A stretch of DNA of 64,000 nt, taken from the NCBI RefSeq assembly GCF_001194135.2, contig NC_068998.1, positions 17,334,746 through 17,398,745 on the forward strand. Reading direction: 5' to 3'. The translations under genes were made by a program, and so were the position numbers. Of this stretch, positions 1 through 64,000 are shown piece after piece; position 1 is the stretch's first letter; every line of letters begins with the position of its first letter. Below the pieces are notes generated by a model, which ran no database searches, was not told the origin of the DNA, and worked only from the letters and a program-made list of their open reading frames with translations. Origin of the DNA: Octopus bimaculoides (Eukaryota).

Positions 1-2066
1 TATATATATATATATATATATATTATGTATGCATACATATATGTGTATGTTTGTGTGTATTTATATATATGTATGTATAGATACATTTATATGTGTATAT
101 ATATATATATATATATAAGTAAATCAAGAGGCAGCGGGGGTGTTAGGTACCTTAATTAGGTTAAATTACAACAATCACTCTTAAATACAAATACCATTAC
201 ATTCATTCATATTTGTATTAATATATTATTCTGTTGTCATTGAGACTGTATCCTTATACACATATAACACTTTGCTTTGTAATCTTAATTCCTCCTATCC
301 TCTATCTCATACACTTGCAAATTATATATGGTATTCTTTCTGTATCAGCCTTTTGTAGCTAATCTCTGACAACCTCTCAACATACACTCTTTCCTTCTCT
401 TCTCTCTGTAGACTAACTACTTGAACCACTTAAGTGATTCTCATTTCATGTCATAGCAATAGAAGAAAGCTGTTAGTATTATTCAACAGCTCCAGACATG
501 GAAGGTTTGGCAAGTTACATGTGGTGGCTCTACAGCCTGCACAGATGTAAGAAACTTTGTTCTTACACAGTGTTATTCATTTAGTTTTCATATTTTTCTC
601 TTGCTTTTTTTTTTTTTTCATATCTCTCTAAGTTGTTAGAGTCACGATCATTAAATTCTCATGATTGGTGCTAATGTGAGACCACTTACTACAGATACAA
701 TCAAGGATGTAAGCATCTTATAATTGAAAGACAAAAATAAATACATAAACAAATGAAAAGGACTTTCGATCAACACAAATTAACAACTATGGTTTAACCT
801 TGTTAAACTCTTAGACAAATTTGTGAAACGAAACCAGATAATGTTAGCATATCTCTGATTCATCTGGTAGATTCTTAGCCATAGCTGACTATAAATGCCC
901 ATTAAAAAATACATATCTCTCAACGTAAGTGTTCTGTTTTATATGTATTTTTTATCTCTTGCAGATTTTTATTCTTTTCCTTTTGACTGAACTTTAGTCA
1001 GAGAAATACAACCAACAAAGAAATGCAATATACTTTGAACAAAATAAAAAAAATGTCATAGCTTTTTTTCCTTTACTCTCTTCTTTAAATCTGTTGAACT
1101 TCACACCTCAAGAAATATTTGATATCTGTTTTTTCTTTGTTTTGTTTTTCCTTTTTACTTCACCATTTAGTCATAACTTTTCTTTGTACACCACTCTAGT
1201 TGTAAAATGCACTTCCCATCATCACTTGGTGTTACTCTAATAACTTAGTAATATGGCTGTTTTGAAAGAAAAAAATTCAAGTTACTCCAGGAAATAGTTG
1301 AAAGAAAATGTTACCAATACATTTCCAATGTATTCTGTACATATGCACTAGAATACTTTAATAGTTTACATTAAGATAAAATAGACATATGGTTGATATA
1401 AAAACTCATATAGCATTACATCAAGTAATTAATGTTCAGATAAAAGCCACTGTAGTATTGTGATACATTATCCATCACCACATTTTACATATGTTTCCCA
1501 GCTCTTGAATGGATTAGAAATAATTTACCAGATAACCTCTAACTATTTAGTCCTGCCCTCAATCTGTCTTAGTTCTTATGTCAGTCTATATCATCTAGTT
1601 TAAGATTACCACAAAATACCAGTCTACAAACATCTGTCCAATTATTCATAATCACATGTCCACATCATCTCAGATTTCCTTTTTGGAGAATTGAATAAAT
1701 ATTAGCACAATGGCTTTTTTTCATTTCCAGACTAAAACTAAATCTGTTATAATTATGTTAAGCACTCAGAAGAGAGTATACTAAAAATAGTTACAAGGAT
1801 AGGTGACTTAAATAAACTAAATAACTATTTTGCATACATTTTCTTTCTAAACTTAACAACTCTATAGTTAAATAATTTTAAGACACACCAGTTATGAATA
1901 TGTATTTTTAAACCAGAAAACTCTTGTTTGTTATCAAACTTGTTATGGGCCTTTTCCAACCACTTTCCTGATTTAACTGATCATATAAGCATAATATATT
2001 ATTAATGACAGTGTGCTAAGTCAGCAGTTTCAGTTGTGGTACAAGACTCATGCATACCTTCTAGAC

Positions 2067-2376
2067 CAGTGGTTCTTAATTGGGGTCTACATAAGATTTT
2101 TGGGAGTCCATGCAAGCAAAATATTAAATTGGGGATTCGCAGTAATATTTTAAGGATCCATGAAAAATTTTGCTTGACATGTATTTATTTCAAGAAATTG
2201 TAAGATTTCTTTCTCTAATGTTCATCCAACACAAGTTAATGTATGACAAATAAAATAAGAAATTTGGAAGAAGTATCTATAAATCTAGTTTTTAAACATC
2301 GAATGGCTATAGGGGTCACAAGAATAAAATAGTAATCAAAGGGGTCCATAGATAAAATAATGGTTGAAAACCCCTA
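2067..2376. mobile_element. hAT/Charlie-like MITE remnant
   Basis: Starts CAGTGGTTCTTAA after TTCTAGAC (NTCTAGAN-type site) and ends GGTTGAAAACCCCTA. No matching right TSD. A related fragment lies at about 44070-44255 (shared TTTTTAAACATYGAATGGCTAT). Confidence 0.55.
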
Positions 2377-2429
2377 TAGGCAACCCTTTCTGCCTAGTAA
2401 ACATTGTGTGCAAGCAGAAAATGACTTAC

Positions 2430-2495
2430 TTTGGTTATACTGGTTGCTAGCCACTTGACAAGCTTAATCCAACCTGCCTGGGACCATCTTTGGGT
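2430..2495 (-). CDS. Possible internal coding exon of a minus-strand gene (TQRWSQAGWIKLVKWLATSITK)
   Basis: Minus-strand CAG acceptor at 2498-2496, 66-nt open phase 0-0 frame, strong GTAAGT donor at 2429-2424. The polypyrimidine tract is weak and I recognise no homology. Confidence 0.2.
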
Positions 2496-2638
2496 CTGTG
2501 ACACAAACTTCCAGTTTTGAAATTATCTAAATTAAAATTTTCCATCGAAATTTCATGTTCAGTTCTATATTTAAGAGATGAGGAATTATGTACATTATTT
2601 ACATTTGATGGATATTTGTCCTCATCTTGTTTGTTGTT

Positions 2639-2684
2639 AACACAATGTTTCCGCTGATATACTCTCCAGCCTTCATGAGGTGTC
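2639..2684 (-). ncRNA. Degenerate minimal type I hammerhead ribozyme in a Penelope pLTR
   Basis: Minus strand reads GACAC-CTCATGA-A-GGCTG-(10 nt)-CAGCG-GAAAC-ATT-GTGTT. This fits stem I / CUGANGA / stem II / GAAAC / NUH / stem I', with core substitutions. Confidence 0.65.
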
Positions 2685-2980
2685 TTGGGGAAATTTCGAA
2701 CCTGGGTTCTCATTCCTAAGGTATTTTTCAATGTTATTATTATTAATATTATTATTATTCAGGTTACTGCCTGGAATCGAACTTGGAATCTTGGGGTTAG
2801 TACCCGCGCTCTTAACCAATATGCCATATGCCCGTGGGCAATTATGGAGTGAATTTTAGGGCTTATAAATCTAATATTTTCCTATCCTTCCTTAATACCA
2901 GTTCCCATATGCTATTCATATCTGCACTCGGTCTGCTTAGGAGGTTGTTGTGTCCTAGCATGTGCTGCTTCTTTTAGTTT

Positions 2981-3391
2981 TCATATTTTCCAGTGGTGTT
3001 CTCTGTCTATTATTTTAACTTCATTCCACAGGTGGAGGTGGTCTCCATTTTTCCATACATGATCAGCTATACCAGATTTATCAATATCTCCTCGTGTCAC
3101 AGCTTTGCGATGTTCGTCTACCCTTATTTTGAGGGGGCGACATGTTTCGCCTTTGTATAACCTACCATAGCTGCATGGTATGGAATACACACAGTTTTTG
3201 GTCATATTCTCTTCTATTGGTGATTTTACTCGAAGGAGATATTTGCGAAGTGTTGTATTACTCTTGAATACTGTCCTGATGTCATATGGGCTGCATATCT
3301 TTTGTATCTTTTCGGAGAGGCCTTTCACATAGAGTAGACAGACTGTGGACAGTTTATTGGTTTCATACTCTCTCTTCTTCATACTATCCAA
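2981..3391 (-). pseudogene. Penelope GIY-YIG endonuclease C-terminal fragment
   Basis: ORF contains CVYSIPCSYGRLYKGETCRPLKIRVDEHRKAV...KSGIADHVW...WNEVKIIDRE, a PLE GIY-YIG pattern. The C-terminus continues after a frameshift (LKEAAHMLGHNNLLSRPS). Confidence 0.9.
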
Positions 3392-4791
3392 TATTAGATT
3401 ATAAGCCCTAAAATATTAGATTTATAAACCCTAAAATTCACTCCATAAGGCATATGGCGTAGTGATTAAGAGTGCAGGCTACTAGCCCCAAGATTCCGAG
3501 TTTGATTCCAGGCAGTGACCTGAATAATAATAATAATAATAATAATCATAATAACATCGAAAAATACCTTAGGAATGAGAAACCAGGTTCAAAGAAGACA
3601 AATATCCGTCAAAAGTAAATAATGTAAATAATGAAATTTCATGTGTTTCAAACATAGCAACAAAGTTATTTCCTAAATTCTTCATTATTGAAACACTAGC
3701 AATGTGTTTCAACAAAAATCTGGCAACGAAAAGGTAAACAAACTCTCAAGCTTGATATTACTCATCCTGGGAAAATAGGTCAGCAGTGGACTGACAAGGC
3801 AAAACAGTGGATGAGAATCTGACCTATGAACCAACTGCTAAGGTCTAAATTTCACCATAATGATTGTTACCCACTTCTACCATTGTTAACACCAGTGCAA
3901 TCAGTTTCACTACATGTTTTCTTAAGTTTGGACAGGTCTATTGGCATAAATTAAATGGATTTGCATAAGATATGTGGCTTCATAATAAAATATTGTCTGA
4001 CTTCATGTTGTGCACAACAATATTTCATTTTTATGGGGGAAATAAAATAAAAAGAACAGTTATGTCCTTACCATGTAAGAAGAACTTTCAACTAAGAAAC
4101 ACACTGAACCTATTTAATGTTATAATGACTCCCATTTATAGTATACTAGCTGAATAGCCCGTCATTGACAGACAATTGTTATAATAGAATGTCTTCTCTA
4201 AATTTTTGCTTATTCCATGTCAGACCATGCCTTCTCCGAGAGATAGGCCTTTTGATCAGGACAGATTTGTGTAATTTTTCGCAAAAAACTTTGTTGAGGA
4301 TTTTTTTCTTTTTTAAATTATTTACTTGTCTGTTTGACTGTTTCACATGACTATTCATTAAAACTTCAGAAGTACTTACAACTTTGATCATCGTAATGCT
4401 TTGCTTTGGTTTGTTTAATAAAAATTCTTCCTCCTTATGATTTTGCTTTCATTTTGTGATAGACAGCTATCATGCAGAAAATGTCAGCCGTCATGCAGCT
4501 ATCATGTAGAAAATACCTGCTTTCAAATCCTGTTTTCTGATTAGGTAAAAATGATTAAACTTTAAACCTCAGTAACATTTTTCTGCAATTTTTCTTGAAC
4601 AAATAAATAACAAAATTGGATTTAATGTGAAAAATCATTTCAAGCAACAGGGAAGACCCTACAATAGTAGAGAGACAGACAGTTATAGGATGTCACACAC
4701 ACACAATTACAAATGTACACACAGGTAATCATGAGTTTAAAATGGAGTATAGTAGACATATGTATGTATGTATGAACATATGTATATGTGT

Positions 4792-4834
<43 letters not shown>

Positions 4835-5604
4835 TGTGCCTGTGTGAGTGTTTCTTTGTGATGGACATCAGAAAATCCACCTACCTCATCTCTCCTTAAA
4901 ACTACATATCCTCACACCCACCTTTCTGTGTGTGTGTTGTATTTATGTATTTATAAAAGTATGTATGCAGTATGCATGTATATGACAGCTGTATTAATAT
5001 TATCACCCCATTGCCACTCAATATTTTTCGCTTACATAATGTTGTTCTCCCCTTCCCTGATATAAGTCACCCTCACTCTGCTACTGCATTTCCCCCCGAC
5101 AAATACATTTTGCACCCTTCTTATTTTATCATATAACTCATCCAATCTCCCTGGGGGGCCCATTATAGATTTTTATTGAAATCTAATTAGCCTATTATTG
5201 AACTGGATGTTAGTGTAACAAGTATGCAAAGTTTTGTGAATATTGGTTTGCTGGTTTAAGCACTATGATGGTAACAGACAGAAATTTCCATTTATGATAT
5301 ATATAAGATGTCAAGAGTGCTTTTTTAGTTCAGAAAGTATACAATAACTATCAACAGATAATTTGTAACCCATTTAAGTACTAAAATCATCATCATTGTT
5401 GTCATTGTTTTCATGTCCACTTTTTCCATTCTAACATAGGCTGGAGAAAATGAATTGAGGCTGCACTCTACAGCCAAATCTCTTCCTGTCATGTCATCAA
5501 CCCGTACTCATTTATCAGGCAATATATTCTTTATTCTATTTGTCTTCATACAAAATCAACAAAACACACTTAGCTATGCAATGTATAGTCTATGAAAGAG
5601 ACAC

Positions 5605-5760
5605 TGTGAAGTGGTTGGTGTTAGGAAGAGCATCCAACCAAAGGAACCATGTCAAAGCAGACACTGGAGCTTGACACAGTCTTCTGGCTTGCCAGCCAGC
5701 CCCTGTTGAACTGTTCAATCTATAACAGCAAAGAAAACAGACATTAAATGATTATGATGT
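5605..5760 (+). mobile_element. SINE family B 3' portion
   Basis: GTGGTTGGTGTTAGGAAGAGCATCCA...ACATTAAATGATTATGATG tail, similar to 10810-10921 and 12270-12435. Confidence 0.7.
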
Positions 5761-6080
5761 TAATGATGGTAAGCCAACGCACTGATTTTCAAATGGTGTA
5801 AATGTGATGACACACAAAACAAACACTCGCTACACACACACAGGTAGGCTGTTGTATTTCCTTCAACTGAATTTCATACACAAAGAATTAGTCAGCCAAA
5901 GGTTTTAATAGAAGACGCTAACACTAGGTGGAATGGAAACTGAAATTTTATAATACCATATGCTTATTTTCTTGAAATTGATAAAAAAAAAAATTCATAA
6001 AAGGAAGGATACACTGGTTGATGTACTTCTAGATATACTACAAAATCTCAGTCCACCTGAAAACAATAGTTAAATTAGTG

Positions 6081-6464
6081 CTCTTTTACTTGTTTCAGTC
6101 ATTTGACTGTGGCCATGCTGGAGCATCGCCTTTAGTTGAGCAAATCGACCCCAGGACTTATTCTTTGTAAGCCTGGTACTTATTCTATCAGTCCCTTTTG
6201 CCAAACCGCTAAGGTACGGGGATGTAAACACACCAGCATCGGTTGTCAAGCGATGTTGGGGGGGACAAACACAGACACACAAACACACATACATATACAT
6301 ATATACGACGGGCTTCTTCCAGTTTCCGCCTAACGAATCCACTCACAAAGCTTTGGTCGGCCCAAGGCTATAGTAGAAGACACTTGCCCAAGGTGCCACA
6401 CAGTGGAACTGAACCCGGAACCATGTGGTTGGTAAGTAAGCTACTTACCACACAGCCATACCTG
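6081..6464 (-). mobile_element. tRNA-derived SINE family A, near full length
   Basis: Element strand has A-box TGGCTGTGTGG, B-box GGTTCAGTTCC, a CORE-like GTGGCACCTTGGGCAAGT box, a central TG/TA microsatellite and the tail ...TGAAACAAGTAAAAGAG. Confidence 0.9.
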
Positions 6465-7849
6465 CTAGTAAATTTTGATGTAGGGAACAATAATAAGCTA
6501 ACTAGAAATAAGCACGCAATAAAAAAAAATAAACATTGGTTATTGAGTAATATTATTTTAATACATTTGGCAAGTATTGGAGACAACCTTGATCAGGTTC
6601 TGATCTAGTTATGACTTCATCAGTAATACATAAATCTTCTGTAGATTCAGTGATTCTATGGTAAGGAGAGGAAGTATATTTTTCACTAATGAGGTTACAA
6701 TAAGATCAAAACATGTCATGAGTTATATCCCATACTTGTCAAATTAACTAAAATAATATTAGAACTATTGATAAAAATTGTTTCCTTTTATTCATTGCAT
6801 AATCATTTTTAGTTGAACTTATATTGTTCCTTGCATTAAATGTGTTAATGCTAACTTCACTAAATATGGAATGTTTGATTAGACAATGGTGAGAATATCA
6901 CAGCTACAACACCTTTGATTATAGGCGTACTGGATGACCTGGGGTTAAAAAACAACGACATCAACAACAACAACTTAAAATGAGTTGGCCTTGAGTCATT
7001 GAGAACCGAATATCTTTTCCTTGGCTTAATCTGAATGAAAAAAATACATTTTAGAGATTATTCTGCCAACTAAAATTATCTGTCAATCATGTTGGAATTT
7101 ATTTTAGTGAGACAATTCTGGATAAAAAATTTGTAAGGAAGTGTGTTGAATCCTTTTTCACTCAGGGGATCTATGCTAGCTGCATTTTCAGTGCAGAAAA
7201 AGCTTTCTTCAAAGGTTATCAATATTTTTGTGGTACTTTGCATGTGTTTGAACTCTATGTGTGAGTGTGTGAGAGCGAAATGTAAGCACAGACAGGCAAA
7301 TGGACAGAAAGATAGATAAAAAAAAAAAGATACATAGAGGGAAGGAGAAGTGAGTAAGGGAGAGAAAGGAAAAGTGGGCAGTTGCAATGTGTGTGTGTAT
7401 ATATCTGTATATCTGTATCTCGCTCTATATATAGATAGATAAATACAGATATATGATAGATAGTTAGAGAGAGACAGAAACAGAGAGAGGGTGAGGTAAG
7501 TGGGAATGTGATAGCGGGTTAAGTAGATTGAGAGATGTACAGACAAAGAGATAAAGAGACAGCATATGAATGACACTACATAACACAATATTAATTACTC
7601 AGATTTCTAATACAATATGTAATTAAAAACATACTAATTTGATAAATGATAGCTAGCCCTGCTTTTTAATTCATGTTATCTATGTTACATAATTTTACAT
7701 TAACAAAAAAAAAAATACAAGAAATAAAATAAAATACAATTAACCAAGTTGTTATTTCAAAGTAAGGATCAACATTGACTCAACCTTGATCGAGAAAACA
7801 TATACATTCCAGCCATGACCACCTCAACATATTTAGGAGTATTCTTTTA

Positions 7850-8358
7850 TACTTTTACTTGTTTCAGTCATCTGACTGCAGCCATGCTGGAGCACCACCT
7901 TAAGGGGTTTTTAATCAAAGAAATCAATTGAAGACCTAGTACTTATTCTACCAGTCTCTTTTGACAGAATGTTAAGATACAAGGACACACCAACATCGGT
8001 TGTCAAGCAATGGTGGGAGGACAAACATAAGGTCACACAGTCACTCACACACACACACAAATATATATATATGGGCTTCATTCAGTTTCCATCTACCAAA
8101 TCCACTCACCAAGCTTTGGTTGGCCCTAGGCTATAGTAGAAGGTACTTGCCCAGTGTGTCATGCAATGGGACTGAACCCAAAACCATGTGGTTGGGAAGC
8201 AAGCTTCTTACCACACAGCCATGCCTGGGCCTGTATCTAGGGCTTTTTTATTATAACACTTTAGTATTCAAACTTGCCCAAGGTGCCACGCAGTGGGACT
8301 GAACCCAGGACCATGTGGTTGGTAAGCAAGTTACTTACCACACAGCCACTCCTGCGCC
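7850..8358 (-). mobile_element. SINE family A copy plus a second tandem head (8268-8358)
   Basis: Same head, body and tail motifs as 6081-6464. The head segment (ACTTGCCCAAGGTGCCACGCAGTGGGACTGAACCC...CCTGCGCCT) recurs about 45 bp downstream. Confidence 0.85.
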
Positions 8359-9797
8359 TTGAACATTTTTCAATACTAACAAGAAAGAACTCATTAAACA
8401 ATTCAAATCCAAAAGGAAAAAAGTCAGAAAATAGTTAAAGCATTAATAATGAAAAAGAAAGGCGTTGGAGGGGCAATGCATACCCTGAGTGCAGATAAAT
8501 TTATTTGCAAATTACAGCGTGACTTACAATGCATTACTTACCCATACTTTTTAATTCAAATGAGTAATTTTTTTTTAAGTATCACCATTATTCTAATTCT
8601 ATTAAGTGAAATTAAGAAATCAACTCATAGATAAATGAAACCCTTGAATCCATCAGTGTACACACATACATGCACATATCTATGTAAGTGCTTATGTATG
8701 TACACACACGTGTCTACGCGCATAGATACACCATGATCTGTATACATACAGATGAGGATCAATTCATATGAAAAAGAAAGTGAACAAAATAATATGACCA
8801 CTTGCTTATCAGGAAATTTGTAAGTTTGATTTTGAAAAAGCCTTTTCTTTTTTAAAGATAATCAAACCAAATGTTCATCATTTTGAGTCACTCACCCAAT
8901 GAGTATTTCTACCAAATGTGGTGAAAATCCATTCAGTTGTTTTCCAGTAATTTTGCAAACACACAAAGATGAGTGATTACAATACCCTGCTTTTGCTTGT
9001 GCACGCAGGGTAATTAGAAAAATTTCTCTTTTAGTTATAACATTTTCCTTGATATTCTTTGGAACTGAAATCTGCTTCTCCATCCCCTATTATTATAGGG
9101 GATGTCTAACACCTAGAGTAAAATTCAAATGCTATAAATTCTATTTATATATATTATAAATTGTGCAATTGGATAAAAAATTTGAAGTATTTAGAATAAA
9201 AAGTAAGAAAATTTATCTAAAAAAATCCCAAAATAAAACAGTCTAAAACACTGAATTGAAAATAACCATAATTTTTAAGGTATAGCTGTAGTAAGATTTT
9301 AATAATTTCTAAGACAAAATACTGTTTAAGCATATTGCTGGCAGAAAACCAATTTGGCTTTCTAAGATATAAGTCAACATAAGACATGATTTTTATTACA
9401 TATCAACACTGAGCAACAAAGAAATTCTTTGCATATAGTTGCTTTAAGAAATCAATGACCGAATTGATTATCAACCTGTATATTTTATATCAGAATAAAA
9501 CCACTAAAATATATGTTTATTAATCATCCATATGCATTGTAGCTGTCATAATATGGTCAATTTCAACTTCACAACAGCTGCTACCAAAGAGAATTGCAGG
9601 TATGTCTTGTGAACTGAATGTGAATTTTTCCAATATTACTAAACATTAGTGAATATCATCAATATTTATGTCTCGTCAAATCTGTGGCAACAATAAGGAA
9701 TATTCAATAGATTTATGATGATTTTTTTTTCTTTCACTGATGAAGCACACCCATGTGGGCTATCAAAAGACGAAAAGAAAAAGCCAATATACGAATA

Positions 9798-9849
<52 letters not shown>

Positions 9850-9859
9850 NNNNNNNNNN

Positions 9860-9892
<33 letters not shown>

Positions 9893-10033
9893 TTGTTATT
9901 TAACAAATAGTTTAAACACTATAACCATCTTTAAGAGAAACAAAAATGTGTTTATAAACTTAGGTTTTGGCCAGTATTGGTCCAGGCAATGATCAATGTG
10001 GTACCATATTTAACATGGTATATTTTTTGTTAA

Positions 10034-10234
10034 CCCTTTTGATACCATCCTGCCTGAGACTGTCCTTGTTCTTATGATATAATCTTCCTGTTCTAAAGTG
10101 ATTTAAATTAAAACCTTCCAAGCTAAAAAAAAACTAGCTTGATAACAACAAAGTTATTTTACTAAAATTCATTATTTTTACATTTAATTGAAACAAAGGC
10201 AGAGTATCTCAAAAGAAATTTTAGAACAAAAGGG
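10034..10234. mobile_element. piggyBac-like MITE
   Basis: TTAA at 10030-10033 and 10235-10238; termini CCCTTTTG / CAAAAGGG. Confidence 0.7.
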
Positions 10235-10499
10235 TTAAATGAAAAGAAAGAAATCATATGATTTAGCTAGATGGAAGAAGGGCAACACTTGTGGTCTTTT
10301 TAAAGACGTCTGAAACTGTTTAATGAAAGTTATCCTCAAATTAGTGATCTGGCCTGAATAGTTGAAACCGTATAGACTCTGCTAAAGCTTTGCAAGTGTC
10401 AGTTGATGCTAATGTTAGACCTGGAGACAGAATAATTCAAAATGTAACTTCCTTTCATGCAATATATACGTGTGTGTATTTGTGTCTATGCATGTATGT

Positions 10500-11010
10500 A
10501 TGCATGCAAAGGCACAGGCATGTTTGCTTCCCAGCCACTTGTTCTCAGGTTCAGCCTCACTGTATGGAACCTGGGGTAAGTGTTTTTTACTATATCCACA
10601 GGCCAACCAAGCCTTGTGAGTGGATTTGAGCATGCAAAGTCAAAGAAGGCCATCATGTGAGTGAGATCCTTCTCTTGCAAGCTACTTGGTGACCAAGCTA
10701 CTTGATGCCACATAAAAAGCACCCATGCTAGCACCACACAAGAAAAGCACCTGTGCTGGTGCCATGTGTAAGGCCTTCAAGTTTGTTGCCACATAAAAAT
10801 CCCCCTGTACACTCTGTAAAGTGGTTGACATTAGGAAAGGCATCCAGCCATAGAAACTATGCCAAAACAGAGAATTGGAGTCTGGTGCAGCTTTCTGGCT
10901 TGCCAGGTCCTGTCAGACCATCCAAGAGAAGACACTTGCTCAACATGCCACACAATTGGACGCAACCCAGAAGCAAGAAGCTGGGAAACAAACTTCTTAC
11001 CACATAGTCA
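10500..11010 (+). mobile_element. SINE family B (+) followed by an inverted SINE head (10925-11010, -)
   Basis: tRNA-like head with CORE-like box, GTGCTGGTGCCAC-type repeats and AGGAAAGGCATCCAGCC tail. A reverse-oriented head follows immediately. Confidence 0.75.
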
Positions 11011-12217
11011 TATCACTAACATACATACATACATACATACATGTGTGTGTCTCCTTGTCTTGATATTACACAAAAGTATCAACAAACATCAACATTATGC
11101 AAGTGGTGTCATCCATTTGCAATCTTCTATGAAAACCTGTCCAGCCACTGTGCCGTTGATAACCAAAGAATTAATAGAAATATTCTTTTGCTTGGAAACA
11201 GGTGAGGGTTGATAATAGAAAGGGCATCCATTTGTAGAAAATCTACCTTAACAAATTTAGTCTGATTCATGTAAGCATGGAAAAATGGATGCTACAATGG
11301 TGCTAACGATGATAATTATGAATGTCAAATTTTAAAATTAAATCATGGTTAGTTTATCACACAATACATTGAATAATTATTTTGAATGATTTATTGTGCT
11401 TTCATATTAGTGGAGTTTTTTATATTTTTTTTTTGCAATCATCAAACAATATTGCTATTGTTATTTCAATAAGATATGAACTTTAATACACTTCTAATAG
11501 ATAAAATAAACAGTACTTGAATACATGAAAAAGCACTTGAATATATGAGAAAGCAGTCACTGTTCAAGAACATAGGATTAAAATTAACCACTAGCGTTTC
11601 CTACATCAAAATAATTATTTTAGATACTTTTAATGTGAATTACATTTCTCAGCTATACTATCTGTAATGAATTTTCATGTTGCTCTAAATTTGACATGCA
11701 AACTGGCTCAAAAAGACTGTTAAATTTTGTAGAATACATGACCTCTTGAATTTTCACAACTTGACAAAATTATGTCAAAATTGGTTACTACATGTCACTG
11801 ACTGTGTTTAACTCAATTTTTTAAAGCAGTTACTGATACTACATCCCGATTCTGATGCACTCTTAAAGTATGCAAATCTTGTTTGTAGGCTACATTACAT
11901 TATGAAAATACACATACTCATATACATCTCCATTACACTGTCAAGAAAATCTATACATGTCAGCTAGTGCAATGCTCTCTCAGAAAGATGTTCTTACATA
12001 GAGACAGTCTAACAAAATGACCTCACTACTTAACTTCTTTAAGTCTGGTGCATAATCTATGTCTTTTTTGTCAAACCACTAAGTCATGAAAACATAAACA
12101 AACCAACACCAGTTAGCAAGCAGTGAGAAGAATAACACAAATACACACACACACATAGACACATATACATATATATACACACATATATACATACATATAC
12201 TTACATGCACACACACA

Positions 12218-12269
<52 letters not shown>

Positions 12270-12580
12270 TTCTGTAAAGTGCTTGACATTAGGAAGGTCA
12301 TCCACTCACAGAAACCATGCCAAAGCAGACAGTAGGGCTTGGCAAGTTCTTGACTTTTGGGCTCCTGTCAAACCATCCAACCCATGCCAGCATAGAAAAC
12401 AGATGTTAAATGATAATGATAATGATGATGAAGATGATGATACACAACAGGCTACCATACAATTTCTGTTTTCCAAATTCATTTACAAGGCATTGGTTGG
12501 CCTCCTGGAGTATAGTAGGTATATTGACTGGCTTTAAAACAATGGGGCAGCAAAGTGAGACTCTTAACCACATAGCCATA
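12270..12580. mobile_element. SINE B tail (+) joined through a (GAT)n run to a SINE head (-)
   Basis: Tail motif CCTGTCAAACCATCCAACCCATGCCAGCAT, then (GAT)n, then reverse head ...CTTAACCACATAGCCAT. Confidence 0.7.
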
Positions 12581-13467
12581 CCTTGTTTACAAAAAGAATT
12601 ATTGTTCTGGAATTTTCTTTCTGTATATTTCATATACTGTTTTCTTTCAAAACAGTCCACATTATAATAATCTACGGTATTCTCTGACATTCTAAACTGA
12701 ACTTTTAAGAACAATTAATTTGATTTTTTCTCCCCTAATTCAGTTATAATTTGTGAACTTTAACTGCTTTCTACATACATTATTTTCATTAAGTTTTTAT
12801 TTCTTGAATTTTTGTTGTTGTTGGATTGACATTACCTAAGAGAGAATTAAAGTGATGAAACTGCAGTTTCATGCGCTTTGCTGTGAAACATATGTAAATA
12901 CATTTTCTTACGCATGTATGTGTGTGTGTATGTGTGTTTTTGTGTACCCTTGTCTTTGCATTGTGTGATGGTTGTCTGATAAATGAGTATCGTTGTCATA
13001 CAAGTGATGTTGTTCATTTCCAGTGAAAAATAAACCTGGCCATCGAAATATATATATATATATATATATTGCCTTGCCAGGAAAACATGCAAGGGGTGGT
13101 GACAGGTAGGGTGTCTGATCATTAAAAATCTGCCATAACAAATTCCATCTGATCCATGCAAACATGAAAAAGTGGACTTTAAATGATGACGATGATGATG
13201 ATAATTCTCTTCACACTCAGAAAAATGAGAGACAAGTTCCAGAGTAAGCTGATTATTCAGCAGAACATGCACATTCCCACCCATCCATTTTCTCATGAAG
13301 AAAATATATAGCAATTTTTATTTAAGTCAAACATAAACCAATACTTAATTATAATGGCTATGCTAATTTACAGGTTGTACATTCTGAGATCAATTGATAA
13401 ACTGTTAATATTAGTATGTATTAGAAAACCAAAGACAAAATAGTTCTAACTTTATACCTAGCATATA

Positions 13468-13752
13468 GTCCAGAACTGGCTCCCTTGGACTATTACTTGT
13501 TCCTATCCATGACTCTCCTCCAGCACTTGTGACACTTCATCAACCAAGAAGAGGTGGAAGCTTCAGTAAAGGAGTTTATATTGAAGGACAAGTACTGATA
13601 TGAGCATGAGATCAAAGAACTTGCAGAAAAGTGGCTTCAGATGGTGCAACACGATAGCTTCTACTTTGAGTGCTAGACTGCTTTTGTTGTAACATGATGA
13701 ATGAAGCAACTATGTCACCAAAATATTGCCAAACTTTTGACTTGACACAATA
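13468..13752 (+). mobile_element. mariner transposon 3' fragment
   Basis: Degenerate PELAPLDYYLF...QEEVEASVKEF...IKELAEKWLQMVQHDSFYFEC* matches a mariner transposase C-terminus, followed by a TIR-like end. Confidence 0.8.
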
Positions 13753-14254
13753 TTAGTCAGACATCATTATGAAGTTAAAGAGCACTTTTAATTGACAAAG
13801 AACAATACTTGAAAACATAAAATAACACTCGAATATGTAAGAAAAATAGCCGCTGTGCAACAACACAAGAGGAAAATTTAGCACAAGCTCTTCTCTCATC
13901 AAAATAGCTATTTTTGGTAATTTTGATGCTAATTAAATGTAATTATTCTTCTCAGGCATGCTTTTCATTTGATTTAGATTCGACAAGTCTAGAAGTCAAA
14001 ATACTCTTAGTTAGAATTCTTTTTTCATTATCTTTCACTGTTGCTTGGAGTCATGTGTATGGAGTTGGGTTGCCTGACCAGGTTTTATTTTTCAAATGAT
14101 TAAAAAACATCTTCGCTTATCGTTTAGGATACCAAACTATCACAAGTGTTGATCGTAATAAGTTTTGAATTGAACACAGCAGAATGTAACTTATAAAATA
14201 AAAGTTCAAACAAGCATATTCCAGACTTAAGTTCCATGTCTGTATCTTTTATCT

Positions 14255-14627
14255 TTAATTTGTTTTAGTTATTTGACTGTGGCCATGCTGGAGCACCACC
14301 TTCAAAGGTTTTAGTCAAACAATTTGACCCCAGGACTTATGTTTTTAAACTCAGTTGATGTAAACACACCAACACCAGTTGTCAAGTGGTGGTGGTGGAC
14401 AAACACAGACACACATAGATATATACATACACACATACACATAGATGCACACATACACACATATACGACAGGCTTCTTTCAGTTTTCATATAACAAATCT
14501 GCTCACAAGACTTTGGTTGGCCAGGGGCTATAGTAGAAGACATTTGCCCAAGGTGCCATGCAGGGAGACTAAACACAGAACCATGTGGTTAGGAAGCAAG
14601 CTTCTTACTAGACAGCCATGCCTGCAC
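14255..14627 (-). mobile_element. SINE family A
   Basis: Same motifs as 6081-6464, more diverged. Confidence 0.85.
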
Positions 14628-14683
14628 CTGGTAAATATGGTAATTACATCCATAGAAAGACTTCAGAAAAATCAAAAAATTGT

Positions 14684-14835
14684 TGTTAAGAAGTTCCACT
14701 TTGCAACCACATGGTTTCAGATTCAGTCCCACAATGTGGCACTTAAGACAAATATTTTCTACTATTGCCCTCAAGCCAACCAATGTCTTGTGAGTGAATT
14801 TGGTGGACAGAAACTGTGTGGAAGTTTGTTGTATA
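14684..14835 (+). mobile_element. SINE head (+), inverted relative to 14255-14627
   Basis: CAACCACATGGTTTCAGATTCAGTCCCACAATGTGGCAC...TGTGAGTGAATTTGGT. Confidence 0.75.
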
Positions 14836-15031
14836 TATTGTGTGTGTGTGTGTGTGTGTGTGTGTATTTTTGAGTTTGTCCTCCACCATAATAAGTATTG
14901 AGATTAATTTGTTTTATTAAACCCTTCAAGGTGGTACTCCAGGATGGCCAGAGTCAAATAACTGAAACAAGTAAAAGATAAACACCAGTACAAGATCATT
15001 AATTTTGTGCTGTAAGAAAGAGAGAAGGGCA

Positions 15032-15068
15032 TTCAACGTTTCAAATCAAAGTCCTTCATCAAGGAAAA
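15032..15068 (-). ncRNA. Possible decayed hammerhead ribozyme motif
   Basis: Minus strand TTC-CTTGATGA-A-GGAC-TTTGATTT-GAAAC-GTT-GAA. The core motifs are in the right order but stem II is broken. Confidence 0.4.
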
Positions 15069-15342
15069 TCAGAGAAGTAGAAAAAGAAAGCAAACATTAG
15101 GTGATGCTTCAACAGTAAACAAAGCATGTTGGAGACTAGCAAATACTTGCCAGTTATTATATAGTTTCATATGTCTTCAATGATAAACTAACTACCCCTC
15201 TCAATGTTACCTGGAAGTATATTTATTAAGGATTAAGTACAGGTTTAGTGATTGGACATAAAGTTGCTGATTCTTCACCTGGCAAACTGACAAACTGTGA
15301 ATTTTTGTTCTCAACAATCTTCCCCATTTTTTACTATCTTTC

Positions 15343-15509
15343 GCCTTTTACTTGTTTCACTCATTGGACTGTGGCCATCTTGGGGCATCACCTTGAATGG
15401 TTTTAGTTGAACAAATCAACTCCAATACTCACTCTACCAGTGGTGGTGGTGGAAAACAGACAAAAAAGAGACCACACACAAAGATATGCGTGTGTGTATA
15501 CATATAAAC

Positions 15510-15542
<33 letters not shown>

Positions 15543-15707
15543 TAGGATGGTCTTTCACACAGTTTCCATCTACCAAATTCACTCACAAGGCATTAGTTAG
15601 CCTGAGGCTATAGTAGAAGATACTTGGCCAAGCTGCTGTGCAGTGAGATTGAACTCAAAATCATATGGTTGTAAAGCAAGTTTCTTAACAGCACAGCCAT
15701 GCCTACA
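15343..15707 (-). mobile_element. SINE family A
   Basis: Tail TTTTACTTGTTTCA..., TA microsatellite, head ...CACAGCCATGCCT. Confidence 0.85.
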
Positions 15708-16454
15708 TCTATTTCTATAACATCTGGTGAATTTCTCCACCTTGTCTCACTGACCTTGTCTTAACATGTATTCTTTTGAATTTACTATTCATTCTTGTGC
15801 ATGCACACATAAACACACACATAACCATATTACCATTAAAAAAAAAATATTCTACTTCATACATTTTTAAATGAGTATATGCTTAAGATATTTATTGACT
15901 TCAGTTCAAAAGAAAGTTTTGAATTCCAGTCTGTCTCAAAATTTTATGAGAAAAATCTGATTTAAATTTCTTTTGACATTTTCCTTTATCCTGAAAAGAA
16001 ACAAAAGAAGGCACTGAAATATGAAACAATTGAGATAGGTTGAGATAATAACATTTCTCGAAATTAAAGAAATCTTCAAATACTACCAAGTAAAACTTTA
16101 TAGTCCCTCTCTTAACAATTTCTATCATAACAAAAGTTCAAATCTCTGTAATATTGCACTAGAAAAAGAGGATTTATGTAATCACTCAACTTGCTACAAA
16201 TAACAACCAAATCTCCATCAAACTATACTCTGCTGTTTTGGATAAGGAAGGACATGTTGGATAACATAGTTCTAGATAACATGCATACCTGAATAATAGA
16301 TGGGACAGTCATGGTTGAAATATCTTTGATTACAAGTCTACTGTTTAGGTCAGTGAGCCTGAACTAAACATTAACATCTTATAAAAGAGTTCCTATGTAG
16401 TCAGCTCTGCCCAATCTTCTCTAATGAACTTGGACATCATATACACAGGTTAGG

Positions 16455-16830
16455 TCATGTACAGGACATACAGTTGCAGTACGTTGCAGCATCCACCATT
16501 TGTCGATATCTGCTCAGGTTGTCCCAAGCAACCCTCCAAGCAGTGTCCCAGTGAGTACCCATATGTAAAATACTGTGACCATGAGCCATGTGGCCAACTG
16601 ACTAACATGACCTGTCAACCCAGCTGGATCATCAGAGAAGGGAATATGGTATGCTGGATCCAACTCTGAAATCAAGCAACATGACCAAACAGTCTAAGCT
16701 GATAATCCTGAATAGTAAAAATAACAGGACACATCCCAGTTTCTGAGTAAAGTCATTGGTTGGATGCAAAATCTGACCAACAGTAGCCCATAATCCAGTG
16801 AAGTGTGAAGCATCCTGGTACAAGACAAGT
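16455..16830 (-). mobile_element. RTE-like LINE 3' end remnant
   Basis: Degenerate minus-strand translation (RLFGHVA.F..LDPA....FSDDPAG....WL...AWRVA.DN.S.YRQMVDAAT) resembles an RTE ORF C-terminus. Confidence 0.7.
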
Positions 16831-17046
16831 TATCCAGCCAATTGAAAATTCCTTTTTTTTTTTTTTCACAGGAATTTTCAATTGCCCGGATAACTGAAGA
16901 GATGTTGGCATGGGCTCCCACCCTGGCATCCGAAACTCAGAGTTTTATCATGGCTACTAAATAAGTGTCACATATTTTTACAGATAAATTCCTCTATTTG
17001 CATAATATCGAGGTCTCTTTCTTTCTTTTGTTTTCCTTCCTGTTAA

Positions 17047-17082
<36 letters not shown>

Positions 17083-17404
17083 ACACACACACACACACAC
17101 ATATGATGGACTCTCCTGTCGAACACGACATATTAGTGTTCAAATGACTTGCATAAATGATTTGTTTATAGTGATCAAATGTTCATGCTGCACATTAGCT
17201 GATTCTCCCCATCAAATTGACATTACCTGAGCAGGTGCACAGTGTATCCTGAGTCAGGTGTCAAAGTGATCACAGAGCAATGTGAGATGAAGTGTTTTGC
17301 TCAAGAGCACAACACACCACTCAGTCTAGGAACTGAAACAATGATACTGCAATTGTGAGTGCAACTCTCTAACCACTAGGCCATGTGCTCTTGACATATA
17401 TATA

Positions 17405-18278
17405 CAGGGTGTGGTGAATAAACTGTCATCTAAATTATGCAAAAATGAAAATAATACTGACATCTCATTTTAACAGATATATTTACCAAAATTACATAGA
17501 AATATCTTGAAACACTAAAGAGTAAATTTATTCAATAAAAATTGCCATTGGCTTCAGCCAAAGCCTCCAAACAACTTTGGAATCTCCTGCAACTCTTCTG
17601 AATGGTTTCTTTGTTTAAATTGGTGAATGCTGCCATAATCCTTGCTTTCAGTTCATGTTTCGTGTTGCAAAGAGTTTTGTTAGTCTCACCCTCAAGTGCA
17701 CCCCACACATAATAATCAAGGGGGTTACAGTCTGGGAAGTTAAGTGGCCAGATGTTAGGGGGGATGTGGTCACAGAAATTGTCTGACAACCATGACTGGG
17801 TTTTCCTGCTTGTGTGGCATAGTGCAAAGTCCTGTTGCCAGACATAGAGTCTTCCAGCAGTCACCCTCTTGACTCGGGGCTGCACTACCTCCTCCAGGCA
17901 CTTGGTGTAGGCCTCTGTGTTGAATCTGATGCAGTGTGGGAAGATGAATGGAGGCATAACATCGCAATCACTAGTGACCACTCCAAACACCATGATGTTG
18001 ACTGGATGTTTGATTTTTATCACTCTCAGTACATGTTCTCAGATTGACATCCAAACACTCTGAAATGTTTGTATTGGAGCTTCTGGCACAAATGCTAAGC
18101 AGTACAGAATGTCGTTTCCAAATTTCTAGCAGAGTGAATTGCATCATGGTGCTGTTTTTCTCACAGACGATGCCCAACTGACCCTATCATACTGTGTAGT
18201 TGACAAAATCAAAAACAAACAATGCATATGCGTGAAATTAAAAATACAAAATGGCAACAATTTATCCATCGCACCCTG
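17405..18278 (-). mobile_element. Internally deleted maT (DD37D) Tc1/mariner transposon
   Basis: TA-flanked imperfect 26-bp TIRs starting CAGGGTG. ORF 17532-18023 has QQD...(37 aa)...PDCNPLD, giving D-37-D spacing by count. Confidence 0.9.
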
Positions 18279-19414
18279 TATATATGCGCATATGAATACA
18301 TACATACACACACACACATATATATGTNNNNNNNNNNNNNNNNNNNNNNNNNNNNNNNNNNNNNNNNNNNNNNNNNNNNNNNNNNNNNNNNNNNNNNNNN
18401 NNNNNNNNNNNNNNNNNNNNNNNNNNNNNNNNNNNNNNNNNNNNNNNNNNNNNNNNNNNNNNATTTGGTTATCTATGTGTGTATTTTTATGTTTGGGTGT
18501 GCCACCCACCACTGCTTGACAACTGGTATTAGTATGTTTACAACCCTGTAACCTACCAGTTCAGCAAAAAGAGATGATAGAATAAGTACTGACAGTCAAT
18601 TTGTTTGACTAAGCCCTTCAAGTCAGTGTCCTAGCATAGCTGCAGTCCAACAAATGAAACAAGTTAAAGATAAAGAAGTCTTTTTTAAATCCTGTATCAG
18701 ACATTATTTGCTATCTTATGCCAATTTTGTGTAAAATGCCATTGGTTATTGTGTTAGTGTAGCAGAAGAGCTAGAAGAACAACAATATAAAAATACAATC
18801 TGATATGCTTCATATTTACACTGTGATCTTTTCTAGAAAGAGAGTAGTAATAAAGAAGAAATTTTTTTCTTTATCTAACACATAAGCAACAAATACTCAT
18901 TGATCCCTAGCTTTTGTAGTCTATGACAGACAAATCTTCACTACTCTTAATGAATAGTCTTCTCTCATTTCAGAAATATCTAATGGTTATGTCATTGATA
19001 ACAAATGCATTTGCTTTGATTTCTATCAAAATCAGAAATATATATTCAGAATACTAAATTTTATGCTACAACCAAAACTAAAAAGATAAAAAGAAGAGAT
19101 GATTCCTTTGTACAAAAAAGTAGGTGATGATCTAAAGGCATGCATTTTAAATGAGAATATTGTATATTTTTAAGTATGTACAATAAGATAAACACACACA
19201 CACACACACACATAATACAGAATTGCACTATCCTCTATCTTACATGAATGCCTTCTAATCAAGTTATGTTACAAATATCACAAGCGACCTTTCCTTATCC
19301 TCATAAATCTGCAATAGCCTAAAAGAAAAAAATCTTCAGCAGCCTCTAACTTCAAACAGCAATGAAATACTGCTCTGATTTCTTTGTCTCTCTTCATATA
19401 CCTATCTGTTTCTC

Positions 19415-19468
<54 letters not shown>

Positions 19469-19828
19469 CATATATATATACATACATATATATGTATACA
19501 TATATATATATACATATATATTCTTTTTCTTTTATTTCTTTCAGTCAAGTAAATCGATCCCATGACTTATTCTTTGTAAGCCTAGTACTTATTCTACCAG
19601 CCTCTTTGGCCAAACCACTCAGTTACAGGGATGTAAACACACCAACATCAGTTGTCAAGCAATGGTGTGGGGTCACAGATACACAAACATGGACAGGCAC
19701 ACACATGTACATACATACATATATTTATATACTGTATGTATATATATATATATATATATATAAGAGACAAGGTGTATGTATGCCGCTATAGTGTTCTTGT
19801 CCCATTCTGTATTATTTATATATATATC

Positions 19829-19863
<35 letters not shown>

Positions 19864-20734
19864 ATATTGTGTGAGTGGTTCATGCCTTATCATTAATATT
19901 CTTGACTCTGTTTGAGAAAAAACACCATTCAACTAATTGGCCAACCTTATCTCATTGAAACTCTTAAATTCTATTACTAAGGGTTACATCATTTTCCTGT
20001 GTCTTGCTTGGTATCACTGTTTGCATCATAACTCATGTTAGATTCAGGTCTGAATTTATTATCTGAAAATATCGGAAATACAATATAATTTGCACAAATG
20101 GAAAAGCAGTGTCTTCTTAAGAGATTTACTATAATTTTCTTTTTCAATGAAGATAAATAGCTAAACCAATATCAGAGTGAGAAAGAAAAAAAAGAAAAAA
20201 CTCAAAACAACCTCAAGAATAATCAACAAGCAGAAAATAACCATTTCCTCTGGCTTTAATCACTAGAATTGAGATATGAGTTTCAAGAAACTTTTGAGGT
20301 GGTCATTTTCAAAAGCTAGCCACAATGGCTGTTTGCGTATTTGTTTTTAAGGCATAGGCTGGACAGTTTTCATGAAAGAACACTAATGCACTAAGCAATG
20401 AATGAATAAGTAGTCATTTCTTCAGCGAACAAGATTATACAAATTAGTTTACAGCACAGAGTTTCATAGTTTCTTCTGGAGCAAACATATATTCACTTAT
20501 TGAACGTATTCACAGATCTCATACAACCATGATTGCTTTGCCTTTCAAACTGTCTCTTATCAGAGAGGGATGTTTTTTTAATCTTAAGAGTCTTAACGAA
20601 GATGGTTGGTTATGTCAGATATACTGGTTATAGATAAAAAGCATTTTTATAAGGTCTAACAGCAGTTAAAAAGAGTGTTGGAAATAATTAACTGACAATA
20701 CTTGTGGAGTGATGACAATGAGGATGATGATGAT

Positions 20735-21436
20735 GATAAACCTTTCTGTTATAGGCACAAGGCCTGCAATTTAGGCGGAGGGGGCTAATAAAGTTAATCA
20801 AACCCAGTACTTGACTGGTACTTATTTTATCAACCCTATGAAAAGCAAAGTCAAACTCAACAGAATTTGAACTCAAGAAATGCTGCTAAATATTTTATCC
20901 AGCATGCTAATGACTCTCCCAGCTTGCTGCCTGAACAACAACAGCAACAACAACAACAACAACAACAGCAGCAGCAGCAACAACAACGTTTTTGGGGGAA
21001 GGGGAAAATCAATTACATCGAGCCCAGTCCATAACTGGTACTTATTTAATTGACTCCAAAAGGATGAAAGGCAAAGTTGACCTCAGTGGAAATTGAACTC
21101 TGAATATAGTGACGGACAAAATGCCAATAAGTATTTTGCCTGGCATGCTAACAGTTCTGCCAGCTCACCGCCTTGATAATAAGATAATGATAATAATAAT
21201 AATAATGATAATATTGATAATAATAATAATGGTTTCAAATTTTGCCACAAGGGCAGCAATTTTGAGAGGGGGGATGAGTTGATTACATCAACCCCAGTGT
21301 TAAACTGGCACTTATTTTATCAACTCCAAAAGGATGAAAGGCAAAGCTGACCTCAGCAGAATTTGAACTCAGAACGTAGTGATGGGCAATATACCACTAA
21401 GCATTTTGTGTGCTAATGATTCTGCCAGCTCGTGCC

Positions 21437-21497
<61 letters not shown>

Positions 21498-22240
21498 TAA
21501 TAATCCTTTCTACTATAGGCACAAGGCTTGGGATTTGTGGGGAGGGGGATAGTTGATTACATCGACCCCAGTATTTGACTGGTTCCTAATTTATCGACCC
21601 CAAAGGATGAAAAGCAGAGTCAACCTCAGTGGAAATAACAATGATAATAATCTTTTCTGTTATAGGCACAAGGCCTGAAATTTGTGGGGAGGGAACTAGT
21701 TGATTACATCAACTCCAATGTTTCACTGGTACTTAATTCATCGACCACAAAAAGGTGAAAGGCAAAGTTGACCTCAGTGGTATTTGAACTCAAAACCTAA
21801 AAACAAAATGCTTAACAGCATTTTGTCTGGCCTGCTAATGTTTTTGCCAGCTCACCACTTTAATAATAATAATAACATTAATAATAATATGAACAATCTG
21901 ATGTGTTTATTTTAATGGCCTATCAATGTATGCAGTGTTTTTCTCTGCCCTAGGTGTCAGGAAGACTCTATGTAAGAAATGGAAACAGAATTGAAAAAAG
22001 ATGATAATAAAGATAATAATAATAATCCTTTCTACTAAAGGCACAAGGCCTGAAATTTTGGAGGAGGGGACTAGTCTATTACATAGACCCCAGTGTTTCA
22101 CTGGTACTTAATTTATCGACACTGAAAGGATGAAAGGCAAAGTTGACTCAGTGGTATTTGAGCTCAGAACCTAAGAGAGACACAATCCTTAACAGCATTT
22201 TGTTTGGCATGCTAATGTTTTTGCCAGCTCACCACTTTAA
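20735..22240 (-). mobile_element. Array of six co-oriented SINE family C copies separated by (AAT)n/(AAC)n
   Basis: Copies at about 20735-20931, 20988-21175, 21229-21440, 21503-21632, 21650-21861 and 22024-22238. All share AGGATGAAAGGCAAAGTTGACCTC and TGCCAGCTCRCC. The central domain resembles MetaSINE-type elements (from memory). Confidence 0.9.
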
Positions 22241-22277
22241 TAATAATAACAACAACAACAACAACAACTACTACTAC

Positions 22278-22349
<72 letters not shown>

Positions 22350-22360
22350 TATATAACTAG
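22240..22360. repeat. Compound trinucleotide microsatellite (AAT)(AAC)(TAC)(TAT)n
   Basis: Read directly from the sequence. Confidence 0.95.
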
Positions 22361-22690
22361 TAGGGCCTATGGAAATTTCATACTGTAAGTTAGCATATTT
22401 GAAAACATTATCATATTAAACACAAGCAAGGAATTTCAAAAAGTTCTTTTGAAATCCTGCCATTTAATCAAAACTCTACTTTCAAATATAATTGAAATGA
22501 ACTTAGAAGGTATTGCTTATTTTCCTTCTTTTAATATGTTTGACAGATATAATGTGCTTTATAGTTTAAGGAAATAAATGAATTAAAAATAAAACTTATT
22601 CATGTGTGTGTGTGTGTGTGCATATTTGCATATATATGTGTGTGTATATATATGTACATATATATTTGTATGTACATGTGTATGTGTGTG

Positions 22691-22758
<68 letters not shown>

Positions 22759-23419
22759 AACTATACCTGTCCAACTAGCACTAAGGCTCAGTCAAAGTTA
22801 TTTAGAAACTGAGATTATTTTCATTTTTCATTTCAGTTCATTTCAGCTTCACATCTACTTGTATATCAATTAATATAACTCTCTATTTGCATATCTGTTG
22901 ATATATCTGTAGATTCATCTATGTACCAATCTATCTATCTAGCTAGCTAGCTAATTGACTATCGTATCTACATTCCTTTCTCAGTAGAGAAAATGGAGGC
23001 ATTAGGAGGAAGGCAGAGGATTGTGGGATGCTATGAATTTATTATATTATTACAGTATTGTATACAAATTATATAATATTATATTAAATATCAAATGATT
23101 CATAGTATATATAAATTAGTAAAATATGAAAAAATTTATTTATATATAAAAATAGGGGTGGGTCGCTGAGGGTACTATGTGGCCTTGAAGGGGGCAGTGG
23201 CCCAAAAAGTTTGAGAACCTCTGGTGTAAAAGATAAAAGTCTAACATCCACAGCTGTTAGCTAACTAAGGTCATTTCACTTAAATTTAACTATCTATTGA
23301 TATATCTTTTAATGCATAAATTTATAAATCTTCATGACAGTGTTTCACTAAGTTAAACATTTCGAAAGTGCCTGTGATTTCAACACATAGATGCCTCTCT
23401 CTCTCTCTCTCTCTGTATG

Positions 23420-23454
<35 letters not shown>

Positions 23455-23464
23455 NNNNNNNNNN

Positions 23465-23498
<34 letters not shown>

Positions 23499-23499
<1 letters not shown>

Positions 23500-23726
23500 T
23501 GGGTTGTCTGGAAAGTTCATGCCAATTTATAGTAGCATACCTTTCAACTTATTTGCCTTGAAACCACCTCAATTCTGGGAGGAGGGTATCTTCAAGTTAA
23601 AGGAAAGATGGAGACGCATTGTGCAACAAAATGGTTCATATTTGGTTGATTAAAAATGGAATGGCAAGTATTTATTGACCTTTTTCTTTCCTTTAAAAAT
23701 TGGCACAAACTTTCCCGACAACCCAA
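23499..23726 (+). mobile_element. Non-autonomous mariner element (228 bp)
   Basis: TIRs TTGGGTTGTCTGGAAAGTTCATGCCAATTT / AAATTGGCACAAACTTTCCCGACAACCCAA, within a (TA)n run. Retains the transposase C-terminus GIFKLKERWRRIVQQNGSYLVD*. Confidence 0.9.
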
Positions 23727-23737
23727 TATATATATAT

Positions 23738-24545
23738 GCCTTGAAAATATTCTCCATTTGAAGCAATGCATCAGTCCAGATGTGTTTTCCACTGTTTGGA
23801 AGCAGTGCTGGAACTCTTGAGAAGTAATATCTTTTAATGCCTCCATCATGTTTTTCTTCACTTCCTCCACATCTGCAAACTCCTTAGCATCAGCTTTCGT
23901 CACCAGTGATGACCTCCGAAAAAAGGTCCAGACCAGTTTCCAATTGTTCTTTCAGTTCACGACACACATTCAGCCATGACTGCTTTTGATCTTCCGTGAG
24001 CAAACGAGGCACAAATTATGCTGCAACACTTTTCATTCACAATTCCTCTCAAAACTCATTGGCAGGAGCTCTAGAACACACCAGTCTTATCAACAAGTTT
24101 GTCAATTGTTCGGTGACAGTCCTCCAAGATCAGTCCATGAATTTTCATGATGTTTTCATTTGTTCATGAGGTTGACAGTTGCCCTGAATGAGATTTGTCC
24201 TCAAGCAACAAGTGACCATTCCTACAGCAGGAAAATCACTTGTAAAGTTGTGTTTTGCTCATAGCAGTGTCCCTGTAAGCTGTTTGAAGCATGACAACTG
24301 GTTTGGCTGCCGTTTTCCCAAGCAGAAAACAGAATTTCAAGGAAACATGCTGTTCCTTAGTTTTAGCCATCACAAAAATCGACAAACAGGGAGGTAATAA
24401 CTTGAATTGAAGTAACTGGAAACATTCTCTGTAGGACAAGCCCGTTGTAGTTTGGGCTTCTGCCACTAGAAGCCACTTGATGCAGCCCTCAGGCATCAGT
24501 CTGCCAACCGGCATTGTTGAGTGGGGTCATACTGCCACGTGGTGC
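23738..24545 (-). mobile_element. Second mariner remnant (internally deleted)
   Basis: N-terminus EQHVSLKFCFLLGKTAA...MLQTAYRDTAMSKTQ and C-terminus FADVEEVKK..EALKDITSQEFQHCF; frameshifted. Confidence 0.85.
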
Positions 24546-24587
24546 ATCTTTGGTTTGCAGTGCTTCTCCCTTAGAAATGAGCAAGTA

Positions 24588-25272
24588 TCTCGATTGTGCC
24601 GAATTTGTAATAGAATTGGAAAAACCATTGTCCATATTGTGAATGAATGCCCTTGAGTTGGCCAAAATCCAATGTAAGTTGTGGTGACATGATGAGGTAG
24701 TGAATGCACTGCATTGGAAACTGTGTGAAAAATGAGGGTTGCAAAGAAGCAAGATATGATGCGAACACAAACCACAGGGAGTGGCTGAGTCAGAGACCTA
24801 TAAAATCCTATGGGATTCCCCAGCTACTTGAGCACAACAAGTTGGACCTGGTGGTGATGGACAAGGTGAACCACATGTGCTCTGTAATTGATGTTGCATG
24901 CCCCTTTGACCCACAAATAGTTAAGAAGGAAAGTGAAAAAAATAGATGTATACAATCCTTTTAAATATGAGATAGCTCAACTGTGGAAAATAAAAAAGGT
25001 GAAAATAGTGTCAATCATTGTTGGGGCCTTGGGACAGTATTAAAAGTTATCAAGAGGAATATAAAGGAAATGGGAATAGAGTGCCCAGTAGAGCTGTTGC
25101 AAAAAGTTTGCCTCTCTGGTACAGCCAGAATCATCAGGAAAGTATTATATAGTTGAAGAGAACAGATAGCATGGTACTGTAGGCTGCATGTAGCAAACCT
25201 GTAACTCATGCAAAACTCCAGAAGTTCCAATAAAACCTGAGTTGTAATGATAATAATAACGATAATAATAAC
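24588..25272 (+). mobile_element. R4/Dong-like non-LTR retrotransposon 3' fragment (CCHC finger plus restriction-like endonuclease)
   Basis: CRICNRIGKTIVHIVNECP, *HDEV..ALHWKLCEK, KILWD, NKLDLVVMDK...VIDVACPFD..KE.EK, IVSIIVGALGTV. Has stops and frameshifts and ends in an (AAT)n run. Confidence 0.85.
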
Positions 25273-25660
25273 AATGGTTTCAAATTTTGTCACAAACTAA
25301 CAACTTCTAGTAAGAGGGATGAGTCAATTACATAAATCTCAGTATTTGACAGGCACTTTATTTTATTGACTCTCTTCCCACTGAAAGGATGAAAGGCAAA
25401 TTTGCCCTTGGTGGGATTTGAACTCAAAATGGAAAGAGTCAGATCAAATACTACAAAGCATGCTTTTCTGATGCTCTCACAATTCTGCTAATCCACTAAT
25501 TTTGTAATGTTTTTTTTTAAATTTAGGTATAAAGCCAGCAATTTTGAGTGAAGGGTATTAGTTGATTAAATTAACCCCATACTTGACTGGTACTTTATTT
25601 TATCAAGTTCAAAAATATGGAGGACAAAATTGACCTCACTGGGATTTGATCTAAGAACAT
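25273..25660 (-). mobile_element. Two SINE family C copies
   Basis: ATGGTTTCAAATTTTG tail and GAAAGGATGAAAGGCAAA core, as in the 20.7-22.2 kb array. Confidence 0.8.
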
Positions 25661-26000
25661 AACATAGAGTAGCACAACTAAATACTTCACAGTATTTAAT
25701 TGTACTCTGAGGAGCAATCAGCAATTTGTGAAGTGATCTCTTTCTTGTTTTTTTTCTTAATGGCCATTTTGGACTGCAGCAACGCTGGGACACTATTTCA
25801 AAGGGTTTTTGTCAAACAAATTGACACCAACATTTATTTTTTTAAGTCTTGTCCATATTCTATTGGTTCAATTGTCAAGCAGCAGGGAGAAAACACACAA
25901 CACTGAGACATTCTTTTCTCTCCCCATCTTTTTCTTTCTCTCTCTCTCTCTCCATTTGTTTCCTTTTCTCACTGAAGAGGTGAATACACGGCTTGTCCAC

Positions 26001-26002
<2 letters not shown>

Positions 26003-26040
<38 letters not shown>

Positions 26041-26113
26041 GGAGGGAGAGAGCGAGAGAGAGCGAGAGAGAGCGGGAGGGGGAGAGAGAGAGAGAGCGGG
26101 AGGGAGAGAGAGA
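26003..26113. repeat. (AG)n/(AGCG) purine microsatellite
   Basis: Read directly from the sequence. Confidence 0.95.
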
Positions 26114-26436
26114 TGTGTAGTCCAGGTACAATGTGAATATAAGAAAGCAAAGGAAGTGTACTGAGTGAAAATAGTGTGACGGATGATTAGAAATAGGAAT
26201 GAGATGGATACAGAGGATATTAGTTCAGTGTAGCGGGGAGTGATGAAAATTAGAAGATAAGTTGTGGGAGAAGGCTTGACAGTGCCTCAAGTCTGCAGCT
26301 ATAGTAAAAGACACTTGCCCAAGGTGTTGTGTGGTGGTGGCTGAACCTGAAACCACGTCATTGCAAAGCAACCTTCTTAACCACACAGCCTTTCTTGCAT
26401 GAAGTGTCAGAAGAAATAACACTGTGGTAAGAGTAC

Positions 26437-26511
26437 TTAGCAATCACTGATATCATGATTCACTGGAATGTTGTCCACATGATCAGCGAACCTAACTAAT
26501 TGTAGCTTCGC
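26437..26511 (-). CDS. Possible exon 3 of a minus-strand gene (AKLQLVRFADHVDNIPVNHDISDC*)
   Basis: Strong acceptor TATTCTTTTCAG. Only frame 0 stays open, matching the phase-0 end of the 30306-30183 exon. The 3' boundary is uncertain. Confidence 0.25.
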   Translation of the reverse strand, partial: AKLQLVRFADHVDNIPVNHDISDC

Positions 26512-27691
26512 CTGAAAAGAATATTACCCACGTGATTAACAAAATCTGGCCAATGAAAGACTTCATGTGGAATAAGCGACCATGTCAACTTTTGGCGTGT
26601 TTCTTTTAGAGCCTCTTAATCGGTATAAAACAACACGCACAAAACCACGACCCAGAGACCTTTGGAGTGTAGCTAAGACAAGGCAGACAGACACAGGTAG
26701 TGGCTGAGCCTATCATTATAATAAACTACAATAACATCCAAACTCTCTCAACATTTGTCAGAATTCCCTTTCAATTACACCACAAACATAACATCCCAAA
26801 TTTCTCAACAACGAATTGATTTCGTCCTTTTCTTCTATGTAGAACTGTTAACCTCCGACGCTAGAAATAACAGCCAGCACCCAATAGTCAACAGTCAACT
26901 CCCAACATCAACAGTCATACACAACTCCTAGCAGTTAGCCAACCAACTCAAGTACAAATGGTAACGATATCAACGATTCTGACAGAGAAATGTCTTTTAC
27001 TTCTAGTAACAGATCAAAGACAATACAGAGGCTATTTCATTGGCAAGAAGTGCTGATGGTAAATAATCACCACGAGGAATAAAATCCAGCATGCTGCTGA
27101 GTTTAATAGAGGAAATTTTAAAGTTGAAATGGAGCTAATTTAATATTTCCATCTTAGTTACAAGAATTGGAATCTCACGAGGGATAATTAGCTATTTTTG
27201 TTTCGTCGGAGTTTAATATAAGTATCAATAAATAAAATGAAATTTGAGAGAAATTAACCAGTACCACTGGCATAACGTAATTTCAAAATAGCTTATATTT
27301 ACAGACAAAACAAAAAAAAATCATGTTTATTTTAATGAAAAATTAACAGTGGGGGTATTTTCCAACAGGAAATGTCAATATTTGTCTCACCTAAATGGGC
27401 TTTTCGTTTACGCAATAAGCTCTTACATGTGTCAAGATGTTCTGACCTAACGCTAAATAGCGATAGTACGAAATTCTTTGGTCTCTGAACCTTTCTACGT
27501 AAAAAACCTGATGTAAATATTCACTTGCAGTTTGTTTAACGTTATAACTAAGCTGTGGAGGGAAACCTAGAATAAATTCATTTAGGGTGAAACCAATGAC
27601 GCTTACTCGTGTTGTATATCTTGCATAGCAAAACGTTTCCACAGAATTACACAGTAAACGAATTTAGCTGCTTGACCTTTGTGTAAGCTAG

Positions 27692-29487
27692 TGTAGTGGC
27701 GCGTGTGGCCGCCATTGCGCATGTGCAAGGGATTTGCCGTCAGCGGAAGTACCCGAGCACGCATGCGCAATGCAACAGGTGGAGAAAAGCAATAGCGTTC
27801 TCTCTCTTTTCCATCTAGCAGCTGTGGCAACAGGACGTTCTTTCAGGCTCTGTCCCAACTCGACCCCGACATGTGGTCGAAGCTTCCTTTGGTATTCTAG
27901 GGGCATGCCTGTTCACCCAGGAACGAAACGGCTCTACACCAACCTAGAATAAACTATTGATACCGTTATCCCTCGTGTTGTTGTATTTCTGGATTTTAAT
28001 GATTAATATAAGAACTGGGGAGAGACGGCCGAGCCGTCATATCTCATCTAATTCTTATAACTGGTGACCCCCGACGTGATACAGAATCTCTCAAACAACT
28101 CGTAAAAAAATGAAGAGATGACGAAAAAAAAAACAACAACACAAGAGACGAGGGAATGGAACAACCAACTGCAACAGTTTTCTTACCCCGGAGNNNNNNN
28201 NNNNNNNNNNNNNNNNNNNNNNNNNNNNNNNNNNNNNNNNNNNNNNNNNNNNNNNNNNNNNNNNNNNNNNNNNNNNNNNNNNNNNNNNNNNNNNNNNNNN
28301 NNNNNNNNNNNNNNNNNNNNNNNNNNNNNNNNNNNNNNNNNNNNNNNNNNNNNNNNNNNNNNNNNNNNNNNNNNNNNNNNNNNNNNNNNNNNNNNNNNNN
28401 NNNNNNNNNNNNNNNNNNNNNNNNNNNNNNNNNNNNNNNCACACGCACATACATAAAATTTTTTGCCTGTATTGTTTTTTTCCTTGCAGCAACGACGTAA
28501 GGTTGGTCAACAATATTTTTTTCTACAGACAGTACAAAGCAGCACCTTCTGAGGTCTAGCCGCTGACCACAGAGCACACAGCCAGTTCCAGCGACGACAC
28601 GACAATAGCCTCATGGAGTCCCAACACTTCGTTCAGCAGCTTACGGACCTCCAGCTTCTTAGGGTCAACACCAATTTCTTGCTACGTACACAACAACCAA
28701 CAGCACTCGCACAGGTTCTATCTCAACACTGTTTGTGAATTATTTCACCATGGTTAAGAGCGAATACAACCTGCGAGGACTCCTGTATCAAGTAACCGGC
28801 AGCAGCATTGAAACCACAACCTCTCACGACATGTGCCTCTCCTCTGGCTCTATTACGCGGCCTCGACTTCTTGTTACAGCACCTCAACTACTGTGTACCT
28901 TAACTACGAGCTGGTATTTACCATTCTTGTGTCTGGACTTTCTGTCAATGTCCTTAGAGACTCCTTTCTATGCTCTGTATTTCTCGCACTCCAAAGTTCT
29001 TTAAGGTCGACGCTAATGGTCGTACAGAGATTGTGTCTGTCGACCGTCTGAAAATAGCGTACCTTGACAAACCCTCAACTTCCGTGGACGACGTGCACTG
29101 TCAACATCTTTACCAATGCATACACCAACATCAACACCATCACAAACACACACACCAGAAACCACTCCACCTTCGTCGTTGCGACAAAAACTCAAGTGAC
29201 ACTTATGTCACTAGATCTGGCCGGACAGTGCATTGGCCAAAGAAACTTTCCAAAACAATATACATTTGACATTTTTTGTGCCGCCGGCATTTCATTTCTC
29301 TGTACAAACAAACATTGTTTTTCTTCCATTTCTGTGCACAGTAACGTGCTAAAAGAAAATATGTACACATTACATATTGTTTCAACCTTTGCATACACAT
29401 TTGCTCACGCCATTATAGTGGCGCGTGTGGCCGCCATCGCGCATGTGCAAGGGATTTGCCGTCAGCGGAAGTACCCGAGCACGCATG
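27692..29487 (+). mobile_element. Gypsy (CsRN1-like) non-autonomous LTR element 1, 3' LTR truncated
   Basis: 5' LTR 27692-28059 (TGTAGTG...TTATA). PBS TGGTGACCCCCGACGTGAT at 28062-28080 is complementary to the tRNA-Trp 3' end with one extra C. gag-like start MEQPTATVFLP; integrase tail SRTPKFFKVDANGRTEIVSVDRLKIAYLD...VTRSGRTVHWP. The first ~73 bp of the LTR repeat at 29415-29487. Confidence 0.85.
28194..28439. other. Assembly gap (246 N) inside LTR element 1
   Basis: N run. Other gaps: 9850-9859, 18328-18462, 23455-23464, 32896-33164, 38372-38381. Confidence 1.
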
Positions 29488-30182
29488 CATTATAGTGTAA
29501 TGTAGACGAAAATGAAATCTCTGTATGGTTATTTCTTCCGTAATATTTTTTGAACTCGGCTCTACTTAACTGCAAATAGGTACCTGTTGGACCCCTTCAC
29601 TCCTACGTATATAGCTTTACGAATAAATGTTCGGCCCTGCAATCTCTGATGCCCTGTCATGGAAACGAGATGTATACTACATAGGTAACTATGTCTCCTT
29701 CAGGTGCTTGTTTATTCTCATGTCTGCTTTGACCTACCAGAACTATGATCAAAAGCTTTCCAATCGTGATAATATCTTTCTTTTTTTTTTTTTTTTTTTC
29801 AGACAGTGTTCCTCCTGAAATCCATAGCCGAAAGAGGCTGTTGACGCGCAGCAACGCGTGGTTCACTAGTCAGGTAATTTAATACTGTCTTATCTCTTCT
29901 CCAAGTATAGTTGACAGTTTCCTTGTGAGAAGCTATTCTATCCTTAGACAGGGTTTATTTTTAACCCGGCTGGATTCCCACACACCCTCTCTTAAATCCA
30001 CTGGGTTATCGAGGGCGGTTTAGTTGCTAAGGTAGTAAAACCTGACCTGGTCACCATAGTACATCTAGGACTACATTATCCTGTTAATATGCAGTTTACC
30101 GTTGTAAAGCAGTGAAAGAAAATTATCCCAAATAAGTAAAAAAAATATTGCGATAAAACCAGAAGTAACAACAATGACATAC

Positions 30183-30306
30183 CAAAATTTCATTAAAAGA
30201 ACTTAACTCCTTCATAATATCACGTTCACAGGCACCTACATGTATGGTATATTCGAGTGATTTAAGTATCTCAGAATTAGCAGCTGAGGTACATAGTTCT
30301 AGCATA
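30183..30306 (-). CDS. Possible exon 2 of a minus-strand gene (S-MLELCTSAANSEILKSLEYTIHVGACERDIMKELSSFNEIL)
   Basis: Acceptor TGTTTGTTTCTCTATGTATAG, 124-nt open exon, GTATGT donor at 30182-30177. In frame with the phase-2 end of the 36150-36137 exon. Confidence 0.35.
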
Positions 30307-30468
30307 CTATACATAGAGAAACAAACACTGCTGAGAAAGCAATTCGGTGGCTTCCATGAAAGCCAACACAGTTACATGTGACCAATGCAATAATACGGCA
30401 CGATCAATGAGCTGTAGAGAAAGAATCAACGGGAAGCGGTAGCATTTTTCCTTTGGATTCACTGGAAC

Positions 30469-33400
30469 TATAGGAAAGTGGTTATACACCATTAGGTGTA
30501 CACCCGCTTTCCTATATTAAATTCTAAATAATAACGGAACGCAGAACTCTGAACTATCAACACAACAATATTTATTTATGGAGGAAAATAGTCTTGGTTG
30601 CTGAGACGTTGGAATGCTGGAGAGACAGCTTGACCCGTCCATGCTCATGGCCGGCCGACCGAGAAAGAGAATGAAAAAAGCGGGAACGTTTAGATGTTGA
30701 ATTCCACGCATGCGCATGAGACTCTTCCCGTGTTCCTTCCGGGACTATTCTCTGCGCATGCGTGGATGAAAACGCAGTAATGGCGACTGTATTTTGGCGC
30801 CAAATGACGTCACTACAATGGCTCCCCCTCGAGTGTGGAAGCACGAAAATAGAAATTTTGGAGGGACGTCTGAGGCAAGATGGCCACTGAAACCAACCAC
30901 AAGATGTGGCACAAACACACACAAAGAAAATTAAAGAAATGAATGTACACTTGTGAGATACATGCATGCAATCTGAAAGGAAAGAAAGTATATGAGTGTG
31001 TGTGTGAGAAAAAACACAGAACATAGTAAAAGTGTCTGTAACAGACTGTGAAAAGTCTTAAAACACTGAGATGGAGAAAACCAGTTCGTATAAAAATTCC
31101 ACAAGGAGATAGAATGTTAATACGCAGGAAGTTGTGGTCAGTGAGCAGAGCTGTAGTTGAGCGTCGGATGCTAGTTGGGACCTGTTACCTGGTACTGAAT
31201 ATTCTATAAAAGTTATACAAGGAGATTCAGAATGTTAATACGCAGGAAGTTGTGGTCAGTGAGCAGAGCTGTAGTTGAGAGTCGGATGCTAGTTGGGACC
31301 TGTTACCTGGTACTGAACATTTTGGATGGTCTGTTGATCGTGAGTGGAAAACATCCACTCTAACAGAGTCAAAATAAAATCGCGCTTGTTGATGTTGGTT
31401 GCTTGTGTACGTGGAGAAATCATGTTGCTGGTAGTATATTGAGTCGTATTGCTGTTGGCGACGTCGGGGGGCGATGCTTGTAGTTTGTCGTGGTTGTTGA
31501 TGTCGTCGCTGTAAAACTGGCTGTGTTCTGTATGTGTGGTGGTAATGATGTTGACAGTGGTGTGTGATGTTTGAAAAGGTACGCTTTCTCAGACCGTCGA
31601 CAGACACAATCTCTGTACGACCATTAGCGTCGACCTTGAAGAAATTTAACCCAAGACTGCGGTTGGGCGAGGCGTGTAATGAAGCCTTAAATTGCCTATG
31701 AAAACACTCAACCATTCCATTAGAAGCGGGATGGTAGCTGTTGGTGCGTATCAGGAGAGAGAAATTGGACAGGGCGTCTATTTGAGAGGTACCCTTGAGT
31801 GGCATTGTGAAATGCTGTCATGAATTCGGAGACTGACATGTAATTGTGCATTTTTACTGCTATTTTCAGCAAGTAGAGGACGCTGTGTAAGAATGAATTG
31901 ACGTCGCGTGAAACACGTAGGAAATTGCTCAAAAAGTTGTTAGGATGAAATAACCGTGAAGTTTTTTGTGTGAAAAACCACAAAGGTCTTAGCAATAAAG
32001 AAGTCTTTGTTTAGAGGCTCTAGAAGTCATTGACAAAATGAGAAACTTTAACGTAGAAAAAATTTTCTTAGCTTTTCACTTGTTTGATGAGAGTGTAGAG
32101 GCAATCCTGATGTTGAACGTCGCGAAGCATACGAATTCAATGGCTGTTGAAATGAGGTCCATAGATCTTTTAGCTCGAGGTACCAATTGTAGTATTATCG
32201 GTCGCAGTTCAGATTTTCGTGGCTGCGGTTGTTCTTTTAGTCGGGTCACCAGTTGTAACATTATTGGTCGGTAGATCAGAATCCTCGGCTGCGATTGTTC
32301 TTTGTTCGGGGTCACCAATTATAGGAAAGTGGTTATACACCATTAGGTGTACACCCGCTTTCCTATATTAAATTCTAAATAATAACGGAACGCAGAACTC
32401 TGAACGATCAGCACAACAATATTTATTTATGGAGGAAAATAGTCTTGGTTGCTGAGACGTTGGAATGCTGGAGAGACAACTTGACCCGTCCATGCTCATG
32501 GCCGGTCGACCGAGAAAGAGAATGAAAAAAGCGGGAACGTTTAGATCAGTGTTTCCCAACCTTTTTTCCCGGCGCCCCACTTTTTCATAGCAAAAGTTTT
32601 TACGCCCCACCTTTTGCAAACTTCAAAAACTCCACCGCGTATTGACGAGTCTTCTTCTTGTTTGGTTTGCTCATTTTCAATAGGGCTAACAAAAGATATT
32701 AAAATTGAAAGGTACAGTATTGAAAGTCTCGGGAGATGACACAAATCCAAGAAAGCGATGGAGACGATGAATTTTGCAGTGTGAAAAGAAAGTGATTCGT
32801 GGAAACAACCGGCAACAACGAGTCACCTGAGCTGAGTTGGCTGCTGCCTTGAAAAAATCACTGCATAGTTTATGTTGAATAAAGAGCTGTGGTTTNNNNN
32901 NNNNNNNNNNNNNNNNNNNNNNNNNNNNNNNNNNNNNNNNNNNNNNNNNNNNNNNNNNNNNNNNNNNNNNNNNNNNNNNNNNNNNNNNNNNNNNNNNNNN
33001 NNNNNNNNNNNNNNNNNNNNNNNNNNNNNNNNNNNNNNNNNNNNNNNNNNNNNNNNNNNNNNNNNNNNNNNNNNNNNNNNNNNNNNNNNNNNNNNNNNNN
33101 NNNNNNNNNNNNNNNNNNNNNNNNNNNNNNNNNNNNNNNNNNNNNNNNNNNNNNNNNNNNNNNNGTATAGGGATGCGCGTAAGTTTATTGCTCAGTGCGG
33201 GATCTTCTTTGTCTCGCTGGGGTGCGAGAGTTTCCGATGTGGAGGCTTCAAAGGAAAGACGGAATCTAAGGTTGTGCCTGCGATGACCGCTCGTCATGTA
33301 CAAATATTTTCACAGCCCACGTCTATGCCCCGCGCCCCACCTGAATTTTCTCAGGCCCCACCTTGGGAATCACTGGTTTAGATGTTGAATTCCACGCATG

Positions 33401-33505
33401 CGCATGAGACTCTTCCCGTGTTCCTTCCGGAACTATTCCCTGCGCATGCGTGGATGAAAACGCAGTAATGGCGACTGTATTTTGGCGCCAAATGACGTCA
33501 CTACA
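30469..33505 (-). mobile_element. Gypsy (CsRN1-like) non-autonomous LTR element 2, both LTRs intact
   Basis: LTRs at 30469-30817 and 32320-33505 (the latter interrupted by a hAT). 4-bp TSD GAAC at 30465-30468 and 33506-33509. PBS TGGTGACCCCG at 32317-32307. PPT GAGGGGGAGCCAT next to the 3' LTR. Integrase remnant RTNSYHPASNGMVECFHRQFKASL fused to FFKVDANGRTEIVSVD. Confidence 0.95.
32547..33375. mobile_element. hAT/Charlie-like non-autonomous DNA transposon inserted in the 5' LTR of element 2
   Basis: TIRs CAGTGTTTCCCAA / TTGGGAATCACTG. Perfect 8-bp TSD GTTTAGAT at 32539-32546 and 33376-33383. A single GTTTAGAT sits in the sister LTR at 30688-30695. Confidence 0.95.
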
Positions 33506-33919
33506 GAACTATACAAGCCAATTACGTTTTTGAGAAGAGCGAATAATAATTCAGTTAATGTACATGTGGGCAAGAGACTATCTACTGAACGAAATTATTT
33601 TTACTTCTAGTTTGTATCTAAGTTTACATTCATTTTTTAGGTCAATTTACTTTCACTCTTTTTTACAACAGTAAGCTGCATATCAACCCATTTATCCAGT
33701 GTGCTCTTCCCCGTTTTCGACGTCACAAAAACCCCCAACCCTAAACACCGGGTGTGCATATTCTTTACCTTCGCCAAGGAAGAGTTGGTTGCTATTTCTA
33801 ATAGGTCAAGAAACTTCGTAGGGACGTGTTCGTTGTGTCGATAAAGTAAAACAGGTTCTCCAACATGGATGGAACCCACCCTATATCTTTCACATTCCGT
33901 TCAATTGTGTTACTAATTA

Positions 33920-34087
33920 CCGTATTTTAACGTCTATAAGGAACCGTTTTTTGTCAAAAATTAGGTTTAAAAAATACGGGAGTTTCTTATACATGGGTAA
34001 TATTATAATCCCTTACAAAATCTTTTTTTTTTTTTCTAAATTTTAAGTCCCCAAATTAGGGGGTTCCTTGTGCACGTTAAAATACGG
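33920..34087. mobile_element. pogo/Tc1-mariner-type MITE
   Basis: TA TSD at 33918-33919 and 34088-34089. 26-bp TIRs CCGTATTTTAACGTCTATAAGGAACC with 3 mismatches. Confidence 0.9.
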
Positions 34088-34266
34088 TACATCATAGTGT
34101 AATGTAGACGAAAATGAAATCTCTGTATGGTTATTTCTTCCGTAATATTTTTTGAACTCGGCTCTACATAACTGTAAATAGGTACCGCGGTAAGTAACAG
34201 TTACACAATGAAATTGATGAGTAATATTTTTAATGGCTGAGAAGACGAAAGGCATGTACCCATGAC

Positions 34267-34456
34267 TGACTCATTAAAAAATTTCTCTAACTGATGGGGG
34301 AAGGCATCCCTGAATACACGCATCAGACTGGACCCCGCTAAATGCTCTTATGAGTCAGATCTGATGCCTGAGTGCTTTTAGTGGGGTCCACTGTGATGCG
34401 TGTATTCAAGCCTCCCTCCTTTCCTCCATTTGTTATGGAAGTTTTGAAATGAGTCA
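34267..34456. repeat. ~190-bp imperfect palindrome (foldback element)
   Basis: Arms TGAATACACGCATCAGACTGGACCCCGCTAAA and TTTAGTGGGGTCCACTGTGATGCGTGTATTCA, centred on TCAGATCTGA. Outer ends TGACTCATT / AATGAGTCA. Confidence 0.85.
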
Positions 34457-34694
34457 TTGATATTACTCTTCCTCCTAGTTAAGCAATTAAAATAACAATA
34501 CCTATTGTACAGCCATGTTTGTTCGTTCACAATATAATGGCAGTGACAGGATATCAAATAAATAAATGAAAACACTGACCCCCACCATCCCCATATGGTG
34601 GGTCGTCCAAAGCACAAGCTCTATTTTTTCCGGAGAACGTTAGTATTGAACAGTTGCTGATTTAAAACATGAATCTTAGAAGACCTCGTGTAAC

Positions 34695-34856
34695 ATGGAA
34701 TTTAAATGTAAGGCCAGCTGTCCGCTGAAAGTAACGTTAGGGGAAAATCGTAAAGCCGTTATCTGTGAGGAGGCAGATAAACCAGGCATAGCTGTAGAAG
34801 AAAAAGAAGTGTCACGAATTCATGCAGAGCAAAATCAAGATATGGAACAACACTAG
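34695..34856 (+). pseudogene. Second Penelope GIY-YIG fragment
   Basis: MEFKCKASCPLKVTLGENRKAVICEEADKPGIA aligns by eye with YKGETCRPLKIRVDEHRKAVTRGDIDKSGIA of ORF 2981-3391. Confidence 0.7.
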
Positions 34857-36136
34857 ATGAGATGATTGAAAGAATCATTACGTACATTGGGCTCAGATTA
34901 TCTACCCAGTAGACCTATTATAAAGATAAATACTTCGTAGAAACCTATGCCAAAGATCCTAAATGTTAGGTTTTAAGCTATTAATTTCCATCAGGTTTTT
35001 CATCTGAGTTTCTGAAATAAAGAATTATCATCAATTCTGCGTTAATTAAAGAATTAATGATAATTTCTCTGTATAGTCATTCGAAATAGCGTTCGAATTT
35101 CTATCATACCACACCCAACGAAGAAATATCTAAAAAGGCTTGTCGGACTGCCTCATGGTCCCAGCAGATCATAGTGGATGTGAGAGGGGGGGATGCGCTA
35201 GACCACTTCTGATAGTGGGCCCCTTATCTGGGATTTCACTTGCTTGTGGTAACTTGGTGTGTTCAACTACTAGATCAGGCTCTGCTGCTGAGAAAGGCAA
35301 GCTGTTAAAGTGTCTGTCGTTCTCTAACAGATTTATTGGTCGAGCCTATGACAGTAGAAAACTCCGGCGTTCTAGCTCCCTCCCCCCACTCCACCCCGGC
35401 TCATATCCCTGCTTACCGCTATTGGGACGAAGATGGCTGTCAGCAAGTGCGAACCAACTATCGCCAAGAAAGTTCACATTGGATAACGTAGACCTGAATG
35501 CCCTACGACGGGGGAAAAATAGAATGGTCACAGTAGGAAAACCATTTTTCTTTCCTTAAATATTGATGTGTGAAGCCCAGAAATGATAAGCTGTTTGTTA
35601 TATTTGTGTTGGACTTCAAGGTAGATACTCTCTACCAAATTCTACAAACCACAGGATATTGTCTGTGCCTTTTTAATTACAGGTCACAGACAAGGCTCTC
35701 TTGGGTCTACAAAACTCAGCACCTCGACGGGGTTCTGAGTTTTCAACTCAGACAACTTGCTAAAATCTTTTCCTTCTTAGAAATCCTCCCCCTCTTTCCT
35801 CTTTAACCACGAACTTGTTGAAGACGCACCAAGCAGTTAATTCCATCTCTTAATCAAGGGGAACTGAAAAGGCTATAGGCACTGCACTACCTTCTCAAAT
35901 TAAACAATAACAATAATAATTGCTTCCCCAATCATCATCTCTACCTGCTGATTATTTAGTGTATCATGTTTACCGGAGGAGAAATGATAAGCAGATTATC
36001 TTTTATTTCATATTTCTACGAAGTTTATTCAGCTGTCAGAGGTTATCAGTACGTGTAAAACAACTTCTTAAAAAGATTGTTTACGATACGATAGAAATCA
36101 TATTTCTGCTTTATTACTTTCAGCGTGTCACTTTAC

Positions 36137-36150
36137 CTATCTTCCAACAT
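36137..36150 (-). CDS. Possible first coding exon of a minus-strand gene (ATG TTG GAA GAT AG|GTAAAG)
   Basis: ATG at 36150 next to the CpG-rich promoter-like island; AG|GTAAAG donor at 36136-36131. Confidence 0.3.
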
Positions 36151-36179
36151 CCCCAGCCTCAACAGCTTCACCACTTCAC

Positions 36180-36300
36180 CACGTAATCATAATTCCAGAG
36201 ACGAGCGTTCGAATCCTCAGCGACGCCACCACTGGCCGCGAAAAACAACACGAGCATCGCTAACAACGCATGCGCAGACAGAATAACGGTTTAACTGGAA
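36180..36300. promoter_or_regulatory. Candidate bidirectional promoter
   Basis: Locally CpG-rich. E2F-like TTTTCGCGGCC (minus, 36234-36244) and NRF1-like CGCATGCGCA (36267-36276). Splice donors face outward on both sides. Confidence 0.55.
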
Positions 36301-36546
36301 CTGGATTCTTGCGAGTTTGGAATAAGAGCTGAGGTTAGAGTTCATCAGCGGTAGTGATAGGAAGAGGAGGTGAAGAGAGGAAGGAAGAGGAAGAAGTAGA
36401 AAGACGTGAATCTAAAGCAAGCAGTCAAGTACTAAAGTGATTCTCTCATCGTATTGAGTTATAAATTTTTCTTCGACAGCTTAATGAAATTCTGGATTCT
36501 GTACACTGTATAAGAAAACAACAAATGAAGTGCTGAAACATTGCAG
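36290..36546 (+). other. Candidate non-coding first exon of a plus-strand gene
   Basis: Purine-rich leader ending in a strong CAG|GTAAAT donor at 36546/36547. The start is approximate. Confidence 0.4.
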
Positions 36547-36736
36547 GTAAATGTATAGAAATATACACATATATATATATTGTTCTTTCTTGAAATTTTT
36601 CTTTGTTTTTCCCCTTGGTTGTCGTATTTCACTATCGTATTAGTTACTGTTGTAGTAATGGTGTCATGTGGTTTGGTTGGAGCCACAGCGTGGATTCTTC
36701 GCTTTGCAGTTTTCCCCTTTTCTTCCCTCTTTTTTA

Positions 36737-36767
<31 letters not shown>

Positions 36768-36903
36768 CTGCCAGTTGTCTTTCTCGGAGAAAAATATTTT
36801 TATTCTTTATCACATTTAGCTTAATTCTAATCAATAAACAACGCGAATCTACAGCGGTCTAACATTTATTATTATTATTATTCTCATTGTGTTTGGCTTC
36901 ACA

Positions 36904-36937
<34 letters not shown>

Positions 36938-37152
36938 CACATACAGTGTATATATGTGTGTGTGTGTGTGAATGCTAGATGTGTAGATTGGTTTATATAT
37001 ATGCATATCTTAGTGCGCGCGCGTGTATATAGATCAGAAATTTGATTTTTATATATCATAGATATGCATGTTATATAAGTATATTGATAGATATGTATAT
37101 ATTATGCGCGTGTGTATATATATATATATGCTAGACTTATAGATGTGTTTGA

Positions 37153-37202
<50 letters not shown>

Positions 37203-37559
37203 ATACATGTTTTACAAACATTGTCATACACACTCGTCTGCTATGGCGTGTTGTCAAATGTAATCGGAATTATGGGGACGAACAGATAATTTGCAGTGGA
37301 GAGAGAAGGAATTTTCTCTGAAGATGCTGAAATTTAATTATAGGAAGTATTATTTTCCGATGAAAATCTAAGAGGAAGACTTTTATGTTGCGTTTCTTGG
37401 ATAAGCTTGTCAAAGCTGTCGGGCTGCCTTCATTCAAATCGAAAGCAAATGTAACATGACATTTCTATTATTCGATGTTTGTGTGTATATGCGTGTGTTT
37501 CTCTATGTATGTATATGTGTTTGTATGCATGCATGTGTGTTTGTGTGTGCATGTGTTCC

Positions 37560-38185
37560 TACATGTATGTAAGTGCTTATTTCTTTGTAAGTATGCGTGT
37601 AGGTGTTTGTGTTTCTATGTGAGACGGCATATATGTGCCTGTGTGTATGAGATTATATACGTGCTTGTACGTGTGTGTGAGATTATGTAGGTGCTTTATG
37701 TGTGTGTGAAAGTATGTAGGTGCTCGTGTGTATATGTGACAGTATGTAGGTGCTTGTGTGTATAAGTATGTAGGCGCTTGTGTGTATGCGTGTGAGAGTA
37801 TGTAGGTGTCTGTATGTGTGCATGTGAGAGTATGTAGGTGTCTGTATGTGTGCATGTGAGAGTATGTAGGTGCTTATGTGTATGAGAGTGTGTGTAAGTA
37901 TGTAGGTGCTTGTGTGTATGTGTGTGACAGTATGTAGGTGCTAATGTTTCTTTGCCTGTTTCCATGTGTATATAGATGTGGATACTTGTTTCTATGCTTG
38001 TGTTTCTCTGTGTATGCCTCTATATAGGTGCTTGTGTTTCTGTGTGTATGTATGTATGTAGGTGCTTGTGTTTCTATGTGTATCTCTCTAGGTGCTTGTG
38101 TTTCTATGTGTATCTATCTAGGTGCTTGTGTATATATCTAGGTGCTTGTGTTTCTGTGTGTGTATGTATATAGATGCTTGTGTTT

Positions 38186-38222
<37 letters not shown>

Positions 38223-38240
38223 GGAGCTTGTGTTTCTCTC

Positions 38241-38272
<32 letters not shown>

Positions 38273-38530
38273 GGAGCTTGTTTTTCTATGTGTGTGTATA
38301 TATATATATATATAGGTGACTGTTTTCTATGTGTGTATATATATGTGCTTGTTTTTCTATGTGTGTGTGTGNNNNNNNNNNTATGTGTGTGTATATATAT
38401 ATATATATATAGGTGACTGTTTTCTATGTGTGTATATATATGTGCTTGTTTTTCTATGTGTGTGTGTGTATGTATGTAGGTGCTTGTGTTTCTGTGTGTG
38501 TATGTAGGTGCTTGCGTTTGTATGTATGTA
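37560..38530. repeat. Degenerate GT-rich minisatellite with TAGGTGCTTGTGT core
   Basis: Many ~22-40 bp units (AGTATGTAGGTGC...; TAGGTGCTTGTGTTTCTATGTG). Related units recur at about 39020-39150. Confidence 0.9.
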
Positions 38531-38538
38531 GGTGTTTA

Positions 38539-38579
<41 letters not shown>

Positions 38580-41500
38580 GTGTGCGTGCATTTCTGCGTG
38601 TGCGTGTCTACACATAGCTGTTTTTGCCTGCGTTTGTGTTGTGTTTGCGTGCTCCTGAGTGTGTTACGTGCTTGCTCCTCCTGCGTCTGCGCGTCTGCAA
38701 GCGCTTGCGTCTACGTGTTTTTCTTCTCGGTGTGTGTGTGTGTGTGTGTGTGTCTTTCTATGTACTTCTGATCGTGTGCCTACGTGTTCATCTGTGTGCA
38801 TGTATGCATAGATACAAGCAGACGCAATGTCTGTATGCGCTTGACTGTGCAAGTATACGTGTGCAAACTTGTATGTGTGTGTTTGTTATACATCTTTAAC
38901 ACCAATTAGTGTGGGCTTTTTCTTTAGTAGTACATCTGTAATGTATGATGTATACTTAATTGTATTTATATAGGCATGTATACTTGAGTGTATATCTATA
39001 GAGGCATATGTATGTATATGTCTGTGTGTATGTTTATAAATGTGTGTAGGTGCTTGAGTGTGAGACATGTAGGTGTCTGTATGTGTGTGTGAGAGTATAT
39101 ACATGCTTGTACGTGTGTATGAGAATATGTAGGCGCTTGTGTGTACGCGTGATATATATTTGTGTGTGTGTGTGTGTGTGTGTGAGATGTTCGCTACTCA
39201 TATCTAGTGTCTTCTTAGGCATCACTGAATATTTTACCTTTTATTAATCGAAAGAAGCCTTAATGCAGAGGAAACATTGCACAGCTGTTTTATTATTATT
39301 ATTATCAACATTATTATGCTTTGCATGAGTTTAAATACTTGAAAGGAAACAATAGCACCCGCCTTTTTTTTGTCTCCTGTTTTTTTTTTTTGTTTTTTTC
39401 TTGTTCCCATTTACACAGGTAATTGTGGTAGGCCTCGGACATACCGTATTTATTCTCCACTCACCGACCACTGTACTGGGCACTTTTTGTTAAGAAACAC
39501 TTCACAATATATGAAAGAGGTTGAAAAAAAATAATAATAAAATTCGTTTTTCATTTCGTCGCTTGAAGAAAAAGAAATGTGAGTGTGTGTGTGTAAATAT
39601 TTTTCGTGCTTTCGTTGTTTGTGGAAAGTTTTATGTAAAGTTTGAATAATGATTTATTCTTCAAATAAGGTTCTTTTTGCTGAGATTGATTTCGGTAACA
39701 ATTTTGAAGTTGATGGTAGTCACTGCTGCACCAGAGATACATACTCCAGGTGGTTGGTTGGCTTACATATTCCTCTTTAAATGTTTATTTTTTTCTTCTT
39801 ACCATTCTTTGACAAATCTAACAATGTTTGATTTATCGTGTCTTCTCAAATTTTTTTTTTTTTTTTCCATTTAAAATAATTCTAAGGGCTCTAAGACTGA
39901 ACATTGGTTTACACATTTTCTGTTATATGCAGTAAATTTTTTTTTTTAGTGGAGGAAAAAAATTTTTTCTCCTTATTGGTGGTATGTTCTATATTATATT
40001 TTCATAGTTTTTTTTATCCTCTATTTATGTTTTTTTTCTGTATTTTTGTTAGACTAATCCAAGGTTTTCTTCCACTTGCTCCCTTTTTTATCATTCATAA
40101 CTGTTGCCGTTGTGGCACGTGAGTTAATTAGGGATTCTTTTCTTCTCCCCACTACACTTCTGTTTTTCTTTTGCTTTTGTTTTGCAAGCCGACACCTGTG
40201 TTTTCTGATATTTCAGACAGCCAGGCATCAGATAGAGTGGGTCGCTAAAAGCAGTAGTCAGCCATCTGTGACTGCAGCATCAACTGGATGATGTTCTACT
40301 TTTAGATTTCACCTTTTATACTATTTTCCCGTGTATATATTTCATTCTAACACTCATTTCGGGCTTCGAATTAGACATAATCCTATCGGATTCTTACCGA
40401 AAAGATCACTTTACTTGATTTTACTGTCTTTTCTTTCTCTCTCTCTCTCTGCAAGCATCTTATCTGTACTAAAGTACCAGAAAAGTATATCGTAAACAGT
40501 AAAATGTACAAATGTTAATTTTAAATATTCTTTTAATTTTATTTTAAAATAGGAAATTTCGTTCGTACAGCCAGCTTTTATTTAAAAGATATTTCGGTTC
40601 CTCATTTCTCTAAACATAGCTTTCCTCTCGACTCCTTTTAATTATTTCTCATGAATATATCGTATTTGGCAATCGAATCTTTTTGTTATCGTTCAATTAA
40701 CATCTTTTTTTTCGCAATGAATGAAAGACAGAAATAAAGTAGGCTCTTATTTATCTCCATTGTTTCTGTAGGATTTGTTGTGTAAGGAAAGAAGTGGCAC
40801 ATTATTAATTTTCATGAAATTTGAACTTATGACACAAATACTATATAACCATTACAGTAGTCTATGTATAGTGATTTTGCTGATAGAATTGTTAACTCAA
40901 GTAGTGTTGTATGGTAGAAGGGTTGGGAGAATTATTCGGATAAATTACGATTCGAAACATTGCGGTTATCACATTTTTCGCTAATATTGTTGTTAAGTTA
41001 TAGATATTAATGACTGCATGTCTGGATCCACACAGGATATGATGTGATGTCTGATTTGTATAATATAATTTGCCTCACCCAGTTCTACGAATTGGTTGGA
41101 TTACGTATATATGTCCGGTCAAATGAGTAACAGCAGGAAAGTTGCTTTTCGAAATTTCTTGTATTAAATAGTGTGAAAACTGTGCTTTCTTGAATGAAAT
41201 CGATCTGACAGATAGTTTCTGAAAATTGAAATTTTTTTTAGTATACTTTTGGTATTTTTTTTTAGTTTTGAAATTTAACCATTGTTCATTACAAGTGATC
41301 TTTTGAACTGTCCTTCTTTTCTACTGAACTGTGTTTCTTTGTCAACGTTCTCATATCTGTTAAATGATTCACCACTTCCACAAATACGGGTGTGTGTGTT
41401 TATAATAATAATGATAATTAGACTAAACTTATAAAAGCTTAGTGTCCTAAAATTTTGCGTTGTGGTTGCGAGAAGTAACATGTTTATTCAAGTCTTGAGA

Positions 41501-42019
41501 TATTTTAAATCGTTAAGGGGCAAAATTTTAAAGGTTTCAGTAGAACTGACACAAAGAATGTTTATGTGGTTTATGCTATTTCCTAAAACTATTAGATAAC
41601 CTTTTTATAAAATGTTGTCACCTTAGACAATTTGCAGGCAAGCCTGAAGATGGATGCTGGAGAGAGAAGAACCCGTTTTAAAAAGTAATGCAGTAGTTGA
41701 CTATGGTTTAATATTGAGGCATTAAAAAGTTGTAAGAAAAACCTTGCTAGAATTCTTCATTTTCCCTTTAAACAGAAGACAAATCCTGGAAGGGAAATTT
41801 ATCAAATATATTTCGACATTCTCCCCTCACAGAGATGCAAAATTGAAACCAGCAGAATTTTGAACTTTGAACATTTTGTTAAACAACACTGTGCTGTTTC
41901 TCTACTATTTATCGCTAATCCAAGTGACCGAAGTTGGCTAGAATTTATCGAGGCTTTTTCTAAACTTCCTATCTAAATAATTCATAGCTTTATTTTATCT
42001 TTTTTCTTTTATTGTGTCA

Positions 42020-42362
42020 ATCGTTGGAGTGCGGCCATGCTGGGGTACCGCTGTGAAGGGGTCCAGTCGAACAAATTGACCCCAGTACTTATTTAAGCCT
42101 GGTTCTGTTCTGTCGGCTTCTTTTGTCGAACCGCTGTTACAGGAATGTAAACAAACCAACACCGGTTATCAAACGGTGGTGAGGTACAAACATCACACAC
42201 ACATGACGGGCTTCTTTCAGTTTCTGTCTATTCAAATCAGTTCACAAAGCTTTGGTCGGCCTGCAGCAATAGTAGAAGACACTTGCCCCCAGGTGCCATG
42301 CAATAAAACCGAACACAAGACCACATGGTTCAGAAGCAAGCTTCTTAAGTACACAGCCACAC
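42020..42362 (-). mobile_element. SINE family A
   Basis: GCGGCCATGCTGGGGTACCG...GACCCCAGTACTTAT...GACGGGCTTCTTTCAG...CACAGCCAC. Confidence 0.85.
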
Positions 42363-44279
42363 TTGGAGTGTGTAGTTGTTTTATTTTTTGATTTCTTCTT
42401 TTTTTTTTTAACCATCATTTGATTTGCCTTGCACAGTTTAATTAATAAAGAAAATATAGCATTTCTTTCTGTGTGTTCATTTTCATAAATTCAAACTTGT
42501 ATTAAAGTTTTTTTCCTGAGTGAACACTGGCTTATAAAGTACGTTATATATTTGATTTGATGTTTGTGGAATATTCATGTTTGATTTTCTCCAATCTTTT
42601 CCTTTTATTCCATAAAATGTAATAAAACAATATCTAAAGTAAGGATCTCATTAAAATTCCTTTTCAACAAAGCACAAAAGTCTTGTATTCTTTAAAAAGG
42701 AAAATGAGATATTGTGATGTCCATGTTCCCCGCTCTCTCTAGCAATTTGGGAAGTAAGTACAACAGAATAGGGAATTGTTTGAAGATTTACTACTTTGAA
42801 GTTTGCTACCTTGCCCTGTAGTGTTGTACCCAATGATGGGACCTCTTTGTGGTCACTAAAGCTGTTAGAAAAGCAAAGAGAGAGAGAGAGAGCTCTTTCA
42901 GTTCACACACTATAGGAGCCCACACTGGATAATGTAGTCTAAGTTACACTGTTTAATAAAGAATATTTAAAAAATGGGGCAGTCACATCTAGATTTTCTT
43001 TGATCATAAGCCTGCTTAATGGTGGCTGAGTTGGAATTATATGACTCTTTATATCAGCTTTACATATGTTGATAAATTTGCTTGTTGCTGATCAATTATG
43101 AAGTTTTAAAATGACCAAACAGCTGAATCTTAATAATTCAGCCTTAAGTATATATTTCCATAATTATGGTATGAAGAGCACTTGCCATCAAAATGGTTAA
43201 ATTGATAAACCTGTATATTGCATCGGAAGAAAATTAAAATTACTTGCTTGCTAATCTGTAAAACTCATGGATTGGAAGAGAATATTGCAGATGTAACCAT
43301 CCTTTCTTCCATTTAGGACTACATTATCCAAAGAGTAATTTTTCTTAAGGTGTCAGTGTGATTTGAGAAATTTAGCCATTTCCAGTGGATTGACAACTAT
43401 GTAGAAGCTGCTTTGTTGAAGAGATTGTAATTAAGTTAGACTGATACCTAGACATGTGTTCATTTTCACTTCAGTTCGTTAGCACCTTTTTTCTGACTGT
43501 GGATTTGCTTATTTAAATAAATCAAAGGAAATGTAATAAATGCATCAGGCATAGCTATCTCTTTTCAAAGAGACAAAACAAATGCACAAGGACAGCTGCA
43601 GTGGATGATCTGATTCACTTAGCCACTGCAACAGTGATTGAAACATTTGCAAGGGATGGATGTTAAGAATTTGAGCAGTTAGATAACTAGTCATTTTTTG
43701 ACAGTTGAGAAAACACTTATTGCTCCGTGCAGAAAAATGTGATATGACGTGTATGTTAAGTGTCATGCAAAGGAAAAGAAGACCTTGAAAGGAAAGGGCT
43801 TAGATGACTTAACAGATGTGTAATATAAATTTAGAACTATGATACATTGCACACTGAACTGAATAGATGTTCAGTGTGTCTGCTACTGCATGTTAAAGTA
43901 GCTTCTGCAAAACTTCAAACAGGTGATAATTATGAATGATGCGTGTTAGGCATAACAATGCTATAAGCTGAATTATTGTGCAGCCCCTTATCCAGTAGTT
44001 TTATGGCAAAATAAGTAATTGAGTGACAAAGCATGACCCACAGATCCATCTTCCAAATATCTCCATCTTAGTGGCTCTCAACCAAGGTCTGTATGACCCT
44101 TGGAGGTTCATATTAGATTTTGCTGTTAAAATTTATGTGCAATAAATTGGTTATACTTCCATAATTTTTTTTTTTTATACAATTCCTAATAATATTTGAT
44201 TATAAAAATATGATAGGATTTTTTAAACATTGAATGGCTATGAAGGTTCACCAGTGTGACATATTGTGGATAAATCATA

Positions 44280-46330
44280 GGGAATGTAGTGTGACAATTT
44301 GGGCATATTCTGCTCTCTTCACTGTCTAGTTTATTTCTGCACTCATGAGATTCTAAGATGGAGGATGGCAGCAGAAGTGATCCAACTGGAGTTTATAAGA
44401 GCATGATAGTTGCTGTTTTGTGAGTATTGTTGATAGTGGGCATTCCAGCTCAGTGTTTGGGATGGTTGAGGTTATTGGTGTTGCACATATTTCTGTGTAT
44501 GTTCTTTATGGTTATTTAGGTTGAGTGGAAGAGAGAACATTTAAAAAAAATATTGTTGGAGTGTTCTGGGGCATTTGTGTCAGTGTTTGGAAGAGATGTT
44601 TCATGTTGTGATAGGGGCTATTGGGGTTGAAGCTCGCTACAGCAACAGACTGTGCTCTTCTCATTCTAGAGACTTGAGAATTTTCTGCTTAGTGATCTGA
44701 GTACCCATTACTTAAATATATGCTTTTGTGTTCTTTGTATTTGTTTTGGAATTATTGGGGTCCAGGTAGGATAGGTCTAGTCTATGAAGTATTTAGTACA
44801 TTGTGGGTATTGTCTGTAATTCCTTGTAATTTTGTTTTCTGTGTGTGTGTGTATAGAATGTTGTTGAATATAATAATTGGTTGTATTTGGTTGTTATTGG
44901 TAAGAAGGAAGGCATCGTATTTGGTAGGTGTCACTATGGAGCCAGGTTTCTGGGTCATATAAGTTGGTTTGGAGTAGTTGTGCAGCAGTGTCTGGAGATT
45001 GTGAGGGGATGTTTGTAATTGTGAGAGGCTGTTTGCATATTTTGTGAAGGTGTGGAAAGATTGTGTAGGCTGAGGTAGAAAAGTTGGTAACAGGATGTTT
45101 GAAAATGCTTTTGTGCACCATTATAGACCACTTAGTGGCCTAACAGATGGTTTGTTTGCTAGTGTTTTGTTTTTTAAGATGTTGAATAGTTGAAAGTTTT
45201 GCTACTGTGACTGACAGTTTAGTGTGGATTTTTATTTTATTAACTGAACCATTGCATATTATTTGTGTTAGATTTGAGTAGTGTAGTGGTTTTTGTATCG
45301 GTCTGAATCTGATTTTGAGAGTGAGTTGTATGGGTGGGTGTGCTTACAAGAGTGATGGGTTTGTATGATATCGCTTCGCTTGAATTTTTTGTTAGGCTTT
45401 AGAATTGTTATATTTTTGTCCAGCTTCCAGAGCCTGGGAATTTGACAATGTTAGTATAAGTACTTGTAGATGTTGTTAAGTGCAGTGATTACTTCAAACG
45501 TTAGGCATTTTAGGTATGTGTATGTGGTTTTGTCTGGACCTGAGACTTTTAAATTTTCAGATTTCTTTTTTGCATTTGAATGTCTGATGGTAAAAGGAGT
45601 CAAAATGGTGGTCTAAGTGGAAGGTACATTTTTTTTGTGACTGATTTTTGAGAACTAAGGGTGTATGCTTGATAGGGAAGTGTGGATATACAATTTGAGG
45701 TTGTTAATGTGACCTGGTGTATTCTGTGACTGTTGTTGATGCAACTAATTACTCTGTGTAGGGTTTTACTGTTAGTTTTGGGGCTTATATCAAAATCAAA
45801 TGTTTTTTTTTTTGTTTTTTAATTTCCTTAGTTATTTAATGCCAAATTTTATCTCAGTAGTTGTTTTGGTGTATTTTTTGAGGTCATCTGGTTTATTGTG
45901 GTTTGATATTTCTGGTGTGTAATTCAGGCTATATTTTTAATGTTACCTTGTTGGATATGTTTTTTGGATGCATCTGTAATTTTGTTGAATGTATGTATTG
46001 TAATGTATATGTTTGTGACTGTATTGTTGAATTCTGAAAAACCTTCTTTCTGTTTCTTTGTAAAACTCCTTCCTGTATTCCTTTTTGAAGTTTGTAAAAG
46101 CATTTTGCTTTTGTTAATATATGTGTTGTGTTGTAGCAATAATTGGTGGGTGGTTTGAGAAAAGTTGGGGGATTCTCTTCTAAGTGGTTATGAAAGCAGA
46201 CAATGATGTCTGTAAACTTGTTGTAGTTGACTTGGTAAGGTATGCCTGTGTGTGTTAGTATGAATAGTTTGGTATCCATAAAAGGAATAATGATGATATA
46301 ACAATATCCTTTTGTCTTCTAGTTGAAAAC
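44280..46330 (-). mobile_element. Old degenerate LINE (I/Jockey-group-like) ORF2 remnant
   Basis: Strongly GT-rich plus strand. Minus-strand pieces read VSGPDKTTYTYLK, IP.LWK...I.ILKPNK...YKPITL and GFRP, with a C-terminal ICPNCH; many stops. Confidence 0.7.
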
Positions 46331-48213
46331 CAGGAGGTGTTGAATGAAATGAAGTTCCTCCAGTGATGGGTTTGTTAGTGCTGCACTTGGAATGTTTGAC
46401 CTGGTGGAAGGGTTGATAAAGACAGTGTGTGTGTGTGTGTGTGTATATATTTTCATATAACGTGTTTCATATTTCTAGTTTTTAATTTGAAAGCCTACTC
46501 TAGTGTAGAGTTGTTTCCTATTAGTTTACGTTGGCATTTTTGATATCTGTATATTGAATGTACGTTTTTATGTCATGACTGGTCACATTGTAAAAGCATA
46601 TGTCCAGTCTGATGTGAATGCAGTCTGAAACGTTTTGCAAATGATTATAAAAACTTTTAGTTCCATAAAAGTGTTTTTAATGCTGTTGGTGTTTGTATTG
46701 TAGAATTTTATAATTTTGTCAGGATTTCAAAGTTGTGATTACATTAATTTTTAAATGTATTCAGTGGTGTATCTCTGAAGTTGGAAAAGGATATCATTGT
46801 TGTTGTTGTTAATGTAATTTTTTATTTAAATTTCAATTTTGGCTAATGGTAGCCAATTAAGTCTATGTTGCATGAGGTCAAGAAATTACATCAGTTCTGT
46901 CCATGGATATTTTGGTAGGTACTTTAAGAGAATGATGTTGTCTTAGTCTCTGGTCAACTCTGAGCTGCCAGAACAATGATCAAAGCATTTCCATCACAAC
47001 CATCACTCCCTATCTATTTAGGACTGCACTTTTCAATGCATCCTTTTTTTTTCTTAAGATGTGCAGCATGGTTTGAGAATTTGAGTGCTATTTTTAGCAG
47101 GGTGAGTGACTGTATAGAGGCTGTTTGTGTGGGCTTGCTTTTTATTAAGTGACCTTTTCTGAAGTTTTTCTGTAAACATTTTGTCTTTTATAAAGCAATT
47201 TTAAATATATAGTGTTTCAATCTTAAGAATTTTCTATTGGTCACTTCCTAGTTTACACCTTCCAATTAAATTTTGAGTTATCAATCATGACATCAACCCT
47301 GCTAAAATATGTTTATTCTTAAGCATTTGCAAATTTCCTATCCTATAGTATTTGCTAAACCTATTTTTCCAAATATTTTTCATTCTGGGCTTTCCTTTTT
47401 GAATGGTGTTTCAGGAATCTTGTCTTCATTGTAACTAAATTACAGTCAGATTTTAATTAACTTGTAGATAACATTTTGCTTTTCTGTAACCAAATCATCT
47501 CAAATTTCTACTTTGAAATTCTTGAAAGTTTGCTTTAAGTTAACAAAATCTTTTAATATTAAAAAAATGTCTACTTTTTTTATCTTGCAGCTTTTGGCTT
47601 CTCAAATTTCAGGAAGTCTGAAATGCTGTTCTTGAAACGGCTTATAGGGAAGATTTAAAAGTATACCCTTTTATAAACTTACTATATGAAGGAACAACTG
47701 CTTTTGTTCTGTTAATTCCCTTAGGCCCAGTTCAATCTTTGCTGCACAGATCTGTGATCGAAGGTATTCTGACCATTTTCATCAGCATTGCGTTTCTAGG
47801 ACTATTATGTCCCCTCTTTTTTTTTAGCTATATTTGAAGGAGATTTGGCTGCTATTTTTGAATGGTTATGTGGTTTGTCCCTCCCACCTCCCATAGAGGT
47901 TCCTCTGTTGGCTTATCCCACTGTTTAGTTCATCAATAACTGCTTCTCTATAGAAGTTGTCATGAACAGCATTATGAACTACAGCAATGTGCTCAAAAGT
48001 ATTTTATAGTACTTTTTGTACTTTGTATTATTTCCATCTACAGCAGATTATTAATTTCCTTTGGCAGTGTAACCACTGAAGTTTATTCCTGCCCTCTTGA
48101 TGTTTGTTTATAAAATTCTTTGCTGTTTAGTTTAAAAATTGACACATGCATATATCTGTATGTATGTTTATATATTTGTTAATTTTTTTTGGTACTTGTT
48201 CTGTAACTGTAAA

Positions 48214-48352
48214 TAAAAAAAAAACTCTTATTTCCTCTATTTAAAAATACTAATTTTATAGAAAAAAACCCTCTTATTTCCTCTATTTGAAAATACTAAT
48301 TATATAGAAAAAAAAACTCTTATTTCCTCTATTTGATAATACTAATTTTATA
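48214..48352. repeat. Three tandem ~45-bp AT-rich units
   Basis: A(n)CTCTTATTTCCTCTATTT.A.AATACTAATT.TATAG, three copies. Confidence 0.9.
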
Positions 48353-51300
48353 GAAATGACTTATATAAGCTAAACATTAAATTTCTTAAAATTGTAACTG
48401 TTTTCAATCTACTGCATTTGTTTGTTCTGTACAATTATTGCTTATACTATTTTTATATATATGTAGAGGTAAATGGTCAGTAGCATTGGTTACATTAATA
48501 GGGTTGCACCTGTTTAAGGGAATGGGATAATTTCTTATTTGTATTTTCAAAGAATTTAATAACCTACATAGAACTTAATTACCACTTGGTTCAAAATTGT
48601 TTCAGGCTTACTGTCAACAAATTAAGATATTATTGAAAGTAGATAAAATGTTCTCTCCTGTATGTGTGTGCGTTTGTTTGGTGATGTTATATAGATTTGC
48701 CTGCTATACAGTTCATATAACTTGTTTTAGAGAAGAGAGAGAATCCATCAATAGTTTCATAAACTATTTCCAACCACTAGAAAGTGTAGTCTTTATGCTA
48801 TTACTAACTCAACCATTGCCGATAATTATGTTGCCTAGCAGAATTTATCTACTGCTTCCAGTAAGCTATCAATGAACTTTTGGTCTTTAAATAGGATTTC
48901 TTATGAACAAGGCCATATTTTATATAGTTGATTGAATCAACACTGGTAAATAGGGGTACTTTTCTATTAACCCAGAAGTGGTAAAAGATGAATGTGATTA
49001 CCTAGTAATATTCATCCTTCTAGTTTGTTTTTTTTTCCTTCAAGCCCAATTTTCCAGATTAAAACTTAGTTTGTGGCTGCTTGCGTGACTGTGTTGTATT
49101 ATTTTGATATGAAAGCTTTCCCAGGTATTCATTCTTGAGTTTTCCAGGGCTAGGATAGTGAAAAAAGAGCTAGAGAACATAGCTATGGGGGCCTTTCTTG
49201 AACTTTAAATGTCTTGGGATACTTCTAATCCACTTTTAGTCACTTCAAGTGAATAGCTAGAGCAGTTTTCATGCAGTTCATATATGCATAGCTTCATTAT
49301 GAATCTTCATTCCGTGAATATATGAATAAAATTTTAGGGGCTAATAAATGTAAGGTAAACGTTTTATATTTTTCAGCCAAGAATTGTTTCCTTATCTTGA
49401 TACAAGCTTAGAACTGTATTATATTTATCTCACTATAACACTATCTATTACCTCTTTTTCTTTATTCAGTTAATATTACCCCATTATTACTGTTAATATT
49501 CCTCTCTTATTTCTGTATATTACATTAGCTTTTCACTCTTACAGTGATTGGCATTCATGCTGCAATGATTAACTGAATAATTTTCAGCATCTTAATAACC
49601 CTAGAAGGTCTCTAGTTTTAATTGAAAATCTGTATCATTAAACAAAGGGAATTTTCATGTTTGTATAGGTGGGAGTTACCTAGGGGTAAATGTAAACGAA
49701 GGAAAATATTGCTAGAAGTGATAGTTGTAAAAATAGCTGGAGGTTTGTTTTTTCTGATGTTTTATGCAGGGTCTTTTGAAGAAGAAAAAAAATTAACTGT
49801 TTCTAATGCAAGCTATTACTACTTTCTCTGCACTCAAATTTTTCTCTTGTGAAAAAGTAGCTTGCAGATCCAGATGAAGCAGACTGATGCTGCATAGTGA
49901 GATGCTGCATTGCACACCCATTCAACTCATAAAAATGAATATAAAACTTACACTTGGAAATTTAAGCAATGAAATTATATTTTTTTAATGTTGGAAATTG
50001 AACCAACAAATATTTCTAGTTAATAGATTACTTTATGCTACCAGCTGTACACCGAATGTTTATAAATGTTTGTCTAAGTATTGTAATGAATATAAGCTGC
50101 AGAAGTTAGCTATCTCATTATATATTATGTTCTCTATATAAGTATAGCGGATTGCAGCATAATCTTCACTAAGATACTTAATTTGAAAAGAAAAAAAAAA
50201 AGAAAAAATATTGCTTCTAAGACATTTGATGAAGAAAATGAATGAAAAAAAAATGTGCCTTGTGGGAATTGAACTTGATTTTGTAATTACATTTGATATT
50301 GGCTCTTCATTAGTTTTTCAGCTATAGAAATTAATAGACCTGACTGAGGTTAGAATTTTTCAGTTGTCTCATTGATTGTTTTTAGAATAGTACAGTTCTT
50401 ATTGTGGACTGATAAGAGTGAAAATGGAATACGAGTTCTGTTTTCATTTGTATGTCTTGTTTTCCTTTCTCTCTATTTAGATATTTTATGTAATACATAC
50501 TTTAAAAAAATTCCTAAGTCATGAATAAATCATCTTTGTGTAGATGTGTTTGAAAAATACTTTAATAATCTAGTACTTCCTTAATAGCCAATTCACTGGC
50601 TTATTAAATTCACCAGACAGTGAAATTTCCTTTTTAAAACAAACTTATGTCACAGGAAATGTTTCTGTTTTTTTCCTATTTGATACTTTTATCCCTTTTT
50701 CCTTGGTAGTCTTGAATAATTTAAAAGGAAGCTATAGTAATTTAGGATATTATTTGGCAAAGAACAATACCAATTATCTGTGAATTGTTTGCTGTATTTC
50801 TTGGTGCTGTTTGCCTTTTACTGAGGTCTGTAGTTATTGTTGCCATGCCCATCAGCAAGTATTTCTAGTGCTTTGACGAAATTCTTTAAATACTTCCTGA
50901 ATGAAAATGAAGCAGAAATTATTGAACTAAAAAGAAAAAAAAAAAGAACCCATTTTTTTTTTCCTTTGGAAAGGAATTTAAGGATTATAATATTAGATTA
51001 TACTCAAAACCATTAAAGCGTAATTTATTTCATATGAATAAGGAAAAAGAACTATATTAAACATTAAGTAGTTATATTAGATAATATTAAAAATATTGCT
51101 ATTTCTACAACTGAGTTGTTGTTTTTTTTTTTCTAATATACTCTTAATCACTACTTTCATTTTGAAGAAATTTTTAGAATATATTTTATATATGAAACAT
51201 ATTTTGAAGATTTTGTTCCAGTTGCTTCTAAATTCTTAATTGATAACTACTGGTTTGTTGAAAAAGAGTCAATTGATTTTGTATTTATCACATTTTTAAA

Positions 51301-51978
51301 TCTTATGCATTCCAAGGGAATTGCAGTGTCTGATTGGTGTAGTTTCACAATATAGATCATGAGAGATCTAAATGCATTCCAATGAGATGAGGAATGATTG
51401 AATGAATGACAAATGGCTGACAGTGTGATGATGCTTGGTAGTAGCTGTGCTGTCAGGGTGGTAGTTGCATGAGCAAGTTAACCGGAAAATATCTGCAACT
51501 ATAGTAGTTATAGAACTGTTTCAAACTATAAACAAATATGTTTATAGTAAAATTTCAGCATGTTGTGTGTACAAGTATTTTAACATGCCTTTTTTTTTTT
51601 GTAAACTGTTCAATATTTTTACTTTTTTTTTATTTGACATACTTCTGAATTTTTCTCATTATTTCAAGAATTTATTTTTTTTTATATTTAGGCAAGATAT
51701 AAATTTGAACTTTTTTTTCTTCTGCAGAAATATTTTAAAAAAATCTTTGGAATCAACTTTTTTTTTGTTGTTTCAGCCATTAGACTACGATCATGTTGGG
51801 GCACTGTCTTTTATCATTTATGCATTTTAAACAATTGTGAATAAAACAATTGTATGTTTGAATATTGAATATTTTTATTTTATCAAATAATTTCTTGGAA
51901 ATTTTTCTTTGAAATTAATTGCTGTTTAGATAGTTTTAAATTAGAGTATAATTACTATAAATATAGTGGGCTAGATTG

Positions 51979-52379
51979 ACTCTTTACTCTTTTACTTGTT
52001 TCAGTCATTTGACTGCGGCCATGCTGGAGCACCGCCTTTAGTCGAGCAAATCGACCCCAGGACTTATTCTTTGGAAACCTAGTACTTATTCTATCAGTCT
52101 CTCTTTGCCGAACGGCTAAGTTACGGGGACGTAACCACACCAGCATCGGTTGTCAAGTGATGATGGGGGGACAAACACAGACACACAAACACACATACTT
52201 ATATACATATATATACAACGGGCTTCTTTCAGTTTCCGTCTACCAAATTCACTCACAAGGCTTTGGTCGGCCTGAGGCTATAGTAGAAGATACTTGCCCA
52301 AGGTGCCACGCAGTGGGACTGAACCCGGAACCATGTGGTTGGTAAGCAAGCTACTTACTACACAGCCACTCCTGCGCCT
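51979..52379 (-). mobile_element. SINE family A, best-preserved copy in the window
   Basis: Full head AGGCGCAGGAGTGGCTGTG...GGTTCAGTCCCACTGCGTGGCACCTTGGGCAAGT with CpGs retained, and full tail. Confidence 0.95.
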
Positions 52380-52501
52380 GGTTATTCTTTCTGCATAAGT
52401 ATAAAGTTTATCCAGCAAAAATTTGAAATTTTTATTTAGTAAATTTAATGTGTTAAAACAAGAAACCATACCAAGTGTTTTATATAAATTAATACTTGTA
52501 A

Positions 52502-52710
52502 TAAGGTGGTGAGTTGATAGAATTGTTAGCATGTAAGGTAAAATGCTTTGTGACGTTTCATCCTGAGTTCAAATTCTGCTGTGATTAACTTTGCTTTTCA
52601 TTCTTTTGAGGTCGATGAAATAAGTACTAGTTGTGAGCACTGGGGTCAATGTAATCAATTATCCCCCATCCCCCAAATTTCAGGCCTTGTGCCTGTAATA
52701 GAAAGGATAA
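52502..52710 (+). mobile_element. SINE family C
   Basis: AAGGTGGTGAG...GAGTTCAAATTCTGC...GAGGTCGATGAAATAAGTAC...GGCCTTGTGCC. Confidence 0.8.
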
Positions 52711-55649
52711 ATTTATACTTGCAATTTTGTTGCTGTTCACTCCAAATGAACTCTGATTGAGCAACCAAGACCATTTCATCACGTCTTCCACCTTTAAGGT
52801 TGTAGAAGAGTTTTAACAAAAGTTTTGAATAACTGAAAAGTTACACATTTAAAATAATTCTTTTAACTTAATATTCTAAACTTTGCAAATTGATCATTGT
52901 TTAACAGCTGTTTACCAGTTACTAGAATACTAAAGCTTTGAAGTTTAGAATTATATAATTCTAAGTCACTTTGATATTAATGGAATACATTAAGAAGTAA
53001 TAGGATATAATCAAACTTAATTTTGTTGCTATACTGTGTGCTAGGCTACACGCTTCAGTTAGATGAACATCCTCCTTATCTAGATAGTAATAAAGATTTA
53101 GGAGTATGAAACAAGAGATTAAAAGAGATGATAAAAGTAGTATTATATGAGAAAGAGTGAGTAAATATTGAAGGAATGAAGCTATAGATTAAAAAAAACA
53201 AGTGTAGATATGTCTGAAGTCCTCGAATTTGTACAACACATGAGAGGAAGGAAAGGCCCTTGATGGTGTAATACTTTTAGCTAAGCCAGAATCTGCTATA
53301 ATTTAAGATAGTATACTTTCAGTTTTACAGCTTTTGTTTTTAGTTGGTGGATCTATTCTTAATATTTTCTATCTTTGAATGTCTTCAAACTTCAACATGC
53401 TGCACTACTGTCAATTCCAGGGTTTGAGGTGACTCAGTCATACTCTTCCATCTGATATAGGTTTTGCAGCAATGAAAGTGGTTGAGTTGAAAACAATATT
53501 TTGAAATTCTATTTTCAGGGATGTTCTTATTTGGCTTGATCAAGTAATGTGCTTGCTAACAAGTGTTTGAGCATATTCTAGGTATTGTCAATAAATAGTT
53601 TAAAATAAGAGCCTGTTTATATACCTCTCAGGATACAGCAGTTTTCAAGGTTAAAGTCTATCAAGTAATATTTTCTGTTATAACTAGAAAGTTTAGTTCC
53701 GTTAATCAAATAAGTCACTGATAGATCTGGTGATGATTCTGAAGACAACTTATGAATTTTGTTGAAATTAAATAGACCACAAACTGTACCCTTATGTTCT
53801 CCCAATTCTAAATTTGTGATCTATAGAATTCTTTGCTTCTGGTTTATCAAACTATGAGGAAGATTTAGATTTGCAACAAATTCTATTGTATTCTAGCTTC
53901 TAATACAGTTTTTGATAGTTCCCCGAAAAGCTTTGTAGAAATCAAAAACAATCTACTACTTTTATTTGGAGTTACTGAGAAAGTAAAATTGACATTTATA
54001 TATGTTTATTATTTAGAAAATTAATTATACAACTAAAACAATATATTTTTAGCTGACTTCTATAATTTATCATCTCATATTTTGTAATGTTTTGAAATTA
54101 TTTTTAGGTTTGAGTGCTAGATTAGATGAGTGGAACAACTTGTTAGGAAGGTGATTAATCAACTTTCTTAAGATGTATAGTTATTGATGTGCTAGTACTT
54201 GAACAGTGAAAGAAATATTGCTAGTTGGCAGTTTCAGATCATTAGACAAGTGTATATACTTACTAGCAAGAATGAAAAATTATGGTTTGACATTTTTCAA
54301 TAGATCTACTTTAAAAGGTGTTACAAATAGCTGCATTTTCATTGGGTGAGAGGAATGGCTGTAAAATATCATTCTAGGAAATGTAGTCCATTTATTATAT
54401 TCTATTTATTCTTGTGAGATATTTTAACTGAATTTTTTTTTTAATATCTAACATTGTTTATCACTTACTGACTGGTTTCTCTGCAAAAGGGCCATCCACT
54501 TTTTCTCCGTGTGCATGCATGCAGATATGTGTATATGTTTCTTTTTAAAATAAAGTTAATATTTTTAAAAATTTTTAATGGAACTAATTCCATAGTTTTA
54601 AATTGAAATGTTCTCAATTTTTATGTAAAACTTATTGCCTGTAAAACTAAAATAATCATAATACACTTTTAGTCTAATACATCAGAGCACATTGATTTTT
54701 AAATCAATGTGAATGTAAATTTCAAGGAATGTTTTGTTTAAATATCAACTTAGCTATTAACTCCAAAAATGGTTACAAGTCCAGAAAATGTCTGGTTTGC
54801 ATTAAAAAGTGACTAGGAAATTTAAATTGGTGTTTTGAGCGGAAGCTAACATTATTTTAGTTTTCAAGCTTACAAACAATATTTGTTAGGTAGTGAATTG
54901 GTTTGATTTTCAAATGATAACTCATGTGTAGTATACTATTTTAATTTAGATACATTTTTGATTTCATAAATATAATATTATGACATTAGCAAACAGTTTT
55001 TGATTACTAATGTTTTGACTATTCATGCAAGCTATATAATTTGGCTCATTCTATAATTTCAGCTTGTAATTAAATTTGTGTGGCCTTAGCATGCTAATGA
55101 AACTATATACAGAAGAATTTTAGTTAAAAATGCAGATCAGTGATTCCACGAAGAAAATTTGTTTGGGATTTATTTCTTAAGTTTCCTAAATCAGCTTTTT
55201 TTTTCCATTAAGAAATTTTTCTAAGAGTAAATAAATTAAAGAATAAGAATAAAATGAATTGTATAAATTTTTATGTTGCCAGTATTTTTAGCAGTTTTTC
55301 GACATTGTATTGAGTTGAATGGAGAAGCTTTTAAAAACCATCTTTTGAAAGCTGTTTTTTTTTTTTTAACCACAAATTAAACAGCAAATTGGTATTTCTT
55401 TCATAAGCAAGCTGAGAAGGTTGTGTACCCACTGAAATACCTACTAATTTAAGTGAAAACTAAAAAAAATAGTTTGCCATAAATAGTCCTTCATGATAAC
55501 AGGAAGATCTGCAGGAAATAAATATTTCCTTTCCTTATGATAACTAATTTACTTACTGAATGTTTGCTTTTGCTCTATTGATTCTTACTGATGCAAACAC
55601 AAACCACTATTAATCTATTTGAATTTTAATAATTATATTATGTGTCTTT

Positions 55650-55852
55650 AAGGCAGTGAGCTGGCAGAATTGTGAGCACGCTGGGTGAAATGCTTAGTAG
55701 CATTTTGTTCACCTTTACATTCTGAGTTCAAATTCTGCCAAGGTTGACTTTGCCTTTCTGGGTCGATAAAATAAGTACCAACTGAGTACTGGGGTCAACA
55801 TAATTGAGTTATCTTCTCCAAAATTGCTGCTTTGTGCCAAAATTTGAAACCA
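55650..55852 (+). mobile_element. SINE family C
   Basis: AAGGCAGTGAGCTGGCAG...GGTTGACTTTGCCTTT...GGGTCGATAAAATAAGTACC...TTTGAAACC. Confidence 0.85.
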
Positions 55853-57169
55853 ATAATTATATTATACTAATTCCTTAAGATTTTAAAAAGAGATGTAACT
55901 TGTAAAGTCTGACTACAAAAATTTCATCTTTTACCTTTGTTAGTTTGCATCAGTTTTATTAGGTTTGTCTCCCTAAGCTGGATTGTAATAATGTTTTTCT
56001 TTCTGTTATGATGAAAAACAAGTTGGACTGAAGTAAACATTTGGAACACTAATATATATGATTAATTTATATATTTATTAATTTTTAAAATATATTCTGC
56101 AAATGCAAAGTTTTTGCCTCCCTCTTCAGGCACTGTCTTTAGCTTTTTGTAACTATTTGACAGGGAAATGGTTTTATTCTATAGTTATTCAAGTGTTACA
56201 GCTTAATTTTTTGTGAGGTGCAACTTTAGGGAGAAAGCATTGATTAACATCTCTTGTATGGGATCTAAGAAGTTAGTAAATAAAGAGGGGCATTAGTAAC
56301 AAACCTGGTTAACATATTAAAAGACAGATACATATGATGGCACATAACTGCAGTGGGTCAGTGGTTAAAATGTTACAATGTGGGCTTACGAAATGTGAAC
56401 CTCTTTTCTCCTTTATACAGTTTTTATAGGTGTCTGCAGGCACAGGCAAGACATGCTTTGTCTTGTGTCTTTGTGTTTGTATACAATTAGCAACGCTTGT
56501 ACTACTGTGATTTTTGACAATATGAAGAAATTTCGTTAATCAATTGATTTGTTAGTGTGTTTGTGTAAACATTTGCCATCTGCACTAAGTAGTGCAGTTG
56601 ATTTTAATCAATTGATGCTGGCATCTCTCAGTCTTCTTCAAGCAATAAGGTTACTTTGATAGTCCCAAGCAGATCTTAACTTTGCTTACACTTTAAGGAT
56701 GACTCAGTGAGGAATAGCAACTCAGAGTATTATCTTTGAAAGAAATAATGATGGAACAATTCTCCATAAATCCTGCATGGGATATGTGACATACTTGTTA
56801 TCATGCAGTGATTTATGTGCAAGACCAAGCAACTTTAATCATCACTATCACCGACAGGCAAGTTCCAATTGGCCAGTCCGACAATGCCTGAGAGAAAAAT
56901 ACCTCAGGTAAAGGATTTTGCACGTGACCATCATCATTTAATGGTCACTTTTTCATTCTTGCATGTATAAGACAGAATTTTTCAAGACAGGTTTTCTACA
57001 GTTTGATGCCATTCCTGTTGTCAACCCTCACCTGTTTTCAAGTAAGGTAAAATTTCCCTGTGGTCAGACATATTTCTCATGGGAGACTGGAAACCAACAA
57101 CATTGCTTGTGTGACAGAGATGCTCATTTACAATTACCGCATGGTATCAAAAGAATTCACATATGCAGA

Positions 57170-57325
57170 TGCAAAAGTCTTCTTTCAGTTTCCATCTACT
57201 GAATCTACTCAGAAAGCTTTGGTGGCTCAGGGCTGTAATAAAAGCACTTACCCAATGTTCCATGCAGTGGGATTGAACCCAAGACCGCATGGTTGGGAAG
57301 TAAGCATCTTAATCGCACAACCACA
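57170..57325 (-). mobile_element. SINE head fragment
   Basis: TTTCAGTTTCCATCTAC...CATGCAGTGGGATTGAACCC...TGGTTGGGAAGTAAGCATCTTAATCGCACAACCAC. Confidence 0.75.
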
Positions 57326-60300
57326 CTAGTGACACTAAATACAAATACTGCAAACATATAGTAAGTCAAAAAACTTTTGTATCAGTTGTGTTTAAGCAAT
57401 TAGTAGACAAAAATTACCTCTAAGGAGTAACACCTATAGACAGTCAGCAGTTAGAGATTGTCCAAAACTCACTCTGTGTGTTGTCAGTTTATCCTATTAT
57501 TATAGTTTAGATGACTCAATAACACTGTTGCTCTTATGAACTCATTTTCAAACTGAATATTCAACAATTATTCTTAATGTCTATTTTAATGATTTTAATG
57601 TTCTCATTAATACTTTCCATTACAAACAACTAACAATTAAAAGTTTGCTGCTGGCTTATTCTAAAGGTTCTTGTTATTTCTCAATTACCATTATCAATTT
57701 TTTTTGTCATGCCATAAATGCTACCTGTGGTCTTTATGCAGTATTCACTTTTCACTTTGTAGCATCTTTAACAAGATTTGTATCACTGCACAGTTTTTAT
57801 TGTTGATGCTATAGTTGTGCTGTGACCTATATTCTTTGAGCTTGGAAACCAATAATTGTTTTCCTTAATGTTATTAACAATAGCACTAGATTGTGTTTGG
57901 AAGGTAACAACTTTTTTCTCTGAGTTCTGAAGCTGAAGTTTCTGTACAAGATCTGCTTCAATTGTGAAAACACAGACGGTTAAGAGGCTAAATTTAACAA
58001 TCAACTGTGAGATCTGAAATTTGTGTCTTAGTTTTGTGATGTATCCAAGATATTTAATTCTCAATGGCAGTCCAACATGTTACAAATGGATGGAACAGAT
58101 CTTTGCTGTAGGTTGTAGCTGCTCTGGTTCAATGCCTCTTACATGAAAATATACCTGTGATAGACCAACATCCTCTTCAGTGAGAAGTCCATCTCTTCTG
58201 ATTTGTGCTGCTGAAACTGAAGATCTCTAGCCTTATGGACCTTTGTTCTTTAGAAGAGATTGGTTGTTTTTCATCAGTTGTTGTTGAGTGAATTTGTTTA
58301 TGCTAAGAGGCAATATAGATGCTCAATTTCTCTTAGAAGGCAATCGATTTTTATCTTTTAAGAGATTTGTTATTTATTTTTCTGGTGTCGCATGTTATTT
58401 TCAACCTTAAAGTTGTGTACACGCTGAGATTTATTTGCCAAATGATAGATTCTGTTAATGATTACGGGTATTCTAAAGCAATATAATGAATCTTTTTGAT
58501 CATTAAATCAATGGATTATTCACTGTCCTTTTCTATATGGTCCAATCTCTAAGTCAGATTGGAATTACTTTTATATTACCATTTGAAGAGTGTTTATAAA
58601 TGTGTTTCCTCATTGTATATCATGCAGTTCTAGATGCTTTGACAGATATTGCTATCAGGTGTAACAGTATCTGTGTTTGGTAATATCAATGTTGGTGGTG
58701 TATGCTTGTCAACAGAAGCTTCTTTTTCAAATTTTCTTTTGAAAATAGTCAGTATAGCTCTCTGAGGGAGACCTGATATCTGGGGGAAAAATATATATAA
58801 TATTGCAGATTTTTGATAAAAATGAACTTAGAGGTTTAAACACTGACAATATATTCTTTTTACTGCTATAAGTATTTATTACCTTGCTTATCAATAAAGT
58901 GAGCAACACTGGAATGCAGAGGCTGTATATTTTCCTTGATCATTTCATATACATGATTGATTGGTTTTTAAGGCCTTTTTAAAAGCATCAATATAAATAC
59001 ATCACAATCAAAATCTCAAGCCATAGAGAAGTTTCCTATTTTCATTTCCCCCTCACTTCCACCATAGTAGCTGGCTATTATTTTGTCATTACTGCCAGCT
59101 ATAGTAATTTTATCAAAACCCCATGTCGTGATTGGCAACATTATTTGCTTTTCTGAATACTACTGTGTTTTTGTGTAAAAGGCATTTATATAGTTACTGA
59201 AGAAAACTAGTTATTGTACCAAGCTGATATGAGTTGCAAAGTAACTGGGGAAAATATTCGCAAAGCTTTTGAATAGCCTTGTGTTTGCACACAGTGTATG
59301 TGTATATGTTAATAGGTGGCATCAGATTTAATTATCAGTTTTATAGCTTTTATCTTACATTTTATTATATTTTAAACTTGTGTAATTTCTATAAGTTTTG
59401 TTTTGAATTAAAAAGCTGCACAGTTATATTCAGTGAACTGAAATGAAAAGGTTGTTAACATTTGTCTCCTAAGAGTAGTGAAGTTGAGCTTTTGAAATTA
59501 TTGGAAACCATTAAGTGGCAAGAATATCTGGAGTTTGTTGAAATTAGGATCTGTGATGATAGGTGTATTAATGCAGGTGAATGGTAGCTTATTCATCTCA
59601 AAGAATTGCAATAAAATAAATATGGAGTTTATGACCTATTGAGGTAGCTTGTCAATGGTCACTTGACTTGTAGAAAAGAGTAGTCCATTCTCCTCCTCCC
59701 TGTCCCACCCTACTATCTTAGTTTTTATTGTAATTGTATTCACATCTTGAATGCATTGTATGTATATATAAATTGAATCAGTATATGACTGGTACATATT
59801 GATCATGGAAAGGTATAACTAAATACTGCGAGGTATTTTTCCTGCTCTGATGAGTCTGCCAAATTCTCTGCCTCTATCTTAAAGAACACATATAATGTCT
59901 AGTAAATGATTATGGGGTTTGAAAATATTGCCATGGCTTTGTTTAGAGGTCTGCTTGATCAAGACTTGCTTTGGGTAAAGTGGAAAAGTAGCTAAAAAAA
60001 AAAAAAAATTACTACTGAAAACAAGTTTTAATTTTCATAATTTAGTTTTTCCTAAATTCAAATATTTCTTTTATGTAGATTGAAATGTCACCATCTTAAA
60101 CATGAATATCAATTTTAAAATATTCAGTTTGAAGAAGAAAAATAGTGTGCATGCAATGCACAATGTAAATTAAAATCCATAGAAGGAAGGTTCAGGGGGT
60201 GGGAAAAATAAAATTTTGTAGCTGTAAAAGAATATGATTAAAATAGCCATTTCTGATGGCAGCATACACTAATTATTCATGACCTGTGATTTGTGAGATT

Positions 60301-63300
60301 GCCACTTTATGAATTATGTTAATTAAAAGTACTTTACAATATTATGCACAAGTTTCTAATTTTCTTTATTATTTGGAATCTTATATTTCAAATGCATGCA
60401 ATATAAATAATAACCAAGGAGTTAAATTATTCTTTTACATAACAAAATGAAAATTCACTTATGTAGTAGCATTTTTAACAAATAGTTTTAAGTTAATCAT
60501 AATTTTTCTGACATGGTTTGATTATTTGAAATGTGTATAGCATACTATAGATAATGGATTAGCATGTTATTTCAAAATAGTTAAAATGAAAATCAATAAT
60601 AATAATAATAGAGAAAAATGAAGGGTTATGTCATGAATGATATCCATACAAAACAAACAAAAAAAAAAAACAAAAAAAAGCAAAAGAATTTCTCAATTGA
60701 AATTCTCTTGGAGGAAGAAAACAAAAGCCTATGGTAATTGTTAGTGGTTCTGAAAGAGGAGTAGAGATTTTAAAAATTTGTTTTTTTTTTGGAATCCTTA
60801 TGCTTAAGGGGAAATCTGATCTTTATTTGCAGGCTAGGAGTCTGTTATATTTGTGTTACAGCTTTATTGGGCCTCATTAGCATAGTGTCTCAAGTCTACA
60901 TCATATCATAGTTTACCCAAGCCAGCTTTGATCAGTTGATGAAAGTTTTTACATACAGAAAAGTTAAGGAAATTTTTTTTTCACCAACAATAGTTTGCAA
61001 AATTAAAGAAACGAAATAAACCAAGGGAAATAACTCAAGTGGGATAGTGGCATGAATTTGGATAAGTGGTAATATTGAATACCAATGCAAAAATTTCTGA
61101 GTTAATTGAAATTTTGCTTTTAAGTGGAGAAAGAAAACAAAAACCTTTTTGTGGATATCATTTAATACGTCATCCCTTAATTTATCTGTTTGTAATGAAA
61201 AATCCTTTTACGGCTTTGTCCTTTCTTGAGAAGCTGAAATAAGATGTAAGGCTCCTTTGAGTGAATGTTTTTTTTCTTCTATACAATTTTTGAATGTTGC
61301 TAGCTTTATTTTTACTAGTAGTGAATCTCAAAAGGAGTTAAGTTTCTGATATTGAAGATGCAATAAGATGATTAGTTTTTATTTCATGTCCACTTTTCCA
61401 TCCTGGCATAGATTAGATGCACCATCACAGACCAACTCTGTTCTTATTCAGAATTGCTTTCTTCTTAGATTATTCAAGGGTCCACATTGCACTCATGTGT
61501 TACATTTTGGCAGGTTTTCTATGGCTAGATGCCTTTCCTATCACTTTAAAGAGTGTGCTGAATGCATTTTATCATGACACTAGTATTAGAGATTTTCATA
61601 TCTTTGGCAAGATGCTGCTCCTTTTTCCAGCATTGTCTCCTTTCATGCACTAGTGTCAGAGCATTGTCTTGGCCCTGGCATATAGAAGATTGAGGTAACC
61701 AGATTTAGAGGGTGATTGATGAAAGGGAACAAAACCATAATGATACAAGCTTGAGGATGATAGAGGAGAGAGAAAAGGAAGTAATAAACCGCTACACTAT
61801 GAATGCTTGTAAGTTTGGATAGAAAACAACAAAAGTGGGAGAGTGACTGAAGGGAGACAGCGATAAAAGGAATTATTGGTGATGAGTGGTGAGTGTCAAC
61901 AATGAGTGTTAAGAAAAGGAGTAATGTGAATAATATAGGTGGGTGCTGATGAGTGTGTGAGAGAGGTATGCTACAGTTATAGGAAAGGGGCTTAATGCTA
62001 GAGAGAGGGGTAATGGCTAGTAATAATGAATGTTATGGTAAGTGGGGATTGAATAAGATCAGATCCACTGCCTAATGCGATGTCATCCCTCATTATACAG
62101 GTAGCATGATGTGAGAAAGTTAGAGTGGCAGTGATGTTGGTTGTGCAATTGTTAAACAGGTGCAGGTTGAACTTTGAATAAATTCTTGAAACAGGTGGGA
62201 GCTTTTTCAAATTAATGAATCTTTTTTCTTGGCAAATGTAAAAATATGGTTAAAAGCTTGAATAAGGAAGTACTGTCAATACCAAGATCTGAAGAAATAG
62301 ATGGTTTTTGCTTTATATATCTATAGTAATAATATAATACTGAAATTGTTTTCCATCCAGTTGATTAATGATATATTAGCTGATGACAACTGAGACAGGA
62401 TAAGTCTATTTTAGCAAATGAAATGTTTAAATGGTAAATAAAAATGATGCTGAATGATTTGTTCTGCATTACATTTGAAGTTGTTGATGTTAAAACTTTT
62501 TTGAGAGAGGAATATGAATACATATAATATCTTACAGTAAATGAAATCAAGTAGATATGTACTTGGCATGTCAGACATAATCTGATGTAAGAAAAAAAAT
62601 AATCATCATTTCCAGTATTGTGTAATGGAGAAAGTGCTGTTGAAAAACATTCATGCAATTACATTAGGAGAACGGAGATTTATTTTTCAAATGTAAGATG
62701 CTAATAATGGTAATTTTTATGTCTTCATTCTGCTTCATATTTATGCTCTTATGTAATTATATTGCCTGTATCAGAACTAGTTCACTATGATAGTGAAATT
62801 TAAGCCATGAAATTAGATAACTTGTTTCTAAAAATAGATTTTATATAATTCATTGGAGGTGGTTAGAAAGATTGAAATCAGGAGAAACTTGGTTGTATAT
62901 GGAATTAGATTTAGTGCAGTTTGCAAAGGAGAAGTTAGGTACTGTCTGAAGAAAATAAAATTGAATTATTCTTCAATGTAGAAAACATAGAATGTCTTGT
63001 AGAAAACATAGAATGATATTGATTAGCATATTGACTTTTTACAGAATTGTCTAGAAGAATTAAATGCATTTTACAGGTGTTCGAAATTTGATTCAAATTG
63101 ATTCTTGTTAATGCACTTTTTGGTAACTAAATCTGAAAATCCTAGAATAAAATATTTAGCTTGTTCAGGTACATTTTCAGACAACAATGCAAAATGGCAT
63201 ACAGTACTACTTATAGATATATCATAGTCATAAAGTTAAAATTAGAAAGCATATTTTGTGAGAAGCCTGTAATCTTTTCTAAAAGCCAGAGTCTTTTTGG

Positions 63301-64000
63301 AGCTGTTTTTTTCTTTTTTTTTTTATATCTTCTGGTTTCTGTAGCATTAAGCAGATGAGATTTAATTTTCTCATGAATAAGACAACTAGTAGTTGTTTTT
63401 CTTCTTGTAAGTGGAATTGAACTCCTGAAACTACAAACTAATTAATCCCTTATCAGTTCTAGTGCTGCTGTCTAAAGCTAGGTGAATTGGACTGAAATGT
63501 TTTGGTTGTATATATAACAGTATCAGTAAACAAACAAGTGCTGACTTCTTGGGTTGCTTTCTGCTTCTCTGTTCACTTGACCAAGATCTATTTCATAAGT
63601 GCGAAAAAAAATTTTTTTTAAAGTACATTTATAAATAATATTTCTGTGAAAAGGCAGAGCAGGATTATTATTTTAAACTAGAATTCAGAAATTATTGAGC
63701 CTCTCCTTGCAATTATCTTGGAAATGCTTTCAAACAAATCATTTTAAAATTTAATCAAACAAGACAAAGCAGAATCAGAGTTTTATTAATGATTTTCCGA
63801 ATTTAAAAAGGAAAAAGTTTCTTCACTAAATTTTCAAAATAATTGCCGTCAAAGTGTTAATGAAACTAAGGTAGTTGAAATTGCTACAAATAATTGATTT
63901 ACTCTTGTCCAAAGAATTGAAAAGAAAGAGAAAAATATATCTGCTACTGGAAGTTCAATTAAAGAAACTACAAATTCTTAAAAACTGAAATCTACAAAGT

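Follow-up and report, generated by a model that had tools for sequence, protein, structure and literature searches.

Two LTR elements in a 64-kb window of the Octopus bimaculoides genome (NC_068998.1; the window is the whole stretch of DNA analysed, and all coordinates are positions within it) carry long hairpins at the 3' end of U5, in both cases with a stem that shuts on the final base of the LTR, 2 nt ahead of the PBS. We consider it somewhat better than an even bet (a probability of roughly 0.55) that these hairpins are a conserved cis-acting U5 3'-end stem-loop of CsRn1-clade Ty3/Gypsy elements, a counterpart of the retroviral U5-IR that would aid tRNA-Trp-primed initiation.

The first element, E1, lies on the plus strand. 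Its 368-bp 5' LTR (27692..28059) has TGTAGTGGCG as its first and TTCTTATA as its last bases; the start is marked by a 98.6% match with the 3' LTR fragment (29416-29488), and the end is placed by the PBS 2 nt downstream. The LTR contains an AATAAA polyadenylation-type signal (27948..27953), which aligns with AAATAAATATTG of the E2 LTR, and terminates in the 53-nt U5-terminal hairpin (28007..28059), recovered in both RNA and DNA folds. A spacer AC (28060-28061) is followed by the PBS TGGTGACCCCCGACGTGAT (28062..28080), which is of the tRNA-Trp type with one extra C. The internal region comprises an assembly gap and an integrase C-terminal remnant, an open reading frame with octopus homologues (FFKVDANGRTEIVSVDRLK...TRSGRTVHWPKKLSKTIYI, then a stop; 28970..29269), and of the 3' LTR no more than the initial ~75 bp is left (29414..29488). 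E1 is a dead relic: its polypurine tract is degenerate, its PBS has gained 1 nt, and its 3' LTR is either truncated or chimeric. The window as a whole has a G+C content of ~34%, contains assembly gaps and microsatellites and is eukaryotic.

The second element, E2 (30469..33505, minus strand), is an LTR element that has suffered internal deletion and lies between the two copies of a GAAC target duplication (30465-30468 and 33506-33509). Its 349-bp 3' LTR (30469..30817, minus strand) reads TGTAGTGACG at its minus-strand start and CTTTCCTATA at its end, where the hairpin occupies positions 30469-30516. Ahead of this LTR we read a polypurine tract region on the same strand (30818..30835, ..GAGGGGGAGCCAT), and the polypurine context, GAGGGGGA/AAGGAGGAGCCAT, recurs in two related loci, L125 and L210. 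The 5' LTR is interrupted by an 829-bp transposon insertion with an 8-bp duplication and is present on the minus strand as a U5-proximal part (32320..32546, 97.8% identical to 30466-30695) and a U3-proximal part (33376..33505, 98.5% identical to 30688-30817), giving an identity of 97.8-98.5% for the LTR pair. Its U5 end, read on the minus strand, runs ...CTTTCCTATA, then the spacer AT (32318-32319), then the PBS TGGTGACCCCGA (32306..32317, minus strand), in which 12 nt of the tRNA-Trp type could be read from the sequence; the PBS is triplicated in the E2 leader. The 48-nt hairpin of the 5' LTR (32320..32367, minus strand) is identical to the copy in the 3' LTR. An integrase remnant open reading frame (31227..31805, minus strand; ..SYHPASNGMVECFHRQFK.., FFKVDANGRTEIVSVD) lies between the LTRs, and gag and most of pol are gone from both E1 and E2.

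The E1 hairpin reads TATAAGAA..GAGA-GACGGC-CGA-GCCGTC..TCTC..TTCTTATA, followed by AC and by TGGTGACCCCCGACGTGAT. Its RNA MFE is -22.0 kcal/mol (z -4.66), and 0/200 shuffles fold as well; with DNA parameters the plus strand reaches -10.6 (z -3.6) and the minus strand -10.0 (z -4.4). For the E2 hairpin the corresponding values are -27.5 kcal/mol (z -7.75, 0/200 shuffles as good, single-hairpin fold) as RNA, and -14.5 and -14.3 (z ~ -8) with DNA parameters. An earlier note on this DNA had described these hairpins in E1 and in both E2 LTRs, with stems closing at the LTR end 2 nt before the PBS, and we find them exactly so; that the E2 stem closes on the very last base of the LTR follows from the GAAC duplication, which sets the LTR end independently of the hairpin. 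The same note had pointed to a compensatory A-T/G-C swap in the outer stem, and this too is borne out by the sequences: TATAAGAA/TTCTTATA in E1 versus TATAGGAA/TTCCTATA in E2. While the outer stem is retained between the two elements, the inner stems are wholly different in sequence and each is still self-complementary. The apical loops are CGA in E1 and UAAU in E2, neither of them palindromic. Since AATAAA lies 55-75 nt upstream in both elements, the hairpin sits in U5 and fills most of it.

E1 and E2 are not independent of one another. Their LTRs have four blocks in common (5' TGTAGTG, CACGCATGCGCA, AATAAA..TATTG and TTAATATARGAA) and a global identity of 60%, as compared to 54.6±1.4% for shuffles, and the E1 integrase remnant is 91% identical over 80 nt to positions 31569-31647 of E2. 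Taken together, these similarities make the two elements diverged relatives. Their LTRs had previously been called otherwise dissimilar, which holds only roughly and does not do justice to the common blocks or to the 91% identity of the integrase remnants.

Very probably, E1 and E2 are internally deleted Ty3/Gypsy elements of the CsRn1 clade, because they and their fuller relatives combine a tRNA-Trp PBS, a 4-bp target duplication and CHCC Gag motifs. We collected relatives, namely octopus loci and 80 metagenome loci, using the integrase of L001, a fuller octopus relative whose Pfam domains (RT_RNaseH_2, Integrase_H2C2 and rve) identify it as Ty3/Gypsy. Most of the 80 related loci (~55) have a PBS of the TGGTGACCCC type some 2.5 kb ahead of their integrase, and seven related loci carry the perfect 18-mer TGGTGACCCCGACGTGAT, which we take to be the complement of the tRNA-Trp 3' end, as would suit the published clade trait. 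The Gag motif CX2HX9CX3C is present in 25/35 loci, including octopus L124, L125, L127 and L213, and 4-bp target duplications flank E2 (GAAC), L125 (GATC), L127 (AGTC) and L210 (GTAG). The best protein matches of the window's retroelement remnants are from Octopus bimaculoides and O. sinensis; the integrase remnants, which cover the C-terminal part only, are 41-57% identical to Octopus 'K02A2.6-like' fragments, and the integrase of a fuller relative is 45-57% identical to Gypsy Pol proteins of Schistosoma, cestodes, insects and spiders. A tRNA-Trp PBS, a 4-bp target duplication and the Gag CHCC motif CX2HX9CX3C are hallmarks of the CsRn1 clade (PMC2582038), for which the LTR end motifs 5' TGTGGYG and 3' MSYYAMA have been reported (PMC3601003, Benachenhou et al. 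2013). The LTR 5' ends of the window elements, TGTAGTGG and TGTAGTGA, are near the TGTGGYG motif, and their 3' ends, TTCTTATA and TTCCTATA, read A-T-A in place of the A-M-A of the published consensus. The LTRs of the relatives mostly start with TGTAG or TGTGG and end in ..CTACA or ..CTAAA, and most fit the clade motifs.

Several searches returned little. E1-type LTRs were found in none of the other fetched loci, a protein search with the open reading frame inside the E2 LTR, aimed at more LTR copies, gave no match, and neither did Rfam (at gathering thresholds) or a tRNA scan of the window; 31 loci yielded no tRNA-Trp gene. Integrase searches of viral contigs, whether with a single query or with an alignment, yielded 1-2 weak loci only, and when viral contigs were scanned for TATA-N(1-3)-TGGTGACCCC, the only matches were chance ones in phage contigs (L003-L122), which were discarded.

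To place the hairpins in the context of the clade, we compiled 39 non-redundant families, each less than 70% identical to the others over the 110 nt that precede the PBS and drawn from a few assemblies. When the 110 nt upstream of the PBS are folded, the last paired base of the MFE structure falls 0-3 nt from the PBS in 29/39 families, as compared to 17.5±3.2 in shuffles (maximum 25, n=100 shuffles) and 10-24 at other anchor points; by a stricter MFE criterion the count is 18/39 families versus 10.3±2.9. We also scored perfect helices, restricting these to Watson-Crick pairs since TGGTG, which is part of the PBS, swamps any length profile in which G-U pairs are allowed. In 14/39 families, the best such helix with its end 1-4 nt before the PBS reaches 6 bp or more, as against 11.3% at 20 other anchor points (binomial P=5e-5); with the terminal 14 nt left in place, shuffling yields 6.0±2.1 and at most 12 (300 shuffles). 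The excess persists when the two window elements are left out (12/37, P=5e-4) and when the octopus/ENA loci are removed and only metagenome loci are counted (10/33, P=2e-3). By end position, the mean longest perfect helix peaks at 4.28 at 3-4 nt before the PBS, over a baseline of 3.24, and helices of at least 6 bp occur there in 21-26% of families and in ~3% elsewhere. By thermodynamic measures the excess is modest, the duplex energy of the terminal 10-mer being -6.4 versus -4.8±0.6. An energy profile of the best domain closed at each position was uninformative, as weak closing pairs enclose any upstream structure, and was set aside.

What is shared among the families is the position of the helix. 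The spacer between helix and PBS is most often 2 nt (15 families), which is the expected length, given that integrase removes a dinucleotide from the LTR end. The arms vary widely by family (GTAGTG/CACTAC, TTGGAG/CTCCAA, TTAGCG/CGCTAA, ATATATGTGG/CCACATATAT, TGTTGTG/TACAACA), the loop ranges from 3 to ~90 nt, and there is no conserved loop motif. Among the other octopus families, a hairpin of 57 nt (-27.2 kcal/mol, z -5.4) stops 2 nt short of the PBS in L212, and closing helices are located at the same point in L001, L124 and L127. The terminal helix is absent from the MFE structure in 10/39 families (about a quarter), and many of the helices have just 4-6 bp. In Schistosoma mekongi (L214), where the PBS is degenerate, a weak possible 5-bp terminal helix can be made out by eye and is not chosen by MFE; a Sparganum locus (L215) has no usable PBS, and a MAFFT alignment of distant families, which is not structure-aware, gave no consensus fold. 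The clade-wide enrichment is real and moderate, and the feature is not universal.

Pairing has also been kept through sequence change. The E2 family is represented by six LTR ends (a pair each from the window and from L124, and single ends from L210 and L211), in which three pairs of the inner stem are altered on both sides, from U-A to C-G once and from C-G to U-A twice; the number of compensated cells is 5, as compared to 1.5±0.9 in shuffles, and 0/500 shuffles are as high. One compensatory change separates L132/L145 (ATAGC/GCTAT) from L133 (ATCGC/GCGAT), and two of the 23 predicted pairs are compensated among L171, L175 and L180. Together with the E1-E2 swap this amounts to seven compensatory changes (three, one, two and one, respectively), which are supportive but few, come in some cases from 3-6 sequences and cannot stand in for covariation analysis on a large scale. 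Uncompensated changes also occur in L211, L124b and similar decayed copies, as is expected of solo copies that decay after insertion. The earlier note had named two outcomes that would speak against it, absence of the hairpin from most relatives and lack of covariation, and we found instead a terminal helix in 29/39 families and these seven changes. It had further called the structure selected: the enrichment and the compensatory changes favour selection, and the structure does look selected, though it is not universal. Its further proposal, that the structure serves tRNA priming, packaging or integrase recognition and so allows these mini-elements to be mobilised in trans, is conjectural.

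How might such a helix act? We infer, by analogy, that it acts in RNA and on the initiation of reverse transcription. The genomic RNA is laid out as R-U5-PBS-..., and the final 5-10 nt of its U5 would base-pair with their complement 15-90 nt upstream; the resulting helix would abut the tRNA-Trp:PBS duplex, with a gap made up of the 1-3 nt that integrase later trims. Placed in this way, the helix could fix the geometry of primer and template and so favour the start of minus-strand DNA synthesis. Its 3' arm would double as the U5 end recognised by integrase (..ACA, ..AAA or ..ATA): the outermost bases would be constrained by integrase, with the 5' arm following suit, and further in both arms would be free to co-vary. 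A role of the RNA in initiation is favoured because only the siting of the helix, immediately beside the PBS, is invariant, because U5 adjoins the PBS only at the RNA 5' end, and because the closest precedents, the avian U5-IR and Tf1, have such a role. Strand asymmetry gives an RNA-level role no support. Across 29 families the sense strand is more stable in 13 and the antisense strand in 13, G-U pairs number 40/392 in sense and 38/385 in antisense, and in the absence of asymmetry the strand data are neutral between RNA, minus-strand DNA and plus-strand DNA. When the vertebrate tRNA-Trp sequence is taken as the query, its T, anticodon and D arms are no more complementary to U5 than expected in the 39 families; against the T arm, duplex energies have a mean z of 0.00, with 1/39 families below -2.

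The hairpin could alternatively be a packaging or dimerisation signal, bound by the CHCC Gag or forming RNA-RNA contacts, such that deleted RNAs are preferentially packaged. The 5' leader is a typical place for such signals, the hairpin is intact in non-autonomous copies, and the strongest hairpins belong to three octopus deletion derivatives (E1 -22, E2 -27.5 and L212 -27.2), while Gag-bearing relatives have weaker ones of about -7 to -17 kcal/mol. This trend with autonomy is anecdotal, however, setting three elements against five. The loops of E1 and E2 are non-palindromic, no loop motif is conserved across families, and what is conserved, that is the PBS-adjacent position and closure at the LTR end, is a better fit to priming or integration. 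We regard packaging as unlikely. A more speculative proposal, which we hold to be doubtful, is that the hairpin has been strengthened in the non-coding deletion derivatives as a competitive cis-signal, by which mini-elements, possibly with the help of the triplicated E2 PBS, outcompete their autonomous partners for Gag or reverse transcriptase; if true, hairpin strengthening would be adaptive for a parasite that itself exploits a parasite.

An action at the DNA level is comparably doubtful. Here the inverted copy of the U5 terminus would work in the cDNA, whether double- or single-stranded, either as an extra integrase contact or in plus-strand strong-stop transfer. This would agree with the equal folding of both strands under DNA parameters, with the missing sense/antisense asymmetry in the 29 families and with a 3' arm that is exactly the integrase-processed end; furthermore, the 5' arm begins T(G/A/T)T(A), which resembles the U3 terminus TGTAG. 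The resemblance is limited to 4-5 nt, however, a loop of 3 to ~90 nt is hard to square with a fixed protein-DNA geometry, and we know of no intasome that requires an internal inverted att copy.

It is improbable, in our judgement, that the helices have no selected function and are by-products of an A/T-rich U5 with short terminal motifs, the strong octopus hairpins being inherited accidents. E1 and E2 are related and hence do not count as two independent observations, the enrichment in the clade is moderate with the terminal helix missing in 10/39 families, and the decayed copies L211 and L124b carry uncompensated changes, all of which counts in favour of this reading. But the families surpass the positional and shuffle controls even when the window elements or the octopus loci are left out, seven compensatory changes have accumulated, and E1 and E2 have inner stems of unlike sequence that are both still paired. 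Finally, an effect of the hairpin on cleavage/polyadenylation or polymerase pausing, downstream of AATAAA in the 3' LTR, is highly improbable: in E1, E2 and their relatives AATAAA does occur 55-75 nt ahead of the LTR end, but the LTR terminus is meaningless for polyadenylation, and closure of the helix at the LTR end, 1-3 nt from the PBS in many families, would be left unexplained.

The initiation stem-loop that we favour has its nearest parallel in Rous sarcoma virus, in which a U5 inverted repeat, the U5-IR, reportedly forms a stem-loop directly 5' of a tRNA-Trp PBS. The 3' side of the avian U5-IR overlaps the U5 integrase recognition end, and the structure is confined to the 5' end of the genomic RNA, where it supports tRNA-primed reverse transcription. 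The octopus hairpins are alike in being a U5 inverted repeat directly 5' of a tRNA-Trp PBS and in having a stem that overlaps the U5 integrase end. They differ in their hosts, which are invertebrate Ty3/Gypsy retrotransposons rather than a retrovirus, and in size, being much longer than the viral U5-IR (48-57 nt, -22 to -28 kcal/mol). In Rous sarcoma virus the U5-IR is accompanied by a contact between U5 and the T-loop of tRNA-Trp, and no counterpart of this contact was detected in the octopus-related U5 of the 39 families. The A-rich loop and the primer activation signal of HIV-1 and the extended tRNA contacts of Ty1 and Ty3 likewise rely on extra pairing between tRNA and template. The likeness to the octopus elements lies in a cis RNA structure around the PBS that tunes initiation, as we propose for the latter; the extra tRNA-template pairing itself was not detected in the octopus-related families.

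Within Ty3/Gypsy, the fission-yeast element Tf1 is said to use a U5-IR-like structure for reverse transcription, and thus has in common with the octopus elements both its superfamily and a structure of this type. Tf1 is a chromovirus that primes itself by pairing its own 5' end with the PBS, whereas E1 and E2 very probably belong with the CsRn1 clade and carry a PBS of the tRNA-Trp type, so that they do not fit the self-primed Tf1 kind. For the CsRn1 clade itself, the published LTR end motifs (PMC3601003) are linear integrase motifs with no pairing partner in U5 reported, while in the elements described here these ends form the 3' arm of a hairpin. The searchable literature on the CsRn1 clade and on LTR structure mentions no such hairpin, in agreement with the earlier note, which knew of no description for this group. 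The U5-terminal hairpin extends the known U5-IR principle and is not a new principle or mechanism. A helix closing 1-3 nt before the PBS could help to locate PBSs and LTR ends when mollusc and flatworm genomes are annotated and, should the stem-loop act as proposed, would name a cis-requirement for non-autonomous elements. In that case the U5-IR principle would hold in an old, tRNA-Trp-using invertebrate branch of Ty3/Gypsy, and the U5-IR would be either ancestral or repeatedly reinvented, not a speciality of retroviruses.

The LTRs of element 1 (E1, plus strand) and element 2 (E2, minus strand), two internally deleted Ty3/Gypsy elements, have the canonical TG at their start, but TA in place of CA at their end (..TTATA and ..CTATA; termini at window positions 27692, 28059, 30469 and 30817). 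The LTRs of their relatives end in ACA or AAA, and the upstream partner of the LTR end within the U5 hairpin varies in parallel with it, being TAT, TGT or TTT. The hairpin is most stable in three octopus deletion derivatives, namely E1 (-22 kcal/mol), E2 (-27.5 kcal/mol) and the element at a further locus, L212 (hairpin at 8377-8433 of that locus; -27.2 kcal/mol), whereas in relatives that encode the CHCC Gag (loci L124, L125, L127, L213 and L001) it reaches about -7 to -17 kcal/mol, a comparison which, with three derivatives, rests on a very small sample.

LTRs of the E2 type, with 77-93% identity, are found in three further O. bimaculoides loci: L124 (12090-12419 and 15871-16254), L211 (1877-2157) and L210, where the 5.4-kb element at 6037-11405 has a GTAG target duplication and an LTR end ..CTCTCCTAAA. 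The E2 family is therefore multi-copy, with sub-lineages. The 5' LTR of E2 itself is split in two by an 829-bp insertion (32547-33375) that contains an N gap, is flanked by the 8-bp target duplication GTTTAGAT and carries the terminal inverted repeats CAGTGTTTCCCAA / TTGGGAATCACTG; judged from its sequence, the insertion looks like a non-autonomous DNA transposon of the hAT type.

At the 3' end of E1 (window 29409-29584), CATTATAGTG is repeated on both sides of a 75-bp fragment of the 3' LTR. After this fragment comes a 97-bp sequence with an LTR-start-like beginning, TATAGTGTAATG, of which a second copy, 97% identical, is located 4.6 kb downstream, beyond E2 (34090-34186). As read from the sequence, this arrangement could mean either that the 3' end is chimeric or that E2 sits inside a third element, one with short LTRs. 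Separately, two 58-nt inverted repeat arms at 34302-34417 abut directly without a spacer and are 78% complementary. Elsewhere in the window, a dispersed repeat family, probably SINE or MITE, has at least eight copies of up to about 390 bp on both strands, with 75-91% identity (among them 6081-6465, 7846-8233, 14425-14632, 15529-15704, 42206-42360, 51987-52375 and 57179-57327).

The internal region of E2 contains a 118-bp tandem duplication (31089-31321; 2.0 copies, 94% matches). The E2 leader holds a PBS-bearing tandem array on the minus strand (32174-32317), with two 66-nt units (the first running from 32317 to 32252, the second from 32251 to 32186; 52/69 identical) that Tandem Repeats Finder did not detect. 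Each unit is opened by the tRNA-Trp PBS-like TGGTGACCC, and a third PBS-like sequence, TGGTACCTCGAG, follows the two units at 32185; the PBS is thus present three times in the leader. The units themselves end in ..TTACA or ..CTACA plus 2 nt, resembling a canonical LTR end.
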